Shown: one piece after another, positions 1 to 33,624 of the stretch | How positions within the stretch are numbered: position 1 is the first letter of the stretch | Layout of the letters: each line of letters opens with the position of its first letter | Virus record (IMG/VR): IMGVR_UViG_2531839474_000013 | Location: 1 to 33,624 of that record | Direction: 5' to 3' (one strand) | Length of the DNA: 33,624 bases | DNA from: a virus | Taxonomy: Duplodnaviria; Heunggongvirae; Uroviricota; Caudoviricetes | The notes under the pieces: model-generated | What the model saw: the letters and a program-made list of their open reading frames with translations, nothing else | The model's database searches: none | Told to the model about the DNA's origin: nothing | Translations under genes and position numbers: made by a program

Positions 1-492
1 CGGAAAAACAGCGCCATCCGTTTCCGTCGGCGTGGACAGTACAAAGGAGGCACTCACCGCGCTCAGTTCGCTGCACTGCTCGATGCGCCAGCGGCTGATC
101 ACCTCCTGCTCCGGATCGGCGTCACTGTTTCCGTTGACGAAGTTCACCGCATCCAGAAAACGGGCGTAAACCTTACGCCGGACCACCGTTCCGCCGACCA
201 GACTCTGCAGATCTTCCGCCATCCCTGTGACCATGCCGTGCATATTAGAGACTTTCAGCGTTGGCCTTGCACTGGCTCCTTTGCCGTTCATCTCAAATCC
301 ACTTCCCTGAATGGGATAGGCCTGATACTGCCGCCCCTGCCAGGTGACTGCTTCACCTTTTTCGTTCTGCTCATTACAGAAGAAATAACGATCTCCGCCG
401 ACCTCTGTCAGATCAATTTCCCAGAGCACGACCAGCGCGGATTGCTCCGTTTTAGTGCACTCATTGAGTGTTTCCTGCTGTATATCCTGCAT
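1..492 (-). CDS. L: minor tail protein L (lambda gpL-like), partial; 3' end lies beyond the window
   Basis: Minus-strand ATG at 492 overlaps the stop of the M-like gene (TGATG). Translation starts MQDIQQETLNECTKTEQSALVVLWEIDLTEVGG..., near-identical to my memory of lambda gpL. The frame stays open to position 1, so the ORF track does not list it. Confidence 0.85.
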   Translation of the reverse strand, partial: MQDIQQETLNECTKTEQSALVVLWEIDLTEVGGDRYFFCNEQNEKGEAVTWQGRQYQAYPIQGSGFEMNGKGASARPTLKVSNMHGMVTGMAEDLQSLVGGTVVRRKVYARFLDAVNFVNGNSDADPEQEVISRWRIEQCSELSAVSASFVLSTPTETDGAVFP

Positions 493-833
493 CAGTGAGT
501 GACCTCTTCAAAGGTACAGTTAAAATCGGTATACATGGCATTATCCGAAATGCTCCACTCCCTGCAGACAACCCGGACAGTCCTGTTGTGTTTTGGCGGA
601 CGCCACAAAAAAGCACGAATCCCGGCATGACGGGATAAAAAACTGTCCAGCGCGGCACGGGAATATTCATCTGTGACACGAAATACCGGTTTAAACGTTT
701 TCAGATCCGCATTCAGACCACCAGCCCGTCGCTGTTCATATCCGTCACCGAACTTTACCGTAATAACAGATGGCTTTCGTGTCGTCTCCATCCCCTCGCG
801 GGGGATCCAGTTAAAAACTTCAGACTCAGGCAC
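492..833 (-). CDS. M: minor tail protein M (lambda gpM-like)
   Basis: VKFGDGYEQRRAGGLNADLKTF and FLWRPP motifs match lambda gpM. I place the start at GTG 833 (GGAGGA 7 nt upstream, overlapping the tape-measure stop), not at the track's TTG 878 or the internal ATG 791. Confidence 0.8.
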   Translation of the reverse strand: MPESEVFNWIPREGMETTRKPSVITVKFGDGYEQRRAGGLNADLKTFKPVFRVTDEYSRAALDSFLSRHAGIRAFLWRPPKHNRTVRVVCREWSISDNAMYTDFNCTFEEVTH

Positions 834-3800
834 TGCATAATCCTCCGTCCCGACGTGATGACTGCATAATTGACACAACCCTGCTGTCGATCAGTTCCAC
901 CAGCCCCCTGGCTGACTGCGTATCTATCTCGCCATTGCTCCCTTTATTCTGAATACTGATGTGATACACGGGAGAATAAACAAATCCCCCGCCACCATTC
1001 ACATTGCCAATGGCTCTGACTCCAAGAGAGCCGTCCGCTGCCCGGGTCAGTGGCATGATAGCTTCAGGCCCTGCCTCGCCCATCAGCCCGGCACCTTTCG
1101 CAAAAGCAAAATACGTCGGGGTATCCACAATGGTGTTACTGTAAGCACTCAGATTTGCCGATGTATAAACACCACCTTTTGCGTTTGCCACTGCACCGGA
1201 AAGCCAGTCGCCGACCGTACCAAGCCATCCTCCGGCACCGGACATGCTTTTGGAAAGTGACTTCAGCCCGTTAACGATGGCAGCGTTCATCAGAATTTTT
1301 GAAACTTCCTGGAGAATTGAACTCCCCCAGTTTCTCCAGTCCACAACATTTCCGGCCAGTGCATCGGAAATATTTGATACCAGCCCGTCCATAGTGGAAA
1401 CGACAGCATCTGCCGCCTGCGAAGCATAATCAGTGGCACTGTCTGCCCAGTTCGTCAGCCCCTCCTGGAGTCCGGCATTCCAGTTACTGCGTAAAGCATC
1501 GGCCTTTGCATAATAATCCTGCTGATCGCTGAGACGCTCTTCCAGATACTTTTCATTCAGCGATTTTTCCTGTTTCCACAGGGCTTCTTCAATTTCTCCG
1601 GCCTGATACTGTCTCAGCAGCTCGTTATTTTTCTGCTCAAACGCCTGCCGGATACTCCACATTTCCTGGAGTCGTTCACGCATCCGTGAGCCTTCACCAT
1701 ATCCCAGCAACTGCGCATCGTTAGACGCCCGGGCACTGGCATTACTGTCCGCCAGGCTGCTTTCATAAGCAGCAAGCTGCTCACGAATCTTTTTCTGGTC
1801 AATGAGTGCCGCATTCTGTAAAAGCGTTTTTTTCTGCGCTTCTGACAGAGTTGATAATTCGCCCTGACTGACCTGATATTTCACCCTGGCCAGTTCAGTA
1901 TTCTGCCCTGCCAGTGCTATTTGTTCTTTTTGCTGTTTAATCAGCCGTTTATAAATATCTTCTGTTTTTTCCGCTTCGGTCTTTTTATGTGTTTTAGGTT
2001 TATTTGCCTGGTTATTTCGCCAGGCATCCAGTGAGTTATTGATATAATTCTGTCTGGCTGCCTGATACGCCTCTCCCACAAAGCCGAGATCATCCGCAGC
2101 ATAACCCAGGCGGGCACGCTCACGGGCTTCCCCCTTCAGGCGGGACAGAGCCAGTTCACGCTCGCTATTATTCAGCGCAGTCTGCTGTTTATCATCCAGA
2201 ATGGCCTGTGGCAGCCGTAATGGTACATTCACCAGCCCCTGACGCTGCTGAAGTAACTCATTACCAAGCCCGAGAAGACGATTAAACTCGGTATGCTGCC
2301 CATTCATGATCAACAGGGACTGATACGCTTTGTTTTGTTCTGCCGCCTGTTGACGGATTAACGCCACCCGTCGCTCCTCCAGCCCGGCAAGCACATCCTG
2401 AATGGATTGCGCTTTGCCCTGCATTTGAGTGAGGCGAGACTGTTCAACTGCCAGTTGATTTGTTGCTTCTGCAAGCCCTTCTGTGACAGTTTTTACCGAC
2501 GTCATGTGGTTAATCATAAAACCGTTATCGGTTGTCCAGCCCGGGTTTGCCAGCACATACTGATAGCCAGCAATTTTTTCCTGTAAGGATTTGATCTTAC
2601 TTTTCTGCTCGTCAATTAACCTGTTTTGCTCATCAAGTGCCTGCCGCGTCTTTTCCTCATTATCTGACGTTTCAGGAAGCGACATTGCCGACGTTTTCTG
2701 GCGAATTTCGTCGATTGTTGCGGCATACTGGCGTGCAGATTCTCTGGCCTGCTCCTGATTCTGATACATCGTGTACCAGGCCGTAGCCCCCAGCATGACA
2801 AGCCCCGGCACACCACCAACCAGCCCCAGTGCCCCACTTAACAGACGACTCCCCACTGACGTGACATTATTCAGCGTTGTCTGTGCTGCTGTTCTGGCCG
2901 CAATATTACGGGTAAGTGACGCCTGGGCAGCAGCCAGTTTCGATTCTGCGGCTGCCTGCCTTTCGGTACCGCGAGCAGCAGCAACCGCCTGTTGCGCACG
3001 ATAAACCGCCGCACGCGCCCTGGCTGTTGCTATCTGCGTCCCCCGGAGCTGCGCTTCCGCAAGAGCCACTTCGTTTCTGGCTGCAGTAATTAATCCGGCA
3101 GTTGCAGATCCAGCAGAAGACGCCATATTGCCAAAATATCGGGCTACCCCGACGGCAACCAGAGCACCGGCAGCGGTTGCCACGGTGTCAATATTGCCTG
3201 CAAGACCATTCAGCACCCCGGAGAGCGTCTTCGTCACTCCGCTTGCCTCGTTCGCACCACCAACCCAGGCCATAAAGGCGTTTTCAACTTTGGTTGCAGA
3301 GGATGAAACCGTATCAGGCATTGCTGCATATTCATCACGCAACGCCCCAAGCTGACTAATCAGTGCAGGAACAACCTTATCGGCGGTCAGTTTTCCGTTA
3401 TCCGCCATGGCCTTCAGATCCTTACGGGCAACGCCCATTCCCGCGGCCAGCGCACGAATAACACGATCACCGCTCTCATTCACGGCGTTAAATTCTTCAC
3501 CGCGCAGCACTCCCTGCGCCAGTGCCTGGCTGAACTGCGTGATCACCGAACTGGCTTCTGCTGTACTGGCACCGGATAATTTCAGGCCCGTGGAGATCGC
3601 CTCGGTGACTTTCAGTACCTCCTCAGAACTGTAGCCATACTCCCGCATGGAAGCTGCAGAGCGGGCAAAAAGGCTGGCGTTATCAGAAAACGCCGTTCCC
3701 GTTCTCTGGCTGATTGCCATTAATTCACGTTGTGATACCTGAAAATCATCACTGGACTGTGAAGCCTGCTTCAGACGGGCATTTACTGAATTCCACTCAT

Positions 3801-4065
3801 CGGCGAGAGAAATAAGATGACCGGTAGCAAAAGCTCCGGCAAATGCCCCCGCCATATTCAGTGCCGAAGATTTAGCTGTATTTATCTGATCCGTCACTTC
3901 TGCCAGTGCACGCCGCATTTCACGGGATGCAGCAGCGGACTGCCGGCCTCCGTTCTGCATGGTACGGTAGTAATCCTGCCCCATACGCGAAGCCCGGGCG
4001 ATCTCTGACTGGAATGACCGGGAGTTTGCCGAGATTTTAATAATCAGTTCACGTAATGTCGCCAT
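826..4065 (-). CDS. tail tape measure protein
   Basis: 1079-aa largely helical, Ala/Gln-rich protein lying between the G/T chaperone genes and gpM/gpL, the canonical tape-measure position. Confidence 0.9.
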   Translation of the reverse strand: MATLRELIIKISANSRSFQSEIARASRMGQDYYRTMQNGGRQSAAASREMRRALAEVTDQINTAKSSALNMAGAFAGAFATGHLISLADEWNSVNARLKQASQSSDDFQVSQRELMAISQRTGTAFSDNASLFARSAASMREYGYSSEEVLKVTEAISTGLKLSGASTAEASSVITQFSQALAQGVLRGEEFNAVNESGDRVIRALAAGMGVARKDLKAMADNGKLTADKVVPALISQLGALRDEYAAMPDTVSSSATKVENAFMAWVGGANEASGVTKTLSGVLNGLAGNIDTVATAAGALVAVGVARYFGNMASSAGSATAGLITAARNEVALAEAQLRGTQIATARARAAVYRAQQAVAAARGTERQAAAESKLAAAQASLTRNIAARTAAQTTLNNVTSVGSRLLSGALGLVGGVPGLVMLGATAWYTMYQNQEQARESARQYAATIDEIRQKTSAMSLPETSDNEEKTRQALDEQNRLIDEQKSKIKSLQEKIAGYQYVLANPGWTTDNGFMINHMTSVKTVTEGLAEATNQLAVEQSRLTQMQGKAQSIQDVLAGLEERRVALIRQQAAEQNKAYQSLLIMNGQHTEFNRLLGLGNELLQQRQGLVNVPLRLPQAILDDKQQTALNNSERELALSRLKGEARERARLGYAADDLGFVGEAYQAARQNYINNSLDAWRNNQANKPKTHKKTEAEKTEDIYKRLIKQQKEQIALAGQNTELARVKYQVSQGELSTLSEAQKKTLLQNAALIDQKKIREQLAAYESSLADSNASARASNDAQLLGYGEGSRMRERLQEMWSIRQAFEQKNNELLRQYQAGEIEEALWKQEKSLNEKYLEERLSDQQDYYAKADALRSNWNAGLQEGLTNWADSATDYASQAADAVVSTMDGLVSNISDALAGNVVDWRNWGSSILQEVSKILMNAAIVNGLKSLSKSMSGAGGWLGTVGDWLSGAVANAKGGVYTSANLSAYSNTIVDTPTYFAFAKGAGLMGEAGPEAIMPLTRAADGSLGVRAIGNVNGGGGFVYSPVYHISIQNKGSNGEIDTQSARGLVELIDSRVVSIMQSSRRDGGLCSA

Positions 4066-4078
4066 TTACTTTAACCCA

Positions 4079-4106
4079 TAAAAAAACCGCTTCTGCGGTT
4101 TTTTAA
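4079..4106. terminator. bidirectional intrinsic terminator-like hairpin between the moron and the tape measure gene
   Basis: AAAAAAACCGCTTCTGCGGTTTTTT: a 6-bp GC-containing stem flanked by an A-run and a T-run. Confidence 0.6.
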
Positions 4107-4114
4107 GATGATAA

Positions 4115-4456
4115 TTATTGGCAAAACAACTTATATTTTTCCATACCGCCCGGGTCATGGTCATTAACAATTGTTACAGTTCCATGACTCTTAACTTTTC
4201 CGTCCACAACTTCCAAATAAACAAAATATGGTTTCTTCCCTGTATATCCACCAAACGTGTTTTTTGAATTGACATCTCCACAAACATAGCCATATAAATC
4301 ACCTGACTTATGGAAAAAAGAATTAAACTTTGCACTATCAGGATCAATAAGTTTATCTTTAACTAAGTCTTCCCCTAAAGAAATAACATAATTATCTGAT
4401 GGTTTACATGCACTAATAAAGAATATACAAGCCAATGTCACCACTAAATTTCTCAT
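4115..4456 (-). CDS. putative lipoprotein encoded by an AT-rich moron
   Basis: 113 aa. N-terminus MRNLVVTLACIFFISAC has a signal peptide and lipobox (ISAC). AGGAGG lies 7 nt upstream of the ATG. The segment is visibly AT-rich relative to the flanking tail genes. Confidence 0.7.
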   Translation of the reverse strand: MRNLVVTLACIFFISACKPSDNYVISLGEDLVKDKLIDPDSAKFNSFFHKSGDLYGYVCGDVNSKNTFGGYTGKKPYFVYLEVVDGKVKSHGTVTIVNDHDPGGMEKYKLFCQ

Positions 4457-4514
4457 AATTAACCCTCCTGAGTTTGAATAATATATTCAATTTCAAAACG
4501 ATTAATAAATTATC

Positions 4515-4826
4515 TTATAATGAAGACATTAGAGCAACCTCTAATCCAATAAATGGATCATCGCATTTATTTTCTTCAGAATCTTGCCCCCACTGAAGAA
4601 GCGCATCATTCAGTGGTACTTTGACCCCCTGCGCACCGTAAACCGCAGAAACTATCTGGGCAGCCCGGATATCAGCCCGTTCGTCCCCCAGCGGGCTGAA
4701 CCTGTCAAATTCTGCCCACATCATGATTTCTGATGCGGACATTTCCCGGCGTAACTCTGACAATGTGCGCCCCATCCTGAGCGCCAGCATCATCAGAAAA
4801 CGCATCCCCGGAAGCGCTACTTTTTT
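4515..4826 (-). CDS. tail assembly chaperone T-frame segment, expressed as a G-T fusion by -1 frameshift
   Basis: The ORF is in the -1 frame relative to the upstream chaperone gene and stays open from the slippery site A AAA AAG (4820..4826) through the track's ATG at 4805. Confidence 0.65.
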   Translation of the reverse strand, partial: KKVALPGMRFLMMLALRMGRTLSELRREMSASEIMMWAEFDRFSPLGDERADIRAAQIVSAVYGAQGVKVPLNDALLQWGQDSEENKCDDPFIGLEVALMSSL

Positions 4827-5203
4827 TTAACCTCGCCGGCATCACTGATCAGTTCCAGAGACTGCCGAAGAAGCCGCGCATGCACCGGGCCATACACGGC
4901 AATCACCTGTTCACGATCATCCTCTGAAAATACAGGTTGCAGTCCGGTATCACACAGAACATCAATGAACAGTTCAACATCTGCCTCCAGATTTCGGCGG
5001 GCGCGCTCCGCAACGGATAACGGTGTCTCATCATCTTTTGCTTTAACGATCTCCTGCCAGCGCAACCAGGCTTCTGCAGAAGGTTCCCGTAATACAACCG
5101 TTGCCCCTTCCCATTCAGGCACATCAACAGTTTTATGGCGAAACCCCGACATCGTTGCCAGTGCCAGATTACGGATATTTTTAGTCATCACATCTATCCT
5201 CAT
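4817..5203 (-). CDS. tail assembly chaperone (gpG-like)
   Basis: 128-aa acidic protein directly upstream of the tape measure region; ends ...EVKKK* on the slippery heptamer. Confidence 0.7.
   Translation of the reverse strand: MRIDVMTKNIRNLALATMSGFRHKTVDVPEWEGATVVLREPSAEAWLRWQEIVKAKDDETPLSVAERARRNLEADVELFIDVLCDTGLQPVFSEDDREQVIAVYGPVHARLLRQSLELISDAGEVKKK
4820..4826 (-). promoter_or_regulatory. programmed -1 ribosomal frameshift slippery heptamer (A AAA AAG)
   Basis: Minus-strand GTT AAA AAA AAG TAG at the end of the G-like ORF; the -1 frame continues into the T ORF without a stop. Confidence 0.6.
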
Positions 5204-5907
5204 TAACTGACGGTAACAGTGCAGGAAGTGGAGGTCACCTTGTTAACAGGGCTTGCTGAATCAGAAATCTCGCAGGTATACGCACCGGCATCACCGGATG
5301 CTGCTGATGCCTTACTGAACGTTGCCGCCGTCTGTCCGGAAACAGGAGAACCACCTTTCTTCCAGACATAAGAATAAGGCGGCACACCACCGGCAGCCTC
5401 AACCACCATTTCGAGTTTCGCTCCGGCAGAAACCTGCAGCGTGCTGTTTAAATCGACCTTCACTTTCAGCGGCTCTGTCGTCAGTACAGGTTTACCTTTC
5501 AGGCGCAGGGAAAACGTTGCAGCCACAACACCATTGGTTCCTGCAGACCAGGTATGCTGACGCACCTCTGCCATAAAGGTAAATCCGTTGCCTGACGGAA
5601 AAATAACTTTAAAGCCATACGTGGTGTCATTGTCATAGGCACTGCGCAACGCGTTCTGGGCAGCATTCAGATAAAAGTTGCCTGACATGGAAATCTCTGA
5701 CGCGGCACCAAGACCGTTAATATTTTCCTGCTCAACAGAACACAGCGTGGTGACATCAATATCCTGTTTCTGCCCGGCGGTAAACTGAACCTCTTTAATC
5801 GTACAGCTCAGTTCAAGAAAACTGGCAGAACTCAGCGTTTCTGCCGTTACCGGTGCAGACGAGATCATGACTTTGGTCTGCTGAGAACGTTCAAAATTAG
5901 AGGACAT
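5203..5907 (-). CDS. major tail protein with C-terminal Ig-like domain
   Basis: 234 aa, positioned between the head-tail joining genes and the G/T chaperones; Thr/Ser-rich beta-type C-terminus; AGGAGA ribosome-binding site. Confidence 0.75.
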   Translation of the reverse strand: MSSNFERSQQTKVMISSAPVTAETLSSASFLELSCTIKEVQFTAGQKQDIDVTTLCSVEQENINGLGAASEISMSGNFYLNAAQNALRSAYDNDTTYGFKVIFPSGNGFTFMAEVRQHTWSAGTNGVVAATFSLRLKGKPVLTTEPLKVKVDLNSTLQVSAGAKLEMVVEAAGGVPPYSYVWKKGGSPVSGQTAATFSKASAASGDAGAYTCEISDSASPVNKVTSTSCTVTVS

Positions 5908-5923
5908 ACTCGTCTCCTGAAAA

Positions 5924-5947
5924 TAAAAAAACCCGCCAGCGGCGGGT
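5924..5947 (-). terminator. terminator-like hairpin upstream of the major tail gene
   Basis: Minus strand CCCGCCGCTGGCGGG followed by TTTTTTT, about 17 nt before the major tail ribosome-binding site. Confidence 0.4.
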
Positions 5948-5967
5948 GGGTAAAATCATTAACGATC

Positions 5968-6312
5968 TCAGGCTATTACCTGAAATTCAAGCGTGGCTCT
6001 GCTCAGACGGGAATCAGGATCATAACCCTGCGTTTTAGAAATAACGGAGGGTGCCAGTTGCCTTACCGCATCAAGCGCCTGCTCACGGATATCATCTGCG
6101 TCATCAGGTACTGTCGCCCAGACATCGATCTGCACGGTAATTCTTGATTCAGCCTGACCATCAAGCACATCAGATGCCGTGTCAGAGACCACAGAAAATA
6201 CCAGCCATGGCGGAGATACCGCAGGCTTTCCCTCCGTCAGCGGGACCACATAAGGATAAACCTGTCCTCCGGCCAGTTTAGACAGCAGGGAATACAGTGT
6301 GGTCTCTCTCAT
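5968..6312 (-). CDS. tail completion / terminator-type protein
   Basis: 114 aa at the synteny position between the HK97 gp10-like gene and the major tail gene. Confidence 0.5.
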   Translation of the reverse strand: MRETTLYSLLSKLAGGQVYPYVVPLTEGKPAVSPPWLVFSVVSDTASDVLDGQAESRITVQIDVWATVPDDADDIREQALDAVRQLAPSVISKTQGYDPDSRLSRATLEFQVIA

Positions 6313-6758
6313 TTACTTAAGACCTCATCAATAGCCTGATTCATTCGCTGTATGGCAATCTGTGCTGCCAGTTCCTCTGTCGTATCGAAAGCCGGGCGAA
6401 TGAACGGATGCGCGGGCATGTTTATCGTTCCCAGCTCCACAAAGCGCCAGTAAAACGCATTTCGGGGATCGCTGGCTTTCATGCTGTTATCACTGTTTCC
6501 GGTTCGCAGGTTACGTCCGCGAATGTGGACACCCGAGATAATTTCCCCCCGACGCTTTGAACGCTGAGTGAGAACAACCACATTTTTCTTCAGTTTCCCG
6601 GTTCGCTCCGGCGCACGTTCAACAACTGCATCCCGCATAGCTTCAGCACCGGCACGGGTGGCATCGCGCAGAACCTTATTGTTTTCTGCCCTGCTGAGCG
6701 TCTCCAGATCCCGTGCAATATCCGCCAGACCTGAAAAATCAAGACTGAAATCCATCAC
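6309..6758 (-). CDS. HK97 gp10-family head-tail joining protein
   Basis: 149 aa; position and sequence character match this family; 4-nt overlaps with both neighbours. Confidence 0.65.
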   Translation of the reverse strand: MMDFSLDFSGLADIARDLETLSRAENNKVLRDATRAGAEAMRDAVVERAPERTGKLKKNVVVLTQRSKRRGEIISGVHIRGRNLRTGNSDNSMKASDPRNAFYWRFVELGTINMPAHPFIRPAFDTTEELAAQIAIQRMNQAIDEVLSK

Positions 6759-7093
6759 ACATTCCCCTTCTGAGAACAGAGTATCTCAAGCCGGGTGGCA
6801 CGGGCATCCGGTATCGGCGGACCGTCTATACTCAGAATCGCGCCTTTGAATGCACCGGTCAGCACTTTCAGACGTGAAGTCGCTGTCACATCGCGCCGGA
6901 ATCTCGTCCAGACTCTGACCGTAGCCTGAGCGGTTTCTGCTCCGCCTGAGATTCTCTCCCTCCCGCTGATACCCTTAACTTCTGCCCATACGGTAGCTCC
7001 CTCCGTCACCGTCTCCACCGGATGCCCTGACGGAGAACGGGCGGTGGTGACATTCAGAATAGTTACGCGATCACGTAATCTGCCCGCCTGCAT
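6755..7093 (-). CDS. head-tail adaptor / head closure protein
   Basis: 112 aa at the synteny position downstream of the connector gene; translationally coupled. Confidence 0.55.
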   Translation of the reverse strand: MQAGRLRDRVTILNVTTARSPSGHPVETVTEGATVWAEVKGISGRERISGGAETAQATVRVWTRFRRDVTATSRLKVLTGAFKGAILSIDGPPIPDARATRLEILCSQKGNV

Positions 7094-7101
7094 GGTTCCT
7101 C

Positions 7102-7419
7102 CTACAAAGGAATAAAACGATAAGGCTCCAGCAGAGAAGAAAAACCAAACGGGACTGGTGCCTTACTGACATCTGAGGAATTTTCCCGGTTTTCGTACCA
7201 GTGCCCGACCAGCAACATGAGCGCCAGCAAAACATCATCAGCTATAAGCACCCCTTCAGGATCACTCTCTGGCACCGTCTCCTCATAAAGCTTACGGTTG
7301 ATAAAATTTTCTGCCTTGCGGCAGGCAGCCCGGAAATACAGCATCAGTAACTCATCATCAGTTGCATCATCTGTATCAATACGGCACTGCGCCCTGAGTT
7401 TTTCCACTATTGCTGCCAT
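7102..7419 (-). CDS. head-tail connector protein (gp6-like)
   Basis: Start placed at ATG 7419 (AGGAG 7 nt upstream), giving 105 aa. The track's longer form would run through the terminator that follows the capsid gene. Confidence 0.6.
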   Translation of the reverse strand: MAAIVEKLRAQCRIDTDDATDDELLMLYFRAACRKAENFINRKLYEETVPESDPEGVLIADDVLLALMLLVGHWYENRENSSDVSKAPVPFGFSSLLEPYRFIPL

Positions 7420-7441
7420 CAGAAACTCCTGCCCGCAACAC

Positions 7442-7465
7442 TGTGCGGGCATAAAAAAACCGCGT
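7442..7465 (-). terminator. intrinsic terminator after the major capsid gene
   Basis: Minus strand ACCGCGCCGACGCGGT followed by TTTTTTT immediately after the capsid stop. Confidence 0.6.
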
Positions 7466-7495
7466 CGGCGCGGTCTGTAACTGAACAACGAGTGG

Positions 7496-8713
7496 TTATT
7501 TGCCAGTGAGCGCCTTGATGGCTGCCACATCTTCCAGCACACAGTCAAAACGATGGAAAGCCAGAAATGCCACCTGATCAAACTCAGCATAACGCTCAAC
7601 CAGACGTTTCAGTTCCATATAAGTAACGCGGCGAATGATAAAGCGGTTGAAATCCCCCAGGAAAATGAATTTTTTTCCGGTACCAATCCCGTCAATAGCC
7701 TGATCAATAACATAAGGGATCCCCAGCACAGTAGCCGGCGTACCGCCTGCAATATCCGGCAGCCATAACGGGCGTTTCTGCCCATCCTCCATCTCTTCAA
7801 TAGTCTGCAATGTGGCATCATTGAATGCCCAGCGGTATTTCGGCCCACCACGATATGCCGGATCAATGGCATGTTTCAGGGCATTCATTTCTTTCCAGGT
7901 GAAAGCGGCAGAGGCTGCAGTCTGGATGGTTCCCGTCACCGACGCTGCCAGCCCTTTTGGCTGTAACGGTGATCCCGTTCCGGTCCCCTGAACCAGATAT
8001 TTTGCCTCTCCACGACCAATACGCTGGGCAATACGGTTTGCCAGATAAGATTCAATATCCACCCCACTATCCTGGAGCAGCTCATTGGACACACGAATTA
8101 TTTTTGATGACAGCTTTTTAGCCCCCAGAATAGCGGTCCCGAACGTCACATCTTGTTCCGTTGCGGCTGTATTTTCCGCCAGCAGTTCGCCCTCTTCAGT
8201 CGTGCCATCAGACGTTGACCAGGTGATATCCTGCCCGGTTGATGTGGTCAGAAGTTGCGCCACACTGGCAATCCCGCCATAAGCCTTCATGGTGTCAATG
8301 ATTTTGTTACGCATCTGCGTGGGCACCGTATATCCGCCCTGAGAATCCGTTGTTACACTCTGAGCCCGCAGTTCACGCATCAGATTACGCTCTTCAGCAT
8401 TCAGTTCTGCAAATCCGGCACGCAGAAAACGGTTAAATGCCGCAGCGCGCTTCTCTTCCACCGCCTTTTTCCCGTTCTCCGCCTCATTATTCTGGCGCTC
8501 TTCCGGCCCGGACTCATCCACATATGCCTGATCCTGACGGCGCAACTCTTCTTCACGGGCGATTTGCTCATCCAGCGCATCCAGCTCAGCTTTCGCCCTG
8601 TTCCACTCTGCCCGTTGCTCATCAGTCCATGCGTTATCACCAATTTTTTCATGCAGTGCACGCATATCCTTTGCAATGGTGTTTCGTTTTTGCTTCATCT
8701 CATGAAGTTTCAT
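7496..8713 (-). CDS. major capsid protein, HK97 family
   Basis: 405 aa with a coiled-coil N-terminal delta-like segment and an HK97-fold-like C-terminal region; follows the protease gene. Confidence 0.9.
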   Translation of the reverse strand: MKLHEMKQKRNTIAKDMRALHEKIGDNAWTDEQRAEWNRAKAELDALDEQIAREEELRRQDQAYVDESGPEERQNNEAENGKKAVEEKRAAAFNRFLRAGFAELNAEERNLMRELRAQSVTTDSQGGYTVPTQMRNKIIDTMKAYGGIASVAQLLTTSTGQDITWSTSDGTTEEGELLAENTAATEQDVTFGTAILGAKKLSSKIIRVSNELLQDSGVDIESYLANRIAQRIGRGEAKYLVQGTGTGSPLQPKGLAASVTGTIQTAASAAFTWKEMNALKHAIDPAYRGGPKYRWAFNDATLQTIEEMEDGQKRPLWLPDIAGGTPATVLGIPYVIDQAIDGIGTGKKFIFLGDFNRFIIRRVTYMELKRLVERYAEFDQVAFLAFHRFDCVLEDVAAIKALTGK

Positions 8714-8727
8714 CGTCAGTAGTATCC

Positions 8728-9327
8728 TTATGCATTAAGAAGGGTCAAAAGACGCTCACGCGCCATTCGTTCGTTAACAGCTTTCTTCAGCGCACCACTC
8801 GCCCGCGCTTCCTGCCAGGCTTTCATTGAGCGGACACCAGAGTCTGCGTCCTGATAGGCCGGATATGTCACCGGGCTGACGTCATACAGACGAGAAATGC
8901 GCGTGATTTCCCGGATAACAATCCCCTCGTCGTCTTCATACCAGCTCTCTCCATCACGGGCGACGCGAAACGCGAACGAGGACTGATTAATGTCACCACG
9001 CAACATTGGTGACAGCACCAGGTCACAAATCGTCGGCGTATCCGGTGCAACAATGTCATAACGCAAACCACGTTCATCCACTGATAATGACAACGTGCCG
9101 GCAGAACTTCGTCCGAGAATGAAATTAGGATCATGATTAAACAAGCCACGTACATCATCATTCAGCACGTCGTCAAAAGCCCCCGGCTTGATGATTTCAC
9201 GAAATCCCCACAGAGGTTCTGAACGACTGTTAAATACCGAGCCATACCCCAAAATATGAGTCGGGGCATTATCATATTGTTCTGCCCGCACTTCCCCGCA
9301 GTAACAGCGCGTTTCACGGTCATTCAT
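8728..9327 (-). CDS. prohead protease, HK97 family
   Basis: Start placed at ATG 9327 (AGAGGAAAAG upstream) overlapping the portal stop; sits between portal and capsid. Confidence 0.8.
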   Translation of the reverse strand: MNDRETRCYCGEVRAEQYDNAPTHILGYGSVFNSRSEPLWGFREIIKPGAFDDVLNDDVRGLFNHDPNFILGRSSAGTLSLSVDERGLRYDIVAPDTPTICDLVLSPMLRGDINQSSFAFRVARDGESWYEDDEGIVIREITRISRLYDVSPVTYPAYQDADSGVRSMKAWQEARASGALKKAVNERMARERLLTLLNA

Positions 9328-10546
9328 CGTTCTTTTCCTCTTTGCCTTTCGTATCTTTAAAATCATTCAACGGATTTGCTGCATTTACGCTGACCAGCAT
9401 TTCATCCAGACCATCAACCGGGTTCATGTCCTCAAATGCCCTGGCTTCATTCCGGCTCATCCAGCCATCTGTAATGGCAAAGTGATAAAACTGCGCACGC
9501 TCCTGTGGAGTCCCGCGGAGCAATCCTGTAAGGTTGAAACGAACGTAATACCCGGCAGCCCGTTCTGTGCGGGTAAACAGGCGACGGTTAAGCTCCTGCT
9601 CCCAGTTCGCAACCCAGGGCATCATCGTGTAGCGAACAAACTGAATCGCCTGCTGCGTAATATTCGAAAATGTGGCTTTTTCCAGGTCATTAATCATGTG
9701 CGCCGGGACATTAAAAATTCCGGCAATCATCGACCGGTTCAGCTTGGTCATATCAATGATCTGAGCATCCACCGGAGAAACTGTCAGGGCACGGTAATCC
9801 AGTTGCGCAGGCAGCAGCATGGTTTTATTTTCCTGACTGCGAAGCGCTGTCACCGCCCGCTGCCACATATTCTTGAGCCTGCTCCAGCTCTGTTCGTTCA
9901 GTTCATTTTTCACAGAGATAATCCCGGCAGGACGGGCATTACCGTTAAAAAAAGCACTGGTATACTGCTGACCACTCATTCCCATACCAATGGTTTCAGC
10001 ATGCTGCATGATCGGACTCAGTCCCATTTTTTGATTGTTTCCCAGCGCCCTGATATGGATCATGTCGTCCGGACTTACCGCAAATGCCCCCTCTTCGTTA
10101 TACACCCCGTAGGTATGACGCCCACCAGTATTAAGTAACGTGGTTTCCCATGGCATACAGCATTCAAGACTGGTAACCTCGCCACGACGATTACGTTTTA
10201 CCCACGTATAACCATTGCCCCACCCCAGCACATGACGCTGCTTCAGTTCCCGCCACTTATAGCTGGTCTGCCAGGCATTAGGTTCATCATGAACGAGCCA
10301 GAACAACGGATGATCGCGTGCCGGCTGAACATGCTCATTCGTTTTTCGCATCACATGCAGGGGCATCTGAGCCACACTGGATGAAATAACATAAATACAG
10401 GCATAGACAGCAGCCAGCTTCATGGATGTTTCCGGACTGACATACACATCCCGGGCAAAAATATTATCCGTCTCAGCGGCCTCTCCGGTTACCGGAACCG
10501 AGGGATTTTCCAGAGGCTCACTGCGAAACAGAGCATCAAGAAGCAT
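9320..10546 (-). CDS. portal protein, HK97 family
   Basis: 408 aa between terminase large subunit and protease. Confidence 0.9.
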   Translation of the reverse strand: MLLDALFRSEPLENPSVPVTGEAAETDNIFARDVYVSPETSMKLAAVYACIYVISSSVAQMPLHVMRKTNEHVQPARDHPLFWLVHDEPNAWQTSYKWRELKQRHVLGWGNGYTWVKRNRRGEVTSLECCMPWETTLLNTGGRHTYGVYNEEGAFAVSPDDMIHIRALGNNQKMGLSPIMQHAETIGMGMSGQQYTSAFFNGNARPAGIISVKNELNEQSWSRLKNMWQRAVTALRSQENKTMLLPAQLDYRALTVSPVDAQIIDMTKLNRSMIAGIFNVPAHMINDLEKATFSNITQQAIQFVRYTMMPWVANWEQELNRRLFTRTERAAGYYVRFNLTGLLRGTPQERAQFYHFAITDGWMSRNEARAFEDMNPVDGLDEMLVSVNAANPLNDFKDTKGKEEKNDE

Positions 10547-10676
10547 GTTTTCTCCTCATGGACACCACCAGTGCATAAAGCAGCAACAAACAGCCAGACA
10601 GCATCAGAGACGCTGGCAGACCTGCATAAAGATAAACGCCAGCAGTGAGCAAACCGAAACCGATCAGCCCGGTCAT
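10536..10676 (-). CDS. possible small hydrophobic protein (46 aa) between terminase and portal
   Basis: ATG-initiated ORF MTGLIGFGLLTAGVYLYAGLPASLMLSGCLLLLYALVVSMRRKHAS; its stop overlaps the portal start. Ribosome-binding site is weak; too short for the ORF track. Confidence 0.25.
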   Translation of the reverse strand: MTGLIGFGLLTAGVYLYAGLPASLMLSGCLLLLYALVVSMRRKHAS

Positions 10677-10693
10677 ATCAGTAATAAGCTGTT

Positions 10694-12451
10694 TCACAGA
10701 ATTAACAGGTCCTCATCAGGATCAAGCGTGGACAGAAAGTCATTCACGCCCCCACCATTTACCAGAAAGCGGCTCATGGCTGTAAAAAGCGCAACAGGGC
10801 CGTCGATTTTGGCTTCCGGCGTGGATTTATTCGGGAAGATATTGTCGTTTTTGTCCGGTTTTACCGTAACGTTAGACATCATCCAGTTCATGACCGGATG
10901 ATTGCTGTGATGGAAACGCCCGGCATAGACCAGTGATTCCGTTTCCTTCATGGCCTCTGACAGATTGCGGACCGTCTGCGGAACCTCCACCAGCGGTATC
11001 CCTTCTTCAGCCAGTGCCAGGCTGAACTGCATTGCGCTCCACGGGTCAAATCCCAGTTCCCTGAGGTTTTCACCGCCAATCCATTCCAGTAAGTCACTTT
11101 TTATCTGAGCATGATCGATAACATCACCATCCGTCAGGATGAGCTTATCCATCTCCGCCCACTTCCGGTAAAGTTCTGCCTGCTGCCGTGAACACCGTTC
11201 CAGTCGCCCTTCCGGAAGCCAGAATTTAAAATCAGCATGAACATGCCCGTTATCCGTTCGCCAGAGTTTTGCCACCGCACAGATATCAATCTTATGAGCA
11301 AGGTCGACGCCGACCCACATGGGATACGTTTTCAGCTCATGCTGTGGAGCGATGTATTCGCACTTCTCCCACTTAATCATATCCATCCAGGCAGATTCGG
11401 CAGTGACCCACACATTCATGTGTTTGGTAAAAAAATTCACCCGCGCAGAGACCTGTTCCTTCGCTTTTTTCGCCAGACGACGCAGATCATCCCAGCGTTT
11501 ACAGATGCCCAGGCCAGGATTCGCTTTCTGCCAGACCGTTTCATCAAACGGATCATCTCCCTCATCGAGGGTGTAAATAATCGCAAAGTAGGAGTCGTCT
11601 TTTACCGCGCCATCCACGTCGCTGTTATAGCCACGCAATACCTTGATGGCGTAATCGCGTTGCTCGTAACAAATCCCTTCCTTGTTAAAGCCAGCCGTGG
11701 TGATACCAAATAAAAGGGACTGCAGACGGGCACCGGTTGCCGTTTCCAGAACGTCCCACACGTCGCGGGTTTTATGTGCATGCAGCTCATCAATAATGGC
11801 GCAGTGGATGTTCAGACCGTCCAGGTTGTTTGCATCCGAGGAAAGCGGTTCAAATTTTGATGCGCTCTGCTCCTGGTAAATCGCCAGCTTGTTGAAATCA
11901 AACAACCGCCCGAGTGTCGACCGGGCTTTTCTGACCATATTTTTGGCGTCTTCAAACACGATTCTGGCCTGGTCACGCGTGGTTGCGGCTGAATACACCT
12001 CAGCCCCGCCTTCACCATCTGCCCCCGTCATATACAGACCGATACCCGATGACAGGGTTGATTTTGCGTTTTTACGGGCAACTTCGTTGTATGCTGTCCG
12101 GAACCGGCGCACCATCACCGGGCGCCCGCTGCCATCGCTGCGCATGACAACTTCCCCGGTCTCTTCATTGACCAGCGGAATGACAAAACCAAAAATATTA
12201 ATGAGGATAAATACATGCCAGTCCATCAACTCAATAGGCTGGCCTGCCAGCGCCCCTTTTACATGAGGCACAAATTTGTAGAAATTCAGGATGTGCTGCG
12301 CACGGGGTTCACTGAAATAAATCCCCCGCTCTTCGCCGTACTTCAGGTCATCAAGAAAACGCTGGCAGGCCAGGCGGACAAATTCGCCAGCAACAATTTC
12401 TCCTGCAACAACACGTTCGGCGTAGCGGATCCCGTCAGCCACTTTTGCCAT
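10694..12451 (-). CDS. terminase large subunit
   Basis: 585 aa in the canonical position upstream of portal; start overlaps the small-subunit stop. Confidence 0.95.
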   Translation of the reverse strand: MAKVADGIRYAERVVAGEIVAGEFVRLACQRFLDDLKYGEERGIYFSEPRAQHILNFYKFVPHVKGALAGQPIELMDWHVFILINIFGFVIPLVNEETGEVVMRSDGSGRPVMVRRFRTAYNEVARKNAKSTLSSGIGLYMTGADGEGGAEVYSAATTRDQARIVFEDAKNMVRKARSTLGRLFDFNKLAIYQEQSASKFEPLSSDANNLDGLNIHCAIIDELHAHKTRDVWDVLETATGARLQSLLFGITTAGFNKEGICYEQRDYAIKVLRGYNSDVDGAVKDDSYFAIIYTLDEGDDPFDETVWQKANPGLGICKRWDDLRRLAKKAKEQVSARVNFFTKHMNVWVTAESAWMDMIKWEKCEYIAPQHELKTYPMWVGVDLAHKIDICAVAKLWRTDNGHVHADFKFWLPEGRLERCSRQQAELYRKWAEMDKLILTDGDVIDHAQIKSDLLEWIGGENLRELGFDPWSAMQFSLALAEEGIPLVEVPQTVRNLSEAMKETESLVYAGRFHHSNHPVMNWMMSNVTVKPDKNDNIFPNKSTPEAKIDGPVALFTAMSRFLVNGGGVNDFLSTLDPDEDLLIL

Positions 12452-12933
12452 CAGTCTCTCGCTTTTAAAAGCTCCGCCAGCGGATCAACATCATCCGGTC
12501 CGGCAATATTTACTTTGGCCCGGCTTGCCGGTGACATACCAAACTCTGCAAGCATCGCCCGGATCCGCTTCCAGGCATCCGCCTTCATCGCAGCAGCCGG
12601 GTGTGCCTTAATCAGCACATCACCGTTCTGCGTTTCCGTGCGGTAGGTATAACCCTCAGCATCAAGTGTTTCGCAGTGATGCCGGTATTCGGTGTAGGCT
12701 TCCACCAGTAACTCGAGTGCACGCGCATCAAGCTGAGAAATGATCCCTTCCGCATTCAGTTCTTCCGCCATTCGCCTGAACCAGTACTTCCCCTGCGACC
12801 CTAAATGTTGCGGAATTTTAGGGAGACCTTTTTCATCCTTTTTAGCGGTTTTTTTGGGGTCTTTAACGGGGCGCTTTGAGGGGTTGCCTCGTATCAAATG
12901 CAGGCGTGGCGGGGTTTTCGGGGGTCCGGACAT
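12451..12933 (-). CDS. terminase small subunit (P27-family-like)
   Basis: 160 aa with a basic, Lys/Pro-rich N-terminus, directly upstream of the large subunit. Confidence 0.85.
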   Translation of the reverse strand: MSGPPKTPPRLHLIRGNPSKRPVKDPKKTAKKDEKGLPKIPQHLGSQGKYWFRRMAEELNAEGIISQLDARALELLVEAYTEYRHHCETLDAEGYTYRTETQNGDVLIKAHPAAAMKADAWKRIRAMLAEFGMSPASRAKVNIAGPDDVDPLAELLKARD

Positions 12934-13080
12934 AATCGGTTTTACCTATCAATCATTTAATCACATTCCAAAAAAAAGTTTTCGAACCTGCGGCGATGCG
13001 AGGAAGGGTCAGGCGGCGGTACTGAGCAGCCAGAGTTGCAGAGATTTGACCCGCCCCTCCCCTACAGATGGGAACTGTTA

Positions 13081-13431
13081 TCAATTGATGCGTTCGCGCG
13101 CTGTTTTTGCTTTATGACAGGGCCAGCACAGACTCTGCAGGTTACTGTCTGCATCCGTGCCACCATGAGCTTTCGGAATGATGTGGTCCACAGTTCTGGC
13201 TTCAACGGCTCTCCCATTGCGCAGGCAGTTCTGACACAGATGATTATCACGCTTCAGTATGCGCGCACGTATGGCATCCCATTTCGAGCCATAGCCTCGC
13301 TGGTGGCGACTCAGTCCGCGCTGATGCTGTGCCCATCCTTCGCCACGATGTTTATCGCAGTAACCAGAACTGTCTGTGGTTGTAGCTGCACATCCACGCT
13401 TACGGCAGGCGCGTGGGATTAGTGATGGCAT
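13081..13431 (-). CDS. HNH endonuclease (terminase-associated)
   Basis: CQNC...DHIIPKAHGG...N...CWPCH motif; lies immediately upstream of the terminase genes as in HK97-like phages. Confidence 0.85.
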   Translation of the reverse strand: MPSLIPRACRKRGCAATTTDSSGYCDKHRGEGWAQHQRGLSRHQRGYGSKWDAIRARILKRDNHLCQNCLRNGRAVEARTVDHIIPKAHGGTDADSNLQSLCWPCHKAKTARERIN

Positions 13432-13473
13432 AAATACCTCATACCCTGCGAAATGTTTACCACGATAAAAAGG

Positions 13474-13941
13474 CTACTTAATGCACTGAGTGCGGATATA
13501 CTCCTGTGCCCCTTCCAGTTGCATCTGCATCGTCATCAGCCGCTCTCTGAGGGTGAAATAATCCCGTTCAGCGGTGTCTGCCAGTCGGGGGCTGGTTGCA
13601 TTATCCACGCTGGTGGGTCCGGTGGCTTCACGCACGGCTGCGGAGCAACTGGCATTGACCCGCAGGCGCTTACGACCAGCGGCAACATCAGCGCGCAGAG
13701 TTTCATTTTCAGCTTTCGCATTAGCTAATTCTCTCGAGTACTTTGCATCGAGCGCAGCAACATCACGCTGACGCTGCTGCATGTCAGCGATGGTGGCAAT
13801 CACCTGCTTCAGCTCACCGACTTTTTTATCACGCTGTTCTTTGTAGGCGATGGCGTGATCACGGTAATGATTAACCGCCCATGACAGGCAGACGATGATG
13901 CAGATAACCAGAGCGGAGATAATCGCGGTTACTCTGCTCAT
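13474..13941 (-). CDS. Rz: i-spanin Rz
   Basis: [28 protein letters not shown]... is near-identical to lambda Rz. Confidence 0.9.
13536..13721 (-). CDS. Rz1: o-spanin Rz1 lipoprotein, embedded in the +1 frame of Rz
   Basis: [33 protein letters not shown]: signal peptide, lipobox and proline-rich segment, lambda Rz1-like. Confidence 0.85.
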
Positions 13942-14414
13942 ACCTCAATCTCTCTGACCGTTCCGCCTGCTTCTTTGAATTTTGCAATCAGGCTGCCAAC
14001 TTTATGCTCGAACTGACCATAACCAGCGCCCGGCAGTGAAGCCCAGATATTGCTGCAACGGTCGATAGCCTGACGAATATCACCGCGATCAATCATTGGT
14101 AAAGCGCCACGCTCTTTAATCTGCTGCAGTGCAACAGCGTCCTGGCTTTTCGGAGAGAAGTCTTTCAGGCCAAGCTGCTTGCGGTAGGCATCCCACCAAC
14201 GGGAAAGAAGCTGGTAACGTCCAGCTGCGGTTGATTTAAGTTGCGGGTTTAGCGTGACAAGTTTGCGAGGATGATCGGAGTAATCCGTGAATAGCTCACC
14301 ACCTACAATAACGTCGTAGCCGTGATTGCGGGTTGGCTGTCGCCCGTTATCCGTTCCTTCTGACCACGCCAACATATCGAGGAAAGCTTTACGCTGGGAA
14401 TTTAGTACCTGCAT
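13938..14414 (-). CDS. R: endolysin, lambda R-type lytic transglycosylase
   Basis: 158 aa; [22 protein letters not shown]...[18 protein letters not shown] is near-identical to lambda R. Confidence 0.95.
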
Positions 14415-14417
14415 AAA

Positions 14418-14753
14418 TTACTCCTTAGAGCCACCAAACTTGTTACCGATTACTCGCATTGCAGCCCCACGAATAGCATCGACACCGATCAGCCCCACGC
14501 CGCCACCAATAGCAACAGAAAGTGATTTAGGCCATCCGACATACTCAAGAGCGGATGCAAAGGTCAGCGTCAGAGCGCCACAGAGCAAAATCTCGAGCGT
14601 TTTTCGCTTCCAGCCACCACCACCGCCAAAATAGGCGATGCGCAAACCAGCCATAACGATCGACATAATCACTGCACCCAGCGGTGTGTCTCCACGCCAC
14701 CAGCTCTGAAACAACTCCAGCCAGTCCGGCCAGGTATTTGGGTTATGAGGCAT
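14418..14753 (-). CDS. holin (lambda S-family-like, three predicted TM segments)
   Basis: Start placed at internal ATG 14753 (GAGGTGAGAG upstream), giving 111 aa with hydrophobic segments and a charged C-terminus, directly upstream of the endolysin. Confidence 0.8.
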   Translation of the reverse strand: MPHNPNTWPDWLELFQSWWRGDTPLGAVIMSIVMAGLRIAYFGGGGGWKRKTLEILLCGALTLTFASALEYVGWPKSLSVAIGGGVGLIGVDAIRGAAMRVIGNKFGGSKE

Positions 14754-14829
14754 TTCGTCATCTCTCACCTCGCGATATTTGCGGGTGCTGTGTTGGAAAT
14801 AAAAAGGCCACGCAACGTGGCCACCAGAA

Positions 14830-15882
14830 TTATTTCCCCACCAGTTCACTTACCTCTTTCGCCGTCTGATTAAACCGCTCTGACTCAAGTTCAACACCTA
14901 ACGCCCGACGCCCCAGCGCCATTGCTGCTTTTATTGTGGAACCGGATCCCATAAAGAAATCAGCAACCAGATCACCAGGTCGACTACTGGCATTGATTAT
15001 TTGCCGGAGCATATCCGCCGGTTTCTCGCACGGATGTTTACCCGGGTAGAACTGAACGGGCTTATGCGTCCAGACATCGGTATAAGGCACGGAGACTGAT
15101 ACGGAGAAATAGCGCCGGAGAGATTTAAACTCATCCAGCAATTCAGAATATTTGCGATTCAGTGAATCATAAGATGCCACCAGCTGGTGGTGTGGTTGTT
15201 CCAGTTGTTGTTCCTGAAACTTCTCTGCCGCTATACGGGAAAACAGTGCCTGTAACTTCCGATAGTCAGCCTCATTCGGCAACTGCCACTGACTGGCACC
15301 AAACCAGTGGGAAACCATATTTTTCTTACCTGTGGCTTCGGCAATTTGTTTTGCCGTTATACCCAGTTCGGCACGAGCATCCCTGAAATACGATATCAGC
15401 GGTGCCATTATGTGCTGTTTGAGTTCCCTTTCTTTTGCCGCATAGCCGTCACTTTTGGGCTGATATGGTCCCTGATAATGTTCAGCAAACAGAATGCGTT
15501 CTGTTGCCGGGAAATACGCCCGCAGGCTTTCCTTGTTACACCCGTTCCAGCGCCCGGACGGTTTCGCCCAGATAATGTGATTCAGCACATTAAAGCGTTC
15601 ACGCATCATGATTTCGGTGTCAGATGCCAGGCGATGACCACAGAACAGGTAGAGACTTCCGGCAGGTTTCAGTACCCGCCAGAATTGCGCCAGACACTGA
15701 TCCAGCCATTTCAGGTAATCATCGTCGCCCTTCCACTGGTTATCCCAGCCCTCGGGCTTCACTTTAAAGTATGGCGGGTCTGTGACTATCAGATCGACAG
15801 AGTTTTCCGGTAAGGTCTGGATAAATTCCAGGCAATCAGCGTTGATTAACTCACAACTGGATATTTTTACAGTATTAACCAT
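14830..15882 (-). CDS. DNA N6-adenine/N4-cytosine methyltransferase, beta class, orphan
   Basis: N-terminal DPPY motif (VTDPPYF) and C-terminal FxGxG motif (FFMGSGST); no adjacent restriction endonuclease gene. Confidence 0.85.
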   Translation of the reverse strand: MVNTVKISSCELINADCLEFIQTLPENSVDLIVTDPPYFKVKPEGWDNQWKGDDDYLKWLDQCLAQFWRVLKPAGSLYLFCGHRLASDTEIMMRERFNVLNHIIWAKPSGRWNGCNKESLRAYFPATERILFAEHYQGPYQPKSDGYAAKERELKQHIMAPLISYFRDARAELGITAKQIAEATGKKNMVSHWFGASQWQLPNEADYRKLQALFSRIAAEKFQEQQLEQPHHQLVASYDSLNRKYSELLDEFKSLRRYFSVSVSVPYTDVWTHKPVQFYPGKHPCEKPADMLRQIINASSRPGDLVADFFMGSGSTIKAAMALGRRALGVELESERFNQTAKEVSELVGK

Positions 15883-16021
15883 AGATCAATAAGCACTTCT
15901 CTGATAGGCTCATACCGCTTTTGCGCAAAGCAGATGGGCCAGAGGTTTGCTTGTGACCCCAACGCATGAGCAGATGGCTGATAGGTGCCGCTAACACCCA
16001 CCAGCCGCCCATTACCACAAA

Positions 16022-16047
16022 TTAAAAAGCCTTCACTGCGGAAGGCG
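16022..16047 (-). terminator. terminator-like hairpin overlapping the stop of the small late gene
   Basis: Minus strand GCCTTCCGCAGTGAAGGC followed by TTTTTAATTT. Confidence 0.4.
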
Positions 16048-16230
16048 TCTGTAACAACCGAACTGATAATCTGCCAGACCCGCCATAACAAGCTGGGTCA
16101 GTATTAACTGGCAGCGTTCGCGTGAAAGGTAAGTATTCTGCGCAATTTCCCCGACGGTCGCCGGTTCGGTGACGCTTAATTCATTAAACACCACTCTGGC
16201 GGTTTCGGTCATATCCTGCTGTTTTAGCAT
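16033..16230 (-). CDS. hypothetical small protein (65 aa) between the Q-like gene and the methyltransferase
   Basis: Start placed at ATG 16230 (AAGGGA upstream); the track's longer ORF begins inside the terminator T-run. Confidence 0.4.
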   Translation of the reverse strand: MLKQQDMTETARVVFNELSVTEPATVGEIAQNTYLSRERCQLILTQLVMAGLADYQFGCYRRLPQ

Positions 16231-16353
16231 GTCTTTTTCCCTTTTCCGGTTAACGTGACATACCAATAACTCTTGTCGAAAAAGCCAGCAAGCTGAAAGA
16301 CCGGTATTCGCAACCATCAGCGCGTTTAACGTCCTGTACCGTTTTTCAGGCAT

Positions 16354-16381
16354 AAAAAAACCCGCAAAAAGCGGGCTCTTT
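16354..16381 (-). terminator. intrinsic terminator downstream of the Q-like gene (tR'-like position)
   Basis: Minus strand GCCCGCTTTTTGCGGGT followed by TTTTTTT, about 75 nt downstream of the Q-like stop. Confidence 0.6.
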
Positions 16382-16454
16382 CAAATGTCCATGTCTGCTA
16401 TTCGCCTCGCGGTACAGCTTTGCGAAGCGTACCGGAATTGAAGCAGTTTTTACG

Positions 16455-17021
16455 TCAAAAAGCAATAACTTTTTTCTCTATACCAAAAGCCATAACCATT
16501 GGTTTGTACAAAATAAATTCTGCCACCTTTAGCCAATGCTCAATGCGTCTTTCACAGGTTCTTAAACTCCATTCCGGATGTGCATCATTCAGCAGTTCAG
16601 CCATTTTGCGCTTAGTCATCCCCCGCTCCACATAACGCTGACTCAGAACATTGAGCAGCCCGGGATAACCTGCCAGTACTTCACCAATAACCCTGTCGAT
16701 TATTAACGCCTCTGAATCGGTACAATGTGCCAGCCAGCTTTTTTGATTGCCGTTGATCATATCCCGCAAAAAAGCCTCAAGTTCAGGTTTGTCCAGACCC
16801 GCTTTTTTCATCCTCCGGAGCGCCTCGTTAATTGCCGTTTTTGTCAGCTTTTTAGAGGTCAGTAATTGGTTGAACATATTTCCCGTCTTACCGTCGCCAA
16901 TATACGACCAACGCCCCCACATACGCAGTTTCCCCTGGATCCAGACACTTTCCAGCGTTTTCAGGCGTAAATGCTCACCGCTTTTGCCTGTAATTTCCGG
17001 GTATATCATATTTATGCTCAC
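16455..17021 (-). CDS. putative late-gene regulator (Q-like antiterminator, assigned by position only)
   Basis: 188 aa; lies between rusA and the late terminator/lysis genes, where lambdoid phages carry Q. I could not confirm the family by sequence. Confidence 0.45.
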   Translation of the reverse strand: MSINMIYPEITGKSGEHLRLKTLESVWIQGKLRMWGRWSYIGDGKTGNMFNQLLTSKKLTKTAINEALRRMKKAGLDKPELEAFLRDMINGNQKSWLAHCTDSEALIIDRVIGEVLAGYPGLLNVLSQRYVERGMTKRKMAELLNDAHPEWSLRTCERRIEHWLKVAEFILYKPMVMAFGIEKKVIAF

Positions 17022-17383
17022 TCACTTTCAATTTTGTAAATCTTCACGCCCAGCCGCCCACCAGAAACGAGCTGACCGCGCACAATATTGATTTCATCAA
17101 ACTGCTCGTCGTCTATAAGTAGTCCGGCATGCGTAAGCGCATCCAGTGGTGCCTTCAGGATATTGTCCAGGTCGCGGCGGCGCTTATCCGGTGGCTCTGC
17201 AATAATCTTTATCGCCAGCCTTCCGGACAGGTTTAATTTCAGCCGCTGCTGGCGAACAATAAGTGCCACATCCCGGCGATAACGCTCACCGGCTTTTGAC
17301 ACAAAATATGTGCTGCCACGACGTCGCCAGTAGGTGTTCACCGTCGGCGGGTAAGGCAAAACAAATTCTATGCGTTCAGTCAT
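17018..17383 (-). CDS. rusA: Holliday junction resolvase RusA
   Basis: 121 aa; PPTVNTYWRRRGSTYFVSKAG...RRRDLDN...GGRLGVKIYKI matches the RusA family. Confidence 0.9.
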   Translation of the reverse strand: MTERIEFVLPYPPTVNTYWRRRGSTYFVSKAGERYRRDVALIVRQQRLKLNLSGRLAIKIIAEPPDKRRRDLDNILKAPLDALTHAGLLIDDEQFDEINIVRGQLVSGGRLGVKIYKIESE

Positions 17384-18439
17384 TCATGCTTTCCACTTCA
17401 GGACACCCGAATTTCTCGCGTGCATTAAAAAACGAATCAGCAACAACAGCTGGCTGCCGTGTTTTTCTTCAAAATCTTTTACCCCGGCGTGCAGTTCGTT
17501 ATGACATTTACGGCACAGCGGAATAACAAACAAATCATCAGCCTTTGTTCCCATCCCTCCCAGTCCATGACCAATGATGTGATGCGGATCATCTGCCTGA
17601 TTACCGCACGTCATGCATTTCTGCGTTTTTACCCAGCGCGTGTATACAGGCATCTCTTCCCGTTGTGGTTTCTGGCGCTGGAGATACTGAGCCGGTGACT
17701 CCGGATCAACGGCAATGCTGACCACCGTCTTTTCCTGTGGCGGGTTTTGCTGGTGGGCGTGAGGCAGCAGCGCAAGATTTTTTGTGCGCTGCTTCAGTAT
17801 GCTGGTGGCGGTCTGCTCTCCCGGTACGATGTCGCTTTCGCGGTACACCGAGCGGATTTTTTCCGCACGCAATCCCAGAGAACGACGTAATACTGCCTCC
17901 GGCAATACGTCCGCTACCTGATTGCAGACCGCCCACCAGGATAATTCAGCCAGCGATAACTCCCGCTCCTGTGTGCCATTCATTGCGTGACGGATGACGT
18001 CAATCATCCATGCTGCCAGGTTTTGTTGAGCCAGATGTTCCAGTGAGTCGGAGGTCTGGTCGCGCAGCTGGTTGTCGCAGTGCCAGCACAACACCATCGC
18101 GCCAGCACCGTAACGATGTATGACGGTTTCGCTGTGGTGATAGTCGCCATGAGGCCACTGGCAGGATTTGACATGACGCAACAGCCAGTCAGAAAGTGCA
18201 CCAGCGCCGCCAGCAGCACGAATCACCCGTTCGTTACTGAAAAACGGCAGCAATGTTTTGTCTTCCGCCAGCGGCTGGCGAATGGCAGGAACGACTCCGG
18301 ACGGCAGACCGCGCATGCTTTTCGGTTCCGGCTCCACCAGCACTCGAGGGTTATGAAATACCTGCATGGATTCACGACCAGGCTTAAGGACCACCAGCCC
18401 GAGTTCCGGTACCGGAACAGGTCGAAGTAATACCCGCAC
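17384..18439 (-). CDS. DUF968-family phage protein (YdfU-like) with C-terminal HNH-like Cys/His motif
   Basis: 351 aa; C-terminal CMTCGN...HHIIGHGLGG...CRKCHNELH; GTG start with GGAGGT upstream; nin-region position next to rusA. Confidence 0.7.
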   Translation of the reverse strand: MRVLLRPVPVPELGLVVLKPGRESMQVFHNPRVLVEPEPKSMRGLPSGVVPAIRQPLAEDKTLLPFFSNERVIRAAGGAGALSDWLLRHVKSCQWPHGDYHHSETVIHRYGAGAMVLCWHCDNQLRDQTSDSLEHLAQQNLAAWMIDVIRHAMNGTQERELSLAELSWWAVCNQVADVLPEAVLRRSLGLRAEKIRSVYRESDIVPGEQTATSILKQRTKNLALLPHAHQQNPPQEKTVVSIAVDPESPAQYLQRQKPQREEMPVYTRWVKTQKCMTCGNQADDPHHIIGHGLGGMGTKADDLFVIPLCRKCHNELHAGVKDFEEKHGSQLLLLIRFLMHARNSGVLKWKA

Positions 18440-18440
18440 G

Positions 18441-18740
18441 TTACCTCCAGATGCGTTGCTGGAATGTGCGGGACGGACGCGGCGGACGTTCGGAATAAGG
18501 GAGCCTGACGGAGATTATCCAGTGGCGACGGTCAAGGCTGAGGTCTTTCTCAAACTCATACCCACGTCTGCGGTAGTTCTGAATCAGCCATTCGGCCTGT
18601 TCTTCAGTGCAGGGGTCATGCTGGAACCAGTCATATTTGAATGTGTGAGAACGCCGCCCGTGCCTGCTGGCAAAGACGGCTGAATTATCAGAATTGTGTA
18701 ATTTGGTCTTGTGCGCCATCTGTTTTCTCTGCTGGCGCAT
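18441..18740 (-). CDS. hypothetical nin-region protein
   Basis: 99-aa basic protein; stop is 2 nt from the DUF968 start; start codon uncertain (ATG 18740 or 18719). Confidence 0.45.
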   Translation of the reverse strand: MRQQRKQMAHKTKLHNSDNSAVFASRHGRRSHTFKYDWFQHDPCTEEQAEWLIQNYRRRGYEFEKDLSLDRRHWIISVRLPYSERPPRPSRTFQQRIWR

Positions 18741-18804
18741 CTTTGTCAGGTAAAATGGTGTTCAGCCATTTTGGGTGGCATTATTGTTGATACATACAAC
18801 TTGT

Positions 18805-19017
18805 TCAAGTCCGCATAAACTGATACACGATCTCCCTGAGCACTGTTTTCGATACAATTCGCTCATCAGCCCGCAAAGCTCTTACCCTAAGCATGTTCCC
18901 TTTTCGATGCCATACAGCTCTGGCTCCATCCGGAAAACAATCCATTTCAGCTACAACCGACATATCGTCACAACGAATAACTGCGTACTTACAATTCGCG
19001 GCGATCAACTTCTGCAT
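18805..19017 (-). CDS. hypothetical small protein
   Basis: 70 aa; ATG with AGAGG 8-9 nt upstream. Confidence 0.4.
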   Translation of the reverse strand: MQKLIAANCKYAVIRCDDMSVVAEMDCFPDGARAVWHRKGNMLRVRALRADERIVSKTVLREIVYQFMRT

Positions 19018-19114
19018 TGTAAAACCTCTGGTATTGGATAAAACATGGCTGGAATATATCCACTACAAATAACGATTTCACTCCCAAAAAATGCGTATTT
19101 CATGAGAAAAAACA

Positions 19115-19156
19115 ATGACTTTTTCTTTCTGTCATTTGTATACTCTAAAAATAGAG
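19115..19156 (+). promoter_or_regulatory. candidate promoter and palindromic operator of the toxin-antitoxin operon
   Basis: -35-like ATGACT, 18-nt spacer, -10 TATACT (19139..19144), then the palindrome CTCTAAAAATAGAG (19143..19156). Confidence 0.3.
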
Positions 19157-19258
19157 TGTTTTTTGAGCCGCCATTCCTTAGCAAGTCCTCTGTATGGATA
19201 TTGCCTGCCCTATTTAATTGTGTCACACTATGTATTACACAACGGTATGGAACCAAAC

Positions 19259-19630
19259 ATGCGCATTTTCAAAAATGCCTGGTTTGAACGCTTCGCACGA
19301 AAAAATCGGATTTCCGATAAAGCTCTGCGAGAAGTCGTGGAACTAGCTGATAAGGGACTCATATCCGCAGATTTGGGTAGTGGTGTCATTAAGCAGCGAT
19401 TAGCCCGAAGAGGTGGCGGTAAATCAGGCGGTTATAGGACAATAATTTTTTACCGCGTCGCAGAAAAGGCTTTTTTCATCTATGCGTACGCAAAGAATGA
19501 GAGAGAAAATATTACAGCCATCGAGGAAAACGCATTTCGAAAAGCTGCGCATCACGTTCTCAATCTTACTGATGAACAACTGGCGCAATTGATCCTGCAA
19601 GGTCAGTTTACGGAGGTACCCAATGAGTAA
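19259..19630 (+). CDS. type II toxin, RelE/ParE superfamily (HigB-2-like)
   Basis: GSGVIKQRLARRGGGKSGGYRTIIFY...YAKNERENI resembles V. cholerae HigB-2. Start placed at ATG 19259; the track's ORF from 19115 has a long, implausible leader. Toxin gene precedes the antitoxin. Confidence 0.75.
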   Translation: MRIFKNAWFERFARKNRISDKALREVVELADKGLISADLGSGVIKQRLARRGGGKSGGYRTIIFYRVAEKAFFIYAYAKNERENITAIEENAFRKAAHHVLNLTDEQLAQLILQGQFTEVPNE

Positions 19631-19940
19631 AAATTACCGCAGTGATGCACTTGCATCCGTACATGAAATGATGGAGTCACTTCAGGATATTGGCGCAGTT
19701 ACAAAACAAACTATGAGAGAGTTTGATGAACTCTGTCTGCAACCAGCGCCAACAATGTCGCCAGAAAGAATCCGGGCACTTCGCGAGCGCGAGCATCTGT
19801 CTCAACCTGTTTTCGCCAGATATCTTAATGTCAGTAAAAACCTCATTTCAGACTGGGAAAGGGGAATAAAGCGCCCTGGTGGCCCTGCCCTTCGTTTGCT
19901 TTCTGTGGTTGAGAAAAACGGAATTCAGTCAATCTGTTAA
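19623..19940 (+). CDS. HTH-XRE antitoxin (HigA-2-like)
   Basis: 105 aa; C-terminal HTH SQPVFARYLNVSKNLISDWERGIKRP; overlaps the toxin stop by 8 nt. Confidence 0.75.
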   Translation: MSKNYRSDALASVHEMMESLQDIGAVTKQTMREFDELCLQPAPTMSPERIRALREREHLSQPVFARYLNVSKNLISDWERGIKRPGGPALRLLSVVEKNGIQSIC

Positions 19941-19961
19941 TAAAAATTCACCATGAATAGC

Positions 19962-19995
19962 AAAACCCCGGACCATCAATCCGGGGTTTTTGTTT
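19962..19995 (+). terminator. intrinsic terminator after the toxin-antitoxin operon
   Basis: CCCCGGACCATCAATCCGGGG followed by TTTTTGTTTG. Confidence 0.6.
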
Positions 19996-19996
19996 G

Positions 19997-20080
19997 TTAT
20001 CCCCAGCGGCAAATCGAATACACCACCAGCGCCACCGCCATCGCAATTCCTACCGTTGTGAATGCTTCAGGCCAGGTCAT
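19997..20080 (-). CDS. possible 27-aa hydrophobic peptide, translationally coupled to the upstream gene
   Basis: ATG overlaps the stop of the 131-aa gene (ATGA); AGGAGGTGA 5-7 nt upstream; product MTWPEAFTTVGIAMAVALVVYSICRWG, a single TM-like segment. Confidence 0.3.
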   Translation of the reverse strand: MTWPEAFTTVGIAMAVALVVYSICRWG

Positions 20081-20472
20081 CGATTCACCTCCTGCTCAAT
20101 ATTTTTAAGGTCATTTTCCGCATACAGTATTGCTGTCCTGGCTGCTCGTAACCGGGCTTTGGCATTTTTCTCTTCACGTTCAAGTTTTGCCACAGCTTCA
20201 CGAAGAGCATCCCGCTTTGCATAGAGTGATTTAATCTCAGACACTATGTTTTCACCGTTTCTCGCACGGTCGAGAACAAGTTCGAACGGATCTAAAGCCA
20301 ATCCACACCGTTTGCAGGTAATCGTACGATTCACTTCTGAAATTGTTGTACGGATATGCTGACAGCATTTTTGCTCGACACTTTTTTCGTCGGTTATCAC
20401 AACGTTGAGGAGTCCTTCCTCCTCTGATTTTGGCTGTACCAGAGTGATAACATTGTCGACTTCATTTTTCAT
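20077..20472 (-). CDS. hypothetical protein with CxxC...CxxC zinc-ribbon-like motif and coiled-coil C-terminus
   Basis: 131 aa; CCQH...CKRCG; AGGAGG 7 nt upstream; start overlaps the DUF551 stop (ATGA). Confidence 0.5.
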   Translation of the reverse strand: MKNEVDNVITLVQPKSEEEGLLNVVITDEKSVEQKCCQHIRTTISEVNRTITCKRCGLALDPFELVLDRARNGENIVSEIKSLYAKRDALREAVAKLEREEKNAKARLRAARTAILYAENDLKNIEQEVNR

Positions 20473-21401
20473 CCGTTCACCTCCTGCGGTGGTTCCGGTA
20501 GCGGCATCCAGTGAGTTGAGCTCTCTACTTCGACGCCGTCTTTGTCCACAAAAGCCATCTTATTCCCGCCACAAGTGGGGCAAAAAACCTTATCCCAAGA
20601 ACCGGGGAATACATTACCGAGATCATCGAGAAGAATCACATCGCAATATTCAGCAGGAACTGCATCACTACAGCTTATCCAGCCAGCCGGAGTTACCGGA
20701 GGGGTACCCGATAGCGCATTCTGCTCCAGTGATGCTTTTACAAACCACGCTGCCTGAACTATAACGCCATGAATCCAGCGCAAATCAGCATCGCGATCTT
20801 TCTTTTTCATCTTCTCGCCACTTAAAGCCTGGCTTATGTGGCTGCGTACCAAGTCTTCATGTAACGCCTTCGCATCCTCAATGGTGAAACCACCAGGCAG
20901 GCGAGTCGGGGTTACATGAGGGTTGCCTTCCCCCTGACTCTGAAGCATGGCGGCACTCCGCTCTATACCATCCAGCGCGATTCGCAGTGCCTGAATTGTG
21001 GTAGAGCTATCGTTTGGGGCTATTCCATATCGCTCGAATACAGCGATATGACCGCGCATAATCTCAGGCGTAAGCTCTTTGTAAGCATAAGCAAGAGACC
21101 CTGATACATTATCCGGCACAACCGGAACTGACGGCGCAGACAGTAAAGCCTTGGCCATACACATTGCTTCCAGTCCTGTAGCCTCAGCTATACCGTCACG
21201 AATAAGTTCAAGCCCCTCTTTTGTTAACAGTTTCATTCCTTTATACATGACGGGCACCAGCGGTTCAGCTACCAGCGATGCCAGTGCAATTTTGAATAAC
21301 TCGCCCTCTACCCGCGCCATCTCTGAATTGGGGTGGCATTTCGCAATCGCTATTTTTAATTTCGCTTCTTCGATTAATTGTTCTTTGGTTAATTCAGTCA
21401 T
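20469..21401 (-). CDS. DUF551-family phage protein
   Basis: C-terminus ...FCPTCGG...THWMPLPEPP is typical of DUF551. Start placed at ATG 21401 (AAGGAAA upstream), giving 310 aa; the track's longer ORF overlaps the upstream gene. Confidence 0.6.
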   Translation of the reverse strand: MTELTKEQLIEEAKLKIAIAKCHPNSEMARVEGELFKIALASLVAEPLVPVMYKGMKLLTKEGLELIRDGIAEATGLEAMCMAKALLSAPSVPVVPDNVSGSLAYAYKELTPEIMRGHIAVFERYGIAPNDSSTTIQALRIALDGIERSAAMLQSQGEGNPHVTPTRLPGGFTIEDAKALHEDLVRSHISQALSGEKMKKKDRDADLRWIHGVIVQAAWFVKASLEQNALSGTPPVTPAGWISCSDAVPAEYCDVILLDDLGNVFPGSWDKVFCPTCGGNKMAFVDKDGVEVESSTHWMPLPEPPQEVNG

Positions 21402-21402
21402 T

Positions 21403-21621
21403 TCAGTTTTCCTTATATGGATTAATTTTGTTGTGTAGCGCCCTGAATGGTTCCCATACCATATCGATATACAGTTCAACAATCGGCTCAAATATTTTTC
21501 CGATTATCCAAACCAGAAACAGCAGGTTTATCGGTATCATCAACACGATAAACAGAATGAGAAACAGAAATTCTGTTGTTCTACTCTTTCGCGGATATTC
21601 TTTTCTGAATAATGCAGTCAT
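21403..21621 (-). CDS. hypothetical small membrane protein
   Basis: 72 aa with a hydrophobic core FLFLILFIVLMIPINLLFLVWIIG; AT-rich; ends 2 nt before the DUF551 start. Confidence 0.4.
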   Translation of the reverse strand: MTALFRKEYPRKSRTTEFLFLILFIVLMIPINLLFLVWIIGKIFEPIVELYIDMVWEPFRALHNKINPYKEN

Positions 21622-21748
21622 TTATTACCGCCCTTTCGGGCGGCCTCCTGATGTTTTGAGGGTGCAGGAATCCCTCCGGTTAAGGATTTAATAAAAATCA
21701 CTTCTGATTTAAATTTTCAGTGTTTTGTTGCCAGGGGATTTATCGCCT

Positions 21749-22060
21749 TTACGCTTCAGCCTTATTTCGCAACCAGACACAAACCGGGCCATCTTCGGTG
21801 TCATGTATTGAACCAATAAACCATCCATCGCCCTCTGGTCGTTCCGGTTCCCAGGTGGAAATATCAGGACCATCTGCATCAAGATTAAAATCATCTTCAT
21901 CCATAGTTCTGATGGTCCATTGAAGATTATTTTCCTCCATCCATGCGTTAAACTCTTCCGTTGAAATATGTTCTCTACCATCACAGAATTTTTCATATTC
22001 AGGATGCGTCCAGCAGCCATATTCATCACGTACTACTGGTATTTCTTTAATTTCATTCAT
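21749..22060 (-). CDS. hypothetical acidic phage protein
   Basis: 103 aa; start overlaps the stop of the reconstructed IS-disrupted gene (ATGAATGA). Confidence 0.5.
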   Translation of the reverse strand: MNEIKEIPVVRDEYGCWTHPEYEKFCDGREHISTEEFNAWMEENNLQWTIRTMDEDDFNLDADGPDISTWEPERPEGDGWFIGSIHDTEDGPVCVWLRNKAEA

Positions 22061-22204
22061 TTCTGTTCTCCCACGTTTTCAGACTTTCACCACAGAACGG
22101 ACAAAATGAAACCCGCACTGGTGATTTAGAAAATTCACCGGAACGCAACATCACCAAATCAGGGCCGCGAGTTAAACTCTCATTCCAGATTTTGTATATC
22201 AGCA
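22053..22204 (-). pseudogene. C-terminal fragment of a zinc-ribbon gene split by the IS insertion
   Basis: Reads in frame with the fragment at 23515..23620 once the IS and one copy of the GCA duplication are removed; ends ...VRVSFCPFCGESLKTWENRNE*. Confidence 0.65.
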
Positions 22205-22243
22205 TGAACCGCCCCGGTTTTCCTGGAGAGTGTTTTATCTGTG
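22205..22243. repeat. terminal inverted repeat of the IS (orfB-distal end)
   Basis: TGAACCGCCCCGGTTTTCCTGGAGAGTG... is the reverse-complement match to the other end. Confidence 0.7.
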
Positions 22244-22246
22244 AAC

Positions 22247-23134
22247 TCAGGCTGCCAGATCATCGTTTCTGATGGAAGCATAATAAGCTTTTTCTGCTTC
22301 TGCCGGAGGGATATGACCCAGCCTTCCCAGCAATCGTCGATTGTTATACCAGTCCACCCACGTGAGTGTGGCCAGTTCCACTTCTGCACGGTTTTTCCAG
22401 CTCTTACGGTGTATTACCTCCGCTTTGTAAAGACCATTGATGCTCTCCGCCATCGCGTTGTCATACGAGTCACCTGTACTCCCTGTTGATGCCAGCAGTT
22501 TTGCTTCTTTTAGTCGCTCCGTATAGGCCAGTGATACATACTGAGAACCTTTATCACTGTGATGGACTGTGCCGGACGGCCGACGGGCCCACAACGCCTG
22601 CTCCAGTGCATCCAGCACGAATGTCGTTTCCATAGACGATGAGACTCGCCACCCCACGATACATCCGGCAAACACATCAATGATGAACGCCACATAGACG
22701 AAGCCCTGCCATGTGCTGACGTAAGTAAAATCAGCCACCCACAGCTGGTCAGGACGTTCTGCCACGAACTGACGGTTTACGCGGTCGCCTGCGGAAACGG
22801 CTTTCCGGCTGACGGTAGTACGGACCTTTTTACCCCGGAGAACACCGGCAAGTCCCATAACCGCCATGAGGCGCGCCACTGTACATCTGGCCACCCTGAT
22901 ACCTTCGCGTAACAACTGGCGCCAGACTTTACGCACACCGTACACCTGATGATTTTCATCGTATACGCGCTGTATCTCTCTCTTCAGCCAGTCATCGCGC
23001 TGAGCACGGGCACTGCGTTTATCAGGATGATGTCGCTGTTGCTGACAGTGGTAATACGTTGACGGGGCAATATGCAGTTCACTGCATACCGGTCCGACCC
23101 CGTACTGCTCACGCAGCTTATCCAGCAGCGGCAT
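22247..23134 (-). CDS. IS3-family transposase OrfB (DDE catalytic domain)
   Basis: 295 aa with integrase-core-like motifs (ADFTYV, HSDKGSQY, DNAMAES); in the -1 frame relative to orfA. Confidence 0.9.
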   Translation of the reverse strand: MPLLDKLREQYGVGPVCSELHIAPSTYYHCQQQRHHPDKRSARAQRDDWLKREIQRVYDENHQVYGVRKVWRQLLREGIRVARCTVARLMAVMGLAGVLRGKKVRTTVSRKAVSAGDRVNRQFVAERPDQLWVADFTYVSTWQGFVYVAFIIDVFAGCIVGWRVSSSMETTFVLDALEQALWARRPSGTVHHSDKGSQYVSLAYTERLKEAKLLASTGSTGDSYDNAMAESINGLYKAEVIHRKSWKNRAEVELATLTWVDWYNNRRLLGRLGHIPPAEAEKAYYASIRNDDLAA

Positions 23135-23460
23135 TATTTTTTCCAGAGGCGGTCGAACTCCGCCTTCGCAAAATAAGCGGAAGCCTGGCGAAGGATATCG
23201 TTACTGCGGCGCAGTTCACGATTTTCACGTTCCAGCTCTTTCAGACGCTGACGTTCAGCGGTGGTGAGTCCACCATCACCACTCCCGGTATCCCGCTCAT
23301 GCTGACGAACCCACACACGCAGAGTCTCTGGTGTACAGCCAATCTTTGGGGCAATGGAACAAATTGCCGCCCATTGTGAGTCATATTCGCCCTGACTTTC
23401 CAGAACCATACGAACTGCCCGTTGACGGACCTCGGGGGAAAAACGTGTATTTTTAGTCAT
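23134..23460 (-). CDS. IS3-family transposase OrfA (HTH domain)
   Basis: 108 aa with HTH and leucine-zipper-like C-terminus; ends TGG AAA AAA TAA, where orfB continues in the -1 frame. Confidence 0.9.
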
Positions 23461-23475
23461 CCTGTTTACCTCTTT

Positions 23476-23514
23476 CTCAGGGAGTTTAGTCTCCAGGATT
23501 CCCGGGGCGGTTCA
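23476..23514. repeat. terminal inverted repeat of the IS (orfA-proximal end)
   Basis: Minus strand TGAACCGCCCCGGGAATCCTGGAGACTAAACTCC..., 54 nt upstream of the orfA ATG. Confidence 0.7.
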
Positions 23515-23620
23515 GCAGACCTTTTCGCGTCGTGTATTCAGCATCATGCTCAAGGGATTTTGCCAGTGCTGCACATGGTTCTATCTTGTTGCCATTAATT
23601 TGGCATTTTGACTCACTCAC
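23515..23620 (-). pseudogene. N-terminal fragment of a zinc-ribbon gene split by the IS insertion
   Basis: GTG at 23620 with AAGGAGA 6-7 nt upstream; 35 codons (..SESKCQINGNKIEPCAALAKSLEHDAEYTTRKGL) then runs into the IS and stops after about 9 codons. Confidence 0.65.
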
Positions 23621-24297
23621 TGGTTGTCTCCTTTGCGAATCTGTTCCGCCCATTCTTCAAGGGATTTCTCCGCATATTCACCGGACAGACCATCAATCGG
23701 GTGCGGTTCATTAGCCAACTCTTCTTTCGCTGACAGAATCATGCGCGTAACGTCGAAAACTTCACGTAAAGACTTATTGATAAATCCGTGATTGAACGCA
23801 GCAGCAAGACGGCTGGCGGTATAGTTAATCCCCTCGTTGCGTGCTTCCGCACGTACATCAGCCAGGAAAGCATCTGTAGCCGGGGTTTGCGGCATCCTTC
23901 CGTCTATTGCACAGATATACGCATCAGATAGTTCATCCTGCTCGCCATCAAACACGTAGCAACTCTGTACGATAAATTTATTCAGCCCCGCATTCTCCGC
24001 CGCAAGCGCAGCAAGATTAGTCTCCAGCCCTGCAATGCGTTCCTCCAGTTCGTAGACTCTGCATTGCTCTTTATCATCAATCAGATATAACCCAAGACAT
24101 TCGCTTTCTACCCAACCGCCGAAATCATGATCGTAACGCTCACATGAAAACTCACCATCGCTGTCCCTTGTTGGAATGGTGTAACTGTCTAATGGGCCAC
24201 CGTACGTCGGTACATTTCCCAATTTCGGATGCTCAATCCACATGAAAAATGCACGTCCGGTTATAGGGCAAATATCTGGTCGCCATTGATTACTCAC
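23617..24297 (-). CDS. hypothetical phage early protein with coiled-coil segment
   Basis: Start placed at GTG 24297 (AGGAGG 6 nt upstream), overlapping the upstream stop; about 226 aa. Confidence 0.5.
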   Translation of the reverse strand: MSNQWRPDICPITGRAFFMWIEHPKLGNVPTYGGPLDSYTIPTRDSDGEFSCERYDHDFGGWVESECLGLYLIDDKEQCRVYELEERIAGLETNLAALAAENAGLNKFIVQSCYVFDGEQDELSDAYICAIDGRMPQTPATDAFLADVRAEARNEGINYTASRLAAAFNHGFINKSLREVFDVTRMILSAKEELANEPHPIDGLSGEYAEKSLEEWAEQIRKGDNQ

Positions 24298-24589
24298 TGT
24301 TTGCCTCCTGGAAAATAACTGCATGCCCCAGCTTCTCCGCCAGTGCCAGTTCTGCCTTAGCGCCTGTTGACCACTGCCAGCCTTTCAGCATGTAAATCGC
24401 ATCCACACAACGAATCATTGCCATGCAAATATCCATGTAGTGTGGCTGTGTCAGCCCGTCTGGAAGTACTGCCGGGTTTAAGACTGTATGCCCTTCCCGT
24501 TTCAGTTCCTCTTCCGCATTGTGGAACGCCTCACGGTTGAAATTTTTATACCCGGTCATCGGACCAGCGATATAAACCCTTACCCTCAC
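24290..24589 (-). CDS. DUF4406-family protein (nucleoside 2-deoxyribosyltransferase-like)
   Basis: 99 aa; N-terminal VRVYIAGPMTGY motif typical of this family. Confidence 0.65.
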   Translation of the reverse strand: MRVRVYIAGPMTGYKNFNREAFHNAEEELKREGHTVLNPAVLPDGLTQPHYMDICMAMIRCVDAIYMLKGWQWSTGAKAELALAEKLGHAVIFQEANSE

Positions 24590-24987
24590 ACCATCACCTC
24601 CTGAAAATCTCCCTGATAGAACGCCAGTACACGCTGCATAACCTCACTCTGACGGCACTCACGGCAAATTATGTTCTGGTGCCGGTCGTAGGGTTGTGCT
24701 CCGGCTTTACCCTGTTTTTGTGCTGGTTTGCGGATAACCCTTGCTTTTCTTGCCGAACTTGCCAGCCATTCACGGTAAACTCCCTCTGAAAGGAACACCC
24801 CTTTTCCGCTGACAACATACACTTCGCCCTGGCTCACCAGCATCTTCAGGTACCGGCGAATGGAATCATGTGAAGCATATGTTGTCGATGCCAGTTGTGG
24901 CATTGTCATACGCCCGTTTTTACGTACAAGGTCAACGATGTGACGCTGTAATCTTTCCCGCTGTTCTTCGGTATAAATAGCCCCCAT
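24586..24987 (-). CDS. hypothetical protein, possible winged-helix DNA-binding
   Basis: 133 aa; translationally coupled (ATGA overlap) to the DUF4406 gene. Confidence 0.5.
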   Translation of the reverse strand: MGAIYTEEQRERLQRHIVDLVRKNGRMTMPQLASTTYASHDSIRRYLKMLVSQGEVYVVSGKGVFLSEGVYREWLASSARKARVIRKPAQKQGKAGAQPYDRHQNIICRECRQSEVMQRVLAFYQGDFQEVMV

Positions 24988-25029
24988 AAACTCTCCTGAG
25001 AAAATAACTTCATAACCTCAAATCAACAC

Positions 25030-25995
25030 TTACCCCCTGAACCCCGGCGGAATTTCGGTGTCCGGTTCAGAAATGTGATTCACGCAACGCTGTACAGGCG
25101 AACGCCCCAGACGAATAACCAGCTCATCCCATTTTTCGCGAAGCTTTGACGGGCTCATGACGTTTTTTACCCAGAAGGGATCCCGCTGCACCCGACCAAA
25201 CATTTCGCAAATTTGTCTGTGAGTTCTGCCATCCAGCATCCGCATTGTGCGCACATCATTGGCCCATGCAGTCCAATTGGGTTCTTTCGGTCGCATGATT
25301 TCGCCATCATCGCTGGCAGCCTGCTCGTAAAGACTCACGATTCGTCCCCAGATCCACTGCGCACACGCTAAATCTTCCTGGCTGCCCCACTGGCGTTTTT
25401 TCGCACTGAACACAACCGCGTCAGGATGTCGGGTCAAAAAATCCTGTTCAGCCGTCTGCATGTCCGGTTGCAAAGCTTCCGGACGAGAAGTGTTTTTATT
25501 CTCTGTAGTAATCTCTGTTGTATTCTCTGTAAGATCATCAGGCCATTTTGACCCGATGACATTGTGTCGTTTTGAACCAATGGAGCGTGTCATTTTGGCC
25601 TCTTCCATCGTGTCATTTTGACCTGATGGAGCGGCGCATTTTGACCTGATGGATTCGCTCACTTTGCCACCATCTAAAAGCTCGCTCTCGTAATTAATCG
25701 TGTAAAAATTAGTCATGTCACGCTTTGATTTGTTGAGCTTTTCGCAACGCAAAAGCCCCAGCGCTTTCAGACTTGCAAATGCGCGTTTTAACGTTGACTC
25801 TGACCAGAACGGGAACTGTTCCAGCCATTGTTCTGTTGTGTTATAAATCCAGCGAACACCATCACATTCCATGCCGGAACCGGTATCTCTCAACCAGTAA
25901 TGCAGCTGCTGCAACACGATGGCTTCGTTCAGACCAATTTTCATCGCCAGCTGCGTGTTAATAACCAGTGGGCGTTCAGCAAAAAGAAGACTCAT
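25030..25995 (-). CDS. replication initiator (lambda O-like role) with iterons inside the gene
   Basis: Start placed at ATG 25995 (MSLLFAERPL..), about 321 aa; immediately downstream of the immunity region; the coding sequence contains the repeats listed at 25544..25680. Confidence 0.65.
   Translation of the reverse strand: MSLLFAERPLVINTQLAMKIGLNEAIVLQQLHYWLRDTGSGMECDGVRWIYNTTEQWLEQFPFWSESTLKRAFASLKALGLLRCEKLNKSKRDMTNFYTINYESELLDGGKVSESIRSKCAAPSGQNDTMEEAKMTRSIGSKRHNVIGSKWPDDLTENTTEITTENKNTSRPEALQPDMQTAEQDFLTRHPDAVVFSAKKRQWGSQEDLACAQWIWGRIVSLYEQAASDDGEIMRPKEPNWTAWANDVRTMRMLDGRTHRQICEMFGRVQRDPFWVKNVMSPSKLREKWDELVIRLGRSPVQRCVNHISEPDTEIPPGFRG
25544..25680. repeat. candidate replication origin: five to six iteron-like direct repeats
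   Basis: CATTTTGACC(C/T)GATGGA-like units at 23-24 bp spacing, followed by an AT-rich stretch at 25681..25720; they encode the repetitive peptide ..SIRSK..SIGSK..VIGSK... Confidence 0.6.
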
Positions 25996-26497
25996 AATTC
26001 CATCCGACTTTTTGTTGATATTGCTGACGATACGCACGCTTGAAAGCAATGGCTTTTTCTATAAGCTCGTCAGTCTCACGTTCCACAACAGCTGGATCCG
26101 CAAAAAGCAGCCCGGACTCCACCACATCGCCATATTCTTTGTTTAACCCGGCGATCATGTACGTAATGCTTTTTCCGTCAGTAATTTCACAATACAACCT
26201 GAAATCGCTGATCCGGATAGCCTCCATAATTGCCGGAATCAGCGCCGTGAATTTTTCACGCTTATCCCTGGTGTCGATAGCTTTCCAGCGTTCGAATATC
26301 TTCACCCTGTTAACGCCCAGCGCCCGTTGATCAACCGCGCCATCATCAAACGTGACGCGATGAACATCGATGTTCGGGCGTTCTTTCAGAGCCCAGAATG
26401 CTTCCGTGATTAATATCGTCGCCTGCTCCTGCGTCATTCCTGGTCGGCATACCCAGGCATCCAGAGCCTCGCGAGCCTGCTCAGGAGTGAATATCAT
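25976..26497 (-). CDS. YdaT-like protein (Rac prophage ydaT position)
   Basis: 173 aa; REKFTALIPAIMEAIRISDFRLYCEITD resembles my memory of E. coli YdaT; follows the YdaS-like gene. Confidence 0.5.
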   Translation of the reverse strand: MIFTPEQAREALDAWVCRPGMTQEQATILITEAFWALKERPNIDVHRVTFDDGAVDQRALGVNRVKIFERWKAIDTRDKREKFTALIPAIMEAIRISDFRLYCEITDGKSITYMIAGLNKEYGDVVESGLLFADPAVVERETDELIEKAIAFKRAYRQQYQQKVGWNYESSFC

Positions 26498-26756
26498 TGT
26501 TCACCGCCAGTGATTCATTCGACATACACTTATTTTCACAAGGTAGTCCATCTGTTGGGTTGGGATAAATGTCAGGGCGAAGTTCGTGGGGAGTAATTTC
26601 CCAATTCAGTAATGCACAGAGTGACGACACGCGTTCAGCAGGAACCTTGCCTTTAATGAACCACTTGCCTACGGCCTGGGAGCTAATGCCAAAGTGTTTG
26701 CCAATGTCAGTTTTCGACATTTTTTTAGAGATCTTATCGTGAATTTGATTACTCAT
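26481..26756 (-). CDS. Cro/YdaS-like HTH regulator
   Basis: HTH (IGKHFGISSQAVGKWFIKG); divergent from the repressor gene; start placed at ATG 26756 (GGTGGAAAG upstream). Confidence 0.65.
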   Translation of the reverse strand: MSNQIHDKISKKMSKTDIGKHFGISSQAVGKWFIKGKVPAERVSSLCALLNWEITPHELRPDIYPNPTDGLPCENKCMSNESLAVNNDIHS

Positions 26757-26796
26757 ACTTTCCACCAGTACTATTAATTTCACCTACGCTACCATC

Positions 26797-26832
26797 AAAA
26801 ACTATAAGTTTCAACACAAAACCTATAGTTTT
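26797..26832. promoter_or_regulatory. operator region with two related palindromic 15-mers between the divergent regulator genes
   Basis: AAAAACTATAAGTTT (26797..26811) and AAAACCTATAGTTTT (26818..26832). A -10-like TATACT at 26857..26862 sits 7 nt before the repressor ATG, suggesting a leaderless mRNA. Confidence 0.5.
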
Positions 26833-26868
26833 GCTGATTGGTGAAACCTTTGGTTGTATACTTAAAAA

Positions 26869-27279
26869 ATGAGTAAAATAAACCATCCAATATTTGCTGA
26901 GAGAGTTCGGCAAGCAATGAGCGAACATGGCTGGTCGTTAGCCGGTCTGGCTAAAAAGGTTATGCTGTCCCATACCGCTGTGCGTAAGTGGGCAACAGGA
27001 GAAACCATTGCCAGCGGAGAAAGATTAAAAAGACTTGCCGCGGTAACAGGAAAACCAGAACATTGGTTTTTTATGCCGCTAAATGAACATTCAAAGGAAG
27101 AAGATGCACCACCACTAATCCAGCTTGACGACAAAGAAAAGGCGCTATTGTCCCTTTTTAATCAGTTGCCAGAAACGGAAAAGCTGAGACTAATCATGCA
27201 CACAAAAAGCATTCTTCATGAAATGGATCTTCTAAAAAACGATGTATACGACATAATCAATGATATTCAAAAACAATAA
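26869..27279 (+). CDS. prophage repressor, HTH-XRE, RacR/DicA-like (no S24 peptidase domain)
   Basis: 136 aa; N-terminal HTH; C-terminal EKALLSLFNQLPETEK resembles DicA; divergent from the Cro-like gene. Confidence 0.8.
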   Translation: MSKINHPIFAERVRQAMSEHGWSLAGLAKKVMLSHTAVRKWATGETIASGERLKRLAAVTGKPEHWFFMPLNEHSKEEDAPPLIQLDDKEKALLSLFNQLPETEKLRLIMHTKSILHEMDLLKNDVYDIINDIQKQ

Positions 27280-27286
27280 GTTACAT

Positions 27287-27316
27287 GAAAAAAGCGCCTC
27301 CCTGGCGCTTTTTTTA
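27287..27316. terminator. bidirectional intrinsic terminator after the repressor gene
   Basis: AAAAAAGCGCCTCCCTGGCGCTTTTTTT. Confidence 0.65.
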
Positions 27317-27350
27317 TCCTCACAAATAAAACTTTATGTTCCATTGCCTA

Positions 27351-27379
27351 TTGACCAATAAAACCAATAGTTTTACCAT
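27351..27379 (+). promoter_or_regulatory. candidate repressor-controlled promoter with a third operator copy
   Basis: TTGACC, 17 nt, TACCAT; the spacer contains AAAACCAATAGTTTT (27360..27374), a 14/15 match to the operator at 26818..26832. Confidence 0.35.
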
Positions 27380-27596
27380 TCATTCCATCAACAACGAACC
27401 GCATCGTTGTCAGGCTAAAGTTCCGCTACCCCGGCGTTAAGGGGAAACAGAGGATTTCTCAGTGGGCGAAGTCAAACATCAGAATGGAAGGCATCAAGGG
27501 ATCAGCAAAGAAACAGCGATGGCGCTTTATATTGATATCAGCGCCATTGCCGGACAGGTAAGAGTTATCAGAGCGGTAACTAAGCGGTATGCGCCT

Positions 27597-27797
27597 TTAC
27601 TTCAGAAAGTCTCTGGTGAGTGCACCGAAGATATTGTCAACGATTTCGTCATCGAACTGCGAGGACTCATCTTCAGTTACAAGGTGACCACAATTTTTGC
27701 AGATGGTTCCCGCGAAACTGTCAGAGCCATGCGGTTTAAAGGATGTGTCAAAGACTTCGCCGCCACATTCTGGGCAAGAAAACTTGATTGTATTCAT
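27597..27797 (-). CDS. hypothetical zinc-ribbon protein (66 aa)
   Basis: CPECGG...CKNCG pair with acidic C-terminus; ATG 27797 with AGAGGAAA 7 nt upstream. A 118-aa plus-strand ORF overlaps it completely, so the assignment is uncertain. Confidence 0.45.
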   Translation of the reverse strand: MNTIKFSCPECGGEVFDTSFKPHGSDSFAGTICKNCGHLVTEDESSQFDDEIVDNIFGALTRDFLK

Positions 27798-27889
27798 AAC
27801 CAATTTCCTCTCGAGTAACAGATCCCTCAGAGGATACCACCTCGCCTGACGTGGTTAAAAGCAGGCAACGCTAACCACAAGGAGCCGAC

Positions 27890-28108
27890 ATGCAGAAACG
27901 AGAACCCGTCATCATCGCGCCAGACTATACCGATGATGAACTTTATGAGTGGATGCACCAGAAAATTAAGGCAGCGCAGGACCTGAAATGGGCCAATGAA
28001 GCCAGGGCTAAGCAGGCTGAAAATCTGTCCGCTCTGGAGCAGGATATCACCAGGCTGGAAAAAGCAGCGGCATTAAGCATTGCCAGAATGATTACATACC
28101 CGCGTTAA
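27890..28108 (+). CDS. hypothetical protein (72 aa)
   Basis: ATG with AAGGAG 6 nt upstream; helical, charged sequence. Confidence 0.5.
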   Translation: MQKREPVIIAPDYTDDELYEWMHQKIKAAQDLKWANEARAKQAENLSALEQDITRLEKAAALSIARMITYPR

Positions 28109-28130
28109 TAGCTAACCAACGAGGCTAATA

Positions 28131-28460
28131 ATGGAATTTAAAGATTTACCAATGCAATTCCAGGAAATGGCAGCGAATATAGTTCGTTCCCAACTGGCGA
28201 CTCTTGACCTGAGTACCGTAGAAAAAGAAACCATCGATACTATATCCGGTAACGTGCGTCGTGCCTTTATCGGTCTGTACGAAGAGAAGCAGCTCTCTGA
28301 TAACCAGGATTTACATGAAAAATACTTCCTGGATCTAATGGACATCATTAATAAGGGGTTTGGCTTGTTAATGGAAAAGAAAGGGATTCGGATAGAACCC
28401 CTTGAAAATTGCTTCGTAACAAGAAGCATCAATTCTTTTGATTCAAAACAAGAGAATTAA
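28131..28460 (+). CDS. hypothetical protein (109 aa)
   Basis: ATG with GAGG upstream; 3' end overlaps the convergent ORF by 32 nt. Confidence 0.45.
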   Translation: MEFKDLPMQFQEMAANIVRSQLATLDLSTVEKETIDTISGNVRRAFIGLYEEKQLSDNQDLHEKYFLDLMDIINKGFGLLMEKKGIRIEPLENCFVTRSINSFDSKQEN

Positions 28461-28704
28461 TTACAGATTTAACATGCTCTTTCTCATGATTGAAGCTCTC
28501 AGGGTTGAAAGTGCCCGGCTGAAGCGAGTCGATATAATCAACGAGATTCTTTCGTACCGTTTCATCTTTATTCATGGCAGATGCAAGGTATGAAATTGCT
28601 AACAATGTTATATCACTACGCGCCGCAGCATGCTGTAGTGTTTTATCAAAATCATTAATTTTCCGTATAAGAGAGTTAAGAGTTTCATTGACATCAAACC
28701 CCAT
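28429..28704 (-). CDS. hypothetical helical protein (91 aa)
   Basis: Start placed at ATG 28704 (AGGAGG 5-6 nt upstream). The track's 202-aa form starts at TTG and reads through the GC-rich structured region. Confidence 0.5.
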   Translation of the reverse strand: MGFDVNETLNSLIRKINDFDKTLQHAAARSDITLLAISYLASAMNKDETVRKNLVDYIDSLQPGTFNPESFNHEKEHVKSVINSLVLNQKN

Positions 28705-29265
28705 TTCATCCTCCTGAGGGTTAGTAATTAAGGAGTTCTCCACGGGTGAGGTGGAGTGCGTGCGCCGGACACGGGTGAGCATCCGGCACTGACAGTTTAC
28801 TGAAAGGATATCTCCCTGAAAAGTCAGGGCATAACGCGAAAGCGCACGGCGAAGTTGTTGGTTCATAGATAGCCTGTCGTTAAATTTTCGTCGACCGTGC
28901 GCTTCCGGTTGTGGCACTCCGCGAAATGGCGCGGCGGTAAGTATGGCGGGGTTATTCCTTCCCCGTTGAGGACACCGGGTTGTCAGGTTGACCATACGCT
29001 TAAGTGACAACCCCGCTGCAACGCCCTCTGTTATCAATTTTCTGGTGACGTTTGGCGGTATCAGTTTTACTCCGTGACTGCTCTGCCGCCCTTTTTAAAG
29101 TGAATTTTGTGATGCGGTGAATGCGGCTAAGCGCACGAGGAACAGTTAAAACCAAAAACAGTGTTATGGGTGGATTCTCTGTATCCGGCGTTAATTGTTA
29201 ACTGGTTAACGTCACCTGGAGGCACCAGGCACTGCATCACAAAATTCATTGTTGAGGACGCGATA

Positions 29266-29454
29266 ATGGAAACGTTATTACCAAACGTTAATACGTCTGA
29301 AGGTTGTTTTGAAATTGGTGTCACTATCAGTAACCTTGTATTTACTGAAGATGCCATTAACAAGAGAAAACACGAACGGGAGTTATTAAATAAAATATGC
29401 ATTCTTTCAATGCTGGCCCGTTTACGTCCGATACAAAAAGGATGCTGGCAATGA
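29266..29454 (+). CDS. hypothetical small protein (62 aa)
   Basis: ATG 29266 with GAGG upstream; stop overlaps the next start (ATGA). Confidence 0.4.
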   Translation: METLLPNVNTSEGCFEIGVTISNLVFTEDAINKRKHERELLNKICILSMLARLRPIQKGCWQ

Positions 29455-29642
29455 ATACAGCATTTGCACTTGTTCTGACATTTTTTCTTGTTTCCGAAGA
29501 GCCAGTTGATATTGCAGTCAGTGTTCACAGGACAATGCAGGAGTGTGTGACTGCAGCAACCGAACAGAAAATTCCCGGTAACTGTTACCCGGTCGATAAA
29601 GTTATTCACCAGGATAATAACGAAATCCCGGCAGGTCTTTAA
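29451..29642 (+). CDS. hypothetical small protein with N-terminal hydrophobic segment (63 aa)
   Basis: MNTAFALVLTFFLVSEEP...; AAGGA upstream; coupled to the preceding ORF. Confidence 0.4.
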   Translation: MNTAFALVLTFFLVSEEPVDIAVSVHRTMQECVTAATEQKIPGNCYPVDKVIHQDNNEIPAGL

Positions 29643-29734
29643 AACAGTTCCGTAATAAACATCCGATTTCATTCTTATATGCCAGAAATGGCAGGGATTT
29701 GTTCACCCTTAAATCTGTAATGAGGTAAAACAAA

Positions 29735-32206
29735 ATGAGTAAAGTCTTTATTTGCGCCGCCATTCCGGACGAACAGGCAATAAAGGAAGAAGGTGCAGTC
29801 GCTGTAGCCACTGCCATTGAAGCCGGTGATGAACGTCGCGCCCGCGCAAAATTTCACTGGCAATTCCTGGAACATTATCCGGCTGCTCAGGACTGCGCTT
29901 ATAAATTTATTATCTGCGAGGATAAACCTGGCATACCCCGCCCTGCCCTCGATTCATGGGATGCTGAATATATGCAGGAAAACCGCTGGGATGAGGATTC
30001 TGCTTCTTTTGTCCCGGTTGAGACTGAATCCGATCTGATGAACGTCACTTTTGACAAGCTGGCCCCTGAAGTACAGAACGCTGTCATGGTTAAGTTCGAC
30101 ACATGTGAAAACATCACCGTTGATATGGTGATTAGCGCGCAGGAATTGTTGCAGGAAGACATGGCAACATTCGACGGACATATCGTTGAAGCGTTGATGA
30201 AAATGCCAGAAGTTAACGCCATGTATCCGGAGCTTAAGCTGCATGCCATCGGGTGGGTTAAGCATAAATGTAAGCCTGGTGCCAAATGGCCCGAAATTCA
30301 GGCAGAGATGCGCATCTGGAAAAAACGTCGCGAAGGTGAACGCAAGGAAACCGGAAAATACACGTCTGTTGTTGATCTCGCCCGCGCCAGAGCCAATCAA
30401 CAGAACACTGAAAATTCAACAGGAAAAATCAGCCCGGTCATTGCTGCCACTCATCGCGAATACAAGCAGACATGGAAAACACTGGATGACGAACTGGCCT
30501 ACGCTCTCTGGCCTGGTGATGTGGATGCCGGAAACATTGACGGCAGCATCCATCGCTGGGCAAAAAATGAAGTTATCGACAACGACCGCGAAGACTGGAA
30601 GCGTATCTCGGCATCAATGCGCAAACAGCCTGATGCCCTTCGCTACGACCGCCAGACTATTTTTGGCCTTGTCCGTGAACGTCCGATCGACATTCACAAA
30701 GACCCCATAGCACTGAACAAATACATCACCGAATACCTGACGACAAAGGGCGTGTTTGAAAATGAAGAAACAAACCAGAGCACAACTGATACTCTCCAGT
30801 CACCAGAAACACAAACTGATGCAGTGGAAACGGAAATACCGGACAACCAAAAAAACGAAACCAAACCGGAAGCCGAACCATCTGTAGAGCGTGAAGGGCC
30901 GTTCTACTTCCTCTCCACAGACAAGGACAGAGAAAAATACGGTCGCGCAAACAAACTTTCTGGTCTGGATAAGGCACTGGCTGCAGGCGCCACTGAAATC
31001 ACAAAAGAAGAATATTTCGCCCGAAAAAACGGCACATACACAGGCTCACAACAAAATACAGATACAGCTGAAAAGACAGAACAACCAGAGCCGATAAAAG
31101 TTACCGCTGACGAAGTAAACAAAATTATGCAGGCAGCCAATATCAGCCAGCCTGACGCCGATAAGTTGCTTGCTGCATCACGTGGTGAATTTATTGAAGG
31201 GATTAGCGACCCGAATGATCCGAAATGGATTAAGGGGATCCAGACCCGCGATACTGTGAACCAGAACCAGCAAGAAACGGAACAGAACGACCAAAAAGCG
31301 GAACAAAACAGCCCAAATACGCAACAAAACGAGCCAGAAACGAAACAACCTGAACCAGTAGTGCAACAGGAACCGGAAAAAATCTGCACCGCCTGCGGTC
31401 AGACCGGCGGCGGCAACTGCCCTGATTGTGGCGCGGTGATGGGCGACGCAACATACCAGGAAACATTCGATGAAGAGAATCAGCCTGAAGTTCAGGAAAA
31501 TGATCCGGAGGAAATGGAAGGCACTGAACATCAACACAAGGAGAACACTGGCGGCAATCAGCATCACAATAGCGATAATGAAACTGGCGAGACGGCAGAT
31601 CACTCAATTAAGGCGAACGGTCATCAAAAAATCACATCCACCAGCAGAACGGGGAACCATCTAATGATCGACCTTGAAACCATGGGAAAAAATCCCGATG
31701 CCCCGATCATCTCAATAGGTGCAATATTTTTCGATCCGCAAACCGGAGATATGGGACCGGAATTTAGTAAGACTATCGATCTGGAAACTGCTGGCGGAGT
31801 CATTGATCGGGACACCATTAAATGGTGGCTTAAGCAATCACGCGAAGCGCAATCTGCCATTATGACCGATGAAATCCCGTTAGATGATGCACTGTTACAA
31901 TTGCGGGAATTTATCGACGAAAACTCCGGTGAATTTTTTGTTCAGGTCTGGGGAAATGGAGCCAACTTCGACAACACGATTTTGCGCCGTTCATACGAAC
32001 GGCAGGGGATCCCCTGCCCGTGGCGTTACTACAACGATCGCGATGTACGCACAATCGTTGAGCTGGGGAAAGCCATAGACTTCGATGCCAGAACGGCTAT
32101 TCCATTCGAAGGTGAGCGCCATAATGCACTTGATGACGCCCGTTACCAGGCAAAATACGTTTCAGTTATCTGGCAAAAACTGATCCCGAGTCAGGCTGAT
32201 TTTTAA
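29735..32206 (+). CDS. large phage exonuclease: N-terminal region of unknown function, low-complexity linker with C4 zinc ribbon, C-terminal DEDDh 3'-5' exonuclease domain
   Basis: 823 aa. C-terminal motifs IDLETMG (Exo I), [12 protein letters not shown] (Exo II), HNALDDARY (Exo III). Linker is Q/E/N/T-rich with [16 protein letters not shown]. Lies in the exo position upstream of xis and int. Confidence 0.8.
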
Positions 32207-32267
32207 TGTTCAACCGTCGCCAGTTGTCGTTGATATTCTGCAACTGGCGCGTTCCGGAGTGATAGCC

Positions 32268-32537
32268 ATGAGCGAACAGTACCTGATAACGCTCGACGAG
32301 TGGAAACCAAAACGGTTCAGTCTCCCAATAACAAACACTACCCTGGTGAAATACGGAAAACTAGGATACATCGTTCCAAGGCCACAAAAAATTCGTGGGC
32401 GTTGGCTGATAGATCGCCGAGCAGTATTTGTTGGGCCTGGTGAAACGGGAATTGCGCCGGAAATTCATACTGGCGATGATGATGCACTGAAGGAGATTTT
32501 AACTCATGTCACCGAGGCCACGAAAAAACAGCACTGA
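32268..32537 (+). CDS. xis: excisionase-like protein
   Basis: Begins MSEQYLITLDEW, similar to lambda Xis MYLTLQEW; immediately upstream of and overlapping int; GGAGTGA ribosome-binding site. Confidence 0.65.
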   Translation: MSEQYLITLDEWKPKRFSLPITNTTLVKYGKLGYIVPRPQKIRGRWLIDRRAVFVGPGETGIAPEIHTGDDDALKEILTHVTEATKKQH

Positions 32538-33624
32538 CGTAGCCGGTCTTTACGAAAAGTTTGATCGCAGAACTGGCAGAGTTTACTACCAGTATAAAAA
32601 TCCTGTGACTGGAAAATTTCACGGACTCGGAACAGACAAAGGTAAGGCAGAAAAAATCGCTTCCACAGCCAATCAGCGAATAGCTGCAGCAGAAGCTGAA
32701 TATTTCATGCGCAAAATTGATGAAAGTCCGTCAGCAACAAAACGTCGGGGTATCAGATTAAAGGCATGGGTTGATCGATATCTGAAAATACAGGACACAC
32801 GACTGAAAAATGGAGATATTGCAGCTACAACTCACAAAGAAAAAACTCGAATGGCTGCATACCTGGTTTCCCGTCTGGGAAACCACCCATTGAAAGAACT
32901 GGAAGTAAGAGACTTTGCATTAATACTGGATGAGTGGCTGGATAAAGACATGGTCAGCACAGCGAGAGTAAATCGTGGATTATGGGTTGATATTTATAAA
33001 GAAGCACAGCATGCAGGGGAAGTTCCTCCTGGATGGAATCCTCCGGAGGCTACCCGTAAACCGATCCCTAAAGTAACCAGAGCCAGGCTCACCATGGAAG
33101 ACTGGCAAAAAATTTACAATGCAACGCCTGAAAAACACTTTATCCGTAACGCAATGCTTCTTGCGATTGTTACTGGTCAGCGCCGTGATGACATTTGCCA
33201 CATGCGTTTTTCAGATGTGTGGAACGAACACTTGCATATCACCCAGGGAAAAACCGGAATGCGTCTGGCGTTACCGCTTACACTACGCTGTGATGCCATT
33301 GGGATAACGTTAAAAGAAGTTATTGATGGGTGCCGAGACAGAATATTAAGTCCATATCTAATCCATAGTCGGCACCAGAAACAACCGAAGCCGATGAGTA
33401 AAGACAACCTGAGCGACTACTTTGCCAAAGCACGGGATCTGGCTGGGATAATTCCACCAGCAGGAAAAACTCCGCCAACATTTCATGAACAACGCTCTCT
33501 ATCAGAACGGCTGTACCGTGCACAGGGTATCGATACAAAAACATTACTAGGACATAAAGTCCAGGCAACCACCGATCGCTATAACGATACTCGAGGTCAG
33601 GAATGGGTTAAGTTGGTTATTTGA
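32506..33624 (+). CDS. int: tyrosine integrase, lambda Int family
   Basis: 372 aa; C-terminal HEQRSLSERLY...LLGHK...DRYNDTRGQEW matches the lambda Int catalytic region; AAGGAGA upstream; stop at 33622..33624, so the attachment site should lie just beyond the window. Confidence 0.9.
   Translation: MSPRPRKNSTDVAGLYEKFDRRTGRVYYQYKNPVTGKFHGLGTDKGKAEKIASTANQRIAAAEAEYFMRKIDESPSATKRRGIRLKAWVDRYLKIQDTRLKNGDIAATTHKEKTRMAAYLVSRLGNHPLKELEVRDFALILDEWLDKDMVSTARVNRGLWVDIYKEAQHAGEVPPGWNPPEATRKPIPKVTRARLTMEDWQKIYNATPEKHFIRNAMLLAIVTGQRRDDICHMRFSDVWNEHLHITQGKTGMRLALPLTLRCDAIGITLKEVIDGCRDRILSPYLIHSRHQKQPKPMSKDNLSDYFAKARDLAGIIPPAGKTPPTFHEQRSLSERLYRAQGIDTKTLLGHKVQATTDRYNDTRGQEWVKLVI

What the first reader, a model, noticed from the sequence alone, without database searches (positions are those of the whole stretch)
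4079..4514. AT-rich lipoprotein moron between the tail chaperone genes and the tape measure gene
A 113-aa predicted lipoprotein (signal peptide plus lipobox ISAC) sits in a block that is markedly more AT-rich than the tail genes around it. It has a strong ribosome-binding site and its own terminator hairpin. This is the locus where HK97 carries its gp15 moron, which encodes a superinfection-exclusion membrane protein, but the protein here is unrelated in sequence and is a lipoprotein. It is a candidate lysogenic-conversion or exclusion factor.
Basis: partly seen in the sequence, partly recalled or inferred. Interest (0 to 1): 0.55.

Follow-up and report, generated by a model that had tools for sequence, protein, structure and literature searches.

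The report
Lipoprotein cargo gene in phage tail operon
A small, AT-rich accessory gene for an outer-membrane lipoprotein sits between the tail-chaperone and tape-measure genes of an E. coli prophage; it belongs to a large uncharacterised family that recurs in phage tail operons and most plausibly protects the host cell against other phages, though this is untested.

Summary
A 113-aa ORF (4115-4456, minus strand) has a signal peptide, the lipobox ISAC (Cys17, Lys at +2), an AGGAGG ribosome-binding site and a downstream hairpin with a T-run. It lies in the lowest-GC stretch of the window (0.32 against 0.49).

About 98% of E. coli prophages with the same tail module (885 of 903 genomes), and 11 isolated phages, lack the block. 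It is therefore dispensable cargo, in the slot where HK97 carries gp15.

Three corrections:
- The variable block runs about 4066-4590 and includes the last ~25 codons of gene T.
- The hairpin also stands before the tape-measure gene in relatives with an empty slot or other cargo, so it is not the gene's own.
- Low GC marks the whole family, and the gene has diverged in step with its tail genes, so it does not indicate recent arrival.

The family is large (8,461 clusters), has no Pfam model and no studied member found. Members sit co-oriented in several tail-operon gaps. The confident AlphaFold model shows a small cystatin/NTF2-like fold unlike known exclusion proteins.

A role in superinfection exclusion at the cell envelope is the best guess (about 0.5) and is untested.

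The parts
4115..4456 (-). Lipoprotein gene, 113 aa; mature protein about 97 aa
   Evidence: ORF and translation. Matches PHROG 2320 at E = 2.9e-32. dN/dS 0.09. AlphaFold2 mean pLDDT 87.9.
4406..4456 (-). Signal peptide (codons 1-16) plus the lipobox cysteine Cys17 (ISA|C); Lys at +2 predicts sorting to the outer membrane
   Evidence: Read directly from the sequence. A16, C17, K18, P19 and S20 are invariant in alignment A2. The +2 sorting rule is established knowledge; lipidation was not tested.
4464..4469 (-). Shine-Dalgarno sequence AGGAGG, 7 nt upstream of the ATG
   Evidence: Read directly from the sequence.
4080..4104 (-). Terminator-like hairpin A6-CCGC-AGAA-GCGG-T7, 14 nt upstream of the TMP start codon
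   Evidence: Fold -11.7 to -13.1 kcal/mol, z = -3.5. An equivalent hairpin with a T-run stands upstream of TMP in all 10 slot versions compared, including the empty one.
4066..4590 (.). The whole variable, AT-rich cassette that differs from relatives with an empty slot
   Evidence: Alignment with phage Evi. GC 0.317, the minimum of the window.
4515..4590 (-). 3' end of gene T (last ~25 codons) that travels with the cassette. It is homologous to the Evi version but diverged and AT-rich.
   Evidence: The T proteins are identical up to residue 72 and then diverge. GC is 0.346 here against 0.549 for the rest of T. The zinc-ribbon cassette also has its own version of this T end.
4509..4537 (-). Candidate sigma-70 promoter TTGCTC-17 nt-GATAAT (8 of 12), conserved in both E. 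coli alleles. Weak and unproven.
   Evidence: My own scan. The tool's scan at a threshold of 9 of 12 found nothing on this strand upstream of the ORF.
4515..4805 (-). Tail assembly chaperone T (frameshift partner of G), the upstream flank
   Evidence: Pfam Phage_tail_T, E = 1.4e-18.
4817..5203 (-). Tail assembly chaperone G
   Evidence: Pfam Phage_TAC_1, E = 2.8e-58.
826..4065 (-). Tape measure protein, the downstream flank
   Evidence: Pfam Phage_HK97_TLTM (6.3e-95), TMP_3 and Tape_meas_lam_C.

Best explanation
This is a dispensable cargo cassette (a moron) in the T|TMP gap of an HK97-type tail operon in a lambdoid E. coli prophage.

The gene is made as a prolipoprotein. [quoted passage not shown] There it would display a ~97-residue disulfide-pinned alpha/beta domain in the periplasm.

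Most likely function: superinfection exclusion. The protein would stop incoming siphophages while they cross the envelope, in one of two ways:
- obstructing the passage or channel formation by the tail tip and tape-measure protein through the periplasm, as HK97 gp15 and TP-J34 Ltp do (about 0.3);
- locking an outer-membrane receptor from its periplasmic face, as T5 Llp does (about 0.25; also listed separately as the first rival explanation).

Expression would come from late-operon read-through during lytic growth, and probably from a weak promoter of its own in the lysogen.

Shown here: the gene, its lipoprotein signals, its dispensability, its slot, purifying selection, and family-wide residence in tail operons.
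Inferred: lipidation, outer-membrane location, the disulfide, expression in the lysogen, and the exclusion function.

The confidence of 0.5 refers to the exclusion function by either route. The anatomy itself is near certain.
For: Dispensable cargo:
- The block is absent from 11 isolated phages and from about 98% of the 903 E. coli genomes that carry the same tail module.
- The same slot holds HK97 gp15, a proven exclusion protein, or an unrelated protein with two hydrophobic segments and a zinc ribbon in 45 genomes.

Envelope protein under selection:
- Lipobox cysteine Cys17, Cys59 and Cys112 are invariant in close relatives. Cys59 is invariant and Cys112 nearly so in distant ones.
- dN/dS is 0.09.
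- The structure model is confident, mean pLDDT 87.9.

Linkage to tail operons:
- Of the 80 best IMG/VR loci, 36 lie just upstream of TMP, 6 just downstream of TMP and 21 between K and I or J. Every flanking tail-gene match is on the same strand as the gene.
- Relatives at 37-57% identity from Citrobacter, Salmonella and Cronobacter and from an unassigned read-assembly contig, and more distant relatives in phage ES18 and a Klebsiella phage, sit in the identical T|TMP slot.

Moron hallmarks across the family:
- All 80 loci have lower GC than their flanks, mean difference -0.139.
- 49 of 79 have a hairpin with a T-run after the stop codon, against 9 of 363 random windows.
- GTGACA-16/18 nt-TAGGAT/TAGCAT/GATAAT promoter-like pairs lie 26-29 nt before the ATG in three relatives. 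Related pairs with a TAGGAT -10 box occur in others.

Precedent:
- Lipoprotein genes inside the structural clusters of mEpimmI coliphages exclude phages when expressed from a plasmid (PMC11893012).
- T5 Llp is an outer-membrane lipoprotein that binds FhuA (abstract seen).

Retention: three of four prophages with the 93% allele have broken structural genes, yet all four keep an intact, identical lipoprotein gene.
Against: - No experiment bears on this protein, and no member of its family was found in the literature searched.
- There is no PADLOC, Pfam or NCBIfam match.
- The most conserved residues (D38, F44, C59, G60, K65, N66, Y71, G73) are shared with proteins from actinobacterial phages and with non-phage chromosomal genes. 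That fits a generic scaffold or a universal envelope ligand better than a phage-specific target.
- The predicted promoter for this copy is weak, 8 of 12.
- Adjacency to TMP may only reflect where insertions are tolerated.
Confidence: 0.5

Rival explanations
1. Receptor inactivation specifically, in the manner of Llp or Cor. The lipoprotein binds the periplasmic face of the outer-membrane receptor used by the resident phage's J protein and blocks adsorption or triggering. This is the second sub-mechanism of the best explanation, rated separately here.
For: - Every exclusion lipoprotein of Gram-negative hosts whose mechanism I know of works this way: Llp (abstract) and Cor; this is from my own knowledge.
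- 21 of 80 viral loci place the gene between K and I or J, next to the receptor-binding module.
- The two E. coli alleles go with two different J C-terminal types.
Against: - The two alleles differ at only 3 mature residues, yet their J C-termini are only 57-62% identical.
- The same clade accompanies three different tail-tip architectures.
- The core motif is conserved into phages of Mycobacterium and Gordonia, which lack these receptors.
- There is no sequence or fold similarity to Llp, Cor or Bor families.
Confidence: 0.25
2. A host-envelope or fitness factor unrelated to phage exclusion. Examples would be a peptidoglycan-associated or envelope-stress protein, serum resistance in the manner of Bor, or an inhibitor of a periplasmic enzyme.
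For: - The superfamily is very large (8,461 clusters) and includes non-phage chromosomal members.
- Some relatives carry C-terminal SPOR or SH3_3 cell-wall-binding domains.
- The conserved Asn/Lys/Tyr/Gly-rich loop could bind a glycan.
- The cystatin-like fold is used by protease inhibitors.
- Other homologues sit among lysogeny-side cargo: next to an acetyltransferase in PAJU2, a polymorphic-toxin cassette in a M. abscessus prophage, and the repressor region in Alcaligenes.
Against: - The strong, co-oriented association with siphophage tail operons (63 of 80 loci) is hard to explain for a function unrelated to phage infection.
- The gene is rare in E. coli, 18 of 5,426 genomes.
Confidence: 0.2
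3. A lytic-cycle helper expressed only with the late operon. It could protect progeny virions from being lost on receptor-bearing debris, or tune lysis, with no role in the lysogen.
For: - The gene has the same orientation as the late tail operon in every locus whose flanking genes could be identified.
- No strong promoter of its own is predicted here.
- From my own knowledge, Llp has this second role in T5.
Against: - The gene is retained intact in prophages whose structural genes are broken.
- Relatives have promoter-like pairs and terminators.
- Relatives in P2-like, PAJU2 and Alcaligenes prophages lie outside late operons.
Confidence: 0.08
4. A chance ORF or a decaying remnant with no function.
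For: AT-rich DNA readily yields open reading frames and promoter-like or hairpin-like motifs.
Against: - dN/dS is 0.09.
- Cysteines and motifs are invariant across 37 diverse relatives.
- There are 8,461 homologous clusters.
- The structure model is confident.
Confidence: 0.01

Closest known systems
HK97 gp15 moron (YebO-like superinfection-exclusion protein)
   Same: Exactly the same slot, between chaperone T and the tape-measure gene. It has an AGGAGG-type ribosome-binding site, a hairpin with a T-run, and a similar TATGGGT..A..ATGG junction just before the TMP start. It is absent from most relatives and encodes a small envelope protein.
   Different: gp15 is a 62-aa inner-membrane protein with one transmembrane helix and no lipobox. 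No sequence similarity was detected. Here the product is a predicted outer-membrane lipoprotein with a folded periplasmic domain.
ES18 gp20 ('possible moron; function unknown')
   Same: A true homologue: 41% identity over 57% of the query (tblastn E = 6e-8). It lies directly upstream of the ES18 tape-measure gene and is followed by an annotated terminator.
   Different: It is longer (151 aa, with an N-terminal extension after the lipobox) and sits among two further putative morons. It is equally uncharacterised.
T5 Llp and phi80/N15 Cor (FhuA-blocking outer-membrane lipoproteins)
   Same: Small phage-encoded lipoproteins linked to tail or receptor-binding genes, providing a mechanism of exclusion from the periplasmic side of the outer membrane (abstract).
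   Different: No Pfam family matched the protein at all. Neither appears among the structural matches. The protein here is larger and belongs to a far wider family that extends beyond phages.
mEpimmI phage Lpp lipoproteins (PMC11893012)
   Same: Lipoprotein genes embedded in the structural gene cluster of temperate coliphages, shown to exclude phages when expressed.
   Different: No mEp phage appears among the 40 listed of 43 phage records matched by tblastn, so there is no sign of homology. The receptor dependence shown for those proteins is unknown here.
TP-J34 Ltp (Streptococcus thermophilus)
   Same: A prophage lipoprotein that blocks DNA injection (abstract). From my own knowledge its target is the tape-measure protein, which makes it the conceptual model for a TMP-directed lipoprotein.
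   Different: It acts in a Gram-positive host and, from my own knowledge, has a helical repeat fold. No such matches appeared in the fold searches.
Lambda Bor / Iss
   Same: A prophage-encoded outer-membrane lipoprotein acting as a lysogenic-conversion factor.
   Different: No Pfam Bor match, and a different genomic position.

Membership tests
Phage moron (definition of Juhala/Hendrix, as quoted in PMC3594210) | Inserted between two genes that are adjacent in related phages | tested here: met
   T and TMP are 40 nt apart in phage Evi. Eleven phages and about 885 of 903 E. coli genomes lack the block.
Phage moron (definition of Juhala/Hendrix, as quoted in PMC3594210) | Nucleotide composition differs from the surrounding genes | tested here: met
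   GC 0.317 against about 0.50-0.55 in the flanks, the lowest of the window. The same holds in all 80 viral loci.
Phage moron (definition of Juhala/Hendrix, as quoted in PMC3594210) | Own promoter | tested here: inconclusive
   Only 8-of-12 matches in this copy. Better GTGACA-N16-18-TAGGAT/TAGCAT/GATAAT pairs occur in relatives. No transcript data are available.
Phage moron (definition of Juhala/Hendrix, as quoted in PMC3594210) | Own terminator | tested here: inconclusive
   The hairpin with T-run is present, but an equivalent hairpin precedes TMP in the empty and other-cargo versions too.
Phage moron (definition of Juhala/Hendrix, as quoted in PMC3594210) | Expressed from the repressed prophage | not testable with these tools
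   Needs RNA-seq or 5'-RACE of a lysogen.
Bacterial lipoprotein (signal peptidase II substrate) | Charged N-region, hydrophobic region, then lipobox [LVI][ASTVI][GAS]C | tested here: met
   MRN-LVVTLACIFF-ISAC. The cysteine is invariant. A lipobox-like motif is found in at least 61 of 80 viral relatives.
Bacterial lipoprotein (signal peptidase II substrate) | Lipidation and globomycin-sensitive processing; outer-membrane sorting | not testable with these tools
   Only the +2 rule (Lys, not Asp) can be read from the sequence.
HK97 gp15 / YebO family | Sequence similarity to the gp15/YebO N-terminal transmembrane helix | tested here: not met
   BLASTP finds no alignment at E <= 100.
Known lipoprotein or exclusion families with Pfam models (Bor and, from my own knowledge of Pfam, Rz1 and TraT) | Match to the family profile | tested here: not met
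   No Pfam family at E <= 0.1. No NCBIfam family at E <= 1.
Known anti-phage defence systems (PADLOC-DB v2) | Match to any defence-protein model | tested here: not met
   No family at E <= 1.
PHROG 2320 (phage protein family, unknown function) | Profile match over the full length | tested here: met
   E = 2.9e-32, residues 3-113.
Cystatin-like / NTF2-like fold (includes VirB8-type periplasmic domains) | Helix packed on a curved antiparallel sheet, with significant structural similarity | tested here: inconclusive

The most novel reading that the evidence does not exclude
The gene is a member of a large, unrecognised family of membrane-anchored extracytoplasmic phage proteins. The family has a cystatin/NTF2-like domain with a conserved DP.SA.F...CG.VNAKN..GGY.G loop and a disulfide. 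It has lived for a long time inside siphophage tail operons. In this reading it blocks genome delivery by acting on a universal envelope component such as peptidoglycan, not on a specific receptor. That would explain its conservation from enterobacterial to mycobacterial phages and its occasional fusion to SPOR or SH3 cell-wall-binding domains. It would be a new mechanistic class of superinfection exclusion.
Probability: 0.12. Interest if true: 0.7.

Novelty: new variant of a known kind. Interest (0 to 1): 0.42.

Why it matters
Tail-operon morons are a known source of host-protective genes, but few have been assigned a function. This one marks a family with thousands of members, no Pfam model and no studied representative. 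It occupies the historic HK97 gp15 slot and three other tail-operon gaps.

If it excludes phages, it would add a widespread envelope-level defence family relevant to phage host range and phage therapy. It would also give a tractable E. coli model: a 342-bp gene with natural carrier and non-carrier prophages that are about 98% identical in the flanking tail genes.

The survey also shows two wider points. The T|TMP junction behaves as a cassette site bounded by a conserved hairpin. Persistent low GC in a moron need not mean recent acquisition.

Tried and rejected
Family and defence libraries. Pfam, NCBIfam and PADLOC scans of the protein gave nothing. A Pfam scan of 37 diverse relatives found only accessory SPOR, SH3_3 and a weak thioredoxin-like hit, and nothing for the core domain.

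Literature. Three searches found no study of this family. The Salmonella lysogen transcriptome paper does not cover a homologue.

Consensus scans. The terminator scan missed the hairpin. The promoter scan found nothing at 9 of 12 or better on the coding strand upstream of the ORF.

Ideas considered and rejected:
- That the hairpin is the moron's own terminator. It is present in empty slots.
- That the block is a recent foreign insertion. Its divergence tracks that of G, T and TMP across genera.
- That it is homologous to gp15 or to the zinc-ribbon cargo.
- That it is a structural or assembly protein. It carries an export signal and is absent from viable phages.

Co-variation with J. The test gave an ambiguous result: two alleles go with two J types, but the proteins are nearly identical.

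Other searches. Rfam shows no known RNA in the block. A blastn search in distant mode found no further diverged copies in E. coli.

Full report
**1. Observation.**
The minus strand carries a 113-codon ORF at 4115-4456. It sits between tail-chaperone gene T (4515-4805, Pfam Phage_tail_T) and the tape-measure gene (826-4065, Pfam Phage_HK97_TLTM). Chaperone G (4817-5203) and the major tail protein lie further upstream.

The product begins MRNLVVTLACIFFISAC|KPSD. This gives a basic N-terminus, a hydrophobic stretch and the lipobox ISAC, with Lys at +2. A perfect AGGAGG lies 7 nt before the ATG.

After the stop codon, 4080-4104 forms A6-CCGC-AGAA-GCGG-T7. It folds at -11.7 to -13.1 kcal/mol with z = -3.5, and no shuffle out of 200 folds as well. 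It lies 14 nt before the TMP start codon. The consensus terminator scanner did not report it. I think this is because the A/T extension of the stem uses up the T-run.

GC values are as follows:

| Segment | GC |
|---|---|
| ORF | 0.327 (GC3 0.246) |
| Upstream spacer | 0.224 |
| Block 4066-4592 | 0.317 |
| TMP | 0.525 |
| G | 0.501 |
| Rest of T | 0.549 |

Sliding 527-nt windows over all 33.6 kb average 0.491 (sd 0.042), and their minimum falls on this block.

**2. It is cargo, and the slot is a cassette site.**
Eleven isolated E. coli phages (Evi, phi467 and others) match both flanks at 97.4-98.7% identity but span about 1,397 nt where the window spans 1,801 nt. In Evi, T and TMP are 40 nt apart.

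Alignment places the non-homology between the TMP start codon (ATG here, GTG in Evi) and about 4590, inside T. The two T proteins are identical to residue 72 and then diverge while staying alignable. The cassette therefore carries its own AT-rich version of the last ~25 T codons.

Among 5,426 complete E. coli genomes, 903 hold this tail module and only 18 hold the block. Seven of these are 100% identical and eleven are about 93% identical. All are chromosomal and in the same slot.

The same slot carries an unrelated 113-aa protein with two hydrophobic segments and a CPYC...CKHC zinc ribbon in 45 genomes. It carries HK97 gp15 in 6 genomes.

HK97 gp15 lies in this gap, followed by an annotated terminator (PMC3594210).

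In all ten slot versions compared there is a GC-stem hairpin with a T-run 12-22 nt before the TMP start codon. The ten versions are this gene, four relatives at 52-57% identity, ES18, a Klebsiella phage, HK97 gp15, the zinc-ribbon cargo and the empty Evi slot. The stems vary: CCGC/GCGG, CCCGC/GCGGG, GCCC/GGGC. The hairpin is thus a property of the slot and not of this gene.

**3. The protein.**
Eleven close relatives keep A16-C17-K18-P19-S20, C59 and C112 invariant.

A profile search of 1.84 billion cluster representatives found 8,461 hits at E <= 1e-3. A further word-indexed search found 761 at E <= 1e-5. All are annotated as hypothetical protein, lipoprotein or SPOR-domain protein.

Across 37 diverse members, C59 is invariant. 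D38, F44, G60, K65, N66, Y71, G73 and C112 are nearly so. Together they form the motif DP.SA.F...CG.VNAKN..GGY.G...C.

No Pfam, NCBIfam or PADLOC model matches. PHROG 2320, of unknown function, matches at 2.9e-32.

AlphaFold2 gives mean pLDDT 87.9, and above 93 for the mature domain. The order of elements is helix 21-33, four strands, then helix 102-112. The conserved Cys59 (strand 2) and Cys112 (end of the last helix) probably form a disulfide, which would fit a periplasmic location. This is an inference.

**4. Where relatives live.**

| Slot | Relatives found there |
|---|---|
| T\|TMP | Citrobacter (two clades), Salmonella, Cronobacter, an unassigned read-assembly contig (P0022), ES18 gp20 ('possible moron'), Klebsiella phage ST899-OXA48phi17.2 |
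| TMP\|M | Pantoea |
| M\|L | Pectobacterium |
| K\|I | phages Fraca and LMessi (LMessi context not inspected), Xenorhabdus, Pseudomonas phage AUS531phi (fused to SPOR) |
| Outside tail operons | between ogr and int in P2-like SEN4/SEN5; near an acetyltransferase in PAJU2; beside a polymorphic-toxin cassette in a M. abscessus prophage; near the repressor in an Alcaligenes prophage |
| Non-phage chromosome | one distant relative |

In IMG/VR, 411 of the first 600 pattern matches encode a relative. The best 80 loci split as follows:

| Position of the gene | Loci |
|---|---|
| Just upstream of TMP | 36 |
| Between K and I or J | 21 |
| Just downstream of TMP | 6 |
| P2-like D/ogr side | 3 |
| Unclassified | 14 |

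Every flanking tail-gene match is on the same strand as the gene.

All 80 loci have lower GC than their flanks, mean difference -0.139. A hairpin with a T-run follows the stop codon in 49 of 79, against 9 of 363 random windows.

Several relatives have a promoter-like pair 26-31 nt before the ATG. It reads GTGACA or CTGACC, then 16-18 nt, then TAGGAT, TAGCAT or GATAAT. This copy has only 8-of-12 matches, for example TTGCTC-17-GATAAT at 4509-4537, which is kept in both E. coli alleles.

**5. Evolution.**
Between the two E. coli alleles, dN = 0.024 and dS = 0.271, so dN/dS = 0.09. Fifteen differing codons are synonymous and six are not, and only three of those six fall in the mature protein.

Across seven loci, identity of the lipoprotein to the window copy tracks that of its tail-module neighbours:

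| Protein | Identity to the window copy across seven loci (%) |
|---|---|
| Lipoprotein | 95, 57, 52, 57, 53, 40, 48 |
| G | 99, 61, 54, 64, 57, 47, 52 |

T and TMP follow a similar pattern. This fits long co-inheritance with the tail module and not repeated recent import. Low GC therefore looks like a maintained feature of the family.

Prophages with the two alleles have J C-termini only 57-62% identical. Within the 93% allele group they are 88-95% identical. The clade also accompanies three different tail-tip architectures. This argues mildly against a receptor-matched blocker.

Three of four prophages with the 93% allele have disrupted structural genes, yet all four keep an identical intact lipoprotein gene.

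**6. Mechanism.**
Shown: a selected, exported-looking small lipoprotein gene that is dispensable for virion production. It is embedded and co-oriented in the tail operon, in a slot that elsewhere holds a proven exclusion gene.

Inferred: lipidation, outer-membrane anchoring (from Lys at +2), a periplasmic disulfide-stabilised domain, expression by late read-through and perhaps a weak promoter of its own, and a role in blocking envelope crossing by incoming siphophages.

My ratings are:

| Reading | Probability |
|---|---|
| Exclusion overall | about 0.5 |
| - periplasmic or TMP-stage block, as for gp15 and Ltp | about 0.3 |
| - receptor inactivation, as for Llp or Cor | about 0.25 |
| Envelope or fitness role unrelated to phages | about 0.2 |
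| Late-only helper | about 0.08 |
| No function | about 0.01 |

The envelope or fitness rival rests on the size of the superfamily, its chromosomal members, the SPOR and SH3 fusions and the deeply conserved loop.

**7. Comparison and novelty.**
The kind of element is well known: a tail-operon moron encoding an envelope protein. The slot is the textbook one. The cargo is a family with no curated model and no characterised member, unrelated to gp15, Llp, Cor, Bor or Ltp by sequence or fold. I file it as a new variant of a known kind, of moderate interest. It is an attractive and cheap experimental target, but it is not surprising to a specialist.

**8. Window context.**
The window is most of a lambdoid prophage:
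- HK97-type head and tail genes and terminase;
- a DNA methylase at 14830-15882;
- a RelE-like gene at 19115-19630;
- an IS3-family element at 22247-23460;
- an exonuclease-domain protein at 29735-32206;
- an integrase at 32506-33624.

Rfam finds an ALIL pseudoknot and DicF RNA. No tRNA genes were found.

Noticed in passing
L010:915-1256 (E. coli JNEC-KY173), equivalent to window slot 4066-4514: A different 113-aa cargo occupies the same T|TMP slot in 45 complete E. coli genomes. It has two hydrophobic segments plus a CPYC...CKHC zinc ribbon, brings its own version of the T 3' end, and keeps the Evi-type hairpin. Its function is unknown.
   Followed up: partly
window 4080-4104; L001:2085-2104; L031:399-423 and others (alignment A5): A GC hairpin with a T-run lies 12-22 nt upstream of the tape-measure start codon in all ten HK97-type tail modules compared, whether the slot is empty or filled. 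Stem sequences vary. It may attenuate TMP transcription or mark the site where cassettes are exchanged.
   Followed up: partly
window 22247-23460 (minus strand): An IS3-family insertion sequence lies in the early region of the prophage. Its parts are orfA at 23134-23460, an rve-domain orfB at 22247-23134, and the ALIL frameshift pseudoknot at 23063-23179.
   Followed up: no
window 29040-29091 (plus strand): DicF antisense small RNA (Rfam RF00039, 76.7 bits) lies in the early region of the prophage.
   Followed up: no
window 19115-19940 (plus strand): A RelE-family toxin-like gene (171 aa) and an adjacent 105-aa ORF lie on the strand opposite to the surrounding phage genes. This is a possible toxin-antitoxin cargo.
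   Followed up: no
L002:4355-4690 (phage Fraca): In Fraca, the homologue in the K|I slot is followed 7 nt later by a second, unrelated predicted lipoprotein (MKKIILPIFIFLLMGC|SVSS..., 111 aa). This makes a two-lipoprotein cassette.
   Followed up: no
L032, L034, L035 (E. coli 377323_2f, F719, MS8345): Prophages carrying the 93% allele are often defective. One has IS21 inside the TMP gene. Others have frameshifts in the protease and portal genes or in gp10. All retain an identical intact lipoprotein gene (WP_071605788.1).
   Followed up: partly
L031:5514-5834 (HK97, between K and I): The HK97 K|I gap holds an unannotated 32-aa hydrophobic ORF (5561-5659) and an annotated terminator. This is the same gap where Fraca and 21 of 80 viral loci carry a homologue of the lipoprotein, so it appears to be another cargo slot.
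   Followed up: no
L009:3568-4545 (E. coli PK8241, beyond the tail fibre genes; outside the window): In a genome with a 100%-identical copy of the block, the prophage lies next to a tRNA-Ser gene near hyaABC. Remnants of type III effector genes (EspV, EspF-repeat) lie downstream of its tail fibre genes.
   Followed up: no

What the first reader, a model, noticed from the sequence alone, without database searches (positions are those of the whole stretch)
5908..5967. Terminator-like hairpin immediately upstream of the major tail gene
A GC stem followed by a U-run on the coding strand lies between the tail completion gene and the major tail gene. It could be a partial terminator that sets transcript ratios, or a stabilising 5' stem-loop for the highly expressed major tail mRNA.
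Basis: seen in the sequence. Interest (0 to 1): 0.2.

Follow-up and report, generated by a model that had tools for sequence, protein, structure and literature searches.

The report
Conserved terminator hairpin before tail-tube gene
The hairpin is real and is a textbook factor-independent transcription terminator sitting just before the tail-tube gene of an HK97-like E. coli prophage; the same element is already annotated as a putative terminator in phage HK97, so it is ordinary, and only its exact role is still untested.

Summary
Confirmed. On the coding (-) strand, the 60-nt gap between the tail-terminator/completion gene (5968-6312) and the major tail protein gene (5203-5907) holds a 7-bp GC-rich stem with a 3-nt loop (5947-5931). 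It is followed directly by U7AU4, then the Shine-Dalgarno (SD) sequence AGGAG and the ATG. A site of this quality is expected about 0.1 times per shuffled strand.

The window is a lambdoid, HK97-like E. coli prophage with a Q-like antiterminator. Upstream of 98 distinct homologous tail-tube genes, 94 carry a called hairpin plus U-run at the same place, 18-25 nt before the ATG. The other four carry weakened versions. It is also present in HK97, HK542, a Vibrio phage and Burkholderia phiE125, where protein identity falls to 39%. Pairing is kept in 93.5% of cells, and the basal pair switches among C-G, A-U and G-C.

The HK97 and HK542 GenBank records already annotate a (putative) rho-independent terminator at exactly this position, so the element is known.

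Most likely it stops RNA polymerase that lacks Q and is read through by Q-modified polymerase. The hairpin and U-tract then form part of the tail-tube gene's translation-initiation region. A role in setting transcript ratios fits poorly with virion protein copy numbers. No 3'-end data were available. Interest is low.

The parts
5931..5947 (-). Terminator stem-loop: 5' arm 5947-5941 (ACCCGCC), loop 5940-5938 (GCU), 3' arm 5937-5931 (GGCGGGU)
   Evidence: Sequence. Scans (dG -12.0). Shuffle control. Conserved in 94-98 of 98 distinct homologous upstream regions. 93.5% of cells paired, with CG/AU/GC at the basal pair.
5920..5930 (-). U-tract directly after the stem (with U5931: U7 A U4), running up to the Shine-Dalgarno sequence
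   Evidence: Sequence. Three T columns right after the stem are invariant or nearly so across 73 sequences. Run length varies from 5 to 9 among close relatives.
5948..5967 (-). 20-nt spacer between the upstream stop codon and the hairpin; sequence not conserved, G-poor
   Evidence: Spacer length is 13-25 nt in nearly all relatives. 8-9% G against 28% on the same strand of the loci overall.
5914..5918 (-). Shine-Dalgarno AGGAG of the major tail protein gene, 6 nt before the ATG
   Evidence: Sequence. GGAG is conserved in the alignment.
5203..5907 (-). Major tail (tube) protein gene, 234 aa, with a C-terminal Ig-like domain; true start at 5907
   Evidence: phrog_158 E 8.6e-109; Pfam Ig_2/Ig_3. 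71.5% identical to HK97 gp12.
5968..6312 (-). Tail terminator / tail completion gene (HK97 gp11-like), 114 aa
   Evidence: PF11367 E 2.7e-11; phrog_347 and phrog_78 'tail terminator'.
7458..7475 (-). Second terminator-like hairpin (GACCGCG-CCGA-CGCGGUU + U-run), 20 nt after the major capsid gene stop. Together with the finding it brackets the four neck genes.
   Evidence: An equivalent hairpin follows the capsid-like ORF in 45 of 84 representative loci. Annotated as a terminator in HK97 and HK542.
16360..16376 (-). tR'-like terminator, about 80 nt downstream of the Q-like gene
16455..17021 (-). Q-like late antiterminator gene
   Evidence: phrog_753 'anti-termination protein Q-like', E 5.8e-81.
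14806..14822 (-). Further terminator-like hairpin in the late transcription unit, after a DNA methyltransferase gene and before the holin

Best explanation
The gap holds a canonical Rho-independent (intrinsic) terminator on the late-operon strand. It is the orthologue of the 'putative terminator' annotated between genes 11 and 12 of phage HK97.

How it likely works:
- As RNA polymerase leaves the tail-terminator gene, the nascent GC-rich hairpin forms about 20 nt past the stop codon, just clear of the terminating ribosome (inferred).
- Together with the weak rU-dA hybrid of the U-tract, it releases any polymerase that is not Q-modified (inferred).
- The tail genes are therefore transcribed only by polymerase that was loaded with Q at the late promoter. 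That polymerase reads through this site, as it does the tR'-like site and the post-capsid hairpin (inferred).
- In the read-through mRNA the hairpin still forms, 12 nt upstream of the Shine-Dalgarno sequence. With the unstructured U-rich tract it probably keeps the tail-tube ribosome-binding site open and shielded from upstream RNA and RNases. That would explain why it is locked to the tail-tube gene's start (inferred).

Shown here: the structure, its statistical significance, its orientation, its conservation and its geometry. Also shown: the Q-like gene, and the existing annotation of the orthologue.
For: - Canonical anatomy, and strength far above the shuffle expectation.
- Found only on the coding strand, between two co-oriented genes.
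- Present upstream of essentially every homologue of this tail-tube gene examined. 22 of 22 loci from species-representative genomes, spanning about a dozen genera, carry it. So do 94 of 98 distinct upstream regions from 263 loci, with weakened stems in the other 4.
- Also present in HK97, HK542, Vibrio phage Pm34 and Burkholderia phiE125, down to 39% protein identity.
- Loops and flanks vary freely while the stem pairs in 93.5% of cells. The basal pair is CG 42 / AU 15 / GC 8. No shuffle of 500 reaches the observed covariation score, and slid partners drop to 36-57% paired. The Vibrio stem is CCACC/GGUGG instead of CCGCC/GGCGG.
- The U-run always abuts the stem.
- Stop-to-stem distance is 13-25 nt, and U-tract-to-ATG distance is 18-25 nt.
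- The HK97 record annotates 'terminator, putative' at 6692-6719, between the tail terminator and the major tail subunit. HK542 annotates 'rho-independent terminator' at the same place.
- A Q-like antiterminator and a tR'-like terminator are present in the window.
- Lambdoid late transcription by antitermination is summarised in PMC7547250.
Against: - No RNA 3'-end, 5'-end or abundance data for this phage or any relative were available, so neither termination nor read-through is demonstrated.
- The four inner stem pairs (CCGC/GCGG) are almost invariant. They therefore say nothing for or against pairing and could reflect common descent.
- Insulating tail genes from Q-independent transcription seems a weak selective reason for roughly 100% occupancy, when the post-capsid hairpin is kept in only about half of the loci.
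- phiE125 keeps the hairpin but has no annotated Q homologue. This is inconclusive, because many of its genes are hypothetical.
Confidence: 0.55

Rival explanations
1. The selected function is at the RNA level rather than termination. The hairpin would be a barrier or stabiliser at the 5' side of the tail-tube cistron, acting against RNase E scanning or after processing. The U-rich tract would be a ribosome (S1 / standby) landing platform that gives the tail-tube gene its very high translation. On this view the terminator-like look is incidental or secondary.
For: - The element is locked to the tail-tube start codon at 18-25 nt in 94 representatives.
- BLAST-detectable similarity to the O157/Stx-phage lineage starts exactly at the 5' base of the stem and runs into the gene.
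- It is kept at about 100% occupancy although Q should override termination.
- In L099 a roughly 760-nt insertion carrying an extra gene separates the tail-terminator gene (which keeps its own hairpin) from the tail-tube gene. A second hairpin plus U-run still sits at the normal distance from the SD.
- The region between stem and SD is U-rich throughout.
Against: - The U-run directly abutting a short GC stem is the specific signature of intrinsic termination. A stability hairpin or an S1 site does not require it.
- In a compact phage genome, the minimal layout of terminator followed by ribosome-binding site gives the same spacing.
- No promoter-like site or evidence of a processing site lies just upstream.
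- The L099 arrangement is also what a standard moron (gene plus its own terminator) inserted at this spot would produce.
Confidence: 0.2
2. It is a leaky terminator (attenuator) that works during lytic growth. It would reduce transcription of the whole tail gene block relative to the head and neck genes, and so set transcript ratios.
For: - Canonical terminator anatomy.
- Antitermination is never complete, so several terminators in series (16376, 14822, 7475, 5947) would create a descending gradient along the operon.
- The hairpin persists in phiE125, where no Q is annotated.
- Delimiting late gene clusters with stem-loop terminators is described for SPP1 (PMC6316719).
Against: - From established virion stoichiometry, the gene immediately downstream needs on the order of 200 copies per virion. 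The four genes immediately upstream need 6-12.
- A terminator here shifts the ratio the wrong way for the tail-tube gene.
- A Q-like antiterminator is present.
- No hairpin follows the tail-tube gene (2 of 93), which is where attenuation of the low-copy tail genes would make sense.
Confidence: 0.15
3. The terminator marks the 3' end of a small regulatory RNA. The RNA would be derived from the 3' end of the tail-terminator gene mRNA or from a promoter inside that gene, like other Hfq-bound prophage sRNAs that end at intrinsic terminators.
For: - EHEC prophages encode late-region sRNAs that end at intrinsic terminators (StxS, PMC7547250; HnrS, PMC13502914).
- In the E. coli lineage an AUUUUA motif precedes the hairpin.
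- There are sub-threshold Rfam matches to Hfq-binding sRNAs (isrK 19.6 bits against a gathering score of 50).
Against: - The Rfam matches rest on the terminator hairpin only (alignment).
- The spacer, where a seed would lie, is not conserved between lineages.
- There is no promoter-like site on the - strand nearby.
- The position of HnrS could not be established, and the expected CUUCU complement to the hha RBS is absent from the phage 2851 spacer.
Confidence: 0.03
4. It is a chance inverted repeat next to a T-run, with no function.
For: The simple consensus scan finds 28 terminator-like sites against 20.5 expected, so weak sites are common.
Against: - A site of this strength is expected about 0.1 times per strand.
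- It is conserved in position and structure across phages of Enterobacterales, Vibrio and Burkholderia, while the flanks and loop diverge.
Confidence: 0.02

Closest known systems
HK97 'putative terminator' at 6692-6719, between gene 11 (tail terminator) and gene 12 (major tail subunit), NC_002167
   Same: - Same flanking genes, with the tail-tube protein 71.5% identical.
- Same layout and nearly the same sequence: ACCCGCC-AGAU-GGCGGGU, UUUCUUUUU, CC, AGGAGAC, ATG.
- Same companion hairpin after the major capsid gene.
   Different: - Loop of 4 nt instead of 3, and a U-tract interrupted by C.
- HK97 also has a T-less hairpin after gene 12 that the window lacks.
- Like the window's element, it is a prediction. 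I found no functional test.
HK542 (HK022-like) 'rho-independent terminator' at 6642-6664, before the major tail subunit, JQ086373
   Same: Same position and geometry, with terminators also annotated after the capsid gene.
   Different: - Tail-tube protein only 51% identical and lacking the Ig domain.
- Stem is GACCGC/GCGGUC.
- A third terminator directly follows the tail-tube gene.
Lambda-type Q antitermination, with tR' and downstream terminators
   Same: A Q-like gene is followed about 80 nt later by a strong terminator, then by a long single-strand late operon with further terminators. The expected behaviour is termination without Q and read-through with Q (PMC7547250).
   Different: From memory, lambda itself has no hairpin between U and V. 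This was not checked here. The qut site and late promoter were not identified in the window.
Stem-loop terminators delimiting late gene clusters in siphophage SPP1
   Same: Predicted Rho-independent stem-loops lie in intergenic gaps of the late structural gene region (PMC6316719).
   Different: Unrelated sequences, a Gram-positive host and no Q-type antitermination. These are also untested predictions.
5' stabilising stem-loops and U-rich S1-dependent translational enhancers (ompA-type leaders; own knowledge)
   Same: A stable hairpin followed by an unstructured U-rich stretch just upstream of a strong SD of a highly expressed gene.
   Different: Those act at or near a defined mRNA 5' end. No 5' end is known here, and the U-run abuts the stem as in a terminator.

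Membership tests
Rho-independent (intrinsic) terminator | Short GC-rich stem (about 5-12 bp) with a small loop | tested here: met
   7 bp, 6 of them G-C, loop 3 nt, dG -12.0 kcal/mol. Median -11.3 in relatives.
Rho-independent (intrinsic) terminator | U-rich tract of about 8 nt starting immediately after the stem, on the transcribed strand | tested here: met
   U7AU4 directly after the stem on the - strand. There is no U-run on the + strand. The T columns after the stem are invariant or nearly so in 73 sequences.
Rho-independent (intrinsic) terminator | Lies downstream of a co-oriented gene, far enough from the stop codon for the hairpin to fold | tested here: met
   20 nt after the TGA of the tail-terminator gene. 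13-25 nt in nearly all relatives.
Rho-independent (intrinsic) terminator | Base pairing maintained in evolution, with compensatory change | tested here: met
   93.5% of cells paired. Basal pair CG/AU/GC, with 0 of 500 shuffles reaching the covariation score. The Vibrio orthologue has CCACC/GGUGG. The four inner pairs are invariant and so uninformative.
Rho-independent (intrinsic) terminator | RNA 3' ends in the U-tract, or termination in vitro or in a reporter | not testable with these tools
   No RNA data. Public Term-seq of EHEC Sakai, which carries orthologous sites, exists (PMC7547250), but it cannot be read here.
Orthologue of the HK97 gene 11/12 putative terminator | Same flanking genes and alignable hairpin / U-tract / SD | tested here: met
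   compared.
Q-antiterminated lambdoid late operon | Q-family antiterminator gene upstream on the same strand | tested here: met
   phrog_753, E 5.8e-81, at 16455-17021. The Evi annotation agrees.
Q-antiterminated lambdoid late operon | Late promoter with a Q-utilisation site, followed by a terminator (tR') | tested here: inconclusive
   A strong terminator lies at 16376-16360, about 80 nt after Q. The promoter and qut site were not identified.
Q-antiterminated lambdoid late operon | Read-through of downstream terminators by Q-modified polymerase | not testable with these tools
   Needs transcription assays.
5' stabilising stem-loop of an mRNA | Hairpin within a few nt of a primary or processed 5' end | tested here: inconclusive
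   No promoter-like site on the - strand near 5950-6100. Processing sites cannot be predicted.
Hfq-type small RNA ending at this terminator | Own promoter or processing site, plus a conserved seed upstream of the terminator | tested here: not met
   The spacer is not conserved and no promoter was found. Rfam hits lie far below gathering scores and are confined to the hairpin.

The most novel reading that the evidence does not exclude
The hairpin plus U-tract may be kept not for termination but as a portable expression cassette of the tail-tube gene. It would combine a structural barrier with a U-rich ribosome landing pad at a fixed distance from the SD. This cassette would set the very high tail-tube output independently of the upstream neck genes. 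That would explain near-100% occupancy in an operon where Q makes terminators irrelevant. It would also explain why the element stays next to the gene when a moron is inserted upstream (L099).
Probability: 0.2. Interest if true: 0.4.

Novelty: already known. Interest (0 to 1): 0.18.

Why it matters
The practical value is limited.

- **Gene start:** the result fixes the true start of the tail-tube gene at 5907. It flags the 251-aa N-terminally extended models in databases as artefacts of the 6-T variant.
- **An untested prediction:** the 'putative terminator' annotated in HK97 turns out to be one of the most stably conserved non-coding features of the HK97-type tail module, from E. coli to Burkholderia phages. 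That makes it a clean and cheap test case for an old, unanswered question: why do antiterminated late operons keep strong internal terminators?
- **A data set to check:** a public Term-seq data set that could answer part of that question already exists for EHEC Sakai prophages.

Tried and rejected
- **Rfam.** At gathering thresholds over the whole window, Rfam finds only the ALIL pseudoknot and DicF elsewhere. Permissive searches around the site give only sub-threshold hits to terminator-containing RNAs (isrK, P9, Trp leader, anti-hemB, isrD). Their alignments rest on the hairpin alone. Rejected.
- **HnrS (EcOnc10-12).** I asked whether this EHEC prophage sRNA, described as lying 'within the late genes', ends at the orthologous hairpin. 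The papers give no coordinates or sequence, and no supplements are held. The phage 2851 spacer lacks the expected CUUCU complement to the hha RBS. Left as unlikely.
- **Outer helix.** The single-sequence fold pairs the upstream stop-codon region (CCUGA) with UCAGG at the SD. RNAalifold on 20 diverse sequences did not recover it. However, MAFFT also misaligned the hairpin arms in that longer alignment, so the run was uninformative. Not pursued.
- **Mosaic recombination joint.** Similarity to the O157 lineage begins exactly at the stem. But the upstream gene in that lineage has the same length and a similar C-terminus, so it looks homologous and merely more diverged. The boundary therefore reflects constraint rather than a joint.
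- **Original HK97/HK022 genome paper.** The paper (doi 10.1006/jmbi.2000.3729) is not held. The GenBank features were used instead.
- **Literature searches.** Searches for functional or transcriptomic work on this site in HK97-like phages found nothing specific.
- **Q dependence in phiE125.** Its annotation lists no Q, but many of its genes are hypothetical. Inconclusive.

Full report
**What is there.** All genes around the finding lie on the - strand. The reported coordinates, 5908-5967, are exactly the non-coding gap between two genes.

- The upstream gene (5968-6312) encodes a 114-aa protein. It matches Pfam Tail_completion_gp17 and the PHROG 'tail terminator' families.
- The downstream gene (5203-5907) encodes a 234-aa protein. 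It matches phrog_158 'major tail protein' at E 8.6e-109 and has a C-terminal Ig domain.

Read on the - strand, the gap runs as follows:

- TGA stop codon, then a 20-nt spacer;
- the stem-loop ACCCGCC-GCU-GGCGGGU (5947-5931);
- seven U, one A, four U, then C;
- AGGAG, 6 nt, and the ATG (5907).

On the + strand no U-run follows the hairpin, so the element is directional.

**Is it more than chance?** The tool's loose consensus scan finds about as many sites as shuffles do (28 against 20.5). It nevertheless ranks this site among the three best.

A stricter scan of my own used a single hairpin abutting a tail with at least 6 T in 8. It gives -12.0 kcal/mol and the best U-tail score in the window. 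In 30 dinucleotide-preserving shuffles of the strand, sites with dG <= -10 and tail score >= 5 appear 0.1 times per 33.6 kb. Three are observed.

The 76-nt context folds only modestly better than shuffles (z -2.05), because the flanks are unstructured.

**Genomic context.** The window is a lambdoid E. coli prophage. It is 95-98% identical over this region to phages phi467, Evi and several vB_EcoS isolates. It is 100% identical over 501 bases to the chromosome of E. coli strain EC12. Of 5426 complete E. coli genomes, 897 hold at least 80% of that 501-base query.

The window encodes a Q-like antiterminator (16455-17021, phrog_753, E 5.8e-81). About 80 nt downstream lies a strong terminator (16376-16360), the layout expected of a late promoter region with tR'.

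Two more strong terminator-like sites lie on the same strand. One is at 14822-14806, after a methyltransferase gene. The other is at 7475-7458, 20 nt after the major capsid gene. The post-capsid hairpin and the finding together bracket the four low-copy neck genes.

**Conservation.** I collected loci encoding relatives of the tail-tube protein.

- A scan of one genome per species returned 22 loci. They come from Serratia, Symbiopectobacterium, Klebsiella, Pectobacterium, Leclercia, Kosakonia, Enterobacter, Brenneria and others, at 58-79% protein identity. Every one has a GC hairpin plus T-run just before the SD.
- After adding viral contigs, 263 loci gave 98 distinct upstream regions. A hairpin plus T-run is called in 94 of them. 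The other four have weakened stems: a C·A mismatch, a 4-bp stem, and one triple mutant.
- The distance from the first tail base to the ATG is 18-25 nt. The distance from the upstream stop codon to the stem is 13-25 nt in nearly all cases.

In a 73-sequence alignment, the spacer and loop vary freely. Loops include GCU, UUCG, UACG, UCCG, GGAA, GUAA and CAUUGA. The stem, the first U residues and GGAG are conserved.

Counting the seven pairs gives 93.5% of cells paired. The basal pair is C-G in 42 sequences, A-U in 15 and G-C in 8. None of 500 shuffles reaches the covariation score, and sliding the partner drops pairing to 36-57%. The four inner pairs (CCGC/GCGG) are almost invariant, so they say nothing either way.

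More distant phages keep the element:

- HK542 (51% identity): GACCGC/GCGGUC.
- Vibrio phage Pm34 (49%): CCACC-UUCG-GGUGG.
- Burkholderia phiE125 (39%): GGCCCGC/GCGGGCC.

**Already annotated.** Phage HK97's major tail subunit gp12 is 71.5% identical to the window's protein.

The HK97 RefSeq record carries a regulatory feature 'terminator, putative' at 6692-6719, between the tail-terminator gene and gp12. Similar features follow the portal gene, the capsid gene, gp12, the gp15 moron and gene K. The HK97 sequence there is ACCCGCC-AGAU-GGCGGGU UUUCUUUUU CC AGGAGAC … ATG, plainly the same element.

HK542's record annotates 'rho-independent terminator' at the same place and after the capsid gene. 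The feature is therefore known at the annotation level. I found no paper that tests it, and the original HK97/HK022 genome paper is not held.

**How it most likely works.** The anatomy is that of an intrinsic terminator in every testable respect: a short GC stem, a small loop, a U-run abutting the stem, the coding strand, and a stop-to-stem distance that just clears a terminating ribosome.

In lambdoid phages, late transcription depends on Q-modified polymerase, which ignores terminators (summarised in PMC7547250).

The best-supported reading is a conditional terminator. It stops polymerase that lacks Q and is read through during Q-driven late transcription.

The hairpin still forms in the read-through mRNA, 12 nt from the SD and followed by an unstructured U-rich stretch. 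So it probably also shapes the tail-tube gene's translation-initiation region, giving an open RBS and a barrier to upstream RNA or RNases. This second role would account for three observations:

- The spacing to the ATG is fixed.
- Occupancy is near 100%, against 45 of 84 for the post-capsid hairpin and 2 of 93 for a hairpin after the tail-tube gene.
- In L099, a roughly 760-nt insertion carrying an extra gene sits between the tail-terminator gene and the tail-tube gene. The tail-terminator gene keeps its own hairpin, and a second hairpin plus U-run lies at the normal distance from the SD.

These functional steps are inferred, not shown.

**Rivals.**

- *Leaky attenuator setting transcript ratios in the late phase.* This fits poorly. 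The gene just downstream is needed in about 200 copies per virion and the four genes upstream in 6-12 (established stoichiometry). Q is present, and no hairpin follows the tail-tube gene, which is where attenuation would make sense.
- *Purely RNA-level element (5' stabiliser or translational enhancer).* This remains possible, at about 0.2. It does not explain why the U-run must abut the stem, and no nearby 5' end or promoter is evident.
- *3' end of a small RNA.* Unlikely. The spacer is not conserved, there is no promoter, and the Rfam hits are sub-threshold and confined to the hairpin.
- *Chance.* Excluded by the conservation data.

**Verdict.** The functional suggestions are only partly supported.

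The element is a member of a known kind and is already annotated in the model phage, so novelty is 'already known' and interest is low.

A modest open point remains. No one seems to have tested why a strong terminator is so faithfully kept directly before the most abundant tail protein's gene in an antiterminated operon. Public Term-seq data for EHEC Sakai prophages could address it.

Noticed in passing
window 5905-5959 (- strand); L001 (phage Evi) 5090-5845: Close relatives have 6 T instead of 7 in the U-run. That puts an upstream ATG (window 5959-5957) in frame, and gene callers then extend the tail-tube ORF through the hairpin to 251 aa. Examples are the Evi CDS at 5090-5845 and protein clusters P0002, P0004 and P0007. 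The T-run varies from 5 to 9 among near-identical prophages, so the frame is not conserved. The 251-aa models look like annotation artefacts, and the true start is 5907.
   Followed up: partly
window 7420-7495 (- strand): After the major capsid gene there is a terminator-like hairpin (7475-7458). It is immediately followed by a second hairpin, GCCCGCA-CAGUGU-UGCGGGC, that abuts the AGGAG of the head-tail adaptor gene. A post-capsid hairpin with quite different stems occurs in 45 of 84 related loci.
   Followed up: partly
L099 2150-3003: In an Enterobacter prophage, a roughly 760-nt insertion with a 176-aa ORF (2343-2873) lies between the tail-terminator gene's hairpin and the tail-tube gene. 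It ends in its own CCCGC-UUCG-GCGGG hairpin plus U-run at the usual distance from the SD. This looks like a moron inserted within or next to the resident terminator.
   Followed up: partly
window 4115-4456 (- strand): A 113-aa ORF with a lipoprotein-type signal (…FISAC…) sits between the tail chaperone genes and the tape-measure gene. This is the same slot as the gp15 moron in HK97. It matches only PHROG families of unknown function (phrog_2320).
   Followed up: partly
spacers upstream of the hairpin in related loci (e.g. L197, L221; window 5948-5967): The spacer between the stop codon and the hairpin is strongly G-depleted (8-9% G against 28% on the same strand of the loci) and C-rich, across 26 dissimilar spacer types. 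The Klebsiella lineage carries a (CCAAT)n microsatellite there, with 2 to 5 copies.
   Followed up: partly
window 23063-23179 (- strand): An ALIL pseudoknot (RF01497, 120.9 bits), the frameshift signal of IS3-family transposases, lies across overlapping ORFs 23134-23460 and 22247-23134. This suggests an insertion sequence in the early region of the prophage.
   Followed up: no
window 29040-29091 (+ strand): DicF antisense sRNA (RF00039, 76.7 bits). The early region therefore looks Qin/dic-like.
   Followed up: no
window 14806-15882 (- strand): A 350-aa DNA methyltransferase gene lies between the Q/tR' region and the holin. It is followed 8 nt after its stop by a strong terminator-like hairpin (14822-14806). 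The mechanically listed holin ORF (GTG at 14849) runs over that hairpin, and the PHROG match starts at residue 32, so the real holin start is probably further downstream.
   Followed up: no
L007 and L011, about 80 nt upstream of the tail-tube ATG: Two viral contigs show a partial or complete tandem duplication of the hairpin. L011 has an N at the junction. This could be an assembly artefact or slippage at the inverted repeat.
   Followed up: no
proteins P0019 (374 aa) and P0099 (294 aa): Database proteins combine the Tail_completion_gp17 and tail-tube domains in one ORF, one of them named 'major tail subunit encoded within prophage CP-933V'. They imply ORF calls that read through the intergenic hairpin. 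These are probably frame or stop-codon errors rather than real fusions.
   Followed up: no

What the first reader, a model, noticed from the sequence alone, without database searches (positions are those of the whole stretch)
10536..10676. Possible 46-aa membrane peptide ORF between terminase and portal
An ATG-initiated hydrophobic ORF fills the 147-bp gap and overlaps the portal start. Its ribosome-binding site is weak, so it may be a translated small protein or just the portal leader.
Basis: seen in the sequence. Interest (0 to 1): 0.2.

Follow-up and report, generated by a model that had tools for sequence, protein, structure and literature searches.

The report
Small membrane-protein gene between terminase and portal

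Summary
The ORF is real, but it lies on the minus strand and is longer than reported: 53 codons (10697→10536). It starts at a GTG that overlaps the terminase (TerL) stop (GTGA) and ends 11 nt inside the portal gene.

- **Start:** Relatives use an ATG at the GTG position (ATGA).
- **Integrity:** the ORF is a normal 52-53 codons in 29 of 30 distinct DNA versions; the exception is a deletion-junction fusion.
- **Selection:** purifying selection is specific to this frame (pS 0.63, pN 0.25).
- **Family:** it matches PHROG 7105 end to end and is already annotated (WP_000811487.1, hypothetical protein).
- **Product:** a two-helix membrane hairpin with a basic C-tail. The portal's Shine-Dalgarno sequence lies in its last codons.
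- **Inheritance:** it is exchanged between phages as one cassette with the last ~18 residues of TerL and the portal.
- **Presence or absence:** HK97, mEp235 and Pm34 lack it. phi467, ST64B and phiKO2 carry a remotely related hairpin (PHROG 502) in the same slot, and Sfi21 carries an unrelated one (DUF1056).

No function is published for any of them. My best guess, with low confidence, is an accessory inner-membrane factor tied to the portal and packaging vertex. Overall this is an ordinary, already annotated gene inside a modestly interesting recurring pattern.

The parts
10536..10697 (-). Small gene: 53 codons plus TGA, encoding MKQLITDMTGLIGFGLLTAGVYLYAGLPASLMLSGCLLLLYALVVSMRRKHAS (PHROG 7105; identical in coordinates to the 162-nt CDS WP_000811487.1 / VUF53252.1 in near-identical records)
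10694..10697 (-). GTGA junction: the GTG start of the small gene (10697-10695) overlaps the TerL TGA stop (10696-10694). Relatives have ATGA here. Translational coupling is inferred from this arrangement.
10710..10714 (-). GAGGA Shine-Dalgarno-like element inside the last TerL codons, 12 nt upstream of the GTG (dG -6.0). It is present in both GTG-start lineages and weak or absent in ATG-start relatives.
10674..10676 (-). It is the internal Met8 codon, has no SD (dG +0.4), and is not conserved in relatives.
10623..10676 (-). Hydrophobic core of helix 1 (residues about 8-25). It is glycine-rich: G13, G20 and G26 are invariant, G10, G15 and Y22 nearly so, and L23 is invariant. The model helix spans residues 2-25.
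10611..10622 (-). Tight turn (G26-L-P-A), uncharged; G26 is invariant
10557..10610 (-). Helix 2 (residues about 30-47) with one conserved face (L31, G35, L39, A42, A46; permutation p = 0.0004)
10539..10556 (-). Basic C-terminal tail RRKHAS, predicted cytoplasmic by the positive-inside rule. Its codons also serve as the portal's SD and the portal's first codons.
10552..10557 (-). Portal Shine-Dalgarno GAGGAG (dG -9.4, 5 nt before the portal ATG), embedded in small-gene codons 47-49
10536..10546 (-). 11-nt overlap between the 3' end of the small gene and the portal start (ATG 10546-10544). The geometry is the same in the enterobacterial and Morganella-type relatives examined. Ralstonia phage Dina has an ATGA overlap instead.
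10694..10752 (-). TerL C-terminal tail (about the last 18 codons, ...FLSTLDPDEDLLIL). It is inherited together with the small gene and portal rather than with the rest of TerL. The mosaic breakpoint against phi467 and mEp235 is at about 10752.
10694..12451 (-). Terminase large subunit gene (upstream neighbour)
9320..10546 (-). Portal gene (downstream neighbour)

Best explanation
SHOWN. The TerL-portal interval encodes a genuine protein-coding gene of 53 codons (10697→10536, minus strand) that has been kept intact and under purifying selection across Enterobacterales, Ralstonia and other proteobacterial HK97-type phages. Its product is almost entirely hydrophobic and is modelled as a helix-turn-helix hairpin: helix 2-25, a break at the invariant G26, then helix 27-52.

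INFERRED from sequence rules. It inserts in the inner membrane with both ends in the cytoplasm (neutral N-terminus and turn, C-tail charge +2 to +4). It is made late, from the structural operon transcript. There is no promoter or terminator of its own. Ribosomes finishing TerL probably reinitiate at the overlapping GTGA/ATGA, and ribosomes finishing the small gene stop 8 nt past the portal ATG, whose SD lies in codons 47-49. Expression of TerL, the hairpin and the portal would therefore be chained.

SHOWN. The gene moves between phages as one cassette with the last ~18 residues of TerL and the portal. Other portal lineages carry a different hairpin in the same slot (PHROG 502, DUF1056) or none (HK97, mEp235, Pm34). 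It is therefore an accessory, not a core part of HK97-type assembly.

INFERRED, low confidence (about 0.25). It acts at the inner membrane in connection with its cognate portal and packaging vertex. It could hold nascent portal or prohead initiation complexes at the membrane, or tether the TerL-portal mRNA there through co-translational insertion. This would be functionally analogous to the membrane-bound portal initiator of T4, which depends on gp40.

The confidence figure given below refers to the gene, protein and expression statements, not to this functional guess.
For: **Coding**
- 29 of 30 distinct nucleotide versions are a normal 52-53 codons; the one exception is a deletion-junction fusion.
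- In the ORF's frame pS is 0.63 and pN is 0.25. In the other two frames pS/pN are 0.34/0.37 and 0.24/0.41. Differences by codon position are 699/388/1148.
- Median pN/pS is 0.36 against 0.17 for the portal in the same pairs.
- The antisense frames carry stops in relatives.

**Start**
- ATGA in all relatives, GTGA in the window.
- Full-length match to PHROG 7105, E = 9e-20.
- D7 and K2 are conserved upstream of Met8.
- Four independent annotations call the same 162-nt CDS.

**Hairpin**
- Hydropathy profile and charge distribution.
- AlphaFold2 pLDDT 82 from the single sequence and 87 with a 40-sequence alignment.
- One-sided conservation on helix 2, p = 0.0004.

**Late, coupled expression**
- No promoter-like or terminator-like site on the minus strand in 10300-11300.
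- SD energies at the candidate starts.
- Conserved 4-nt and 11-nt overlaps with the neighbours.

**Cassette with the portal**
- Loci whose TerL C-terminal 200 aa are only 34-42% identical still keep the ORF next to a portal that is 76-87% identical.
- The window's TerL is 96-100% identical to phi467's up to residue 540 and unrelated over the last ~18 aa. That tail type tracks the type of small protein.

**Accessory status:** the gene is absent from HK97, mEp235 and Pm34.

**T4 precedent:** a membrane-bound portal initiator that depends on gp40 (PMC9958956).
Against: - No experiment on this protein or on any relative was found.
- Co-inheritance with the portal could be pure linkage. The 11-nt overlap leaves no room for a recombination joint downstream, while the conserved TerL tail offers one upstream.
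- The protein exposes only about 7 N-terminal and about 6 C-terminal residues to the cytoplasm, which is very little surface for binding a soluble portal.
- HK97-type heads assemble without any such protein in HK97 itself.
- The Halomonas phage QHHSV-1 record has the gene frameshifted. If that is real, the gene is dispensable there.
- Translational coupling and membrane topology are inferred from sequence, not measured.
Confidence: 0.85

Rival explanations
1. Host-membrane modulator of the moron or host-takeover type. The hairpin would bind a host inner-membrane protein or block DNA entry by other phages (superinfection exclusion, as HK97 gp15 does), unrelated to head assembly.
For: - It is a small inner-membrane protein, present in some related phages and absent in others.
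- PHROGs files the related family 502 under 'moron, auxiliary metabolic gene and host takeover'.
- Its GC content is slightly low: 0.481 against an amino-acid-matched expectation of 0.536 ± 0.024.
- HK97 gp15 is a precedent for a small membrane protein inserted in a structural operon (PMC3594210).
- With nearly the whole protein buried in the bilayer, its partners are most likely membrane proteins or lipids.
Against: [quoted passage not shown] Here none was found on the coding strand, and the gene overlaps both neighbours.
- No PADLOC hit.
- No homologue was found outside the TerL-portal slot in any context examined.
Confidence: 0.2
2. Lysis-timing protein (holin, pinholin or antiholin-like). 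The hairpin would oligomerise in the membrane and affect when lysis occurs.
For: - It has two transmembrane helices, a basic C-tail, glycine-rich helices and a conserved packing face.
- 2 of 19 family members give weak Pfam Phage_holin_3_6 hits (best E = 0.0028).
Against: - The window has a complete lysis cassette about 3-4 kb away: holin/antiholin (phrog_126), endolysin, Rz and Rz1.
- The small gene is never next to an endolysin in any locus examined.
- The weak holin hits are at a level expected from membrane-protein composition.
- Met8, the possible 'dual start', is not conserved.
Confidence: 0.07
3. Pure translational spacer or portal leader. Only the act of translating the interval matters, because it delivers ribosomes to the portal start, and the peptide itself has no role.
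For: - Overlaps at both ends, with the portal SD inside the ORF.
- In HK97, mEp235 and Pm34 the TerL stop and the portal start overlap directly, so coupling is the ancestral logic of this junction.
Against: - The amino-acid sequence is under frame-specific purifying selection, with several invariant residues (D7, G13, G20, L23, G26, G35) and a conserved hydrophobic hairpin out to Ralstonia phages.
- Length is fixed at 52-53 aa.
- Three unrelated or remotely related families in this slot all have the same two-helix membrane topology.
- There is no significant RNA structure.
Confidence: 0.07
4. One reading: a 46-aa product initiated at ATG 10676, either alone or as a second isoform.
For: - An in-frame ATG exists at 10676 in this E. 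coli lineage.
- The 46-aa form still matches PHROG 7105 over profile positions 9-52.
Against: - No SD at this ATG (dG +0.4).
- Met8 is replaced by V, L, I or A in all other lineages.
- Residues 2-7 upstream are conserved.
- All annotations use the upstream start.
Confidence: 0.05
5. A lambda gpW-like head-tail joining protein or other virion component, as some records label the related PHROG 502 proteins.
For: - The gene order matches lambda's W, between the terminase gene A and the portal gene B (from my own knowledge of the lambda map).
- Several phage records label the slot-mates 'head-tail joining protein W'.
Against: - No Pfam hit of any kind, gpW included.
- The protein is a hydrophobic membrane hairpin, not a soluble protein.
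- No related chain exists in any solved structure, phage particles included.
Confidence: 0.03

Closest known systems
PHROG 7105 (unknown function), including RefSeq WP_000811487.1 and Escherichia phage Evi VUF53252.1
   Same: Full-length profile match (E = 9e-20), the same 52-53 aa length, and the same TerL-X-portal position with the same overlaps.
   Different: Nothing: the window gene is a member. The family has no assigned function.
PHROG 502 'membrane protein' (Salmonella phage ST64B Sb3, Klebsiella phage phiKO2 gp3, phiP27, SfI/SfII/SfIV, phi467)
   Same: The same slot between TerL and portal in HK97-type modules, a two-helix hydrophobic hairpin of about 60 aa, and aligned glycines. HMM E = 1.3e-6 and profile-profile probability 84%.
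   Different: Different signature residues: YPPAG turn, C38 and W41-S-W, all absent here. It also has a longer polar C-tail, pairs with a different portal lineage and pairs with a different TerL tail. The homology is only suggestive, because membrane-protein composition inflates such scores.
Pfam DUF1056 (Streptococcus phage Sfi21 orf59c)
   Same: A 59-aa protein with two hydrophobic segments, encoded between TerL and portal of a Gram-positive HK97-type module.
   Different: No detectable sequence relationship (hhalign probability 1.2%, and no Pfam hit for the window family). It is a positional and topological analogue only.
Phage lambda gpW (head-tail joining protein)
   Same: The gene lies between the large terminase and portal genes (lambda gene order from my own knowledge). 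This is probably why some records mislabel the slot-mates as 'protein W'.
   Different: gpW is a soluble head-completion protein (my own knowledge). The window protein is a membrane hairpin with no Pfam match.
HK97 gp15 moron (superinfection exclusion protein)
   Same: A small inner-membrane protein encoded inside a late structural operon of an HK97-like phage (PMC3594210).
   Different: gp15 sits in the tail operon with its own promoter and terminator and is expressed from the prophage. It has YebO homologues in bacterial chromosomes. The window gene has no such signals, overlaps both neighbours, and was only ever found between TerL and portal.
T4 gp40 and the membrane-bound gp20 portal initiator
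   Same: It is a precedent for a phage-encoded factor that supports portal-initiated prohead assembly at the inner membrane (PMC9958956).
   Different: No sequence comparison was made, the phage type is different, and the gene is not adjacent to the portal in T4 (my own knowledge). This is a functional analogy only.

Membership tests
PHROG 7105 | Full-length match to the family profile | tested here: met
   E = 9.4e-20, residues 1-52 against profile positions 1-52 of 52. All 19 aligned relatives match.
PHROG 7105 | Position between TerL and portal of an HK97-type head module | tested here: met
   Every locus examined has this position, apart from one prophage remnant (L073).
PHROG 502 'membrane protein' (ST64B Sb3 / phiKO2 gp3) | Significant match to the family profile | tested here: inconclusive
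   E = 1.3e-6 over profile positions 7-52 of 58, much weaker than the PHROG 7105 match. hhalign probability 84%, E = 8e-6. Compositional bias of membrane helices cannot be excluded.
PHROG 502 'membrane protein' (ST64B Sb3 / phiKO2 gp3) | Family-invariant residues (W23, A29-G30 in the YPPAG turn, C38, W41-S42) | tested here: not met
   Compare alignment A3 with the window family. None of these residues is present.
Pfam DUF1056 | Match to PF06341 above the gathering score | tested here: not met
   No hit for the window protein or for any of 19 relatives at E ≤ 10. The positive control Sfi21 orf59c scores 39.5 bits against a cutoff of 22.2.
Lambda gpW head-tail joining protein | Sequence match to the gpW family and a soluble fold | tested here: not met
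   No Pfam hit. GRAVY +0.99 and a two-helix membrane hairpin model.
Holins (two-TMD class, pinholin-like) | Small protein with transmembrane helices and a charged C-terminus | tested here: met
Holins (two-TMD class, pinholin-like) | Encoded in the lysis cassette next to the endolysin, as the phage's holin | tested here: not met
   A separate holin/antiholin, endolysin and Rz/Rz1 lie at 13474-14849. The small gene always lies between TerL and portal.
Holins (two-TMD class, pinholin-like) | Match to a curated holin family | tested here: not met
   Only 2 of 19 relatives gave weak Phage_holin_3_6 hits (best E = 0.0028), and the window protein gave none.
Holins (two-TMD class, pinholin-like) | Membrane permeabilisation on expression | not testable with these tools
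   Needs an expression experiment.
Moron (HK97 gp15 type) | Own promoter and terminator | tested here: not met
   No consensus site on the minus strand in 10300-11300, and the gene overlaps both neighbours. Criterion taken from PMC3594210. The scan is a simple consensus scan, so weak promoters could be missed.
Moron (HK97 gp15 type) | GC content different from the surrounding genes | tested here: inconclusive
   0.481 against an amino-acid-matched expectation of 0.536 ± 0.024, about 2 SD.
Moron (HK97 gp15 type) | Expression from the repressed prophage | not testable with these tools
   Needs transcript or protein data from lysogens.
T4 gp40-like portal assembly factor | Sequence or structural homology to gp40 | not tested
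   No gp40 sequence was compared. None of the PHROG matches (7105, 502, 4810, 5525) is annotated as a head-assembly chaperone.
T4 gp40-like portal assembly factor | Requirement for portal-initiated prohead assembly at the membrane | not testable with these tools
   Needs genetics and imaging.

The most novel reading that the evidence does not exclude
The small two-helix hairpins encoded between TerL and portal (PHROG 7105, PHROG 502, DUF1056) would form an unrecognised functional class shared by Gram-negative and Gram-positive HK97-type phages. They would be membrane tethers, co-adapted with a particular portal and TerL C-tail. Through co-translational insertion or direct contact, they would place portal synthesis, prohead initiation or the packaging motor at the inner membrane.
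Probability: 0.12. Interest if true: 0.6.

Novelty: already known. Interest (0 to 1): 0.25.

Why it matters
For this window it mainly corrects the annotation. The gap is a real 53-codon gene with a GTG start, not a 46-codon ATG ORF and not an untranslated leader.

More broadly, the cassette is present (at least 80% coverage of a 701-nt query) in 630 of 5426 complete E. coli genomes, about 12%. A small membrane hairpin recurs at the same position in the packaging and head modules of well-known phages: SfV, ST64B, phiKO2, phiP27 and Sfi21. Despite that, none of these proteins has an assigned function, several records omit them, and some mislabel them as lambda W.

Because the hairpin is exchanged as a unit with the portal and the portal-proximal tail of TerL, it is a cheap and well-defined target for a knockout study. 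Such a study could reveal a membrane step in HK97-type head assembly or packaging. It could equally show that the protein is a late-expressed host-membrane modulator.

Tried and rejected
- **Word-indexed protein search with the single sequence:** found only near-identical proteins.
- **Exhaustive phmmer over 1.84 billion representatives:** only 20 hits at E ≤ 0.001, none with a name.
- **Pfam, NCBIfam and PADLOC:** nothing meaningful.
- **Foldseek against viral predicted structures:** no match at E ≤ 0.001, as expected for a bare helical hairpin.
- **PDB sequence searches with both family profiles:** nothing relevant.
- **Nine literature searches:** no functional study. Papers on genes 'between the terminase and portal' in SPP1, Microbacterium and Arthrobacter phages concern unrelated insertions.
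- **Lactococcus phage r1t as a DUF1056 example:** the wrong module type. Sfi21 was the right one.
- **Structured RNA leader:** rejected, fold z = -1.1.
- **Antisense 159-aa ORF on the + strand (10422-10901):** rejected, because antisense frames carry stops in relatives.
- **Lipoprotein reading of the L33-S-G-C36 motif:** rejected, because C36 is not conserved (S, G or A in relatives) and lies too far from the N-terminus.
- **Programmed frameshift fusing the hairpin to the portal:** considered because of the fused 131-aa protein P0022. No conserved slippery site is evident, and the portal frame is closed 3 codons upstream of its ATG in the window. The fusion is best read as an indel or sequencing error.
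- **The 81-aa 'long form' (P0004, L073):** a deletion junction with a core chromosomal gene, not a variant of the gene.
Full report
**Observation.** All genes in this part of the window are on the minus strand.
- Pfam identifies the terminase small subunit (12451-12933), the terminase large subunit TerL (10694-12451), the portal (9320-10546), an S78 prohead protease (8728-9366) and an HK97-type major capsid protein (7496-8713), preceded by an HNH endonuclease.
- Between the TerL stop and the portal ATG lie 147 bp.
- The frame is open further upstream. A GTG at 10697-10695 overlaps the TerL TGA (GTGA) and gives a 53-aa product.

**Which start is real.**
- The 53-aa form matches PHROG 7105 over the whole profile (residues 1-52 against positions 1-52 of 52, E = 9e-20). 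The 46-aa form matches only positions 9-52.
- RAST (phage Evi), PGAP (E. coli EPSSH018, WP_000811487.1) and two independent phage annotations all call the same 162-nt CDS.
- In every diverged relative the start is an ATG at the position of the window's GTG, forming ATGA with the TerL stop. The window's GTG arises because the last TerL leucine codon is CTG rather than CTA.
K2 (39 of 40) and D7 (40 of 40), which lie upstream of it, are conserved.
- Anti-Shine-Dalgarno pairing is +0.4 kcal/mol for the ATG at 10676, -6.0 for the GTG (GAGGA, 12 nt upstream) and -9.4 for the portal ATG.
- ATG-start relatives have weak SDs (-1 to -4.7). The two GTG-start lineages (the window and Salmonella phage F1055) both have GAGGA. 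This fits initiation mainly by termination-reinitiation, helped by an SD where the start codon is weaker. That is an inference.

**Is it a gene.** In the window alone, an open frame of this length is unremarkable: about 10% of shuffles keep it open. The comparative evidence settles it.
- Across 95 loci (phage records, IMG/VR contigs, species-representative genomes) there are 30 distinct nucleotide versions. Twenty-nine are a normal 52-53 codons, and the one exception (L073) is a prophage deletion junction.
- Among ten lineages with saturated synonymous divergence, mean pS is 0.63 and pN is 0.25 in the ORF's frame. In the other two frames pS/pN are 0.34/0.37 and 0.24/0.41. Differences by codon position are 699/388/1148.
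- Median pN/pS is 0.36, against 0.17 for the adjacent portal in the same pairs.
- The antisense frames, including the 159-aa + strand ORF at 10422-10901, contain stops in relatives.
- The region has no significant RNA structure (z = -1.1).
- Rare disrupted alleles exist as singletons (P0005, P0006, P0022), and the Halomonas phage QHHSV-1 record is frameshifted after codon 30.

**The protein.**
- It is almost entirely hydrophobic (GRAVY +0.99), with a neutral N-terminus (K2, D7), an uncharged tight turn (G26-L-P-A) and a basic C-tail (net +2 to +4 in most of the family).
- AlphaFold2 gives a two-helix hairpin: helix 2-25, turn, helix 30-51 at pLDDT 82 from the single sequence; and helices 2-25 and 27-52 at pLDDT 87 with a 40-sequence alignment.
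- Invariant residues are D7, G13, G20, L23, G26 and G35. Nearly invariant residues include K2, L4, G10, G15, Y22, L31, L39, A42, L43 and A46.
- Helix 2 is conserved on one face (p = 0.0004). Helix 1 is glycine-rich all round.
- By the positive-inside rule both ends should be cytoplasmic. This is inferred.
- The C-tail codons also serve as the portal's SD (GAGGAG at 10552-10557) and the portal's first codons, so part of their conservation is imposed by the portal.

**Context and inheritance.**
- The window's packaging and head region is 99.9% identical to Escherichia phage Evi over the 701 nt tested. The cassette is present (at least 80% coverage) in 630 of 5426 complete E. coli genomes.
- The order HNH, TerS, TerL, small gene, portal, protease, capsid, with 4-nt and 11-nt overlaps, recurs in Yersinia and Pragia prophages.
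- The gene is in the same slot in Ralstonia phage Dina, Salmonella phage F1055 and Halomonas phage QHHSV-1.
- The gene goes with the portal, not with TerL. Loci whose TerL C-terminal 200 residues are only 34-42% identical still have the small gene next to a portal that is 76-87% identical.
- Conversely, phi467 has a TerL that is 96-100% identical to the window's in every 45-residue bin up to residue 540. It is unrelated over the last ~18 residues and is followed by a different small gene and a different portal.
- The TerL tail type tracks the downstream cassette. '...LS.LDPD(D/E)(D/E)LL.L' goes with the PHROG 7105 gene, even in Ralstonia and Halomonas phages. '...GIRSL' goes with phi467 and ST64B. 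Other tails occur where TerL and portal overlap directly (HK97, mEp235, Pm34).
- No promoter-like or terminator-like site lies on the coding strand. GC content is only mildly low.

**Relatives and analogues.**
- A profile search found 173 clusters. They are nearly all 49-55 aa, all 'hypothetical' or 'membrane protein', and come from Enterobacterales plus an Actinobacillus.
- The small gene of phi467 is a strong PHROG 502 member (E = 7e-27).
- PHROG 502 occupies the same slot in SfI, SfII, SfIV, ST64B (Sb3), phiP27, phiKO2 (gp3) and PY54. Records label it 'membrane protein', 'putative integral membrane protein' or, wrongly, 'head-tail joining protein W'. It is very common: one cluster alone sits on about 1000 contigs.
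- The two families align with 84% hhalign probability (E = 8e-6) and matching glycines. They differ in signature residues, and membrane-protein composition inflates such scores.
- Streptococcus phage Sfi21 has a 59-aa DUF1056 protein (orf59c) with two hydrophobic segments in the same slot. It has no detectable similarity to the window family.
- HK97 itself has nothing there.

**Mechanism.**
- Shown: it is a conserved, selected coding sequence for a hydrophobic hairpin. It overlaps both neighbours. It is inherited with the TerL tail and the portal. It is accessory among HK97-type modules.
- Inferred: inner-membrane insertion with both ends in the cytoplasm, late expression, and chained translation from TerL through the hairpin to the portal.
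- Best guess, about 0.25: a role at the membrane tied to its cognate portal and packaging vertex, loosely analogous to the gp40-dependent membrane-bound portal initiator of T4 (PMC9958956).
- Co-translational insertion of a membrane peptide could also hold the polycistronic message, and so portal synthesis, at the membrane. This idea rests on my own general knowledge of membrane-protein mRNA localisation in E. coli and was not tested.
- Against the guess: linkage alone explains the co-inheritance, and the protein exposes very few residues to the cytoplasm.

**Rivals.**
- Late host-membrane modulator or exclusion protein, about 0.2. It fails the promoter and terminator criterion for morons.
- Holin-like lysis-timing role, about 0.07. 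The phage has its own complete lysis cassette.
- Pure coupling spacer, about 0.07. This is contradicted by selection at the protein level.
- The 46-aa ATG product, about 0.05.
- gpW-like virion protein, about 0.03. There is no Pfam hit, the protein is hydrophobic, and no related chain exists in the PDB.

**Verdict.** The feature is real and is a gene, but its coordinates should be 10536-10697 (minus strand) with a GTG start. It is already annotated in public records and belongs to an existing family of unknown function, so it is not new. What is mildly interesting is the recurring pattern: unstudied two-helix membrane hairpins wedged between TerL and portal, exchanged together with the portal and the TerL C-terminal tail. 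Interest 0.25.

Noticed in passing
window 10694-10752 (-), compared with L103 (phi467), L102 (mEp235), L104 (Pm34), L105 (ST64B), L096 (Dina), L097 (Halomonas): The last ~18 residues of TerL form a separate mosaic unit. The window's TerL is 96-100% identical to phi467's in every 45-residue bin up to residue 540 and unrelated afterwards. The tail type (LDPDEDLLIL, GIRSL or others) tracks which portal and small-gene cassette follows, even across TerL proteins that are only 34-42% identical elsewhere. This fits a portal-docking role for the TerL C-tail.
   Followed up: partly
L097 3501-3690 (Halomonas phage QHHSV-1, KX879752.1): The homologous small gene is split by an apparent 1-nt frameshift after codon 30 and is annotated as a 30-aa CDS. 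The rest of the protein continues in another frame. This is either a sequencing error or evidence that the gene is dispensable in a cultured phage.
   Followed up: no
L006 (phage SfV, NC_003444.1 about 2289-2450); also L004 (Klebsiella phage 1 LV-2017), and SfIV and PY54: The small gene is intact but not annotated in these reference records. In SfV the portal CDS is annotated from record position 2392, about 16 codons upstream of the conserved GTG start (MLLDALF...), so it runs over the unannotated small gene.
   Followed up: partly
Phage records ON470580.1, ON470603.1, ON470584.1, PQ793804.1: PHROG 502 membrane hairpins in the TerL-portal slot are labelled 'head-tail joining protein W'. This looks like a positional transfer from phage lambda that does not fit a hydrophobic two-helix membrane protein.
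   Followed up: partly
L073 1-243 (IMGVR_UViG_2778261163_000008); protein P0004: An 81-aa ORF fuses 32 foreign N-terminal residues to residues 5-53 of the small protein. The first ~95 nt match 5392 of 5426 E. coli genomes, so they belong to a core chromosomal gene (from memory, it looks like the start of modE). This is a deletion junction of a prophage remnant that has lost TerL and everything upstream.
   Followed up: partly
window 10695-10714 (-); L098 (Salmonella phage F1055): The two lineages that start the small gene with GTG both have a GAGGA element upstream (dG about -6). ATG-start relatives have weak or no SD (-1 to -4.7). This may be compensation for the weaker start codon.
   Followed up: partly
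window 10422-10901 (+): A 159-aa ORF runs antisense across the end of TerL, the small gene and the start of the portal. In relatives the antisense frames over the small-gene segment contain stops, so it is a shadow ORF rather than a gene.
   Followed up: yes
window 13474-15882 (-): Upstream of the packaging genes lie a complete lysis cassette and a DNA methyltransferase: holin/antiholin phrog_126 within 14418-14849, endolysin 13938-14414, Rz 13474-13941 with Rz1 embedded at 13536-13721, and the 350-aa methyltransferase at 14830-15882. The ORF layout here differs from the annotated phage Evi record, so the window is Evi-like in the head region but mosaic elsewhere.
   Followed up: partly
protein P0022 (131 aa): In one contig the small gene is fused in frame to the portal N-terminus through an indel near codon 40. 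It was read as an error or pseudogene rather than programmed frameshifting, but this was not examined at the DNA level.
   Followed up: no

Follow-up and report, generated by a model that had tools for sequence, protein, structure and literature searches.

Which elements lie between the late antiterminator gene and the lysis genes of this prophage, and how the gene of a methyltransferase placed there could be held in check, are the questions raised by a segment (positions 15883 to 17021) of a viral DNA of 33,624 nt (IMG/VR record IMGVR_UViG_2531839474_000013), the whole of which is called the window below. The segment comprises a Q-like gene, an intrinsic terminator (T1), the gene of a 65-aa protein, a terminator-like hairpin (T2) and a spacer; it ends one base before the ATG of the methyltransferase gene, which lies just outside. 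All of these features are on the minus strand, and those listed in a preliminary description of the sequence were all found there, at or very near the positions given in it. Along this strand the order is the Q-like gene, a promoter-like site, a -10-like element, a leader of about 76 nt, T1, the 65-aa gene, T2, the structured spacer, the methyltransferase gene, a third terminator (T3) and the holin gene. T3 and the conserved structured RNA between the 65-aa gene and the methylase gene are additions to the features described before.

Taken together, the locus is quite probably the late-operon entry of an E. coli-type lambdoid prophage, consisting of a Q cassette and a gated three-part cargo cassette. 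The arrangement is common and has been annotated previously, in SfV (orf47/orf48), phiP27, Stx2a phages, mEp460 and cdtI and in E. coli genomes; positions 15883-17400 are present over at least 80% of their length in 828 of 5426 complete E. coli genomes. In the form first described, the locus has a textbook lambdoid layout and, taken alone, matters little. What appears to be undescribed is the small partner protein and the folded RNA leader that accompany the methylase gene.

The Q-like gene (16455..17021, minus strand) was assigned to a DUF1133 subfamily of late antiterminators related to Q21, based on Pfam, PHROG and PDB matches. The preliminary description had named it from the sequence and suggested a profile search; in this search the protein matched DUF1133 with an E value of 1e-104 and PF06530 with 33 bits, above the cut-off of 26, as well as PHROG 753 ('anti-termination protein Q-like'). 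Among PDB chains, only those of Q21 matched significantly (E 1e-4 to 3e-4), with an alignment that spans the N-terminal W..G.L..WG.W.Y.G motif and the C-terminal half of the protein. The AlphaFold2 model, built on a shallow alignment, has a mean pLDDT of 52, too low for any use of the predicted fold. Two starts are available, GTG at 17021 (188 aa) and ATG at 17009 (184 aa), and the ATG is likely to be the true one since the database clusters of the protein have 184 aa. In six phages, from three genera (E. coli, Klebsiella, Providencia), a DUF1133-type homologue immediately precedes cargo and lysis genes, and an HHpred analysis of Stx phages has likewise interpreted DUF1133 as Q (PMC8136144).

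A candidate late promoter PR' (16437..16465, minus strand) overlaps the Q stop codon (16457..16455). It is composed of a -35 element TTGCTT (16465..16460), a 17-nt spacer and an extended -10 element TGcTTCAAT (16445..16437), whose hexamer TTCAAT is without the consensus A at position 2. The -35/-10 pair and its position are conserved in an alignment of seven DUF1133-type Q loci from five genera; in one further case (locus L170) the upstream sequence differs, yet TTGCAA stands exactly 17 nt before TTCAAT. The hexamer TACGCT (16426..16431, minus strand), 5 nt downstream of the -10 element and at the predicted transcription start (about 16430), is a candidate sigma-dependent pause element. The T, A, G and T of TAnGnT were invariant in all seven of these divergent loci, and among 77 close relatives only TACGCT, TAAGCT and TATGCT occurred. 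The role of such a -10-like pause element in Q loading has been described (bioRxiv 10.1101/651190). In each of the seven loci a terminator with its own stem sequence follows about 50-75 nt downstream. GCTT..ATT-type repeats in these loci coincide with the -35 and -10 hexamers, and a Q-binding element next to the pause element was not recognised in the seven aligned sequences.

The late leader transcript predicted from this start (16354..16430, minus strand, about 76 nt) would consist of a 5' hairpin (16403..16429) and T1, with a fold of -30.9 kcal/mol (z = -4.3). It showed a weak full-length resemblance to the Rfam family isrK (19.8 bits, E 0.066, cut-off 50); neither the six other DUF1133-Q loci nor the 17 cassette loci reproduced it, and it was treated as chance. 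T1 itself (16354..16381, minus strand) is a tR'-type intrinsic terminator, GAGCCCGC-UUUUU-GCGGG followed by U7, and its predicted fold is strong (-20.4 kcal/mol, z = -5.2; none of 200 shuffled sequences folded as well). A simple consensus scan for terminators missed it; pairing of the U-run with the A-run upstream, so that no T tail stays free, is the probable reason. A hairpin with a U-run, but with a different stem, occupies the equivalent place in 24 of 28 related loci, a conservation that, judged from the sequences, is far above chance; a terminator followed every DUF1133-type Q gene examined, and one is annotated at this site in SfV. The earlier proposal that a strong terminator behind Q closes a short late leader thus agrees with the layout of promoter, TAnGnT element and terminator shared by the seven DUF1133-Q loci.

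The other two terminators are weaker and less widely distributed. The preliminary description had given the 65-aa gene a terminator-like hairpin of its own, and this hairpin is real: T2 (16029..16046, minus strand; GCCUUC-CGCAGU-GAAGGC then U5) overlaps the stop codon of the gene, and its stem covaries (GCCTTC/GAAGGC, GCCTCC/GGGGGC, CTCCGC/GCGGAG). It is weak, however (-9.4 kcal/mol, z = -1.9; 9 of 200 shuffles folded as well), a perfect stem with a T-run of this type was present in only 10 of 28 related loci, and the U-run is limited to some lineages. T3 (14806..14822, minus strand; GGCCACG-UUG-CGUGGCC then U5), located between the methylase and holin genes, is moderate (-12.5 kcal/mol, z = -3.0) and was found in 9 of the 28 loci; SfV carries an annotated terminator at the equivalent site. 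In phiP27 and Stx2a phages, tRNAs and stx are located at the position of T3. It had been supposed that the cassette sits in the place of the stx and tRNA genes of Shiga-toxin phages, but in these phages the two coexist, stx and the tRNAs being inserted after the methylase gene. An own sigma-70 promoter between T1 and the cargo genes, which would mark them as a moron, was not found by a promoter scan, while the terminators T2 and T3 are present.

By analogy with lambda, 21 and 82, PR' would always fire, and in the lysogen T1 would end its transcripts. Once the prophage is induced, Q would be loaded on RNA polymerase that has paused at the -10-like element; the Q-loaded polymerase would then pass T1, T2 and T3 and transcribe the lysis and structural genes. 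Late antitermination control of the methylase, as suggested earlier, is the natural expectation for a gene located between Q/tR' and the holin gene.

The methylase gene (14830..15882, minus strand) encodes an orphan beta-class N6-adenine methyltransferase of 350 aa that belongs to the M.EcoGII family (PF01555, E 4e-43). The beta-class assignment made in the preliminary description was upheld by the motif order, with DPPY at residues 34-37 near the N-terminus and FFMGSGST (FxGxG) at residues 309-316 near the C-terminus, and so was the orphan status, the gene being flanked by the winged-helix gene and the holin gene with no adjoining nuclease gene. The holin gene (14418..14753, minus strand; lambda-S type, 111 aa from ATG 14753, PF05106 E 6e-27) is the start of the lysis cassette and is followed by the endolysin gene (13938..14414, minus strand); in SfV, the S gene of 336 nt is located at the equivalent place. 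The methylase is identical to M.EcoGII at 291 of 349 residues (83%, 2 gap positions) over the full length including the target-recognition region, as compared with an M.EcoGII sequence that was extracted from a PDF by machine reading and may contain minor errors.

It has been reported that M.EcoGII is sequence-independent, deleterious if constitutively expressed and unexpressed in the lysogen, and that its adenine methylation, up to 99%, blocks many restriction enzymes (PMC5778455). Homologues of M.EcoGI/II likewise gave no methylation signature in O111 STEC lysogens (PMC6602927). Judged by this homology, the enzyme of the window most likely methylates adenines in any sequence context, and a specific methylated motif, which the preliminary description expected to be found, is unlikely because the closest characterised enzyme is sequence-independent. 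An identity of 83% does not prove the same lack of specificity, and since M.EcoGII was characterised without its upstream partner, the natural behaviour may differ. The proposed anti-restriction role is in line with these data: an M.EcoGII-type enzyme that methylates any adenine would protect progeny DNA broadly from restriction, and it would be kept off in the lysogen because such activity harms the host. No data on virion-DNA methylation of SfV-type phages, and nothing specific on SfV orf47/orf48 or on late expression of M.EcoGII-type enzymes, were found within the literature searched.

Another target is conceivable, as RNA and DNA:RNA hybrids are in vitro substrates of M.EcoGII too (PMC5778455), and another prophage methylase has 16S rRNA as its target and alters the induction frequency (PMC10810198). 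The main substrate could then be host or phage RNA, or the host chromosome, with a reprogramming of the cell during lytic growth or an effect on spontaneous induction. We regard this as improbable, since the initial rate of M.EcoGII on RNA is roughly a hundredth of that on DNA (supplementary Table S3, PMC11551740), the position behind tR' would confine expression to the late phase in a cell about to lyse, and the block of restriction enzymes is a direct benefit to progeny DNA. Protection of progeny DNA is retained below as the most likely role of the enzyme.

Upstream of the methylase, the 65-aa gene (16033..16230, minus strand) encodes an acidic protein of PHROG 331, to which no function is assigned. 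Comparison with related loci showed that the 65-aa reading frame is the conserved one. A longer form of 106 aa starting at ATG 16353 was rejected, as this ATG is missing in SfV and phiP27 and indels of 1-2 nt break the frame in SfV, phiP27 and Stx2_EH1910; the long form has the higher PHROG 331 score only because this is how many members were annotated. The AlphaFold2 model of the 65-aa protein (pLDDT 91.8) has an H1-H2-H3-wing topology, and its Foldseek matches were the N-terminal winged helices of OhrR, MarR and IclR (TM 0.77-0.81). The family is narrow, with 61 representatives among 1.8 billion proteins, and it was found essentially only just upstream of methylase genes of the M.EcoGII-type family. 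The search of NCBIfam gave no match, and the PDB sequence search gave nothing significant.

The suggestion in the preliminary description that this protein is a regulator was thus sustained as far as the winged-helix fold is concerned; the protein family is acidic and strictly tied to the methylase gene. As a transcription factor, it would time methylase expression as C proteins do, by binding to a motif upstream of its own gene or to a near-palindrome in the spacer. The DNA-binding domains of MarR, IclR and OhrR are its closest structural relatives, and homologues are named 'TrmB family transcriptional regulator' by NCBI, but the TrmB profile, which was the result of the profile search proposed for this protein, scored 17.1 bits and stayed under the Pfam cut-off of 25.6. 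The nine homologues compared have a pI of 4.5-6.5 and only 4-6 Lys+Arg, both measured on the whole protein; by this measure a basic nucleic-acid-binding character was not found for the family, and neither in the wing nor in the exposed part of the recognition helix is a basic character conserved. The acidity of the protein argues against simple nucleic-acid binding.

Two candidate binding sites would favour a role as transcription factor. The motif CTTGCTG-N11-(C)AGAGTTAY-N3-GTRTG (16259..16292, minus strand) in the 5' leader of the 65-aa gene is non-coding, and its core bases do not vary among 24 loci that range from Escherichia to Plesiomonas; RNAalifold predicts only a short helix for it. 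As a sigma-70 promoter the motif was rejected, because a G stands where the -10 element needs its final T and the promoter scan found none, so that a detectable sigma-70 promoter for the protein to regulate is missing there. Part of the spacer forms the near-perfect palindrome GCTTTAGCGCTAAAGC in several genera, but covariation that includes G-U pairs, and helix strands about 70 nt apart, indicate an RNA rather than a DNA operator. A role as transcription factor is therefore rather unlikely.

A role as a subunit or chaperone-like partner of the methylase, which restricts, targets or gates the enzyme so that the holoenzyme would lack the indiscriminate activity observed in vitro, is no less likely, although it too can be proposed only tentatively. 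The protein is acidic, small and single-domained, and throughout Enterobacterales the two genes are strictly paired, also where the proteins are only 42% identical. M.EcoGII was cloned and assayed by itself (PMC5778455), and a precedent exists in phage PA8, whose winged-HTH protein PNB-2 forms a 1:1 complex with an MT-A70 methylase that is redirected to 16S rRNA (PMC10810198). On the other side, PNB-2 is not homologous to the 65-aa protein (BLASTP E 0.14) and its methylase is of another family, the 65-aa and methylase genes are about 150 nt apart without overlap, and M.EcoGII alone is fully active, which means that catalysis needs no partner.

The spacer between the two genes encodes a conserved structured leader RNA of about 140-145 nt (15880..16020, minus strand), which is composed of a long 5' hairpin and a 3' domain closed by an AGGUCA/UGAUCU helix directly before the AUG of the methylase gene; this gene is without a Shine-Dalgarno sequence. 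The structure is supported by covariation. In a MAFFT alignment of 25 spacer sequences that was not fitted to the structure, 44 base pairs were evaluated, with slid partners as control: 91.7% of the positions were paired versus 30-44% with slid partners, 15 pairs changed on both sides versus 3-6, and none of 500 shuffles reached the observed value. A covariance model gave one match per cassette and no significant score elsewhere, and the fitted alignment of its 50 matches was 95% paired. The minimum-energy fold of the spacer in the window reproduces the structure (-60.8 kcal/mol, z = -3.7). A search of Rfam 15 with the window and 17 related loci returned nothing at the gathering thresholds and only noise up to E = 10, and the RNA would be a new candidate family for Rfam. 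A 47-aa open reading frame in the spacer (15875..16018) was rejected as a gene, since it varies from 7 to 47 codons between lineages and has frameshifting indels in SfV.

What the RNA does is suggested by its position and by the lineage that lacks it. The end of the structure falls always exactly at the methylase AUG, and in the RNA-less lineage a 73-nt spacer carries a 13-pair hairpin followed by a T-run, a replacement that fits the idea that the spacer restrains methylase expression. Caution is needed, as translation could be raised by the leader instead of lowered, or the leader could have a part in stability or processing. It may also be considered that the RNA is not a negative gate but a processing or stability element, a platform for structure-dependent initiation, or a released small RNA: other prophage late-leader RNAs have functions in trans (StxS, PMC7547250; IsrK, PMC4825925), some unusual initiation route must exist for a gene that has no Shine-Dalgarno sequence, and the RNA was retained in one locus (L033) where no methylase was detected. 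The constant end point at the AUG, the terminator hairpin that takes the place of the RNA in the other lineage, and the lack of a terminator at the 3' end of the RNA itself all speak against such roles, which we hold to be doubtful. A restraining leader is the reading that is carried forward.

The three parts also travel together. In 24 of 26 genome loci the methylase gene was located about 150 nt after the winged-helix gene, the exceptions being a contig end and a degraded locus. Divergent copies with 42-54% identity showed the same gene pairing behind PF03589-type and PF06530-type Q genes. When viral contigs were retrieved by the RNA pattern alone, 49 were found; the methylase start was exactly at the ATG of the RNA motif in 48 of the 48 with room for this gene, and the winged-helix gene was upstream of the RNA in 48 of the 48 with room for it. 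The cassette of 65-aa protein, RNA of about 140 nt and methylase, as judged by these comparisons, is mobile and combines with at least three Q families.

In the reading that we prefer, restraint of the enzyme in the lysogen is probably layered, by T1, by T2 in some lineages and by the leader that would pair the bases before the AUG of a gene without a Shine-Dalgarno sequence. The winged-helix protein most likely acts with the enzyme or on the leader RNA, as a gate or targeting partner. The silence of M.EcoGII-type genes in lysogens would be explained by their place, behind a Q-controlled terminator, often further terminators, and a leader that pairs next to the AUG. A more tentative model goes further: M.EcoGII-type enzymes would be part of a fixed three-part module whose small partner and start-masking RNA gate or redirect the enzyme, its activity being limited, for example, to late infection or to phage DNA; we put it forward as a possibility worth considering rather than as the expected outcome. 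If this is true, the sequence-independent activity of the isolated enzyme is only half the story, and the leader represents a new class of cis-regulatory RNA specific to the M.EcoGII-type methylase family. The cassette would be a clean model of how a phage restrains a self-toxic anti-restriction enzyme. In chromatin research, M.EcoGII has found use as an enzyme that methylates independently of sequence, for example as a Sir3 fusion (PMC8830885), and for its family both the conserved partner and the conserved leader would count as new biology.

Small HTH-type genes directly upstream of an enzyme that is harmful if mistimed are known from restriction-modification systems, whose C proteins resemble the cassette of the window also in having a conserved non-coding motif upstream. 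The window differs from these systems in having no nuclease gene, an acidic winged helix rather than an Xre-type HTH, and no regulated promoter that could be found.

Among the known phages, SfV is the closest. Its late region has 90.6% DNA identity to the window from inside T1 to the endolysin gene, and the set and order of its genes are identical (Q, terminator, orf47, orf48 methylase, terminator, S holin). L23/L24 of phiP27 and the corresponding genes of Stx2a phages represent the same cassette, and the layout is also found in mEp460 and cdtI. SfV, phiP27 and Stx2_EH1910 differ in their Q genes and promoter-leader segments, the homology beginning within the terminator (in SfV within the T1 hairpin), and the Stx phages differ in the tRNAs and stx added after the methylase gene. 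Neither the link between small protein and methylase nor the spacer RNA is annotated in the SfV, phiP27 and Stx2a records.

The Q cassette resembles that of phage 21 (Yin et al. 2019, bioRxiv 10.1101/651190) in the order of Q, promoter, -10-like element, terminator and late genes, and the PF06530 and Q21 matches of the Q-like protein agree with this. The similarity to Q21 is remote (E about 1e-4), however, and the protein has its own Pfam family, DUF1133; the -10-like element of the window lies at the start site, and no Q-binding repeat was recognised. StxS (PMC7547250) and IsrK of Gifsy-1 (PMC4825925) are short transcripts directly downstream of Q that end at a Q-overridden terminator, and IsrK has the same place and size class as the predicted leader of the window (the Rfam model has 77 nt). 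Neither has a significant sequence or structure match to this leader, and StxS accompanies a Q type of 144 aa, whereas that of the window is of the DUF1133 type. Compared with the 258-nt leader of the Stx phage (PMC7547250), the predicted leader of the window is very short. With this leader and the candidate pause element at the start site, the DUF1133 branch would offer a compact system for studies of Q.

For the enzyme, the closest comparison is with M.EcoGII and M.EcoGI of E. coli O104:H4 C227-11 (Murray et al. 2018, PMC5778455), which are prophage-borne and silent in lysogens. M.EcoGII shares the beta-class motif order and has about the same length as the methylase of the window, in addition to the full-length identity given above; the methylase was cloned alone in that work, and the Q/tR' position, the 65-aa gene and the structured leader are not described there.

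The pair of M.EcoPA8orf6770P and PNB-2 from the Stx phage PA8 (Gong et al. 2023, PMC10810198) differs in several respects. The methylase is of the MT-A70 type with DPPW, the partner has 143 aa and no significant similarity to the 65-aa protein, the genes gp5-gp7 lie near record position 2200-4000 and are not shown between Q and lysis genes, and a structured spacer RNA was not reported. The likeness lies in a small winged-helix gene immediately upstream of a phage methylase gene, and for the PA8 pair it is the 1:1 complex of the two proteins that sets the substrate choice (PMC10810198).

All genes of the locus lie on the minus strand of the window, and their order is as follows: a DUF968/HNH gene (18439..17384), rusA (17383..17018; Pfam RusA), the Q-like gene (starting at 17021 or 17009 and ending at 16455; Pfam DUF1133 and PF06530), a non-coding stretch with the terminator-like hairpin T1 (16381..16354) at its end, a 65-aa ORF (16230..16033), a second hairpin, T2, over the stop codon of this ORF (16046..16029), a spacer of about 150 nt, a 350-aa methyltransferase (15882..14830; Pfam PF01555), a third hairpin, T3 (14822..14806), a lambda-S-type holin (14753..14418; Pfam PF05106) and an endolysin (14414..13938). 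Lower coordinates hold terminase, portal and head genes, whose roles were assigned from ORF size and order only. The Q-like gene, hairpins, 65-aa gene and methyltransferase named in the preliminary description were all present, and its interpretation was largely right, with three corrections: how the cassette relates to stx, that no methylation motif is to be expected, and what the small protein would do. Some features were noted elsewhere in the window. A 171-aa ORF (19115..19630, plus strand) on the opposite strand separates the DUF968 gene from those at higher coordinates. A full-length DicF small RNA (29040..29091, plus strand; Rfam RF00039, 76.7 bits) is by coordinate well upstream of the Q gene, on the early-gene side. 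An ALIL pseudoknot (23063..23179, minus strand; RF01497, 120.9 bits) extends over the beginning of a 295-aa ORF (22247..23134); since ALIL is the frameshift signal of IS3-family insertion sequences, an IS element probably lies inside the prophage early region.

The locus as such is ordinary, very common and already in databases. When window positions 15883-17400 were compared with 5426 complete E. coli genomes, 3649 gave a partial match and 828 a match with at least 80% coverage, at identities of up to 98.7%, and the matches are annotated as 'DUF1133 family protein', 'RusA', 'hypothetical' or 'TrmB family' protein. From the interior of T1 to the endolysin the window and Shigella phage SfV share 90.6% identity, and SfV is annotated in the same order: Q, terminator, orf47, orf48 methylase, terminator, S. 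The 65-aa and methylase gene pair was also found in phiP27, mEp460, cdtI, Ayreon and many Stx2a phages. The 65-aa gene and the methylase, which form the cassette together with the spacer RNA, had been placed in the interval where Shiga-toxin phages carry stx and tRNA genes. A tRNA search of the window returned none, and phiP27 and Stx2_EH1910 have both cassette and toxin, with the tRNA genes and stx between methylase and holin, at the T3 position. Therefore, the cassette is a neighbour of stx and not a substitute for it. Enterobacterial cassettes were also seen in records titled Bacillus sp. MAG (L016; 65-aa protein 98% identical) and Chryseobacterium sp. (L026; 79% identical), and these are more likely to reflect mis-binning or contamination than genuine transfer. 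What the analysis adds is a putative model, at sequence level, for DUF1133-type Q cassettes, and evidence that an acidic winged-helix protein and a structured leader RNA accompany M.EcoGII-type methylases as a fixed set of three; no description of either companion was found in the database records and literature examined.

The profile search suggested earlier for the Q-like protein bore out its name. The protein scored above the Pfam cut-off for PF06530 (Q21 family) and matched PHROG 'anti-termination protein Q-like' families, and Q21 was its sole significant match in the whole PDB (E 3e-4 alone, 1.3e-4 as profile); its predicted structure was of too low quality for use. DUF1133 was also read as Q by HHpred in a survey of Stx phages (PMC8136144). 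E. coli, Klebsiella and Providencia phages carry homologues 35-82% identical directly in front of cargo and lysis genes, and this cargo includes tRNAs and a pertussis-like toxin. When the DNA after the stop codon was aligned for seven DUF1133-type Q loci, a common arrangement was found: a -35 hexamer (TTGCTT, TTGATT, TTGACT or TTGAAT), a 17-nt spacer with TG-n at its end, a -10 hexamer (TTCAAT, TTGAAT or TATCTT), a hexamer TAnGnT five bases past the -10 with unvarying T, A, G and T, and, about 50-75 nt further on, a hairpin with a U-run that is each locus's own. The invariant hexamer reads TACGCT, TAAGCT or TATGCT in 77 close relatives among viral contigs, and in one contig with differing upstream sequence TTGCAA still stands exactly 17 nt before TTCAAT. 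A Q-binding element was not recognised in the DNA after Q.

It has been reported that Q cassettes consist of a promoter, a -10-like sigma-dependent pause element and a terminator (bioRxiv 10.1101/651190), and the DUF1133-type loci share this layout. Because of this match, transcription would start near 16430, with a candidate pause element at 16431..16426 (minus strand) and a predicted leader of about 76 nt ending near 16354, against a far longer leader of 258 nt in Stx phages (PMC7547250); promoter activity, pausing and Q loading may be expected at DUF1133-type loci on the same grounds. Among 74 close relatives with enough sequence, the same cassette follows in 50 and other cargo in 24, so the cargo and the set of Q, promoter and leader are two separate modules that meet at the terminator. 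The predicted leader (16354..16430, minus strand) also gave a full-length, sub-threshold match to Gifsy-1 IsrK (19.8 bits, E 0.066), which was absent from related loci. IsrK is made directly 3' of a Q-like gene (PMC4825925), and StxS and IsrK are leaders that act in trans.

The three hairpins differ in standing. T1, claimed to be a strong terminator, folds at -20.4 kcal/mol (z = -5.2; equalled by 0/200 shuffles), T3 at -12.5 kcal/mol (z = -3.0) and T2 at only -9.4 kcal/mol (z = -1.9; 9/200 shuffles). A terminator pattern scan listed T2 and T3 and missed T1, which likely escaped through an upstream A-run able to pair with the U-run. Comparison across loci is a stronger test than single-sequence folding. 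Of 28 related loci, 24 have a hairpin of perfect stem plus T-run 83-128 nt 5' of the 65-aa gene, with stem sequences of many kinds, and T1 is thus a firmly conserved terminator. Such hairpins occupy the T2 position in 10/28 and the T3 position in 9/28. T2, described as the 65-aa gene's own terminator-like hairpin, is therefore present and conserved but weak, and terminator-like only in some lineages, the window's included; T3 is optional. In L026 (3037..3341) three tRNA genes precede the 65-aa gene and the terminator-like hairpin 5' of that gene follows them, so the first terminator after Q is not in every case the hairpin beside the cassette. The 5' leader of the 65-aa gene carries a motif, CTTGCTG-N11-(C)AGAGTTAY-N3-GTRTG (16259..16292, minus strand), located 40-75 nt 5' of the gene in 24/24 aligned loci with core bases invariant across Enterobacterales. 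It was not convincing as a sigma-70 promoter, and only a short RNA helix was predicted for it.

The methylase, with DPPY first and FxGxG last in its motif order, is 83% identical (291/349) to M.EcoGII over the full length, central recognition region included. M.EcoGII methylates adenines whatever their sequence context, in vitro up to 99% of them, which blocks many restriction enzymes; it is harmful under constitutive expression and not expressed in its own lysogen, and the authors of that work speculated that prophage induction turns it on (PMC5778455). O111 STEC lysogens likewise carry M.EcoGII-type homologues without a methylation signature (PMC6602927). A place behind a Q-controlled terminator would provide a concrete basis for this silence. 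Since the closest enzyme acts in any context, a search for the methylated motif of the window enzyme would most likely return 'no motif'.

The spacer before the methylase is 137-154 nt in all loci with a long spacer, and much of its sequence is kept even where the proteins diverged far. In the two-domain structure predicted by RNAalifold, a long hairpin makes up the 5' domain, and an AGGUCA/UGAUCU helix right before the methylase AUG closes the 3' domain. On an unfitted MAFFT alignment of 25 sequences the 44-pair structure was 91.7% paired, against 30-44% when pairing columns were slid by 1-3 columns, and 15 pairs had changed on both sides, against 3-6; 0/500 shuffles reached the observed values. 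Judged by its G-U pairs, the RNA lies on the gene strand. A motif-only pattern search found 49 viral contigs, and in every one with room the motif ATG was the methylase first codon with the winged-helix gene upstream. A covariance model built from 18 sequences gave one match per cassette in 48 loci (E 1e-16 to 1e-34; window 15877..16020, 124.8 bits), with 95% of cells pairing in the fitted alignment; the only other matches were two at noise level (E 0.07 and 0.96), and none fell in Q loci without the cassette. The window spacer alone folds to the same shape (-60.8 kcal/mol, z = -3.7), and no Rfam family matched the spacer RNA in the window or 17 related loci. The lone lineage without the RNA has a 73-nt spacer with a 13-pair hairpin and then a T-run. 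Two decaying cassettes were observed: L033, with a truncated winged-helix gene, no methylase detected 3' and the RNA recognisable at 95 bits (3670..3805), and L034, with a weaker RNA (3706..3847, 78 bits) and a methylase alignment short of an ATG.

No Shine-Dalgarno sequence was found before the methylase gene, and TGATCYATG at its start is invariant. The simplest reading is that the spacer would restrain expression of a dangerous enzyme by masking its initiation region. The GATC (Dam site) 2 nt before the ATG (15885..15888, minus strand) is invariant in all 45 distinct spacers and part of the closing helix. The first hairpin has an AUG at its foot, from which a frame (15875..16018, minus strand) runs for 47 codons in the window and ends 4 nt inside the methylase gene. 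A conserved protein was rejected, as the frame varies from 7 to 47 codons between lineages (7-18 outside the window's); it could possibly matter for translational coupling in the E. coli type only.

The 65-aa protein in its short form is a real gene. Genome loci were compared from Escherichia, Salmonella, Klebsiella, Kluyvera, Citrobacter, Buttiauxella, Mixta, Erwinia, Proteus, Providencia and Plesiomonas; of these 26, 24 have a methylase that starts about 150 nt past the stop of the 65-aa gene, and the other two are a contig end and a degraded copy. Relatives 42-54% identical show the same pairing behind lambda-type (PF03589) and Q21-type (PF06530) Q genes. Its AlphaFold2 model is a confident winged helix (pLDDT 91.8) resembling OhrR, MarR and IclR DNA-binding domains (TM about 0.8). 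Profile searches, also suggested earlier, gave a TrmB match below cut-off, no NCBIfam match and a PHROG without assigned function; with no more than 61 representatives in a set of 1.8 billion clustered proteins, it is almost an orphan by sequence. The suggestion of a regulator agrees with the fold, but all tested homologues are acidic (pI 4.5-6.5), which sits badly with a plain DNA-binding regulator. The protein would be an obvious candidate to lift the spacer block. A winged-HTH protein of Stx phage PA8, whose gene lies immediately 5' of an MT-A70 methylase gene, forms a 1:1 complex with that methylase and redirects it to 16S rRNA (PMC10810198). Neither protein of that pair is homologous to its counterpart in the window, but the precedent shows that such a partner is able to alter what a phage methylase does.

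Follow-up and report, generated by a model that had tools for sequence, protein, structure and literature searches.

The HigBA-2 family of toxin-antitoxin (TA) modules has been characterized both structurally and biochemically, and HigB-2/HigA-2 of V. cholerae (VCA0468/0469; PDB 5JAA, 5J9I, 8A0X) is the member against which the locus described here is most readily compared. The toxin of this pair has been placed in Pfam family PF06296 (PMC11980606), and its active site comprises K49, R51, R64, Y82 and K84, as identified by mutagenesis or by listing (PMC5416850, PMC10098735). The operator of its antitoxin, TGTACGC-N5-GCGTACA, has been footprinted and crystallized; it begins after the -35 element and runs over the -10 (PMC11006873). 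In the related HigBA2 system of A. baumannii pAB120 and the ToxP/AntitoxP system of Coxiella burnetii QpH1, RNase activity or translation inhibition has been described, together with autorepression by the antitoxin and a co-repressor role for the toxin (PMC5906591, PMC10098735).

Closer to the present locus, a 2025 bioinformatic survey presents SQP90372.1 from E. coli VREC0535 as an example of PF06296 toxins that have extended, unstructured N-termini and belong to 'relE yiaG' modules (PMC11980606). This example contains a 123-aa core identical to the toxin considered below. Both genes of the E. coli module are annotated in RefSeq and its family is characterized, and as a TA module it is nothing new in kind. 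We searched the literature for work on TA genes of the lambdoid nin region and on a defence role of HigBA in E. coli prophages, and no experiments on this E. coli module came up.

The DNA that we analysed is a 33,624-nt caudoviral record (IMGVR_UViG_2531839474_000013), referred to in its entirety as the window, and it represents a lambda-like, Qin-like prophage of E. coli. Strain Z1323CEC0019 carries a prophage that is 100% identical to the window over 19000-20080 and close to it in the surrounding genes; it lacks the IS that is inserted in the window at 22205-23511. This prophage adjoins potC and carries tail, head, terminase and lysis genes, a Q-like antiterminator, RusA and a DUF968 gene, while early genes, ydaS/ydaT-like and dicA-like regulators, ydfABC, the DicF RNA and kil lie on the other side of the TA pair. 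All of its annotated genes from the tail to the cro-like gene are on the minus strand except for the TA pair, in agreement with the first-pass annotation of the window, which had described the pair as the sole plus-strand unit between 4000 and 26800, set against the early operon.

The toxin gene of the HigB-2/PF06296 family (19259-19630, plus strand) starts with an ATG at 19259, ends with a stop codon at 19628-19630 and encodes a 123-aa protein, a predicted RelE-like mRNA endonuclease. The protein matches PF06296 across positions 1-120 of 120 with a score of 159.7 bits (cut-off 27; E 4.2e-47), which is its sole Pfam match at E <= 0.1; in the same search, it had no match to the models for Rts1 HigBA/HigB-1 (PF05015) or E. 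coli RelBE (PF05016). V. cholerae HigB-2 itself scores 34.5 bits against PF06296 and is the only significant PDB relative of the toxin by sequence, with E values of 2e-4 from the single sequence and 3.7e-5 from a profile. The proposal that the ORF encodes a HigB-2-like toxin of the RelE/ParE superfamily was therefore borne out, the nearest solved relative being a chain of the V. cholerae HigBA2 complex, and the glycine- and arginine-rich motif that had been pointed out is present as RLARRGGGKSGGYR.

All five active-site residues of HigB-2 are kept in the toxin, where K45, R47, R60, Y77 and K79 align with K49, R51, R64, Y82 and K84, respectively. The columns containing K45, R47, R60 and K79 are invariant in a family alignment of 16 sequences, and position 77, a tyrosine here, is a phenylalanine in most relatives. 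An AlphaFold2 model generated from a 50-sequence alignment had a mean pLDDT of 64.8, with residues 35-61 below 50, and a Foldseek search of this poor model against the PDB gave nothing at E <= 0.001 and HigB toxins only at E 0.4-1.4. The RelE fold is thus a prediction from the amino acid sequence. RefSeq holds the 123-aa form with the same start at 19259 as WP_001217946.1 and names it only 'RelE/ParE family', and an NCBIfam search of the toxin gave no informative match.

The antitoxin gene (19623-19940, plus strand) encodes 105 aa plus a stop codon. Its product, which RefSeq labels an HTH protein, has an HTH_3/XRE domain (Pfam HTH_3, E 8e-8), and its best PDB match by sequence is V. cholerae HigA-2 (E 5e-8 to 9e-8). 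In this case the AlphaFold2 model was better, with a pLDDT of 85, and its best Foldseek match was likewise HigA2 (5j9i_B; 1.0 A over 63 residues, TM 0.85). The C-terminal part is an HTH-XRE domain like that of HigA-2, and two helices are predicted within the first 40 residues, in the position occupied by the toxin-neutralizing segment of HigA-2; by analogy, this N-terminal helical part would bind the toxin. The residues R68, E71, N72 and R77 with which V. cholerae HigA2 contacts bases are not conserved, and correspond to N73, S76, D77 and I82. The antitoxin does not qualify as an MqsRA-type antitoxin, as it scored below the cut-offs of the MqsA models, which include a zinc-binding N-terminal domain (PF15731, 15.4 bits with a cut-off of 30; TIGR03830, 31.8 bits with a cut-off of 61.8, the match being confined to the HTH part).

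The two ORFs overlap by 8 nt (ATGAGTAA). A GGAGG ribosome-binding site for the antitoxin can be read at 19612-19616 on the plus strand, 6 nt before its ATG and within the end of the toxin gene; the toxin start is preceded by only a weak GGA(A). To place this arrangement in the wider family we assembled 128 loci, comprising 80 from bacterial contigs sampled at one genome per species, 45 from viral contigs and three annotated E. coli loci. In 126 of these, the gene that immediately follows the toxin gene in the same orientation encodes an antitoxin homologue, and both exceptions are contig ends, so that the toxin-first order that had been recognized in the window is that of the family. The hosts of related loci include Proteobacteria, Acidobacteria, Chloroflexi and Cyanobacteria, among others. 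Within E. coli, the family is present in 217 of 5426 complete genomes, in every case on the chromosome, and one isolated phage, PhiR12_3, has it in a different region and with the toxin truncated. A third gene in the cassette was considered and rejected: the small ORFs that precede the TA genes in different alleles are mutually unrelated, and the cassette therefore consists of two genes rather than three. Judged from its sequence, the pair is an intact, self-contained type II TA operon in the HigBA-2 family, composed of a PF06296 toxin and a HigA-2/YiaG-like HTH antitoxin.

This operon occupies a variable accessory slot in the early (nin-like) region of the prophage (18741-19993), which has the replication genes on one side and the Q-like antiterminator on the other. 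The flanks of the slot are common to thousands of E. coli prophages and its content varies: strain M9 has hokD only, strain C325 has parD-parE on the plus strand, strains 48 and 2014C-3097 have a higBA2-family TA pair plus hokD, and K-12 Qin has relB-relE-hokD. There is no hokD in the window, and an Rfam search of 18700-20100 at either threshold found no hok/sok or other RNA, with only sub-threshold terminator-like matches. The DUF968 protein of the window is 80% identical to YdfU of Qin, and the Qin slot lies beside ydfU. The parallel with Qin relBE and hokD drawn in the first-pass annotation is consequently stronger than was claimed, as the shared slot and the identity between the two flanking proteins make it a true positional equivalence. 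The slot beside DUF968/YdfU in Qin-like prophages is a recurrent landing site for TA genes of different types (relBE, parDE, higBA2 and hok), and offers a convenient natural system in which to ask what TA genes do for prophages. A neighbouring 99-aa ORF (18441-18740) is not a Rem homologue.

Homology to other E. coli prophages stops at about 18740 and returns at 19994-19997 in prophages that lack the cassette. The cassette had been delimited as 19115-19995. Its right-hand bound agrees with the point at which homology resumes, while the left-hand bound marks a -35 hexamer and the start of a long ORF, not the start of the toxin gene. The right edge of the slot is marked by the strong intrinsic terminator of the cassette (19962-19995, plus strand), which confirms that the operon has a terminator of its own. 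The hairpin, an 11-pair stem with six GC pairs, and its T tract span 19962-19990, and the fold has an energy of -20.5 kcal/mol on both strands (z = -3.8). With an A-run and a T-run flanking it, this terminator is possibly active in both directions.

We then looked for sequences through which the operon might be controlled. A motif, TATAACAC-N3-GTGTTATA, was found within 120 nt upstream of the toxin gene in 75 of 85 distant relatives as against 67 of 1700 shuffled controls, where a match was defined as at most five mismatches in 16 positions; in the distant relatives its left end is 28-70 nt ahead of the toxin gene. A position weight matrix made from these 75 relatives only gave a single site in the 33.6-kb window, at 19221-19239, with a score of 22.6 bits, compared with 5.4 for the next best site and a maximum of 16.6 across 30 shuffles. 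The site is a 19-bp imperfect inverted repeat, TGTCACAC-TAT-GTATTACA, written in full as TGTCACACTATGTATTACA, which ends 19 nt ahead of the toxin start codon, and it is the only block common to all three E. coli allele groups. It shares its 19-bp length and its TGT...ACA ends with the operator of V. cholerae HigA2 (PMC11006873). The repeat at 19221-19239 is therefore the probable operator of the antitoxin, although we infer its recognition from conservation of the motif and not from shared HigA2 contacts. As the motif is conserved across the family, it pinpoints where binding could be tested.

The candidate operator overlaps the -10 element of a candidate proximal promoter on the plus strand (19201-19229), in which a -35 element, TTGCCT (19201-19206), is followed by a 17-nt spacer that includes a TG at 19221-19222, and then by a putative -10 element, CACACT (19224-19229). 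This -10 is too weak to be detected in a sigma-70 consensus scan. A TTG is found at the same offset from the operator in roughly 40% of distant relatives, and some others have TTGAAA abutting the operator.

Taken together, we consider it highly probable that the pair acts as an autoregulated HigBA-2 module, in which a ribosome-dependent mRNase toxin would be neutralized by the N-terminal part of the antitoxin and the operon would be repressed at 19221-19239. The anatomy and family membership of the module were established here, and its activity, binding and trigger are inferred from the relatives in V. cholerae, A. baumannii and Coxiella (PMC5416850, PMC5906591, PMC10098735). By analogy with these relatives, the toxin would enter the ribosomal A site and cleave mRNA under translation, unless bound by the N-terminal part of the antitoxin. 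A dimer of the antitoxin, either by itself or joined by the toxin as a co-repressor, would bind the repeat and, by covering the -10 of the weak promoter (TTGCCT, 17 nt, TGnCACACT), switch the operon off. The strong GGAGG before the antitoxin, combined with the weak toxin site, would be expected to keep the antitoxin in excess. If the supply of antitoxin were to stop, which could follow from loss of the prophage or from infection by a phage that shuts down host transcription, the labile antitoxin would decay and the toxin would arrest translation. Either prophage addiction or abortive infection, the roles suggested in the first-pass annotation, may be the outcome under selection.

Other readings of the locus have to be weighed against this model, and two of them concern the DNA upstream of the toxin start. 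A long ORF is open on the plus strand from 19115 to 19630, and the toxin might be its 171-aa product with a disordered N-terminal extension, a form that has been deposited many times; SQP90372.1 and the window toxin fall into one cluster at 90%. We regard this as very unlikely, since the PF06296 match begins only at residue 49 of the long form, RefSeq uses the 123-aa form, and the conserved operator motif and the promoter candidates fall inside the supposed extension. In alleles with roughly 80% DNA identity, the stretch 19115-19258 is interrupted by in-frame stops and by three 1-nt indels, one locus with an identical toxin (L086) permits an extension of just 13 codons, and a stop occurs within 48 codons upstream in 77 of 83 distant relatives, at a median of 10 codons. 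Between SQP90372.1 and the window, 7 of the 48 residues of the extension differ, against none of the 123 toxin residues. On the strength of these allele stops and indels, the SQP90372.1 differences and the upstream stops of the relatives, the 171-aa ORF was ruled out as the true toxin; the first 48 codons (19115 to 19258) read as non-coding leader or promoter DNA, and the 'disordered N-terminal extension' in the literature most likely stems from a wrongly assigned start. The second reading, taken from the first-pass annotation, is that the operon is driven by a promoter-like site of uncertain function on the plus strand at 19115-19144 (ATGACT, 18 nt, TATACT), and that a palindrome over its -10, ACTCTA-AAAA-TAGAGT (19142-19157; 6-bp arms, core CTCTAAAAATAGAG at 19143-19156), is the antitoxin operator. 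Both elements are indeed in the sequence: the site has 9 of 12 consensus matches, its -35/-10 block is kept in the window-type and strain-48-type alleles, and the palindrome can form an 8-bp hairpin. However, five sigma-70-like sites occur in 1.4 kb where 2.4 +/- 1.3 are expected, so that a 9/12 match means little alone, and a transcript starting there would have a leader of about 108 nt. Strain-48-type alleles lack the palindrome, and the third allele group lacks the whole block. When the 241-bp intergenic region is shuffled, 40% of the shuffles contain an inverted repeat of this class, which is thus not above chance, and the palindrome does not resemble the motif upstream of the 75 distant relatives, which maps 65 bp downstream. 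We ruled out the palindrome, which is probably fortuitous, as the operator on its chance frequency, its absence from alleles and its lack of resemblance to the family motif, and the upstream promoter and palindrome are together an improbable basis for control of the operon.

The remaining readings concern what the genes do. One is that the cassette is an inert relic whose toxin is no longer toxic or expressed, leaving a role only for the HTH protein, for example as an anti-addiction factor or a regulator. In 15 of 40 related E. coli-type loci the toxin ORF is broken by frameshift while the antitoxin is intact, as it is in all 40; in 69 of 78 distant loci conservation is higher for the antitoxin than for the toxin (median identities of 64% and 54%, respectively); and the proximal promoter is weak. 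However, broken toxins beside antitoxins that are always kept are also the pattern expected of a truly harmful toxin and a useful antitoxin. In addition, the toxin ORF of the window is full length with all catalytic residues present, the allele is found at >= 99% identity in 10 complete E. coli genomes, and the window has no second copy of the operator motif for the antitoxin to regulate, all of which makes a relic distinctly unlikely. It is also highly improbable that the toxin is a ParE-like gyrase poison and not an mRNA endonuclease. RelE and ParE toxins have one fold in common, and the RefSeq name does not distinguish between them, but the family match of the toxin is to PF06296 rather than to PF05016, which contains ParE, the cited characterized members of PF06296 inhibit translation or cleave RNA (PMC5416850, PMC5906591, PMC10098735), and the RNase active-site residues are conserved. 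Finally, the cassette might do more than passive addiction, either in abortive-infection defence of the lysogen or in gating the late development of the prophage itself. The latter is suggested by its head-on transcription relative to the early operon and by a possibly two-way terminator that separates the replication genes from the Q-like antiterminator. In PADLOC-DB v2, the toxin matches no family and the antitoxin has only generic HTH matches (E >= 3e-5); with no PADLOC match for the toxin, a defence role is unsupported, and we think a function of either kind unlikely.

As a probable autoregulated HigBA-2 module, the operon can be set beside the known systems. It shares with V. cholerae HigB-2/HigA-2 the toxin Pfam family and the active-site K, R, R, Y and K, the toxin-first gene order and an antitoxin with an N-terminal neutralizing part and a C-terminal HTH domain. 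The single 19-bp inverted-repeat operator that lies over the promoter in V. cholerae (PMC11006873) has an in silico equivalent here. On the other hand, the toxins are only about 31% identical and that of the window is 13 residues longer at its C-terminus, the N-terminal region of the antitoxin cannot be aligned with that of HigA-2, and both the DNA-contacting residues and the operator sequence differ. The V. cholerae pair is a superintegron cassette, whereas the pair described here consists of prophage genes.

The 'relE yiaG' module of E. coli VREC0535 (SQP90372.1/SQP90371.1), known from bioinformatics (PMC11980606), is effectively the same module, its toxin being 100% identical over 123 aa; that toxin was modelled there as a 171-aa protein, and the extension reads here as an annotation artefact. 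HigBA2 of pAB120 and ToxP/AntitoxP of QpH1, as relatives of HigB-2/HigA-2, reside on plasmids and have a link to plasmid stability; both are distant from the pair in sequence and were compared with it by description.

In terms of position, the closest counterpart is relBE-hokD of K-12 Qin, which fills this slot in a prophage of the same type, with a Q-like gene on one side and, as in the window prophage, dicA/dicC-like genes, ydfABC and DicF on the other. RelE of Qin is a ribosome-dependent mRNase as well, but its Pfam family is PF05016. In the Qin operon the antitoxin gene precedes the toxin gene, RelB is no HTH-XRE protein, and the genes run with the early operon, whereas the pair described here runs against it.

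The HigBA-2-type cassette carried in the window belongs to a family with a common operator-like motif, the inverted repeat TATAACAC-N3-GTGTTATA, which lies 28–70 nt upstream of the toxin start codon in the family loci from other genomes (L004–L083 and L121–L128). Two promoter layouts accompany this motif, with either a TTGAAA abutting the repeat or a TTG located 20 nt upstream of it. The antitoxin is the better conserved of the two proteins when distant loci are compared: its median identity is 64%, against 54% for the toxin. Among 40 related E. coli-type loci, every one retains a full-length antitoxin, whereas the toxin ORF is frameshifted or truncated in 15 (the E. coli prophage alleles L003 and L107–L120), leaving ORFs of 40, 84 or 100–102 aa. 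Together, these counts suggest that the toxin has been lost repeatedly from E. coli-type loci while the antitoxin has been retained.

The toxin itself is represented in the literature by a longer form. A 171-aa protein, 'RelE of E. coli VREC0535' (SQP90372.1), has been presented as a typical PF06296 toxin with a disordered N-terminal extension (PMC11980606). The toxin encoded in the window matches the 123-aa core of this protein at every residue, and the extension, which corresponds to window positions 19115–19258, looks like the product of a mis-called start codon. Other 'extended' PF06296 toxins in the same published set may deserve the same start-codon check.

Downstream of the antitoxin gene, within 19950–20005, the terminator hairpin of the cassette sits between an A-run and a T-run, and its folding is just as favourable on the minus strand (-20.5 kcal/mol). 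Unless overridden by an antiterminator, this terminator could also halt early-operon transcription on its way to the Q-like gene. A gene of the early operon is interrupted by a 1307-bp IS3-family insertion sequence on the minus strand (22205–23511; termini TGAACCGCCCC...GGGGCGGTTCA), which contains two ORFs (23134–23460 and 22247–23134) and an ALIL frameshift pseudoknot (23063–23179). Comparison of the two prophages showed that this element is missing from the closest match, in E. coli strain Z1323CEC0019. The interrupted gene is located between the replication genes and the Q-like antiterminator, and the insertion may therefore have cost this copy of the prophage the ability to turn on its late genes.

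Within the variable slot, the cassette is accompanied by a minus-strand ORF of 70 aa (18805–19017) that matches phrog_1813 (E = 7e-16) and has no RefSeq annotation in the closest matching prophage; it is probably a genuine small phage gene. The immunity region is Qin/Rac-like, as marked by a full-length DicF small RNA on the plus strand (29040–29091; 76.7 bits) adjoining ydfABC-like genes and kil. In K-12 Qin the slot holds relBE-hokD (L129, 7120–7873), in E. coli M9 hokD alone (L130, 1373–1528) and in E. coli C325 parDE (L131, 1009–1571); it is a recurrent landing site for toxin-antitoxin types that are unrelated to one another.

Follow-up and report, generated by a model that had tools for sequence, protein, structure and literature searches.

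Comparative sequence evidence indicates that a 27-codon open reading frame (ORF), whose start codon overlaps the stop codon of its upstream neighbour, genuinely codes for protein and represents a micro-gene carried by lambdoid phages and by P1-like phage-plasmids. It is reasonably probable, and in our view the most likely reading, that the product is a co-translated single-pass inner-membrane peptide of the early operon that works by helix packing with a membrane partner, a mechanism that we infer. The ORF lies in the window, i.e. the whole 33,624-nt stretch of viral DNA that was analysed, among the following features:

19115–19940 (+): RelE/ParE-family toxin and helix-turn-helix antitoxin module, convergent; names from PGAP
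19962–19990 (no strand assigned): G+C-rich hairpin AAAACCCCGGA..TCCGGGGTTTT, which separates the peptide gene from the convergent toxin–antitoxin operon
19997–20080 (−): 27-codon ORF, predicted single-pass membrane helix; basis: sequence, conservation, frame integrity, synonymous excess, hydropathy and helix prediction
20008–20017 (−): codons 22–25, UCGAUUUGCC, complementary at 10/10 positions to the spacer GGUGAAUCGA (20080–20089) between ribosome-binding site and AUG
20077–20095 (−): 19-nt intercistronic linker GCAGGAGGTGAATCGATGA, containing ribosome-binding site and ATGA, which joins the 131-aa gene to the peptide gene
20077–20472 (−): 131-aa gene, phrog_1621, with a Cys-rich N-terminal half and a coiled-coil C-terminal half; hypothetical protein in PGAP
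20085–20093 (−): Shine–Dalgarno sequence AGGAGGTGA, with an AGGAGGT core 6 nt 5′ of the ATG
20469–20487 (−): second linker copy GCAGGAGGTGAACGGATGA, which joins the DUF551 gene to the 131-aa gene
20469–21491 (−): DUF551-domain gene (PF04448, E = 1.9e-18) with an Ea22-like N-terminal module (IALASL.AEP)

Organization of the locus

The local run begins with the DUF551 gene, continues with the 131-aa gene and ends in the 27-aa ORF, which starts with ATG, stops with TAA, measures 84 nt including the stop and encodes MTWPEAFTTVGIAMAVALVVYSICRWG (ORF listing). The coordinates bear out the start/stop overlap with the upstream 131-aa gene that the initial annotation had described: the ATG of the peptide (20080–20078) and the TGA stop of the 131-aa ORF (20079–20077) have TG in common. 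The near-consensus ribosome-binding site that it had noticed is likewise present and is embedded in the final codons of the upstream gene (..QEVNR*). At the other end, the TAA occupies 19999–19997 (−) and the hairpin begins 6 nt further on. This hairpin was called by the scan as a + strand terminator for the convergent toxin–antitoxin operon, with a weaker tail (UUUUGCUAUU) on the − strand, and an identical hairpin also lies 3′ of the peptide gene in other contexts without this toxin–antitoxin module.

The 131-aa gene is bracketed by both copies of the 19-nt linker as a direct repeat, a pattern that occurs twice in the window against 0.01 occurrences expected. Loci with the 131-aa gene carry two linker copies, 392 nt apart, and those where DUF551 abuts the peptide carry one. 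The repeated linker is a concrete example of translationally coupled cassette exchange in phage accessory arrays.

Conservation and coding potential of the ORF

Sixty-eight ORFs of at least 20 aa overlap the 4 kb at the locus, so a length of 27 codons is not significant by itself; the ORF stands above this chance background because it is conserved, remains open and shows an excess of synonymous change. The initial annotation had named a lack of conservation in homologues as a refutation, and the ORF was found to be conserved: when homologous loci were picked by the upstream gene alone, 46 had the ORF and 45 of these had it intact. Internal stops are absent from all 44 distinct variants, and both other sense frames are always closed. 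The site of the stop is fixed while its codon alternates (TAA in 38 variants, TGA in 6), intact variants differ by whole codons only, and the length variants of 25, 31, 33 and 35 aa are all in frame. Divergent copies with 50–70% identity retain both the 27-aa length and the motif. Variants at three loci lack W3-P4, decayed copies are rare (L021, POCJ13), and a contig search with the 131-aa protein returned a single locus, from Klebsiella, without the peptide.

Synonymous variation in homologues, also proposed as a check, was analysed on copies chosen without reference to the peptide. Single-base changes comprised 36 synonymous and 37 nonsynonymous ones against an expected synonymous share of 24% (P = 3e-6), and pN/pS was 0.41 in the peptide frame vs 0.9–1.3 in four other frames. 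A value of 0.21, obtained on loci picked by peptide similarity and hence biased, is superseded by 0.41. The antisense frame that has its third codon positions in common with the peptide frame gives a mirrored synonymous excess, and is set aside solely by its unfixed borders and by stops in 2 of the 44 variants. Antisense ORFs (e.g. the annotated Stx2 II ORF C38 and Min27 ORF82) were rejected as well: they are mostly open inside the module, but their length varies with the context from 10 to 263 codons, and stops interrupt them in 2–4 of the 44 variants.

Translational coupling to the upstream gene, as originally proposed, is supported by 115 of 122 junctions being ATGA overlaps. At nearly all 122 there is a Shine–Dalgarno match, placed as AGGAGGT 6 nt or GGAGG 10 nt 5′ of the ATG. 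Two other readings were considered and discarded. A programmed-frameshift extension of the upstream protein finds neither an X XXY YYZ heptamer nor a P-site tRNA re-pairing site at ..GTG AAT CGA TGA.., and the peptide frame, followed back from the ATG, is closed after 6 codons. A structured RNA as the cause of conservation is not indicated by the fold z-score (−1.9, terminator-dominated), and an Rfam search at the locus gave no family match.

Borders of the conserved module

From its sequence borders, the ORF is best described as a discrete module whose homology limits coincide with its own start and stop. Homology to the window breaks off 0–8 nt 5′ of the ATG in 54 of 85 unique contexts and precisely at the stop in 75 of them, which leaves a conserved island of ~100 nt with sharp borders between variable flanks. 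The upstream partners group into 21 clusters, among which at least four unrelated types of C-terminus are represented, and the 16 downstream contexts are unrelated. The downstream slot is occupied in other phages by hok/mok (the commonest context), a ParE-type module, an antirepressor-like gene or DUF4222-xis-int; the RelE/ParE module of the window is a variable “moron” in this slot, outside the peptide module. In both BP-4795 and O104:H4, the interval between two neighbouring genes is taken up exactly by the ORF.

Mosaic joints of lambdoid phages are known to carry conserved boundary “linker” sequences, as in the modular theory of Susskind and Botstein and the gene-boundary joints of HK97, HK022 and HK620. 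The present module resembles them as a short conserved sequence exactly at the gene borders of exchangeable modules, with the 19-nt linker repeated around a cassette. It could have been retained mainly as DNA, as a foothold for homologous recombination between Ea22-like/DUF551 cassettes upstream and morons downstream, with the peptide being incidental. The homology island amid variable flanks, the ribosome-binding-site/ATGA linker on either side of the 131-aa cassette and the invariance of codons 21–24 among closer copies all fit this explanation, which we nevertheless consider very improbable. Retention purely as a DNA linker should leave no bias among codon positions and is contradicted by the synonymous excess; start, stop and frame are kept in 44/44 variants, with TAA and TGA alternating; replacements are conservatively hydrophobic while small and aromatic positions are invariant; and the copies at 50–70% identity, which would make poor substrates for homologous recombination, keep length and motif. 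Unlike the known boundary linkers, the conserved island is a complete ORF under peptide-level constraint, beyond a mere junction.

A related possibility is that the act of translation alone matters, by bringing ribosomes to the end of the transcript, where they would act against Rho-dependent polarity or occlude the terminator hairpin and so tune read-through downstream. With 6 nt between stop and hairpin in the window, a ribosome that terminates there would overlie the 5′ arm of the hairpin, and in the main junction family the spacer between ribosome-binding site and AUG can pair with the 3′ end of the ORF. This stem is missing in other junction families and is never compensated; it is a possible enforcer of translational coupling, with no covariation. 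The initial annotation had the ORF ending by the convergent terminator, which holds in the window but not as a general rule: a strict scan detected a hairpin and T-tract directly downstream in 10 of 44 contexts, to which ParE-type contexts probably add more, and the hok/mok and DUF4222 contexts are without such a hairpin. Pure ribosome delivery, moreover, needs no constraint at the level of the peptide, and we consider this explanation very improbable as well.

Predicted membrane helix

The proposal of one hydrophobic helix of the small-membrane-peptide type is supported by hydropathy and structure prediction. The Kyte–Doolittle mean over residues 6–24 is 2.1 for the window peptide and ranges from 1.4 to 2.6 across all 18 distinct 27-mers, and AlphaFold2 predicted a helix at residues 3–26 (mean pLDDT 84.5, core pLDDT 93–96). 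As the sequence is rich in Ala, Val and Gly and its hydrophobicity is moderate, stable insertion is uncertain. Seven positions are invariant in 18/18 peptides (M1, W3, P4, G11, A15, S22 and W26), and replacements elsewhere are conservatively hydrophobic. A nineteenth peptide, from Stx2a_WGPS2, exchanges A15 for S and S22 for A, so both positions remain small. G11, A15 and S22 lie inside a 40-degree arc of the helix, an arrangement with a chance of 2.6%; for the helix as a whole, the conservation moment does not reach significance. Aromatic residues are found at both helix ends (W3/F7 and Y21/W26). Some copies have C-terminal extensions, one of them basic (..RWGKNVRRD), which is consistent with a cytoplasmic C-terminus.

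Family searches gave little to compare with. Pfam and NCBIfam scans (E up to 10) returned only sub-threshold matches, DUF883_C, PTR2 and KdpF, that are typical of a hydrophobic helix, and a PHROGs scan gave phrog_4612 at E = 0.019, too weak to be the family of the peptide. An identity with KdpF was rejected, with TIGR02115 at 14.7 bits vs a cut-off of 26.85 bits and no kdp genes nearby. A lipoprotein or signal-peptide reading was also rejected, as ..YSIC.. is unlike a lipobox and the mature product would have 4 residues.

Proposed role and comparison with known systems

The anatomy of the locus suggests that the peptide gene is expressed as the last cistron of a hypervariable Ea22-like/DUF551 accessory array. 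Ribosomes ending the upstream gene at its UGA would probably restart on the overlapping AUG, aided by the strong ribosome-binding site embedded in the last codons of that gene, to yield a 27-residue product with one predicted transmembrane helix. Following the positive-inside rule, its acidic N-terminus would be periplasmic and its Arg25 end cytoplasmic. The small-residue face (G11, A/S15, S/A22) would most likely pack on another membrane helix during early phage gene expression, and the partner could be a host inner-membrane protein or a second copy of the peptide. Such a peptide would act like the small inner-membrane modulator proteins and not as a stand-alone toxin.

The likeness to these modulators (the KdpF, AcrZ, MgrB, MgtS, PmrR and CydX class) extends to a size below 50 aa, a single hydrophobic helix with aromatic or charged ends, a small-residue packing face, frequent omission by annotation pipelines and an often terminal or co-translated cistron (KdpF, CydX). 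There is no sequence relationship to them, the best match being the sub-threshold KdpF model, and the phage gene differs further in being mobile as a ~100-nt cassette with no partner complex encoded alongside. Of the two classes named in the initial annotation, type I toxin and membrane modulator, the latter is the most plausible, and we infer it from the invariant G11, A or S15, and S or A22 face.

The product shares with type I toxins (Hok/Gef, TisB, DinQ, ShoB, Ibs, Ldr) its size, single hydrophobic helix and prophage location. The peptide might itself damage the membrane, as a type I-like toxin, a holin-like depolariser or a superinfection-exclusion factor that lowers the membrane potential or permeabilises the membrane when the early operon is on. 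Besides size and hydropathy as in Hok, TisB, DinQ and ShoB-class peptides, two features of its setting point this way: the adjoining downstream slot is a toxin–antitoxin hot spot (mostly hok/mok, with RelE/ParE types in others, and a genuine hok/mok/sok locus next to the peptide gene in most phages), and the early operons that contain the gene are under repressor control, so that a quiet lysogen would be without the peptide. We judge this to be unlikely on several grounds. Translation of type I toxin mRNAs is held off, and a strong ribosome-binding site with an ATGA overlap in an operon is the reverse of such a translation-silenced message. A simple promoter scan of 19000–21600 picked up no more than two promoter-like sites, each lying ~1 kb away, and gave the peptide gene neither a promoter of its own nor a promoter-like site nearby on the opposite strand; no Rfam RNA was matched, and the flanks that would hold an antitoxin RNA vary by context, although scans as simple as these could miss a non-canonical RNA. 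There is no structured, translation-blocking leader, the sole candidate stem (spacer vs codons 22–25) not being kept across junction families. None of the toxin family models in Pfam or NCBIfam (Hok/Gef, Ldr, TisB, Ibs, ShoB and others) was matched, and an Ala/Val/Gly-rich helix with a conserved small-residue face and one C-terminal charge is unlike charged or amphipathic pore-forming toxins. Genomes also tolerate as many as 7 copies. Taken with the strong coupling in a long early operon, these results do not support the type I toxin reading.

Natural fusion and possible cassette exchange

One protein, P0050, is a natural in-frame fusion in which a 115-aa Ea22-like domain precedes the helix, and it is represented by contigs from four sequencing runs. 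A DUF551–peptide fusion suggested by protein clustering was an artefact of the mis-framed partial protein P0012. The Ea22-like fusion would suit a peptide that serves as inner-membrane tether or partner for the variable protein encoded upstream (Ea22-like, DUF551 or 131-aa), with coupling ensuring joint synthesis, and so would the fact that the peptide gene always directly follows, and is coupled to, an array member, across at least 21 upstream clusters. The C-terminal domains of these upstream proteins are mutually unrelated, however, so one peptide would have to recognise many partners or only the common linker-encoded tail (..QEVNQ / ..QEVNR). The fusion would also need a topology opposite to that predicted for the free peptide, with the N-terminus cytoplasmic, unless an internal start still yields free peptide; and as it is a single base apart from the normal junction, it may be a neutral accident. 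Tethering as the role of the peptide therefore appears distinctly improbable.

A broader and speculative version, which we put forward as improbable, is that the peptide gene and the 19-nt linker form the fixed 3′ anchor of a cassette exchange in which Ea22-like, DUF551 and 131-aa genes are swapped and coupling is always restored. The peptide would then be the common membrane partner or tether of whichever variable protein precedes it, and could influence the lysis–lysogeny decision or Stx phage induction. For the single-pass membrane peptide that we favour, the topology of the fusion likewise counts against the predicted orientation.

Distribution and annotation

The gene is carried by 1727 of 5426 complete Escherichia coli genomes, with up to 7 copies each and ~3,300 copies in E. 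coli altogether, and by more than 506 viral contigs in IMG/VR. It is further present in 94 phage records, including the Shiga-toxin phages 933W, VT2-Sakai, BP-4795 and Min27, and in 181 plasmids, and many IncY P1-like phage-plasmids carry it. It thus reaches about a third of complete E. coli genomes as well as reference Shiga-toxin phages, yet standard annotation omits it. Of the K-12 prophages, Rac and Qin were compared and do not carry the gene, so that curated K-12 small-protein data are not applicable. Neither the Pro-SMP finder supplement nor those O157:H7 Sakai Ribo-seq supplements that were searched contain the peptide.

The array of this prophage belongs to the rightward early operon, where it is flanked by the replication genes on one side and by the DUF968-RusA-Q block on the other, and in Stx phages it lies in the exo-xis region or next to att. 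The exo-xis/Ea22 region affects lysogenisation and Stx prophage induction, and earlier deletion studies there may therefore have removed an unrecognised membrane peptide. The accessory genes of the exo-xis region in lambda and Stx phages (ea22, ea8.5, orf60a, orf61, orf63, orf73) have neighbourhood and early expression class in common with the peptide ORF, which in 933W (NC_000924.1, 58829–58912, − strand) and in BP-4795 comes immediately after Ea22-like genes but lacks an annotation. Those exo-xis proteins that have been described are soluble, whereas the peptide is a predicted membrane helix, and no transmembrane peptide or ORF is mentioned in a modelling survey of the region (PMC8614690).

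The remark in the initial annotation that the ORF had been missed by the ORF track agrees with public annotation, in which the slot is empty in PGAP (a 100% identical E. coli record), 933W and BP-4795. At 84 nt, the ORF falls below the usual minimum of common gene callers (90 nt). Annotation of the peptide is almost completely lacking, and searches of Pfam, PHROGs, NCBIfam and full-text literature yielded neither a family model nor a paper, the peptide string itself having no match in the literature search. A few GenBank entries annotate the peptide as a hypothetical protein.

Coding evidence for the 27-codon ORF

The ORF that follows the 131-aa gene is a conserved, translationally coupled coding module for a hydrophobic helix, and very probably a real gene under selection. 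All elements of its initial annotation (ATGA overlap, ribosome-binding site and nearby terminator) proved correct; a terminator scan assigns the hairpin to the convergent operon on the + strand.

Features of the ORF and its borders
19997–20080 (−): 27-codon ORF with an ATG start, encoding MTWPEAFTTVGIAMAVALVVYSICRWG
20080–20078 (−): ATG of the 27-aa ORF, overlapping as ATGA the TGA (20079–20077) of the 131-aa ORF (20077–20472)
20093–20085 (−): ribosome-binding site AGGAGGTGA, with the AGGAGGT core 6 nt 5′ of the ATG
19962–19990: G+C-rich hairpin, beginning 6 nt past the TAA of the 27-aa ORF
19115–19940 (+): RelE/ParE toxin and helix-turn-helix antitoxin, directly downstream of the peptide gene

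In all, 68 ORFs of 20 aa or longer overlap the surrounding 4 kb, so a lone 27-codon ORF means little. Across 44 distinct nucleotide variants, however, the ORF frame is never broken by an internal stop, neither of the remaining sense frames is ever open, and the stop codon keeps its position (TAA in 38 variants, TGA in 6). Intact length variants differ by whole codons only: 25-aa forms come from two independent 6-nt deletions, and 31-, 33- and 35-aa forms from hexanucleotide repeat expansions in the helix. Such expansion and contraction (..AMAMAMAMAV.., ..AVAVAVAV..) changes the length of the helix and gives peptides of 25 to 35 aa with the frame kept (proteins P0038, P0040 and P0042; loci L011, L026, L027, L065 and L066).

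When copies were selected solely through the upstream gene or through nucleotide BLAST, pN/pS was 0.41, against 0.9–1.3 in four other frames; a value of 0.21 is a biased estimate from loci picked by peptide similarity. Counted as events on a minimum spanning tree, 36 single-base changes are synonymous and 37 nonsynonymous, against an expected synonymous share of 24% (P = 3e-6). The antisense frame sharing third codon positions carries the same synonymous signal, as symmetry requires; neither its start nor its stop is conserved, it stays open for anything from 10 to 263 codons depending on context, and 2 of the 44 variants interrupt it. Because of these unfixed borders, the shifting extent and the interruptions, the long antisense ORFs that depositors called over the slot in Stx2 II (ORF C38; L084 1001–1750, −) and Min27 (ORF82; L085 1178–1750, −) are probably spurious calls.

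Coupling to the upstream gene

The proposed coupling is upheld by an ATGA overlap at 115 of 122 junctions, with a Shine-Dalgarno match 5–11 nt away at almost all 122. A programmed frameshift into the ORF is unlikely, there being no slippery site and the frame closing 6 codons upstream. The main junction family has its ribosome-binding site embedded in the last codons of the upstream gene, and unrelated proteins therefore end alike, in ..QEVNQ or ..QEVNR before the stop. The 19-nt junction comprising this site and the ATGA overlap, GCAGGAGGTGAANNGATGA, occurs exactly twice in the window (0.01 expected), as a direct repeat flanking the 131-aa gene.

Copies of the 19-nt linker
20469–20487 (−): copy 1, DUF551/131-aa junction
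20077–20095 (−): copy 2, 131-aa/27-aa junction

Where the 131-aa gene is present there are two copies 392 nt apart, and where DUF551 abuts the peptide gene there is one, an arrangement that suggests cassette insertion at the coupling linker.

Between the ribosome-binding site and the AUG, the spacer GGUGAAUCGA (20080–20089, −) is complementary at 10 of 10 positions to codons 22–25 (20008–20017, −). The resulting stem, which may reinforce translational coupling, is found in about 33 of 54 contexts and is absent from other junction families. It was rejected as the cause of ORF conservation, since it is confined to a single junction family and shows no compensatory changes.

The ORF as a discrete module

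Module borders were measured by ungapped homology to the window in 85 unique genomic contexts. Upstream homology ends 0–8 nt before the ATG in 54 of the 85, and downstream homology exactly at the stop codon in 75. The upstream partners fall into 21 clusters whose C-terminal parts are unrelated, among them the 131-aa family, DUF551 (..HWMPLPEPPQEVNQ), a type ending ..ERNGLISVEDILR and EaA, with a beta-clamp-domain protein in one further genome; most are members of a mosaic Ead/Ea22-like array. In BP-4795 and O104:H4 the ORF exactly occupies the gap separating two tightly packed genes.

Downstream there are 16 unrelated contexts, of which hok/mok/sok is the commonest; others are a convergent ParE/RelE-type module, the RelE/helix-turn-helix module of the window, an antirepressor-like gene and DUF4222-xis-int. 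A role as a pure terminator-control leader is unlikely: by a strict scan, a hairpin with a T-tract is present in just 10 of 44 downstream contexts, and it is missing from the commonest ones. Toxin-antitoxin systems and other morons recurrently occupy the slot directly 3′ of the peptide gene (the window and loci L002, L008, L011, L064 and L174).

In one retrieved protein, P0050 (143 aa), the peptide is joined in frame behind an Ea22-like domain (phrog_1138, E = 1.7e-21). Six contigs, drawn from four sequencing runs, carry this fusion, and it occupies the usual position before DUF4222-xis-int (loci L177–L180, gene at 3001–3432 in each). A single additional base at the junction creates it, and the internal ATG still has a GGAG 10 nt upstream. 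The fusion hints at a link between the peptide and its upstream proteins, which we treat as a lead only because it would need the opposite topology to that predicted below.

Distribution

The initial annotation had made its claim depend on conservation in homologues, and this was found. With the 131-aa protein alone as query, 80 viral contigs were retrieved (59–100% identity); 46 have homologous sequence after the 131-aa gene, and the 27-aa ORF is intact in 45 of these, even at loci whose upstream protein is only 59–60% identical. Contigs without the ORF, including the single Klebsiella genome locus, carry unrelated sequence in the slot. Decayed copies are rare: Shigella phage POCJ13 (L182 1201–1281) has W3 changed to TAG and further changes, and the copy in L021 (2893–2967) is a hybrid past codon 15.

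Peptide searches matched 94 phage records (including 933W, VT2-Sakai, BP-4795, Min27, Stx2 I, Stx2 II and ArgO145), more than 506 viral contigs, and 181 mostly non-mobilizable plasmids from Escherichia, Salmonella and Klebsiella. Among the examples listed, the plasmids are mostly 90–100 kb, and one that was examined was typed IncY, that is, P1-like. Among 5426 complete E. coli genomes, a 116-nt nucleotide query found matches in 1727, the copy number reaching 7 in a single genome; the K-12 prophages Rac and Qin lack the gene. When 1.84 billion representative proteins were searched exhaustively with HMMER, only 25 relatives came back, 24 of them plainly the same peptide. As far as the sampling goes, the family is therefore restricted to phages and phage-plasmids of enterobacteria.

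The gene is thus widespread, in a region modulating Stx phage development, and has gone without annotation in 933W, BP-4795 and PGAP genomes. A few GenBank records (AOM45384.1 and ASL59396.1 among them) already contain the exact 27-aa sequence, named ‘bacteriophage protein’ or ‘hypothetical protein’, and a 40-aa N-extended form is listed among RefSeq and UniRef hypothetical proteins. Pfam, NCBIfam and PHROG hold no family for it, and searches of a full-text library found no paper on it.

Predicted product and proposed mode of action

The hydropathy noted in the initial annotation holds for all 18 distinct 27-mers extracted, in which residues 6–24 are hydrophobic (Kyte-Doolittle mean 1.4–2.6). 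Single-sequence AlphaFold2 on a 32-residue in-frame stretch predicts one helix over peptide residues 3–26 (mean pLDDT 84.5, core 93–96). M1, W3, P4, G11, A15, S22 and W26 are invariant in the 18 peptides; a nineteenth (Stx2a_WGPS2) has S15 and A22, so that positions 15 and 22 are still small. G11, A15 and S22 lie inside a 40-degree helix arc (2.6% by chance for three positions).

Both ends carry aromatic residues. The N-terminal segment is acidic, with E or D at position 5, and the C-terminus carries R25, with extra basic residues in one extended variant (..RWGKNVRRD). By the positive-inside rule for membrane protein topology, the N-terminus is thus predicted to lie outside and the C-terminus inside. 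We class the peptide among small single-pass membrane proteins, an expected class in phages, and membrane insertion is likely. Its score against KdpF (14.7 bits, cut-off 26.85 bits) reflects a resemblance of hydrophobic helices only.

One class first suggested, a type I toxin, was not supported. Simple scans showed no promoter of its own for the gene, no promoter-like site nearby on the opposite strand and no matching Rfam family; no toxin family model matches the peptide, and the flanks that an antitoxin RNA would need vary between contexts. Translation is promoted instead of blocked, contrary to type I architecture. We favour, with some reserve, a small membrane peptide made alongside the early accessory proteins: ribosomes terminating at the upstream gene would restart on the overlapping AUG, and the product would insert as a single-pass helix. 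Its small-residue face might then pack against another membrane helix, of a host protein or of the peptide itself; this modulator mechanism is tentative.

Prophage neighbourhood

The window is an E. coli prophage of the lambdoid group, similar to Rac and Qin. Gene order was read from the annotated chromosome NZ_CP148401, which is identical across a 1.3-kb query over the region. It runs from ydfC, ydfB and ydfA through a repressor-like gene, a Cro-like regulator, YdaT, replication genes, DUF977, DUF4406, DUF4014, DUF551 and the 131-aa hypothetical gene to the position of the 27-aa ORF, which PGAP leaves empty, as the initial annotation had found for its ORF track. The convergent helix-turn-helix antitoxin and RelE/ParE toxin follow, and beyond them DUF968, RusA, a Q-like gene and lysis genes. 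By this order, the ORF is the final cistron of an accessory run in the rightward early operon.

Rfam matches lie elsewhere in the window. An ALIL pseudoknot (23063–23179, −; 120.9 bits), which serves IS3-family insertion sequences as their frameshift element, accompanies ORFs at 22247–23134 and 23134–23460 (−) and points to an IS insertion in the early region of the prophage. The DicF small RNA (29040–29091, +; 76.7 bits) is present as in the Qin prophage immunity region.

Follow-up and report, generated by a model that had tools for sequence, protein, structure and literature searches.

A small accessory gene of a lambdoid prophage has almost certainly been interrupted by a recent transposition of IS629. 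The element entered codon 35/36 of this 84-codon gene, which belongs to the phrog_4030 family, and the 3-bp target GCA was duplicated. The window, that is, the whole 33,624-nt stretch of DNA that was analysed, is a lambdoid prophage with Rac/Qin-type immunity. The first-pass annotation had read the locus as a transposition into a gene of an intact operon; our analysis supported this reading, and nothing that we found contradicted an insertion.

Empty site and inserted element

The window segment from 20000 to 25300 (5301 bp) was used as a query against 5,426 complete E. coli genomes. Both flanks were matched at 100.0% identity in E. coli Z1323CEC0019 (chicken, Korea) and JB2 (rabbit farm), where they spanned exactly 3988 bp (5301 - 1310 - 3), and E. 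coli PK8241 carried the same empty site at 99.8% identity. In the window, GCA stands directly outside both ends of the element (22202-22204 and 23515-23517), and it is present as a single copy at the empty sites. A 3-bp match between flanks would alone have a probability of 1/64 by chance, but two complete genomes match the flanks across 3988 bp at 100.0% identity and lack exactly 1313 bp that the window has, which puts the insertion pattern far beyond chance. The GCA duplication on both sides that had been described earlier is therefore real, and its length agrees with the duplications of 3-4 bp reported for IS629 (PMC3271280).

The flanks overlapped by 6 nt instead of 3 nt in the BLAST alignments because the target TCA matches the terminal TCA of the IS. 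A 6-bp duplication (TCAGCA) was rejected, since the end-to-end match to annotated IS629 shows that the first TCA is the canonical terminus of the element. Comparison of 22199-22204 with 23512-23517 gave the target as TCA followed by GCA, with the three bases before the duplication equal to the IS terminal TCA. This identity between the target and the IS end is probably a coincidence.

The complete IS629 occupies 22205-23514 on the minus strand (1310 bp), belongs to the IS3 family, and bears the PGAP name "IS3-like element IS1203 family transposase". All 1310 of its 1310 positions aligned ungapped to the annotated "insertion sequence:IS629" of VT2-Sakai (AP000422) at 95.6% identity, and the 25-bp left and right repeats annotated in that record coincide with the ends of the window element. 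The element was 99.6% identical to IS629 of phage JLK-2012 (JQ347801), and several E. coli plasmids and a Stx2a phage carry copies that match it at 100% identity. The name "IS629-like" given in the first-pass annotation was thus right, as this end-to-end match and the nearly or fully identical copies elsewhere indicate. We take the element to be an IS629 isoform, the divergence of about 4.4% from the Sakai copy presumably falling within the isoform range of ISfinder conventions.

A repeat-pair search placed the orfA-proximal left terminal inverted repeat (TGAACCGCCCCGGGAATCCTGGAGA) at 23490-23514 and the orfB-proximal right repeat at 22205-22229, both on the minus strand and both equal to the repeats annotated in AP000422. 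The 25-nt arms are imperfect (22/25 paired, 88% complementary), both begin TGAACCGCCCCGG, and the ends fit the 5'-TG...CA-3' pattern of the IS3 family. The earlier description of a 1310-bp element with imperfect terminal inverted repeats was confirmed in its ends, length and repeats alike.

The open reading frame orfA (23134-23460, minus strand; 108 aa) contains an HTH_Tnp_1 domain (PF01527, E 1.4e-12), and orfB (22247-23134, minus strand; 295 aa from its ATG) encodes a DDE integrase-core transposase (rve, PF00665, E 1.1e-25) that also has HTH_21; its Pfam matches comprised PF00665, PF13276 and PF13683. The orfB frame is -1 relative to orfA, and the two genes overlap as TAATG, 1 base back from the orfA stop and after an A6 run. 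An ALIL pseudoknot, the stimulator of programmed -1 frameshifting in IS3-family elements, straddles this overlap at 23063-23179 on the minus strand (Rfam RF01497, 120.9 bits with a gathering score of 50, covering model positions 1-117 of 117). The ends, the intact domains of orfA and orfB and the full-length pseudoknot indicate that the element is complete and functional-looking. From the intact ORFs and the 100%-identical copies, we infer that it is transposition-competent by the copy-out-paste-in route with a circle intermediate. The element did not differ in structure from the IS629 reference (isoform IS1203; Shigella sonnei and E. coli O157:H7), which shares with it the length of 1310 bp, the 25-bp repeats starting TGAAC, the orfA/orfB -1 frameshift with an ALIL pseudoknot and the 3-bp duplication.

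The split gene and its product

Deletion of the element and one GCA copy joined minus-strand positions 23620..23518 to 22204..22053 and gave a single uninterrupted frame, 255 nt long with its stop. The GTG start (23620-23618) is preceded by AAGGAGA and overlaps the TGA of the upstream gene as GTGA. The first-pass annotation had likewise reported an uninterrupted ORF with this start and AAGGAGA, but had counted 82 codons, whereas the frame has 84. The rebuilt stop overlaps the ATG of the downstream gene as ATGAATGA, in line with the overlap that had been claimed.

At the empty sites, PGAP annotated an intact 255-nt CDS (WP_000004314.1, 84 aa) with the same neighbours as in the window. Homologues of 84 aa are also annotated in phages Rac-SA53 ("rac21") and mEp460_4F5 (VUD37834.1), both 98% identical. 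Alignment of the flanks with prophages that lack the IS, which had been proposed as a check, thus recovered an uninterrupted 84-aa gene in Rac-SA53, mEp460_4F5, PK8241, Z1323CEC0019 and JB2. The rebuilt protein matched phrog_4030 over residues 2-83 (profile positions 2-84 of 85, E 6.8e-41), and 68 homologues were found in enterobacterial genomes, mostly E. coli, with Salmonella and Citrobacter among the named sources. The gene resembles its relatives of the phrog_4030, "rac21" and WP_000004314.1 type in sequence (98-100% identity), length and neighbours, and differs from them in that the window copy is split.

The rebuilt protein has four cysteines (C6, C16, C69 and C72). The CPFC pair (C69-C72) had been read correctly in the earlier analysis, whereas the first pair is C6-x9-C16 instead of C-x8-C. 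Among 20 homologues with identities down to 50%, C69 and C72 were invariant and C6 and C16 were at least 90% conserved; this conservation is weak evidence because the family is shallow. CPFCG (residues 69-73) was the only CxxC-type knuckle in the protein, and a second one was absent; the other pair, C-x9-C, is 53 residues away. The best Pfam match (E 0.05) fell below the cut-off, and the sub-threshold hits to DUF6980 and DUF7835 both came through the CPFCG motif. A PDB profile search returned one weak match, RpoM-2 (7oqy_Y, E 0.0034), which was rejected as a homologue because the match was carried only by a single fCPxCG motif. The AlphaFold2 model of a 96%-identical homologue, built with 18 relatives, was unusable (mean pLDDT 42.9, pTM 0.27). 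Judged from the sequence, a zinc-binding role of the protein is plausible, and the label "zinc ribbon" is not established.

The missing Pfam family and known function, together with this poor AlphaFold model, would suit an 84-codon frame that is no real gene, the IS having entered a non-coding spacer between open frames that arose by coincidence. We consider this exceedingly improbable in view of the full-length phrog_4030 match, the homologues that keep invariant residues in both halves down to 50% identity, the identical start and stop with which independent annotators call the 255-nt CDS, and the overlap of its start and stop signals with both neighbours. The annotations at the empty sites, the phage homologues and the phrog_4030 match indicate instead that the rebuilt frame is a real gene to which both halves belong.

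As it stands in the window, the 5' fragment (23486-23620, minus strand) runs from the GTG start through native residues 1-36 and 8 IS codons (NRPGNPGD) to a TAA, giving a truncated product of 44 aa. About 25 nt separate its stop from the orfA start downstream. The 3' fragment (22053-22204, minus strand) comprises residues 36/37-84 and contains CPFC. The terminal A of the IS and the TG of the duplication form an in-frame ATG (22205-22203, minus strand), which opens a 50-aa ORF that ends in the ATGAATGA overlap; no convincing Shine-Dalgarno sequence was seen before this ATG when the sequence was read. A look-up of the 50-aa and 55-aa ATG-started fragment ORFs found neither on record.

Truncated homologues in the protein database were considered as further cases of the same insertion and rejected, as none had the NRPGNPGD tail and they were contig-end fragments or mosaic chimeras. 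In the chimeric homologues P0062 and P0065-P0068, one half is fused to unrelated sequence at about residues 31-52. The sequences of these chimeras suggest a mosaic recombination joint inside the small phrog_4030-type gene in lambdoid phages.

Distribution and age of the insertion

An occupied site was found in none of the 5,426 complete E. coli genomes, in which no place covered at least 80% of the junction-spanning query. Searches of JGI metagenome contigs and of GTDB species-representative genomes did not recover the exact left junction. The 44-aa truncated product was called only on the short-read Logan contig SRR024328_1504. This contig matched window positions 23487-25237 at 100% identity; it extends 28 nt into the IS before it ends and so has the 5' junction in common with the window. 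It is perhaps not fully independent, because the window and the contig may share a source strain.

IS629 is multicopy in many E. coli genomes (matched in 4196 of the 5,426), and an assembler could have misplaced one of these repeat copies in a genome whose gene is in fact intact; the lack of an occupied site in any complete RefSeq E. coli genome would fit such an artefact. However, a misplaced repeat would not give a clean 3-bp direct duplication at canonical IS ends, and the separate Logan contig crosses the boundary between phage gene and IS end with 100% identity. The likelihood of an assembly artefact is thus minute, and we regard the insertion as a genuine transposition event.

The flanks showed no substitutions against the empty-site genomes over about 4 kb. 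This zero divergence, the identity of the IS copy (100%) to other copies and the single known lineage point to an insertion that is young and lineage-specific. The word "recent" in the first-pass annotation is borne out by the same evidence, together with the absence of the occupied site from complete genomes.

In strain 319 (L004 2859-4453) and in O145, O111 and O121 genomes, independent IS629/IS1203 insertions split a gene annotated as "DNA-binding protein". These STEC insertions lie one gene upstream of the equivalent cluster of the small gene and the 103-aa gene, and the region has therefore been hit repeatedly. The insertions in O157 strain 319 and in the O145 and O111 strains are thus displaced by one gene from the equivalent of the window's site, which, in contrast, is unoccupied in 5,426 of 5,426 complete E. 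coli genomes. As in the prophages of EHEC O157:H7 and other STEC, the element has targeted a lambdoid prophage gene. In four O157 genomes, 62% of IS629 sites are in prophages (PMC3271280), and with this proportion and the duplications of 3-4 bp reported in the same study, every feature of the insertion in the window is expected.

Operon context and predicted consequences

The right end of the prophage carries an integrase and an excisionase, and kil, a dicB-region leftward operon and the DicF sRNA are present, with an HTH repressor opposite YdaS-like and YdaT-like genes. The DicF antisense sRNA (29040-29091, plus strand; RF00039, 76.7 bits, full length) is part of the leftward ydfABC-dicB-kil operon, and its presence identifies the prophage as Qin/Rac-type. 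An 823-aa "exonuclease" is encoded at 29735-32206 on the plus strand; its C-terminal 170 residues matched the Rv2179c-like 3'-5' exoribonuclease domain (PF16473, E 9e-68), and its N-terminal approximately 640 residues had no Pfam match.

On the minus strand, the gene order is replication protein, DUF977, DUF4406, ead/Ea22-like gene, split gene, 103-aa gene, DUF4014, DUF551, 131-aa gene, DUF968, RusA and a Q-like antiterminator (DUF1133/Phage_antitermQ; 16455-17021), beyond which lie lysis, terminase, head and tail genes. The gene upstream of the split gene (23617-24324, minus strand) matched phrog_614 and phrog_368 and has "ead/Ea22-like" annotations in relatives. The downstream 103-aa gene (21749-22060, minus strand) matched phrog_1372 and corresponds to WP_001002669.1 in the empty-site genomes. 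The split gene therefore counts as an accessory gene of the rightward, delayed-early operon, where it lies in the nin-like section and in the interval from the replication genes to the Q-like gene, and because of this position the earlier label "early gene" was fair. No N-like antiterminator was identified in the window prophage.

Counted from its first ATG, the ead/Ea22-like ORF has 235 aa, and it shares 35 nt with the end of the DUF4406 gene. PGAP called 155 aa in identical DNA and another gene caller 226 aa, and the true start of this gene is therefore uncertain. A RelE/ParE-family toxin gene (PF06296, E 1e-46) with an HTH antitoxin gene (19115-19940, plus strand) breaks the minus-strand run between the 131-aa gene and DUF968, that is, between the nin-like genes and the DUF968/RusA/Q group. 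Early rightward transcription would cross this pair antisense, as the pair lies on the opposite strand within the operon.

A functional-looking copy of IS629, an element that moves by copy-out-paste-in, has almost certainly entered codon 35/36 of the 84-codon gene, and 3 bp of the target (GCA) were copied in the process. The split gene would thereby be lost, since the 44-aa stub would retain only two of the cysteines, C6 and C16, and the half with CPFC would lack a ribosome-binding site of its own. We infer that the phrog_4030-type gene is inactivated. The tight translational coupling of the upstream gene, the split gene and the downstream gene through the GTGA and ATGAATGA overlaps would be broken, although ribosomes that start at the ATG formed at the junction might, in principle, still translate into the overlap with the downstream gene to some extent. 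Furthermore, the early rightward transcript would have to traverse 1.3 kb of IS on its way to the downstream genes, among which is the Q-like gene. On these sequence grounds, activation of the late genes after induction may plausibly be subject to some polarity. The Q-like gene is a more consequential polarity target than the genes at 20077-22060 that had been named in the first-pass annotation.

A promoter and terminator consensus scan over the IS and its junctions gave 2 promoter-like sites (3.8 expected) and 4 terminator-like sites (2.5 expected), with no excess over the shuffled expectation. The sequence thus bore no sign of a strong terminator in the IS, and with no excess of either class of site, polarity remains no more than a reasonable expectation. 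An outward hybrid promoter at the IS junction was dropped as a candidate, as the scan gave nothing above the shuffled expectation.

We also considered whether the insertion has been kept for a benefit, either through an outward promoter or a new start codon for the downstream genes or as a selected block that locks the prophage. The ATG made from the IS base A and the TG of the duplication, which heads a 50-aa C-terminal fragment retaining the ATGAATGA overlap, is compatible with such a benefit, as are the co-directional placement of the IS after the replication genes and before the Q-like gene and the IS629/IS1203 copies one gene upstream in the equivalent region of other STEC prophages. However, the minus strand showed no sigma-70-like site where the IS meets the flank, the new ATG has no convincing Shine-Dalgarno sequence ahead of it, and an insertion known from a single lineage, with flanks that have not diverged at all, is more easily explained as a young event, neutral or mildly deleterious, than as one under selection. 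We therefore regard a benefit as very unlikely and prefer a recent transposition without such an advantage.

The transposase genes are co-oriented with the surrounding phage operon, and an early phage transcript would for this reason also feed transposase expression. A further reading builds on this arrangement: as a strong polar barrier, the IS would separate the replication module from the Q-like gene, so that the domesticated prophage would replicate on induction with its late genes off, and bursts of transposition would be coupled to induction. We consider this reading unlikely, although somewhat less so than a selected benefit. If it were true, IS629 transposition bursts would be tied to prophage induction and the prophage would be locked in.

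Polar IS insertions in the rightward operon of lambda are classical, an example being the IS2 insertion r32 between cII and O. The insertion in the window is similar to r32 in that an IS has entered the early rightward operon ahead of genes that are required at a later stage. It differs in that the window prophage has no identified N-like antiterminator and in that polarity in the window is a prediction only.

As a biological event, the insertion is routine prophage damage, in which a known element struck a known class of target by a known mechanism, and it constitutes no new biological system. It matters little beyond annotation and makes no open question testable. For annotation, the two fragments should be recorded as one pseudogene disrupted by IS629 rather than as separate small ORFs. 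The insertion site is a strain-specific marker of the type used in IS629 typing of STEC lineages. For the prophage itself, late-gene activation may be impaired.
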